The position numbers and the translations under genes were made by a program. Source: a virus (lineage: Duplodnaviria; Heunggongvirae; Uroviricota; Caudoviricetes). Taken from it: DNA of 8,791 nt. How positions within the stretch are numbered: the first letter of the stretch is position 1; the number at the start of each line of letters is the position of its first letter. Location of the stretch: positions 1 through 8,791 of IMG/VR virus record IMGVR_UViG_2740892488_000005; one strand, written 5' to 3'. The notes below the pieces were generated by a model, which saw only the letters and a program-made list of their open reading frames with translations, made no database searches and was not told where the DNA came from. Shown here piece by piece: positions 1 to 8,791 of the stretch.

Positions 1-46
1 ACTTGTGATAAATCCGAATGGTTTGGTCGCCGTTCGGGGTAACTGG

Positions 47-68
47 CCCGCCTTGTGCGGGTCTTTTT
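47..68 (+). terminator. Putative rho-independent terminator ending an upstream off-window transcript
   Basis: Hairpin CCCGC (47-51) / loop CTTGT / GCGGG (57-61) followed directly by TCTTTTT (62-68). A TAA at 40-42 could be the stop of a gene entering from the left. Confidence 0.45.
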
Positions 69-127
69 GCTATCTAAAGGGTGCCGGTTACGTTTCCGGC
101 GTCGTTATGTTTCCATTACGACCGTAC

Positions 128-200
128 AGGGCTGGTCAGGCCCGGGCTGGTCTTTCCTGTTTTGAGCTGGTCAGGCTCATGGTCAACGCTGGTCAGGCGT
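128..200 (-). repeat. Tandem array of three stem-loops with conserved 7-nt loop (TGGTCAG on plus, CUGACCA if transcribed leftward) and covarying 4-5 bp stems
   Basis: Loops at 133-139, 168-174 and 190-196. Stems GGGC/GCCC (129-132/140-143), TGAGC/GCTCA (163-167/175-179), ACGC/GCGT (186-189/197-200). Same element occurs inverted at 2191-2205 and 4615-4631. Confidence 0.6.
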
Positions 201-291
201 GGTACTTCCTCCGGTCTTTCCCTGGTGTCACGCTGCGGGTTTGGCCTCTCCTGTTGGGGACTCAGGCACAGCGATAAAACCTGGCTGTGTG

Positions 292-319
292 AAAAAATGG
301 CCCATCGTGCGGACTGGGC
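292..319 (-). terminator. Possible intrinsic terminator on the minus strand
   Basis: On the minus strand GCCCA / 10-nt loop / TGGGC (plus 300-304 pairs with 315-319), then C and a T6 run (plus A-run 292-297). Stem is short, so tentative. Confidence 0.3.
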
Positions 320-764
320 AAAGACTAAACACAGCAAATTGATGATGGGCGCCGGAATCGAACCGGGTAACGGGCAGGGAGTTCCCGTTAAACACCTGTT
401 CACCACAACCGGGAGCGCACTCCGCCATTTCAAAATTTAACGACAAAGCTCAAAGTTGAGTCGATGAAGTGCGCTCTCGTGTTGTAGCCAGGACTCTTCC
501 CTGGTGGTCACACCGTATCGCCTTGATGGTGAATCAATCGCTCATACCTGGCTGTGGCTTGCACATTCCGGCTACCTGCTATGGAGACAACGCGTTAAGG
601 CTCCGCTTCCATCCAGACCGCTTCGACACATGTGCCATATGCCGGTGAAGTCTTTCCCTCTGTCACCGTGTTGGCGCCGACGCGCAAAATTTGGTGCCGT
701 CTTTCCGGCTGTCAGAACGTGTTTCTGAACAACTGCCGCTGGGTAAGCGTTGTTGATGAAAGTG

Positions 765-820
765 ACTTTACAATTTGTATTTGTAATGGTCAATGTGTTT
801 TTAAAAAATAATTTGTAGTG
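765..820. promoter_or_regulatory. OL-like operator cluster downstream of the repressor gene
   Basis: AT-rich block with TTTGTA at 774-779, 780-785 and 812-817; palindrome TACAA-T-TTGTA at 769-779; 9-mer ATTTGTAAT (779-787) also present at 1372-1380 in the repressor/cro intergenic region. Confidence 0.4.
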
Positions 821-911
821 AGGGGCAAAAAAATATTCACTGTGTAAAGGTGTTTTTGTGTTAGGGGAAAGTTGCATGCCAGCAGCGGCTGGCCTGGAAA
901 TTTGAACTGAA

Positions 912-1304
912 CTATTTTGTCTGGTTTTTGGCTTCAAGTAGTTCTTTTAGCAGTAGATCGAAGTGCTCTCTTTTTTCTTTTAGCTCATTGATTAATTTAT
1001 TTTTTTCGCTCTCAGGCAGTCCTCTGAATAGTTGCAGTAGAGCCTGTTCTTGCGGGGTTAGTTCTTGATTGTAATTACCCGGGTGTAGTGTGGATTCATC
1101 CAAATATTCCCCTTCATTCATGAAGAAAAAATGAACAGGGTATCCGGTCACTTTTGCTAGCTTGTCTAATTTATCTTTTCTTGGAGTTACCCCATTACAC
1201 CATGCCTGAACTGATTGAGCCGTAACCCCAATATGGCGAGCTAACTCAGATTGAGACCAGCCTAAGTCTTTTAGAATCCGTTGTAGTCGGCTAGCAAAAG
1301 CCAT
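912..1304 (-). CDS. Prophage CI-like repressor, XRE-family HTH, 130 aa, with no LexA-like S24 peptidase domain
   Basis: ORF 912..1304 (-). N-terminal HTH signature (LGWSQSELARHIGVTAQSVQAW) and helical C-terminus; divergent from a cro-like gene across an operator-rich intergenic region. No Shine-Dalgarno within about 15 nt upstream of the ATG, so possibly a short-leader or leaderless mRNA. Confidence 0.8.
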   Translation of the reverse strand: MAFASRLQRILKDLGWSQSELARHIGVTAQSVQAWCNGVTPRKDKLDKLAKVTGYPVHFFFMNEGEYLDESTLHPGNYNQELTPQEQALLQLFRGLPESEKNKLINELKEKREHFDLLLKELLEAKNQTK

Positions 1305-1424
1305 GTTTTTCGTTTTTTGTGTTCATACCGTAAGGATACAAGGTTTAATTGTAGGGAGCATTGCAAATATAATTTGTAATTACAGTTATTGTTTGTAATG
1401 ATGACGCGGACACAAGGAGTCCAT
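1305..1424. promoter_or_regulatory. Divergent promoter/operator region between repressor and cro-like gene (OR-like)
   Basis: AT-rich 120 bp intergenic region with perfect 10-bp palindrome TGTAATTACA (1375-1384), further TTTGTA copies at 1373-1378 and 1392-1397, a TTGCAA -35-like hexamer at 1361-1366, and AAGGAG SD at 1414-1419. Confidence 0.55.
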
Positions 1425-1655
1425 ATGGATAAACAACTGCAAGACAAAATTCTTTCCGTAATGAGTCAATCCGAGTTAGGGCGGCGATTAGGGAAAAAAC
1501 CACAAACGGTAAGCCTCTGGTTCAAAGGACGGGTTCCCGGTGAAGAGGTTTTGCGCACATCTGAAGCTCTTGAATGGCGCGTGACCCCTCATGATCTTAG
1601 ACCGGATCTTTACCCAAACCCAGATGACAGCTTGCCTAAAACGGAAGCAGCTTAA
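1425..1655 (+). CDS. Cro/YdaS-like HTH regulator, 76 aa
   Basis: ATG at 1425 preceded by AAGGAG (1414-1419). The track ORF starts at 1389 but that ATG lies inside the operator repeats with no SD. HTH (SQSELGRRLGKKPQTVSLWF) and the C-terminal HDLRPDLY motif typical of Cro/YdaS-type prophage proteins. Confidence 0.75.
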   Translation: MDKQLQDKILSVMSQSELGRRLGKKPQTVSLWFKGRVPGEEVLRTSEALEWRVTPHDLRPDLYPNPDDSLPKTEAA

Positions 1656-1713
1656 CTGTTGGTGAGCCCCAAATCTGATTAAGCGTAATCAATTTTTAGC
1701 GACAGGAGACGCT

Positions 1714-2190
1714 ATGGAAAACCAAGAGGAATTACAAAAAGAGATTTTGACCTGGGCGGCAAGGGCAGGGCAGGAACTCGTCACGATTGAAATCTGCCGG
1801 GCCTGGTTCAGTCAGGGACGCAATGATGAGTTGAGACTACATGAATTTGAGGACGCGGACGGCAACGTGGACTGGAGAGCCATCAACAACAATCGGCAGA
1901 AAATCTTTCGCTGGTTACGTGGCGAGACAACGGCGGCGCGCCGAAAAACTCAGGTGCTGGCCAGTGTGATGAAAGCCGTGCTACCCGCAGAACGGCGGGC
2001 ACGTCTGGAGTCGCCGGGCGATCCCGTTTTGCTGGCAACGCTGGCGGCAAAAGAAGGGGTGGAAGCGATTAACGCTGTACATCTCCACTTCGCGCCAGAG
2101 TTAACTATTCAGGAAATTGACGAAGCAATAGCGGCGCTGGTAGCGACGCGAGGAGCAGTGATACGCACTGCGCAAGACCACCATGCATGA
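1714..2190 (+). CDS. YdaT-like (CII-analog) prophage regulator, 158 aa
   Basis: ORF 1714..2190 with AGGAG at 1703-1707. Contains the motif NNRQKIFRWLRGETTAARRK, which I recognise from Rac-prophage YdaT-family proteins; sits immediately after the Cro/YdaS-like gene as in Rac-type immunity regions. Confidence 0.65.
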   Translation: MENQEELQKEILTWAARAGQELVTIEICRAWFSQGRNDELRLHEFEDADGNVDWRAINNNRQKIFRWLRGETTAARRKTQVLASVMKAVLPAERRARLESPGDPVLLATLAAKEGVEAINAVHLHFAPELTIQEIDEAIAALVATRGAVIRTAQDHHA

Positions 2191-2229
2191 GCGCCTGACC
2201 AGCGTTTAACTTATACCGAGGAAAGACCG
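2190..2229 (+). promoter_or_regulatory. Stem-loop plus conserved SD leader cassette (copy A)
   Basis: Directly after the TGA at 2188-2190: stem GCGC/GCGT (2191-2194/2202-2205) with loop CTGACCA (2195-2201), 9-nt spacer, then ACCGAGGAAAGACC (2215-2228) and ATG at 2230. Same architecture at 4615-4651. Confidence 0.55.
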
Positions 2230-2388
2230 ATGTTAAGACATATTGACCGCATTACCTGGCGTAACGGCTGGCACCTGAATGGACGCCCGGCACATGTTGC
2301 AGAGATCCGCCCCATATTCGATGGCCGCGTCGCAGCTGCACGTTCTGTATGGGAAAAGTACGAAGAAGAAAAAAGCGAAACTGCGTGA
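2230..2388 (+). CDS. Hypothetical small protein, 52 aa (below the ORF-track size cutoff)
   Basis: ATG 2230 to TGA 2386-2388, translating MLRHIDRITWRNGWHLNGRPAHVAEIRPIFDGRVAARSVWEKYEEEKSETA. Supported by the strong SD (GAGGA) and by the identical 14-nt leader that precedes the 136-aa gene at 4652. Confidence 0.45.
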   Translation: MLRHIDRITWRNGWHLNGRPAHVAEIRPIFDGRVAAARSVWEKYEEEKSETA

Positions 2389-2451
2389 GCAAAATCTCTC
2401 TGGCGCTGCCTATGAGGCTGGCTGTCGCGTTCTCTCAGAGGCTTTGGGCAT

Positions 2452-3042
2452 ATGAACATCCTCCCGTTACTTGATAGACCCATAGCCTTCCAGAGAAGTT
2501 TTATCCGTCTTGAAATGGGCGTGACTGCCGCATTGTTTCTGTCGCAGTTGACGTACTGGACAAACAGAACAACTGACGACGGCTGGGTATATAAAACCCA
2601 GGATGAGTGGGAAGAGGAAACAGGGCTTTCACGATACGAGCAGGAGGGCGCGCGCAAAAAACTACGTGGTCTCGGCGTCTTGCTGGAACGTAAACAGGGC
2701 TTGCCTGCCAGGCTGTACTACAAAATCGATAATGATGTGTTGTGCCAGCTACTTACGTCCGCATACAAGGATGCGGAAAAACCACATACAGGTGAGGGGA
2801 AAACCACCAGGCCTGTACGTGGAAAACCAACAAACATTCTTACAGAGAATACTACAGAGATTATTACTGATGGTGAATCGGCTGACGCCGACACCCAACA
2901 ACCTGCCGACCAGAGAATAAATTATCAGGTGATACTCGATACCTATCACGAGATTTTGCCAGAGATGCCACCAGTGAAAATCCTCACTGACGGCAGAAAA
3001 AAAACACCTTCGCACTTTCTGGAAAAAATTCAATTTCAATGA
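2452..3042 (+). CDS. Phage replication initiation protein (replisome-organiser type, winged-helix N-terminal domain); reading frame probably disrupted near its 3' end
   Basis: ORF 2452..3042 (196 aa); N-terminal region resembles phage O-like/DnaD-like initiator winged-helix domains and lies directly upstream of a DnaB-family helicase. An adjacent frame stays open from 2978 to 3208 and ends overlapping the helicase start, suggesting a +1 frame change at A8 (2997-3004) or A6 (3023-3028). Confidence 0.6.
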   Translation: MNILPLLDRPIAFQRSFIRLEMGVTAALFLSQLTYWTNRTTDDGWVYKTQDEWEEETGLSRYEQEGARKKLRGLGVLLERKQGLPARLYYKIDNDVLCQLLTSAYKDAEKPHTGEGKTTRPVRGKPTNILTENTTEIITDGESADADTQQPADQRINYQVILDTYHEILPEMPPVKILTDGRKKTPSHFLEKIQFQ

Positions 3043-3197
3043 GTCCCGTTGGCGGGCCTATCTGGAATTTATCGGTGGCAATTGTCGCTGGATGCTGGAG
3101 GACAGGCCAAATGGCAGGGGAGGATTCTGGCGGCGTAAAAATCTTGATTATCTGATTACCGAACGCTGCTATGTTTCGGTCAAGGAAGAACGCGCAA

Positions 3198-4613
3198 ATG
3201 ATAAATAACGCGATTGCACTGTACAGCGTTGACGCAGAACAGGCTGTTCTGGGCTGTCTGATGCTGAATACCGACCACGACAGAACCAATGCGGTATTTG
3301 CGTTACTGAAACCGGAAACGTTTTATATCAATGCGCATCAGGTTATCTACCGGGAGATCAAAGGATTATTTCAAGCTGATAAACCAACTGACCTGATAAC
3401 ACTGACCGAACTGATGGAATCGAAGGGGCTGTATGAGCGCGTGGGGGGATTCGCATACCTGGCTGAAATGAGTAAGGCGGCGATTCCGGCCTCAATGGTC
3501 AACTACGCGAAAATTGTACGTGAAAAAGCCATTCTTCGTTATGCCGTGGAAAAGTTGAATTCTTGTCTGGAGATTATGATCCAGCCTGCAGATATGACTG
3601 CTACTGACAGGATCACCGCCGTTCAGCAAGTGATTGGGCAGGTGGCCGAACATTCCCGTACCGGGCATAAGGGCGGTTTGCGTCCGGCAAGTGAAGTCGT
3701 CGATGACTGGATAGATGACCTTGAGCGCCGTTTCAATGATCCAGCACATGCAGCCGGACTAACGCTCGGAATCGAAAGCCTTGATCGCTTAATGGCACCA
3801 AAGCAGGCGTTAAGAGGTTCATTGGTCGTTATTGGTGCCCGGCCAAAAATGGGCAAGACAGCCGCGTTTAATAAAATTGCGGTGCATTTTGCTCTGAATC
3901 ATCGTTTGCCGACGCTGGTATTTAGCCTGGAAATGACTGACAGAAGTCTCATTGAACGCATGGTTGCGCAGGAAGCAAAGGTCAATTCGGAGATTTTTTA
4001 TCTTGGCCCTAACGATGAATCTGAATTGAGTCTCGCAATAGCAAAGGCGGGGGAGATTGCCGAATCCAACATGATGATTGACAGCACGGCAGGTGTAACC
4101 CTTGCGCATATTGTCGCTGAATGTCGAAAAGTTAAACGGATGCGTGGCTCGGTTGGCCTGGTGGCAATTGACTATTTGACGCTGATGAAGACCGAATCGG
4201 CAGAGCGTAGGGATATTGCGTATGGCGATATCACAACCGGTTTGAAGAACCTGGCAAAAGAGCTGGATTGTGTTGTGGTCCTGCTGACGCAACTCAACCG
4301 AAAGCTTGAAGAACGTGCCGATAAGCGGCCTAACCCGAGCGACAGTAAAGATACCGGGCAGATCGAACAAGATTGCGATGTCTGGATTGGCCTCTATCGT
4401 GATGCTGTTTATAACGAAAATGCCGACCCAAATCTCATGGAAATGTTGCTACGTCTGAACCGCGAAGGACCATCGGGAACAGCCTATGCCCTGATGAAAA
4501 ATGGCTCAGTTATTGATATCAGCGATGAGGAGGTTTATCGCCTTACCAACGACCGCTCAGAAAAAAATAAACGTTATTCCCGTAGCGATAATTCTCGCAC
4601 AAATGAATTTTAA
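3198..4613 (+). CDS. DnaB-family replicative DNA helicase (phage-encoded, P22 gp12-like)
   Basis: Track ORF 3171..4613; preferred start is ATG 3198 with AAGGAAG SD at 3183-3189. DnaB N-terminal motif (SVDAEQAVLGCLML), Walker A (GARPKMGKTA), SLEM motif, and LTQLNRKLEERADKRPNPSDSKDTGQIEQDCDVWIGLYRD matching the DnaB H3/H4 region. Confidence 0.9.
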   Translation: MINNAIALYSVDAEQAVLGCLMLNTDHDRTNAVFALLKPETFYINAHQVIYREIKGLFQADKPTDLITLTELMESKGLYERVGGFAYLAEMSKAAIPASMVNYAKIVREKAILRYAVEKLNSCLEIMIQPADMTATDRITAVQQVIGQVAEHSRTGHKGGLRPASEVVDDWIDDLERRFNDPAHAAGLTLGIESLDRLMAPKQALRGSLVVIGARPKMGKTAAFNKIAVHFALNHRLPTLVFSLEMTDRSLIERMVAQEAKVNSEIFYLGPNDESELSLAIAKAGEIAESNMMIDSTAGVTLAHIVAECRKVKRMRGSVGLVAIDYLTLMKTESAERRDIAYGDITTGLKNLAKELDCVVVLLTQLNRKLEERADKRPNPSDSKDTGQIEQDCDVWIGLYRDAVYNENADPNLMEMLLRLNREGPSGTAYALMKNGSVIDISDEEVYRLTNDRSEKNKRYSRSDNSRTNEF

Positions 4614-4614
4614 C

Positions 4615-4651
4615 CACGCCTGACCAGCGTGAAATAACCGAGGAAAGACCA
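4615..4651 (+). promoter_or_regulatory. Stem-loop plus conserved SD leader cassette (copy B)
   Basis: Directly after the helicase TAA (4611-4613): stem CACGC/GCGTG (4615-4619/4627-4631) with loop CTGACCA (4620-4626), 5-nt spacer, then ACCGAGGAAAGACC (4637-4650) and ATG at 4652. Confidence 0.55.
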
Positions 4652-5062
4652 ATGACCACCACTCCAGGCAAATTAGAGTACCCGTCGGACAAAGGACACA
4701 TAGACGACGGTAAAAACTATCTCGACGTCATTTTGTGGAATATGAACGTCGGGCCACGTGCGCGCACTCGCGCGGTTTTTGTGCCAAGACCTAAAGCAGG
4801 CAATTTTTCAACCCCTGCTAAGCCTGCCCGTCAGGCATCCGTAGCCGCAGCGCCAGCAGTGAAACGTAAGGGCAAAACGCACACCGGGATCGCGATTCGC
4901 AGAAATGGTGAGCGGCAAGTGAAACTCCACGAAACAGCGACAACCTGGTGTGCCTCACCGCATGAAACTTACGACAAGATAACCGGGCAGCGCATTGGCG
5001 CGCCTGGTCGCTGCCGCCTGCTGCTGAGTTCCATCACTCCGATAGCAAAGAAAGGGGCGTGA
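4652..5062 (+). CDS. Hypothetical protein, 136 aa
   Basis: ORF 4652..5062 with the conserved SD leader; enterobacterial-style codon usage (CTG, GCG, CCG rich); no competing ORF on either strand. No family recognised. Confidence 0.6.
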   Translation: MTTTPGKLEYPSDKGHIDDGKNYLDVILWNMNVGPRARTRAVFVPRPKAGNFSTPAKPARQASVAAAPAVKRKGKTHTGIAIRRNGERQVKLHETATTWCASPHETYDKITGQRIGAPGRCRLLLSSITPIAKKGA

Positions 5063-5063
5063 T

Positions 5064-5300
5064 ATGGCCGGGCAATCAGATTACCTGCCGCCCGGCTTAC
5101 CACACAACCGCGCCAAATGGCCCCAGGAATACCAGCTTAAAGAGCACTACGACATGCGAGCGGCGGCGCTGATCCGCCAACTCTTTGAGAAACGTATTCC
5201 GAGGGGAAGCGTGATTGAGCAAATCGGAATGACGCCAGATACGTACCGGGAATTTTTCAGAGAGCGTCTGAACTACTGGAGAGGGGTGATGGAACAATGA
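5064..5300 (+). CDS. Hypothetical protein, 78 aa
   Basis: ORF 5064..5300, starting 1 nt after the previous stop; purine-rich AAAGGGG upstream. Its stop overlaps the next start in an ATGA arrangement. Confidence 0.55.
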   Translation: MAGQSDYLPPGLPHNRAKWPQEYQLKEHYDMRAAALIRQLFEKRIPRGSVIEQIGMTPDTYREFFRERLNYWRGVMEQ

Positions 5301-5608
5301 AATACAAACGGTGGGTGCGTGCGGAAGTCGTAATCATCAAACAATGTGCGGGCAGCATGACAGTTGAACGTATAGGGCAGCTTATTGGCAGAACCGGTGC
5401 AGCGGTACGCACAAAAGCGCGCGAGCTGAAAATCTGTATGTATCTGCGGGGTAATTATCACCAGTCAGTGAAATACCTCCAGGAAGATATCGAGCTGGCA
5501 AGGGAATTACATCAGTCGGGTATTAATCGCCAGGATATCGCAGAAAAACTCGAAATGCCGATCGGAGCGGTGAATCAGTTTGTTTATTTTGAGCGGAGAA
5601 TTTCATGA
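5297..5608 (+). CDS. Hypothetical DNA-binding protein with two HTH-like segments, 103 aa
   Basis: ORF 5297..5608; ATGA overlap with the upstream gene. Two helix-turn-helix-like stretches (MTVERIGQLIGRTGAAVRTKAREL and INRQDIAEKLEMPIGAVNQFV); the HTH assignment is inferred from sequence pattern only. Confidence 0.5.
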   Translation: MKYKRWVRAEVVIIKQCAGSMTVERIGQLIGRTGAAVRTKARELKICMYLRGNYHQSVKYLQEDIELARELHQSGINRQDIAEKLEMPIGAVNQFVYFERRIS

Positions 5609-5829
5609 AAGAACTTTTTCTTGCATTTGTGCCCCGGTTTATTAATGACCAGATCGCACTGACTGATAATGGTGAACAATATGAAATTGCCTGCAGCATG
5701 GTGGATGTGAATCCTGGCGAACGGTATGACGCGATGTGTGACCTGAAAATATTTACCTGGCTGGGTTGGGCTATTCCGTGTGGAGAACCAACCAATATTC
5801 GTCCGTTTGAGAGCAGGGAGGCTGTATGA
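5605..5829 (+). CDS. Hypothetical protein, 74 aa
   Basis: ORF 5605..5829; ATGA overlap with the upstream stop, part of the coupled small-gene chain. Confidence 0.5.
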   Translation: MKELFLAFVPRFINDQIALTDNGEQYEIACSMVDVNPGERYDAMCDLKIFTWLGWAIPCGEPTNIRPFESREAV

Positions 5830-5942
5830 GTGAATTGAAAATACGTCGCAAGGCAATAGCACGCGTTAAAAATCTATTACCAGTGCCTGTCAAATATCGT
5901 TTTTGTGGTGGGAATGTACGGATTGGTACGGATGTATGGTGA
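5826..5942 (+). CDS. Possible small ORF, 38 aa
   Basis: ATG 5826 overlapping the upstream stop (ATGA), stop TGA at 5940-5942, translating MSELKIRRKAIARVKNLLPVPVKYRFCGGNVRIGTDVW. Only positional evidence. Confidence 0.3.
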   Translation: MSELKIRRKAIARVKNLLPVPVKYRFCGGNVRIGTDVW

Positions 5943-6016
5943 TTGCGGAGTGACGTAAAACGAATCGTTGTGGGTGTAATATCGTCAATATCATTGGTTT
6001 CCCGGAGGGAAAGGAC

Positions 6017-6238
6017 ATGTTTGGCGATAAACTGGAGTTACCACGGAACGGGCGGATAGTGCTCTATATTTCAGATTACAAAGTAACCCGGGCTGAGGTG
6101 TTGGAACCGGAAAAACATCTGGTCACGTTACCGGACATTATTGAGTTGTATAAGCGGGTCGGATATGTGGACTTGCATCGCGATGATGTTCCCGTTGAGT
6201 GTATGGAATGTGAACACCGGAGGTTTGAAGTTGATTGA
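6017..6238 (+). CDS. Hypothetical protein, 73 aa
   Basis: ORF 6017..6238 preceded by GGAGGGAAAGG; followed about 90 nt downstream by a terminator-like hairpin plus T7. Confidence 0.5.
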   Translation: MFGDKLELPRNGRIVLYISDYKVTRAEVLEPEKHLVTLPDIIELYKRVGYVDLHRDDVPVECMECEHRRFEVD

Positions 6239-6329
6239 ATTGACTTAGAAAAAGTCCGGGGCTATAGTTTCCGCGCAGCCGCAAAATCGGTTGCCGGGAT
6301 TGGCGTCCCGGATATCTAAGTGACGCATA

Positions 6330-6349
6330 GCCGCGTTAGCGGTTTTTTT
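6330..6349 (+). terminator. Putative intrinsic terminator closing the small-gene operon
   Basis: GCCGC (6330-6334) / loop GTTA / GCGG (6339-6342) followed by T7 (6343-6349). Short stem, moderate confidence. Confidence 0.45.
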
Positions 6350-6448
6350 ATGTGTTAGGCACGGCCACATTCGCATTATGGTGGGCTGTGTGGGGGCTTC
6401 TGTGGAAGCGCCGGGTTCACTTAGCCGGTTACGCCAACCCTGCACAGC

Positions 6449-6481
6449 TCACCACCAGATGATTGGCGTCGCTGGTGGTGA
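6449..6481. promoter_or_regulatory. Perfect 10-bp inverted repeat immediately upstream of the antirepressor start
   Basis: TCACCACCAG (6449-6458), 13-nt spacer ATGATTGGCGTCG, CTGGTGGTGA (6472-6481); right arm contains the Chi octamer GCTGGTGG (6471-6478). Antirepressor SD AAGTGAGG at 6495-6502 and ATG at 6511. Confidence 0.4.
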
Positions 6482-6510
6482 TGAAAAAAACACTAAGTGA
6501 GGCCACTGCG

Positions 6511-7300
6511 ATGACAGTCCAAATATCTGCGGAATCCCTTTCTCCGCTACATCATAACCAACTTCCCGTCATCACTACTGAATTGCTTGCCAGTTTGTAT
6601 GGCACGGAAGTAAATGGTATCCAGCAAAACTTCAAGCGCAACATCGCCAGATTTGTCGTAGGAAAGCATTTTTTTTAAGCTGGAAGGTAATGAATTACGC
6701 GACTTCAAAAACAGACTGACAGATAGTCAGTCAGTTGCTAAACATACCCGATCCCTCATTCTCTGGACAGAACGCGGCGCAGCTCGCCATGCCAAAATGC
6801 TGGAAACAGAACAGGCCTGGGAAGTTTTCGAAAAGCTGGAAGATTGTTATTTTAGCCAGCGTCCAGAGAGGCGGAGTACAACTACCGATGACCGTACTCC
6901 CTTGCGTGATGCCGTTAATATACTGGTCGGCAAGAAAGGCATGATGTATCCCGATGCCTACACCATGATTCATCAACGCTTCGCCGTCTCTCACATAGAA
7001 CAACTGTCACAGACGCAAATGTTAGAGGCGATTGAATACATCCACTGCCTGCTACTCGATGAAAATCACCCAACCATTCCAGATTTTTCTTTTATCACCA
7101 CTATCAAAAATGGAAAAGTGACCGGGATGCGCCATGTTGCCAAAGGCGAACATCTGATGACCTTTGACGCTTTCAAAGAGATCGCTGAGCGGGCAGGGTA
7201 TCTGGTGATCCACAGCGACAATCTGCGAAGTATGACACTGGATAAATTGATGGTAATGGGGAAAAAGTCGGCTATATCCGTTGCTAATTCAGCATTTTGA
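6511..7300 (+). pseudogene. Phage antirepressor-type regulatory protein, interrupted by a frameshift in a T8 run
   Basis: N-terminal part in frame 1 (6511-6678, ends GKHFF-stop) and C-terminal part in frame 2 (track ORF 6797..7300, open from 6677). Removing one T from T8 (6669-6676) gives a continuous ~262-aa protein with the conserved stretch GKHFFKLEGNELRDFKN...SLILWTERGAARHAKMLETEQAWEVFEKLEDCYF, which I recognise as antirepressor-like. Confidence 0.65.
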
Positions 7301-7427
7301 CAGGTTGTTTGGGGCGGAAATACTCTATTTGCGCTTAAAAAGGTATTTGACCACGACCAGCACGAGACCGAATACCTCTGTCAAAGTACCGCCCATATAA
7401 AACAGTTACATATGCACTTGATGACTA

Positions 7428-7459
7428 AGCTGGCACCAGGTTAACACCTGGCGCCAGCT
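7428..7459. other. Strong near-perfect hairpin between convergent genes (14-bp stem, one mismatch, 4-nt loop)
   Basis: AGCTGGCACCAGGT (7428-7441) / TAAC / ACCTGGCGCCAGCT (7446-7459). No U-tract on either strand, so not a canonical intrinsic terminator. Confidence 0.4.
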
Positions 7460-7589
7460 TGAAGGAGACTTCAGTTATTGGTTTCTGAGGAAAGCGATTC
7501 TTGAAAGGGTCATTTGCGTCTGGCAGTCGACCATTTTCTTGACTTCAGCATCTGTTCCCTGCATTGAAACTTTACCGCACATAGCATCC

Positions 7590-8294
7590 TTAGTTTTGAT
7601 CCACTGACGCTGAGAAGGCAGCAAATCTTTTTTTCTTCGCCGGGGTTAACTTGCTCCAGACGGTACTCAAATCAGAGTCGGCATTCGCAAATGCCATTCG
7701 GGACTGATCAAGGTTGTCAGCTTTTTGCGGCTGAAGTTGTGCCTGTCTCTCTATTTGCTTCTCCGCCTCATACTTAGCCTGTTCTTGCGCCCTGAGTTGC
7801 ACCTGTTGTTCCGCTTCAATTTGACTCTGTTGGGCATCCTTAGCCTGCTGGATTTTCTGCTGCTCAACGATCGGGGTGATAATGGAAAGCGATGTCAGTA
7901 AAGCGGCGCCCACTGATATCGGATTATCAGTAGAGGTTTTTACAAAAACGTTTTTCTGATCGTCGGTCGCCTGCACGGTGTAGGTGATACGTTTTGAAAA
8001 GGCGTTTGCGTTGTTCTCCAAAAACAGGCTTTCCATTTGCTTATCGAGATTACGATTAAAATTCTTTCTGTAAGCATCTGAAAGCTGGACGTACTCGTTC
8101 GCAGATAGAGTCATCGTCACGGTCCCTTCACAAGTTTTCATTGTGCTGCCCGTGTCACTTGATGTTGTGGAGATCTCAGAGATGGCTAGTTTGATCTTGT
8201 CCAGTGTGCTTCGTTTGGTCTGATTAGTGACATCAGGGTATTTATCGACCTGTTCAGAGAGTCCTTCATAAGCAGATTTTTTTAATAAATCCAT
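7590..8294 (-). CDS. Hypothetical protein, 234 aa: N-terminal domain, central hydrophobic helix, Gln/Glu-rich coiled-coil C-terminal region
   Basis: ORF 7590..8294 (-). Hydrophobic stretch ISVGAALLTSLSIITPIV followed by a heptad-like Q/E/A-rich segment. Frame stays open upstream of the ATG until a stop at plus 8358-8360, inside the IS end, so the native 5' end or promoter may have been displaced by the IS insertion. Confidence 0.55.
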   Translation of the reverse strand: MDLLKKSAYEGLSEQVDKYPDVTNQTKRSTLDKIKLAISEISTTSSDTGSTMKTCEGTVTMTLSANEYVQLSDAYRKNFNRNLDKQMESLFLENNANAFSKRITYTVQATDDQKNVFVKTSTDNPISVGAALLTSLSIITPIVEQQKIQQAKDAQQSQIEAEQQVQLRAQEQAKYEAEKQIERQAQLQPQKADNLDQSRMAFANADSDLSTVWSKLTPAKKKRFAAFSASVDQN

Positions 8295-8420
8295 GAGAGC
8301 TGACTGGGTTATTTCCGAAGAACAACCGATCTCATCTTTTTTGTTATCTGAAGTGGTTTACTGAATTTGGCCACCTGAACAGAGGTGATATGCTCACCTC
8401 AGAACAACACAGGTGCCATA

Positions 8421-8721
8421 ATGAAAAAAAGAAATTTCAGCGCAGAGTTTAAACGCGAATCCGCTCAACTGGTCGTTGACCAGAATTACACCGTGGCAGA
8501 TGCAGCCAGCGCTATGGATGTCGGCCTTTCCACAATGACGCGATGGGTGAAACAATTACGTGATGAGCGGCAGGGAAAACACCAAAAGCCTCCCCTATTA
8601 CCCCGGAACAAATTGAAATCCGTGAGCTCAGGAAAAAGCTACAACGTATTGAAATGGAAAATGAAATATTAAAAAGGCTACCGCGCTCTTGATGTCAGAC
8701 TCCCTGAACAGTTCTCGATAA
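8421..8721 (+). pseudogene. IS3-family transposase OrfA (HTH plus leucine-zipper regulator), apparently frameshifted twice
   Basis: [53 protein letters not shown] in frame 3 (from 8421); expected continuation [27 protein letters not shown] in frame 2 from 8597; expected C-terminus [14 protein letters not shown] in frame 1 ending at TAA 8719-8721. Frame changes coincide with an A4 run (8576-8579) and the A5G slippery-site region (8671-8676). Confidence 0.65.
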
Positions 8722-8791
8722 TCGGGAAACTCAGGGCGCGTTATCCTGTGGCCACTCTCTGCCATGTGTTCGGGGTCCATCGCAGCAGCTA
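8676..8791 (+). CDS. IS3-family transposase OrfB, N-terminal part (3' end beyond the window)
   Basis: Frame 3 open from 8676 to the window end with a typical OrfB N-terminus ([16 protein letters not shown]). Confidence 0.6.

Follow-up and report, generated by a model that had tools for sequence, protein, structure and literature searches.

Probable remnant of an LprI-family lipoprotein gene beneath a 234-codon open reading frame beside ISEc52 in a lambdoid prophage

Results

The open reading frame at 7590-8294 and its neighbours

The window, by which we mean the whole stretch of 8,791 nucleotides that was analysed (positions 1 to 8,791 of IMG/VR record IMGVR_UViG_2740892488_000005), carries in its right part a minus-strand open reading frame of 234 codons, which appears at 7590-8294 in the list of open reading frames of the window. 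On one side lies a gene for an ORF6N (antirepressor-like) protein, on the other the left end of the insertion sequence ISEc52. In agreement with the original prediction, no other gene in this part of the window points leftward, the frame converges with the ORF6N gene, and its product contains a hydrophobic stretch (ISVGAALLTSLSIITPIV) followed by a stretch rich in Q and E. Coordinates of these and other features are collected in Table 1.

Table 1. Features in the right part of the window, with residue numbers referring to the intact 307-aa protein
Feature	Position	Strand	Description	Evidence
Reported 234-aa ORF	7590..8294	-	From internal Met35 of the true protein to an out-of-frame TAA	Comparison with the intact allele
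Very probable lipoprotein-gene remnant	7475..8348	-	Codons 18-307 of a 307-aa LprI-family/ScwA-like protein, with one extra base; true stop at 7475-7477	DNA equals JJ1887 L001:6176-7048 except for one indel
49-aa ORF	7475..7624	-	True C-terminus, with the conserved QRQWIKxKDxxCG...C half of the LprI domain; Cys274 and Cys292	PF07007, 23.9 bits; invariant columns
Hairpin	7428..7459		Perfect, 14 bp, between the convergent genes, just beyond the true stop; terminator-like, without a clear U-tract	-32.8 kcal/mol, z -6.1
T7 homopolymer	7628..7634		A7 on the coding strand, where references have 6; the frame shifts after Lys257, giving the false stop at 7590	
N-terminal alpha+beta domain	7935..8315	-	Residues 29-155; invariant Cys26 and Cys90; cystatin/NTF2-like roll with no close solved relative	
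Long helix	7737..7922	-	Residues 160-221; hydrophobic start, then a Q/E/A/K-rich spacer whose length varies between orthologues, absent from ScwA	
Hydrophobic stretch ISVGAALLTSLSIITPIV	7866..7919	-	Residues 161-178; initial turns of the long helix, modelled confidently in one segment with the N-domain	
C-terminal three-helix LprI/DUF1311 domain	7487..7727	-	Residues 225-304 (three-helix bundle at 230-305 in the AF2 model); interrupted by the frameshift in the window copy	
Left end of ISEc52 (IS3 family)	8349..8791	+	Terminal repeat TGAAGTGG...; orfA from ATG 8421, cut by the window end; -1 differences at 8576 and 8671	

The open frame does exist, but both of its ends are artefacts. Its ATG (8294) encodes Met35, which is internal to a longer protein, and for this reason no Shine-Dalgarno sequence precedes it, although a weak one had been proposed. 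Upstream of this ATG the frame stays open through 8348 and is closed by a TAA that sits inside the IS end, which confirms the earlier reading of a frame running into the IS. At the other end, directly 3' of the 234-aa frame and in another frame, the 49-aa product reads LLPSQRQWIKTKDAMCGK...DCQTQMT, and the two frames overlap at the run of seven A on the coding strand. In a Pfam search, LprI was not matched by the 234-aa product; the 49-aa ORF on its own matches PF07007 (LprI) with 23.9 bits (gathering threshold 22 bits), over positions 60-106 of the 106-position model. Removing one A from the run fuses both frames and restores the full LprI domain, which scores 30.9 bits in the frame-repaired window sequence and 30.8 bits in the intact allele described below. 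The extra base therefore puts the last 50 codons, which are half of the LprI domain, out of frame. The hairpin of Table 1 lies just past the stop codon at 7475-7477, and so fits a natural gene end at 7475 rather than at 7590.

Intact alleles and their distribution

An intact allele of 924 bp is present in strain JJ1887 (L001:6176-7099, AX202_RS10645), in the same prophage and with the same neighbour genes as in the window. Its product, WP_001237642.1, has 307 aa and is annotated "lysozyme inhibitor LprI family protein". Over 7475-8348 the two DNA sequences are identical except for one homopolymer base; relative to WP_001237642.1, the window copy is without codons 1-17 and everything upstream of them, where ISEc52 now lies, and is out of frame after codon 257. 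We consider it very probable that the minus-strand interval 7475-8348 is a damaged copy of the prophage gene for this LprI/DUF1311 lipoprotein.

WP_001237642.1 begins with MRLKYSVLLLAIALTGCDNKKDEIGCSSEITQSALMDLLKK..., in which a hydrophobic core separates a basic n-region from the lipobox L-T-G-C, and AAGGGA stands six bases upstream of the true start. This true start, which opens the signal peptide and lipobox (MRLKYSVLLLAIALTG/C), is located 34 codons upstream of the ATG of the reported frame. The pattern [LVI][ASTVI][GAS]C, which marks a substrate of signal peptidase II, is found in the intact allele (LTG/C) and not in the window copy. The suspicion that the frame might be truncated at its N-terminus, with its upstream region cut by the IS, is thus borne out: ISEc52 follows the Cys17 codon, uninterrupted alleles have their true start upstream, and the window copy is a fragment. 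The intact protein, as a predicted lipoprotein with lipobox Cys17, also agrees with the envelope association that had been suggested.

The gene is not rare. The 1,051 bp around the ORF, used as a query, match 432 complete E. coli genomes with at least 99% identity, and 437 of the 5,426 complete genomes searched contain most of the query, including O25b:H4/ST131-type strains such as JJ1887. The family as a whole comprises about 128 clusters at 90% identity, with more than 100 protein clusters in Enterobacterales, and has members in Escherichia, Citrobacter (where it is very common), Enterobacter, Yersinia rohdei, Pantoea, Erwinia, Morganella, Proteus and Mannheimia. An exhaustive profile search returned 521 clusters at 50% identity (229 of them at E<=1e-10); among the best 150 of these 521, most are 290-330 aa long and match both the N-terminal and the C-terminal part. 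Residues 36-307 also match PHROG 5094, a family of unknown function, at E 6e-187. A tblastn search of 50,697 phage records gave no match, so the gene is seen in prophages and not in deposited phage genomes. Searches of NCBIfam yielded only sub-threshold traces of the signal peptide, among them a TrbK/VirB7 trace that lies far below the cut-off. The gene is already annotated and is found here in a damaged state; the designation of its product as an orphan with no nameable family does not survive the PF07007 match after frame repair, the PHROG match and the number of E. coli genomes that carry the gene.

The extra base in the light of other homopolymer differences

Over 7,053 bp the window differs from JJ1887 by no substitution and by five indels, all of them +1 in A/T runs (1313, 2369, 2997, 6669 and 7628). 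Over the 443 bp of ISEc52 there is again no substitution, and there are two indels, both -1 in A runs (8576 and 8671); the latter takes one base from the A6G slippery site of the element. In total there are seven homopolymer-length differences (five at +1, two at -1) and no substitutions in about 7.5 kb, and these differences break at least five reading frames in the window, including those of a replication-region gene, the ORF6N gene and the IS transposase. The T7 allele itself is absent from all 5,426 complete E. coli genomes searched. As the extra base at 7628-7634 is one of seven such differences accompanied by no substitution, it is most likely an error of sequencing or assembly.

An alternative is that the extra base reflects genuine slippage, and that the gene was inactivated twice, by the IS and by the frameshift. 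Slippage in homopolymers is a common true mutation, a second lesion would be neutral since the IS already kills the gene, and independent lesions occur in the same gene in other strains. However, two of the differences disrupt the transposase of a multicopy IS and others disrupt the replication-region and ORF6N genes, and the pattern is typical of homopolymer base-calling error rather than of mutation; we therefore regard a double inactivation as unlikely. Since the same error pattern breaks at least four further reading frames in the window, readings of this sequence that are based on open reading frames need to be made with care.

The ISEc52 insertion

Prophage sequence extends up to 8348, and ISEc52 starts at 8349 with TGAAGTGGTTTACTGAATTTGG. 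Only the first 443 bp of the element lie in the window; these have the same terminal sequence and orfA as ISEc52, from which they differ by the two -1 homopolymer runs, and they align with 0 mismatches over 443 bp to the ISEc52 copy annotated in NZ_CM190134.1 (window 8349-8791). An HTH_Tnp_1 domain is recognised by Pfam in the product of orfA. The junction (8348/8349) falls between the codon for Cys17 of the lipobox (TGT) and that for Asp18 (GAT), so that ISEc52 parts the promoter, the ribosome-binding site, the signal peptide and the lipidation Cys from the body of the gene. The far side of the IS is beyond the window, and there the detached 5' piece of 51 bp (...ATGAGATTAAAATACTCAGTACTCTTACTCGCCATTGCCCTTACAGGCTGT) and a target-site duplication would be expected. 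The remnant and ISEc52 point away from each other and meet at their 5' ends.

The exact junction of the window was found in none of the 5,426 complete E. coli genomes, and the insertion thus appears to be private to the source strain. ISEc52 insertions at three different sites of the gene are found in ST131-type strains. We infer that the insertion in the window is genuine; a misassembly at the repeat instead of a true insertion is formally conceivable, as the far side of the IS lies outside the window.

The remnant is, in all probability, a dead gene in the source strain. With promoter, ribosome-binding site, signal peptide and lipidation Cys all missing from it, efficient transcription, translation, export and lipidation would not be expected, and hence no exported product is predicted; a cytoplasmic fragment of a disulfide-dependent periplasmic protein would, moreover, be unlikely to fold. 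A promoter supplied by the IS had been envisaged in the original prediction, but it is unsupported, as a consensus scan of 7250-8791 found no minus-strand promoter-like site, in the IS end or elsewhere; such a scan is a weak test, and low-level read-out from the IS is possible. What looked like an orphan with a membrane helix is an annotated gene that has received an IS insertion and, probably, a sequencing error in a homopolymer.

Domain architecture and homology to ScwA

The AF2 model of the intact protein has a pLDDT of 83.6 for the whole protein and of 91.7 for the N-domain, and divides it into an N-terminal domain, a long helix and a C-terminal domain (Table 1). Together with conservation from E. 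coli to Proteus and Mannheimia, this confident model sets the gene well apart from a chance reading frame. The C-terminal domain has the three-helix fold of solved DUF1311 structures, with their conserved Cys pair; a sequence search of the intact protein against the PDB gave nothing significant. Among 27 aligned family members, the lipobox Cys (C17) and C26, C90, C274 and C292 are invariant, and the Q/E-rich middle differs in length by tens of residues.

We compared the protein with ScwA (SL1344_0490) of Salmonella Typhimurium. The ScwA sequence was recovered by way of a primer from Table S2 of the ScwA paper, which was searched in metagenome contigs, and was taken as the ORF beside ybaP, from its second Met; the recovered protein has 275 aa and Cys residues at 30, 100, 237 and 259, as published. 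BLASTP aligned the E. coli protein with it over the full length (E 2e-10, 21% identity), and hhalign gave a probability of 98.4% (E 7e-15, 242 columns) for residues 11-305 against 15-272. The Cys residues align as C26/C30, C90/C100, C274/C237 and C292/C259. By these sequence comparisons the family is homologous to ScwA over its full length, although remotely, and the protein therefore has a homologue whose function is partly known. This homologue and the uninterrupted alleles tell against the original prediction on both of the grounds that it had itself named.

Both proteins have the same order of parts, an N-terminal domain followed by a C-terminal LprI domain, and ScwA is likewise horizontally acquired and periplasmic. 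They differ in that ScwA is a soluble protein of 275-278 aa with a signal for signal peptidase I and a Leu at the place of the family's lipobox Cys, whereas the intact E. coli allele encodes 307 aa with the lipobox LTG/C; ScwA also lacks the Q/E-rich helical spacer (about 45-70 residues) of the E. coli family, and its gene is chromosomal (ybaP-copA), whereas the E. coli gene lies in a prophage. ScwA is the only characterised protein that we found with the N-domain plus LprI architecture. MltD, a lytic transglycosylase, reaches higher levels through ScwA, and Slt, AmiC and several peptidases are affected as well; overproduction of ScwA leads to lysis, ScwA does not protect from lysozyme, and loss of scwA makes Salmonella hypervirulent in mice (PMC7933661).

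The Cys residues of ScwA that correspond to those of the family form two DsbA-dependent periplasmic disulfides (PMC7933661). In the E. coli protein the pairs would be intradomain (C26-C90 and C274-C292); the ScwA paper had proposed interdomain pairs, from a predictor (PMC7933661).

The hydrophobic stretch had been read as one membrane helix. In the E. coli protein the Kyte-Doolittle mean over 19 residues peaks at 1.79, for PISVGAALLTSLSIITPIV, which is above the usual threshold. In five homologues including ScwA, however, the equivalent segment reaches only 0.66-1.06 and contains charged residues; the AF2 model places the segment (pLDDT about 90) as part of the N-domain, against which it is packed; conserved Cys pairs flank it on both sides; and ScwA fractionates as a soluble periplasmic protein (PMC7933661). 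These four observations argue against a transmembrane segment, and the segment is better regarded as a buried or amphipathic helix that would not span the membrane.

A dimeric coiled coil is not supported for the Q/E-rich part: AF2 predicts one long helix, and the large hydrophobic residues, inspected by eye, do not follow a regular heptad. Of the earlier description, the Q/E-rich stretch stands and the coiled coil is unsupported; a spacer or stalk of variable length is the simpler account.

Genomic context

The E. coli gene is carried by a lambdoid prophage, on the strand opposite to the early genes. The ORF6N gene is its neighbour on one side; on the other, several hypothetical genes and a gene for an ImmA/IrrE peptidase separate it from a DUF1367 gene about 5 kb away. 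In lambdoid prophages of Enterobacter, the orthologue occupies the same place in the nin region (O/P ... DinI, gene, DUF1367, RusA, Q). Location in the nin region bears out the view of the gene as accessory cargo (a moron) of a lambdoid prophage. The Citrobacter, Proteus and Pantoea genes stand alone on the chromosome amid housekeeping genes, and in the single Morganella case the gene directly follows yfhM (alpha-2-macroglobulin) and pbpC. A neighbour gene conserved across genera was looked for and none was found. The subfamily, whose members join a cystatin/NTF2-like domain to an LprI domain through a variable Q-rich stalk, is thus common in Enterobacterales and moves between chromosomes and lambdoid prophages; its product is an Enterobacterales envelope protein picked up as prophage cargo, with no phage-specific function.

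Superinfection exclusion or abortive infection had been put forward as candidate functions, and is unsupported, as a search with the PADLOC defence models returned 0 families at E<=1. We regard it as very improbable that the locus encodes an orphan transmembrane/coiled-coil protein of this kind, translated from the ATG at 8294 and perhaps driven by an IS promoter. The open frame exists, its hydrophobic 19-mer reaches 1.79 on the Kyte-Doolittle scale, and the gene occupies a moron slot; on the other side stand a known family, an internal Met without Shine-Dalgarno sequence as the start and a frameshift artefact as the stop, the weakly hydrophobic segments of the homologues (among them the soluble ScwA), the Cys pairs on both sides of the segment, the negative defence-model and promoter searches, and the orthologues of Citrobacter, Proteus and Pantoea, which are plain chromosomal genes.

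Possible function of the intact protein

The intact protein would consist of an alpha+beta N-domain that is periplasmic and tethered to the membrane, a Q/E-rich helix of about 60 residues that serves as a variable spacer, and the three-helix LprI domain at the C-terminus. In such an arrangement the N-domain would sit near the membrane, and the helix, about 9 nm long if rigid, would carry the LprI domain toward the peptidoglycan. In E. coli, Asp-Asn at positions +2/+3 behind the lipidated Cys is classically a signal for Lol avoidance. Given the Asp at +2 after the lipid-modified Cys, the lipoproteins of the clade comprising Escherichia, Citrobacter, Enterobacter and Pantoea are probably retained in the inner membrane; more distant family members have Gly at +2.

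Full-length homology to ScwA leads to a concrete hypothesis by analogy, namely that the protein modulates peptidoglycan hydrolases. More specifically, we tentatively propose, at somewhat less than even confidence, that the intact protein may bind or modulate peptidoglycan-cleaving enzymes (lytic transglycosylase or lysozyme-like) in the periplasm. Peptidoglycan glycosidases are candidate partners because ScwA controls the levels of a lytic transglycosylase, because DUF1311 proteins are linked to T6SS immunity, and because the fold resembles that of TsiV3. Among the options that this proposal covers, control of endogenous hydrolases in the manner of ScwA would be the most likely, orphan T6SS immunity would come next, and inhibition of host lysozyme would be the least likely, since the MliC domain is absent and ScwA gave no lysozyme protection.

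The second of these lines of evidence could also be read to mean that the protein is a prophage-borne orphan immunity protein against lysozyme-like or lytic-transglycosylase T6SS effectors of competitors. Small DUF1311 proteins have been predicted, and in one case reported, to confer immunity to cell-wall-targeting T6SS effectors (PMC9796082, PMC8867033, PMC12135965, PMC12981562), whose genes they adjoin, and the predicted periplasmic, membrane-tethered position of the E. coli protein would suit such a role. The three-helix bundle has a fold similar to that of TsiV3, but the match is generic, as apolipophorin is matched with the same Z. The single-domain PF07007 proteins (P. putida PP0307, PDB 3gi7; the T6SS immunity proteins EHEC Etsi4 and Salmonella Dublin SED_RS06230) have about 100-150 aa, and the known DUF1311 immunity proteins are likewise small (146 aa, for example) and adjoin an effector; the E. 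coli protein, in contrast, is without an effector neighbour and has in addition a lipid anchor, a stalk and a conserved N-domain of 130 aa. Genes for T6SS components or effectors were absent within 5-8 kb of the gene in the E. coli, Citrobacter, Proteus, Enterobacter, Morganella and Pantoea loci. An orphan immunity function is therefore rather doubtful.

The annotation suggests another role, that of an inhibitor of host (c-type) lysozyme which protects the lysogen in its host. The Pfam LprI domain is present, M. tuberculosis LprI (Rv1541c), which is likewise a lipoprotein with an LprI domain, inhibits lysozyme according to Sethi 2016 as cited in PMC7933661, and Ivy, itself a lysozyme inhibitor, occurs together with the orthologue in a single Enterobacter prophage. 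However, the MliC domain of M. tuberculosis LprI is reported to be sufficient for lysozyme resistance (PMC7933661), and this domain is missing in the E. coli protein, which also differs in its remaining domain composition: PF09864 (MliC) gave no match at E<=1 with the frame-repaired window sequence or at E<=0.01 with the intact allele. ScwA, the only characterised homologue with the same architecture, does not protect from lysozyme either. Inhibition of host lysozyme is accordingly unlikely, and the database name "lysozyme inhibitor" is not supported for the ScwA-like lipoprotein subfamily.

What remains of interest is the function of this subfamily and the three independent ISEc52 insertions in the gene. 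A more speculative conjecture, to which we would give little credence, joins the two: the intact gene might be a lysogenic-conversion factor, an inner-membrane-tethered, stalked paralogue of ScwA whose LprI domain reaches toward the peptidoglycan and there sequesters or tunes lysozyme-fold or lytic-transglycosylase enzymes, be they endogenous (MltD, Slt) or T6SS-injected, and its repeated knock-out by ISEc52 might be adaptive and not neutral. If so, the ISEc52 knock-outs in ST131-type strains would echo the hypervirulence of Salmonella scwA mutants.

ISEc52 insertions in the lipoprotein gene

The 924-bp lipoprotein gene, of which the window carries a remnant, has been interrupted by the IS3-family element ISEc52 at three distinct sites, each in different strains (see table). 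Either the element prefers this gene as a target, or loss of the gene may be under selection. Across 5,426 complete RefSeq genomes, only 3 contain one or another of these junctions. The allele interrupted after codon 259 corresponds to a 259-aa protein, P0071, with 166 member sequences. The family also varies in the long Q/E-rich helix, where the 315-aa E. coli allele P0002 carries an 8-residue tandem duplication (EQQVQLRA); this is consistent with the helix being a length-tolerant spacer.

Coordinates of features in the window and in related loci
Feature	Location	Strand	Remark
cI-like repressor gene	window 912-1304	-	~900 bp with no ORF above 121 aa to its left
c4 target a1b1	window 6262-6314	+	Rfam
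isrK	window 6275-6349	+	Rfam, 80 bits
C4 antisense RNA	window 6374-6459	+	Rfam, 75 bits
ISEc52 junction 1	window 8348/8349		after codon 17
ISEc52 junction 2	L002 ~3432/3433		near codon 173; NZ_CM190134.1 and two sister strains
ISEc52 junction 3	L029 3777/3778		after codon 259; CP088658.1
Ivy gene and orthologue of lipoprotein gene	Enterobacter contig L020, 2178-2591 and 5001-5966
+1 homopolymer changes	window 1313, 2369, 2997, 6669, 7628		comparison with references
-1 homopolymer changes	window 8576, 8671		comparison with references

Orthologues in other genera

An orthologue of the lipoprotein gene occupies the same nin-region slot in a lambdoid prophage of Enterobacter, represented by a metagenome contig. 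The same prophage has a separate gene for Ivy (PF08816, inhibitor of vertebrate lysozyme) between its antiterminator and terminase genes, and thus carries together two cargo genes of the envelope or peptidoglycan-protection type. In Morganella (L022/L023 1-6002), the orthologue is found directly 3' of yfhM and pbpC; this upstream pair, of which yfhM encodes a bacterial alpha-2-macroglobulin, is a cell-envelope gene pair.

Sequence accuracy of the window

All differences between the window and near-identical references are one-base length changes in A/T homopolymers, with no substitutions between them. The changes break the reading frames of the antirepressor-like ORF6N gene, two replication-region ORFs, the lipoprotein gene and the IS transposase. 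Judged from this pattern, sequencing or assembly error is the likely cause and ORF calls across the window are therefore unreliable.

Other features of the prophage

The isrK, C4 antisense RNA and a1b1 target matches (6262-6459, +) adjoin the ORF6N gene (~6511-7300) on its upstream side; together they give this lambdoid prophage an immI-like RNA switch of the P1/P7 type. At the left end of the window, positions 1-911 hold no ORF longer than 121 aa, are without annotation in the reference genomes and gave no Rfam or tRNA match; their GC content is 51.5%, versus 48.5% for the whole window. Between the ORF6N and lipoprotein genes, a 78-bp stretch (7326-7403) forms a short dispersed repeat: the reference prophage (JJ1887) has a second copy of 90% identity ~2.4 kb farther along, at L001 9448-9525, where it adjoins the end of another leftward gene.

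Follow-up and report, generated by a model that had tools for sequence, protein, structure and literature searches.

The window analysed here, a stretch of 8791 nucleotides that makes up positions 1 to 8,791 of the viral record IMGVR_UViG_2740892488_000005, ends in the left part of the insertion sequence ISEc52 (IS3 family, a relative of IS911). This part comprises 443 of the 1250 bp of the element (8349–8791, plus strand) and is identical to two full-length copies save for two gaps of one base, each of them in a run of As. We infer that both losses are most likely homopolymer miscalls made by sequencing or assembly in an otherwise canonical ISEc52, and not features of the DNA. The real element would then be expected to carry five As at the first site and an intact A6G heptamer at the second, and to be functional.

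A sequence-only reading of the same stretch had left two branches, namely that the element is probably inactive or that the sequence has errors. Errors are the branch favoured here, because all eight differences private to the window (8/8) lie in homopolymers, none of them is a substitution, and the orthologous change from A6 to A5 occurs only in error-rich assemblies. The inactive branch is less supported. Further support for miscalls comes from the IS part itself, which has no substitution in 443 bp and gives canonical OrfA and OrfAB when two bases are restored.

Identity of the element and its insertion into lprI

The ISEc52 copies of strains AHB10 and S14 match the window at 443 of 445 aligned positions (99.55%), with no substitutions. 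These two reference copies come from unrelated strains and are 100% identical to each other across 1250 bp. A megablast search with 8340–8791 returned thousands of matching places in complete Escherichia coli genomes, and the NCBI label of matching copies is ‘IS3-like element ISEc52 family transposase’. The element continues past the window end at 8791, and its right two-thirds lie beyond. It is an ordinary copy of an already known IS, and more precisely ISEc52 than IS911. A feature that marks membership, orfB placed in −1 via an A AAA AAG heptamer, is found in the reference copies and is missing from the window as written; as this lack is most likely a sequencing artefact, the copy is assigned to ISEc52 by descent.

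Identity common to all ISEc52 copies begins at 8349, and the match to the prophage stops at 8348. The left terminal inverted repeat (IRL; 8349–8384, plus strand) was placed by this start of identity, its length of 36 bp being an assumption by analogy with IS911. It starts with TGAAGTGG and reads TGAAGTGGTTTACTGAATTTGGCCACC from 8349. Termini of the IS3 family have the form TG...CA, and the IRL of the window starts with 5′-TG as in the family. The reference ISEc52 ends are the inverted repeats TGAAGTGGTTTACTGAATTTGGCCACC and TGAAGTGGTCAACAAAAACTGGCCACC, the right repeat (IRR) matching IRL in these copies.

Other ISEc52 copies are flanked by target duplications of 3 bp (ATC/ATC, GGG/GGG and CAG/CAG), and the left flank of the window copy ends in ATC. 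The seven bases to the left of IRL are TGTTATC both in lprI (window 8342–8348) and in AHB10 (contig L001, 1501–1507), where ISEc52 is inserted between ymdA and csgC, unrelated to the lprI site. ATC is also the target duplication of a third ISEc52 copy, that of AR_451. These recurring TGTTATC/ATC flanks may reflect a target preference of ISEc52.

The interrupted gene is a prophage gene of the LprI family (7475–8348, minus strand). Its 5′ end has been removed by the IS at 8348/8349, and the intact gene is annotated in S14 (L002). Near its 3′ end, lprI also carries a frameshift in a window-private T7 run ending at 7628, which is T6 elsewhere. The lprI::ISEc52 junction is absent from 5426 complete E. 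coli genomes, and the insertion therefore looks recent. Exact scans for the junction gave no matches in viral, genome and metagenome collections and matches to the IS only in the phage collection, and the LprI product specific to the window had no exact match among the proteins searched.

Reading frames and the two shortened A-runs

As written, OrfA is distributed over all three frames of the plus strand. Its amino terminus (MKKRNF...DERQGK) is in the phase of the ATG at 8421 (frame 3), its middle in the 8420 phase (frame 2) and its tail in the 8422 phase (frame 1), with the stop at 8719–8721; orfB starts in the 8421 phase (frame 3). The first break, where frame 3 gives way to frame 2, is at an A4 run (8576–8579, plus strand), which alignments show to be A5 in ISEc52 and CAAAA in IS911. 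The middle of OrfA, with the leucine-zipper region TPKASP...ENEILK (8580–8675, plus strand), is intact and consists of the same residues as the reference OrfA, shifted into frame 2. At 8669–8677 (plus strand) stands the degraded programmed −1 frameshift site TTAAAAAGG with A5, where ISEc52 and IS911 carry TTAAAAAAGG (A AAA AAG). The 5′ part of orfB (8676–8791, plus strand) is in frame 3, and its translation agrees with the reconstructed OrfAB from residue 87 on. Compared with ISEc52, the window changes are GGGAAAAAC to GGGAAAAC (A5 to A4) and TTAAAAAAGG to TTAAAAAGG (A6 to A5), and nothing else.

Three-frame translation and the list of runs bear out the earlier description of these frames: at GGGAAAAC (8573–8580) OrfA leaves frame 3 for frame 2, the slippery site is TTAAAAAGG with five As at 8671–8675, and OrfB is in +1, not −1, relative to the OrfA segment that enters this site. 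The sequence-only reading was also right that the element as written can make neither OrfA nor OrfAB in the normal way, the frames being broken as it described.

The ORF present as written has 83 amino acids (8421–8672, plus strand). By translation it consists of residues 1–53 of the OrfA helix–turn–helix (HTH) region and an out-of-frame tail, and it terminates at a TAA (8670–8672) within the former slippery site. The Pfam domain HTH_Tnp_1 spans residues 1–57 of this product (E = 2.4e-9). If both contractions of the A-runs were real and had arisen by replication slippage, the window would hold a dead ISEc52 copy: only the 83-residue HTH fragment would be made, without the OrfA leucine zipper and without OrfAB, and the element could transpose only with help in trans from intact copies. 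The broken frames fit this explanation, and we consider it unlikely in view of the pattern in the rest of the window.

When the two As are added back, OrfA has 100 residues, A AAA AAG is in the right phase, and OrfAB has 382 residues. The reference ISEc52 of AHB10 and S14 has the same organization, with an OrfA of 100 residues, A AAA AAG at nucleotide 324 and a 382-residue OrfAB produced by a −1 slip. The reconstructed OrfAB contains the domains HTH_Tnp_1 and rve (E = 1.6e-31 for rve), and its score with the NCBIfam IS3 transposase model is 380.6 bits, the cutoff being 160. The DDE (rve) domain of orfB is located outside the window and is seen in the reference OrfAB. As in IS911, the frame-0 product of an intact element is OrfA, with HTH and leucine zipper; when ribosomes slip by −1 on A AAA AAG, OrfA is joined to the DDE domain that OrfB contributes, and the OrfAB transposase (HTH-LZ-DDE) results. 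OrfAB of IS911 and the IS3 family carries out copy-out-paste-in transposition via a circular intermediate and generates target duplications of 3 bp.

Even intact ISEc52 copies are flagged by NCBI as ‘frameshifted’ pseudogenes (AHB10, L001 1580–2749; S14, L002 2573–3742). The copies so flagged have A6G, an OrfA of 100 residues and an OrfAB of 382 residues by −1 slip, so that in this family the flag does not set true damage apart from programmed frameshifting. An Rfam scan of the IS part detected no frameshift-element family.

It could also be supposed that the run lengths are real and that expression is rescued, either by transcriptional slippage which re-adds an A or by a +1 ribosomal shift at TTAAAAAGG. 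As written, orfB is indeed in +1 from the incoming frame, and some IS3-family elements, for example IS1447 (PMC6211511), use transcriptional slippage and not ribosomal −1 frameshifting. Such a rescue would, however, need two separate corrections in each mRNA or translation event. Runs of four and five As, the lengths found here, lie below the length at which polymerase slips to an appreciable degree. The variant is also vanishingly rare, as nearly all of the thousands of IS matches in complete E. coli genomes have the longer run at the first site, and nothing points to selection in favour of the arrangement. We regard a rescue by recoding as highly improbable.

Homopolymer differences in the window and in other assemblies

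Positions 1–8348 represent a lambdoid prophage region with genes for a cI-like repressor, YdaS/YdaT, a DnaB-type helicase, ORF6N and LprI. Compared with strain S14 (L002), this part has no substitutions and seven single-base indels, all of them in homopolymers. Six of the seven (64, 351, 1313, 2369, 6669 and 7628) are private to the window when nine further independent assemblies are considered. Three genes that are intact elsewhere are split by private indels: a gene for 74 residues (2369), the ORF6N gene (6669) and lprI (7628). With the IS included, the private differences number eight, all of them one-base changes in homopolymer length, and there are no substitutions in 8.8 kb. Mutation spectra of E. 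coli contain several times more substitutions than indels, and this holds even for mismatch-repair mutants. A set of eight indels without any substitution is thus not natural divergence and has the signature of homopolymer-prone sequencing. Both this bias and the three other genes broken in the same way argue against real decay of the ISEc52 copy. Assemblies from 155 index blocks share the break at the T-run of the ORF6N gene, and those that were read all have fragmented gene calls.

One length difference in the prophage part is of another kind. An A8 run at 2990–2997, which is A7 in other strains, cuts a replication-region protein of 251 residues to 196; its gene is located directly upstream of that for the DnaB-type helicase. 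The A8 is not private, being common to 11 contigs from independent samples, some of them otherwise 100% identical to the window, and may represent genuine polymorphism in run length. Directly upstream of the ORF6N (antirepressor-like) gene, at 6262–6459 on the plus strand, three Rfam families reach their gathering scores: isrK (6275–6349), C4 antisense RNA (6374–6459) and the a1/b1 target of C4 (6262–6314). Taken together, these matches look like a P1/P7-type C4 immunity module within the lambdoid prophage.

Some observations count against miscalls. Among runs of at least four bases, the IS has 2 discrepant ones out of 9 and the prophage part 5 out of 146 (Poisson P about 0.04); this somewhat higher rate per run in the IS would fit real decay. 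The changes also have opposite signs, with two deletions in the IS and five insertions and one deletion in the prophage part. A4 is moreover present in two assemblies with clean-looking neighbouring genes, those of strain 1442 (L017) and GCA_015472165, and A5 in an ISEc52 copy of the complete genome AR_451. Since A4 (strain 1442) and A5 (AR_451) occur in deposited complete genomes, and A4 in clean-looking assemblies, there is a small probability that one run or both are truly shorter.

Of 1361 complete E. coli records, one matches A4 at the first site exactly, in the ISEc52 copy within yjhR of strain 1442. The yjhR::ISEc52 junction itself occurs in 390 complete genomes, among them ST131 strains, Nissle 1917 and ATCC 25922. 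The 39 other yjhR copies listed from these 390 genomes have 452 bases against the 451-base A4 query (99.8%), consistent with A5. In the gene-position index, the exact 83-residue product recurs on no more than two contigs besides the window. With one record in 1361 and two further contigs, A4 does not behave as a propagating allele. A defective A4 lineage spreading over three sites (lprI, yjhR and the tdc region) was accordingly rejected as the main reading, given this single record and the A5-consistent orthologues in yjhR.

The yjhR copy (L017, 5804–7052; L003, 9929–11176) has no matching 3-bp duplication, with CGA on its left and CTT on its right, which points to an old insertion that was later rearranged or trimmed by a deletion. 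A4 at the first site is confined to this copy both in strain 1442 and in the assembly ERZ11449013.

A5 at the second site, in a context of 61 bp, has an exact match in 439 complete-genome records. Among the 40 matches listed, all but one are single-copy features annotated as ‘IS3 family transposase’, the exception being the ISEc52 copy of AR_451. The A5-context records may mostly be the same relic next to capU/virK, of which one example, in E. coli O104:H4, was inspected.

Both deletions occur together in ERZ11449013 (L003), in its ISEc52 copy inserted in yjhR. Against the orthologous locus of strain 1442, this assembly shows 14 homopolymer deletions and no substitutions in 12 kb, one of the deletions being at the slippery site; the genes around its copy are shattered, and those of strain 1442 are intact. 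In a second assembly, L024, the 8.3-kb prophage part shows 28 indels, and the slippery site is A5 in a copy that is A6 in strain S14. By comparison with the orthologous copies of clean genomes (L017, L002), which have A6, the change from A6 to A5 in these two assemblies is demonstrably an artefact.

Real decay also meets a difficulty in the age of the insertion. A recent insertion would need two later independent inactivating slippages, or else the transposition of a copy that was already doubly defective. Transposases of the IS911 type act preferentially in cis. That the window holds a recently inserted, doubly frameshifted ISEc52 which was necessarily mobilised in trans is, in our view, quite improbable. 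If it were true, the 83-residue fragment, an OrfA reduced to its HTH, could bind IS ends and damp the transposition of intact copies in the cell, and contraction of the A-run in the slippery site would be a recurrent natural off-switch for elements of the IS911 type.

Miscalls remain the preferred explanation. The assembly of the window has about one homopolymer-length error per kilobase, and frameshifts, pseudogenes and ‘broken recoding sites’ in it need read support before they are given a biological reading, above all at A/T runs. Were both changes real, this would still be a routine case of IS decay.

Relation to a decayed relic and to IS911

Decay of an IS911-like element does occur. The relic beside capU/virK in E. 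coli O104:H4 (L016, 2249–2966) has the same A5 slippery site, TTAAAAAGG, as the window. It carries substitutions in IRL and in the body, has a shortened A-run at the start codon, lacks the C-terminal part and is annotated as incomplete. This truly decayed relic, probably fixed with its A5 in hundreds of genomes, counts against miscalls and in favour of a real contraction. It differs from the window, however, by its substitutions in the inverted repeat and body, which speaks against real decay of the window copy. A derivation of the window copy from the A5 relic was rejected, as none of the substitutions of the relic are shared. The relic is a real instance of the decay that had been suspected for the window.

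IS911 has been described with an OrfA of 100 residues, an OrfAB made by programmed −1 frameshifting, inverted repeats of 36 bp and an HTH/leucine-zipper layout (PMC2909936). Its OrfA and OrfAB sizes equal those reconstructed for ISEc52. The IS911 of Shigella phage Sf6 (NC_005344) has 93.3% DNA identity to the window over the aligned 443 bp. For the roughly one third of the element that lies in the window, ISEc52 is thus the closer match (99.55% versus 93.3%), and ISEc52 is also the name that NCBI gives to the matching copies. The organization is shared: the inverted repeat of the Sf6 element starts with TGAAGTGG, OrfA has 100 residues, A AAA AAG is at the same place and OrfB is in −1. The IS911 OrfA assumed in the sequence-only reading, and the A6G heptamer expected with orfB in −1, are correct for both this IS911 and intact ISEc52. 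Alignment to the references, which had been proposed as a check, showed longer runs in intact frames; the same run lengths in an intact frame, which would have meant that the assumed OrfA was wrong, were not seen.

At the first site IS911 has GGGCAAAAC where ISEc52 has GGGAAAAAC, about 7% of the bases differing between the two elements, and the slippery site of the Sf6 copy is TTAAAAAAGG, as in ISEc52. A further difference is located a few bases upstream of the slippery site, where IS911 has GGAG and both ISEc52 and the window have GGAA (window 8648–8668). We take GGAG to be the Shine–Dalgarno-like stimulator described for IS911 frameshifting; if so, the stimulator is weakened in ISEc52 compared with IS911.
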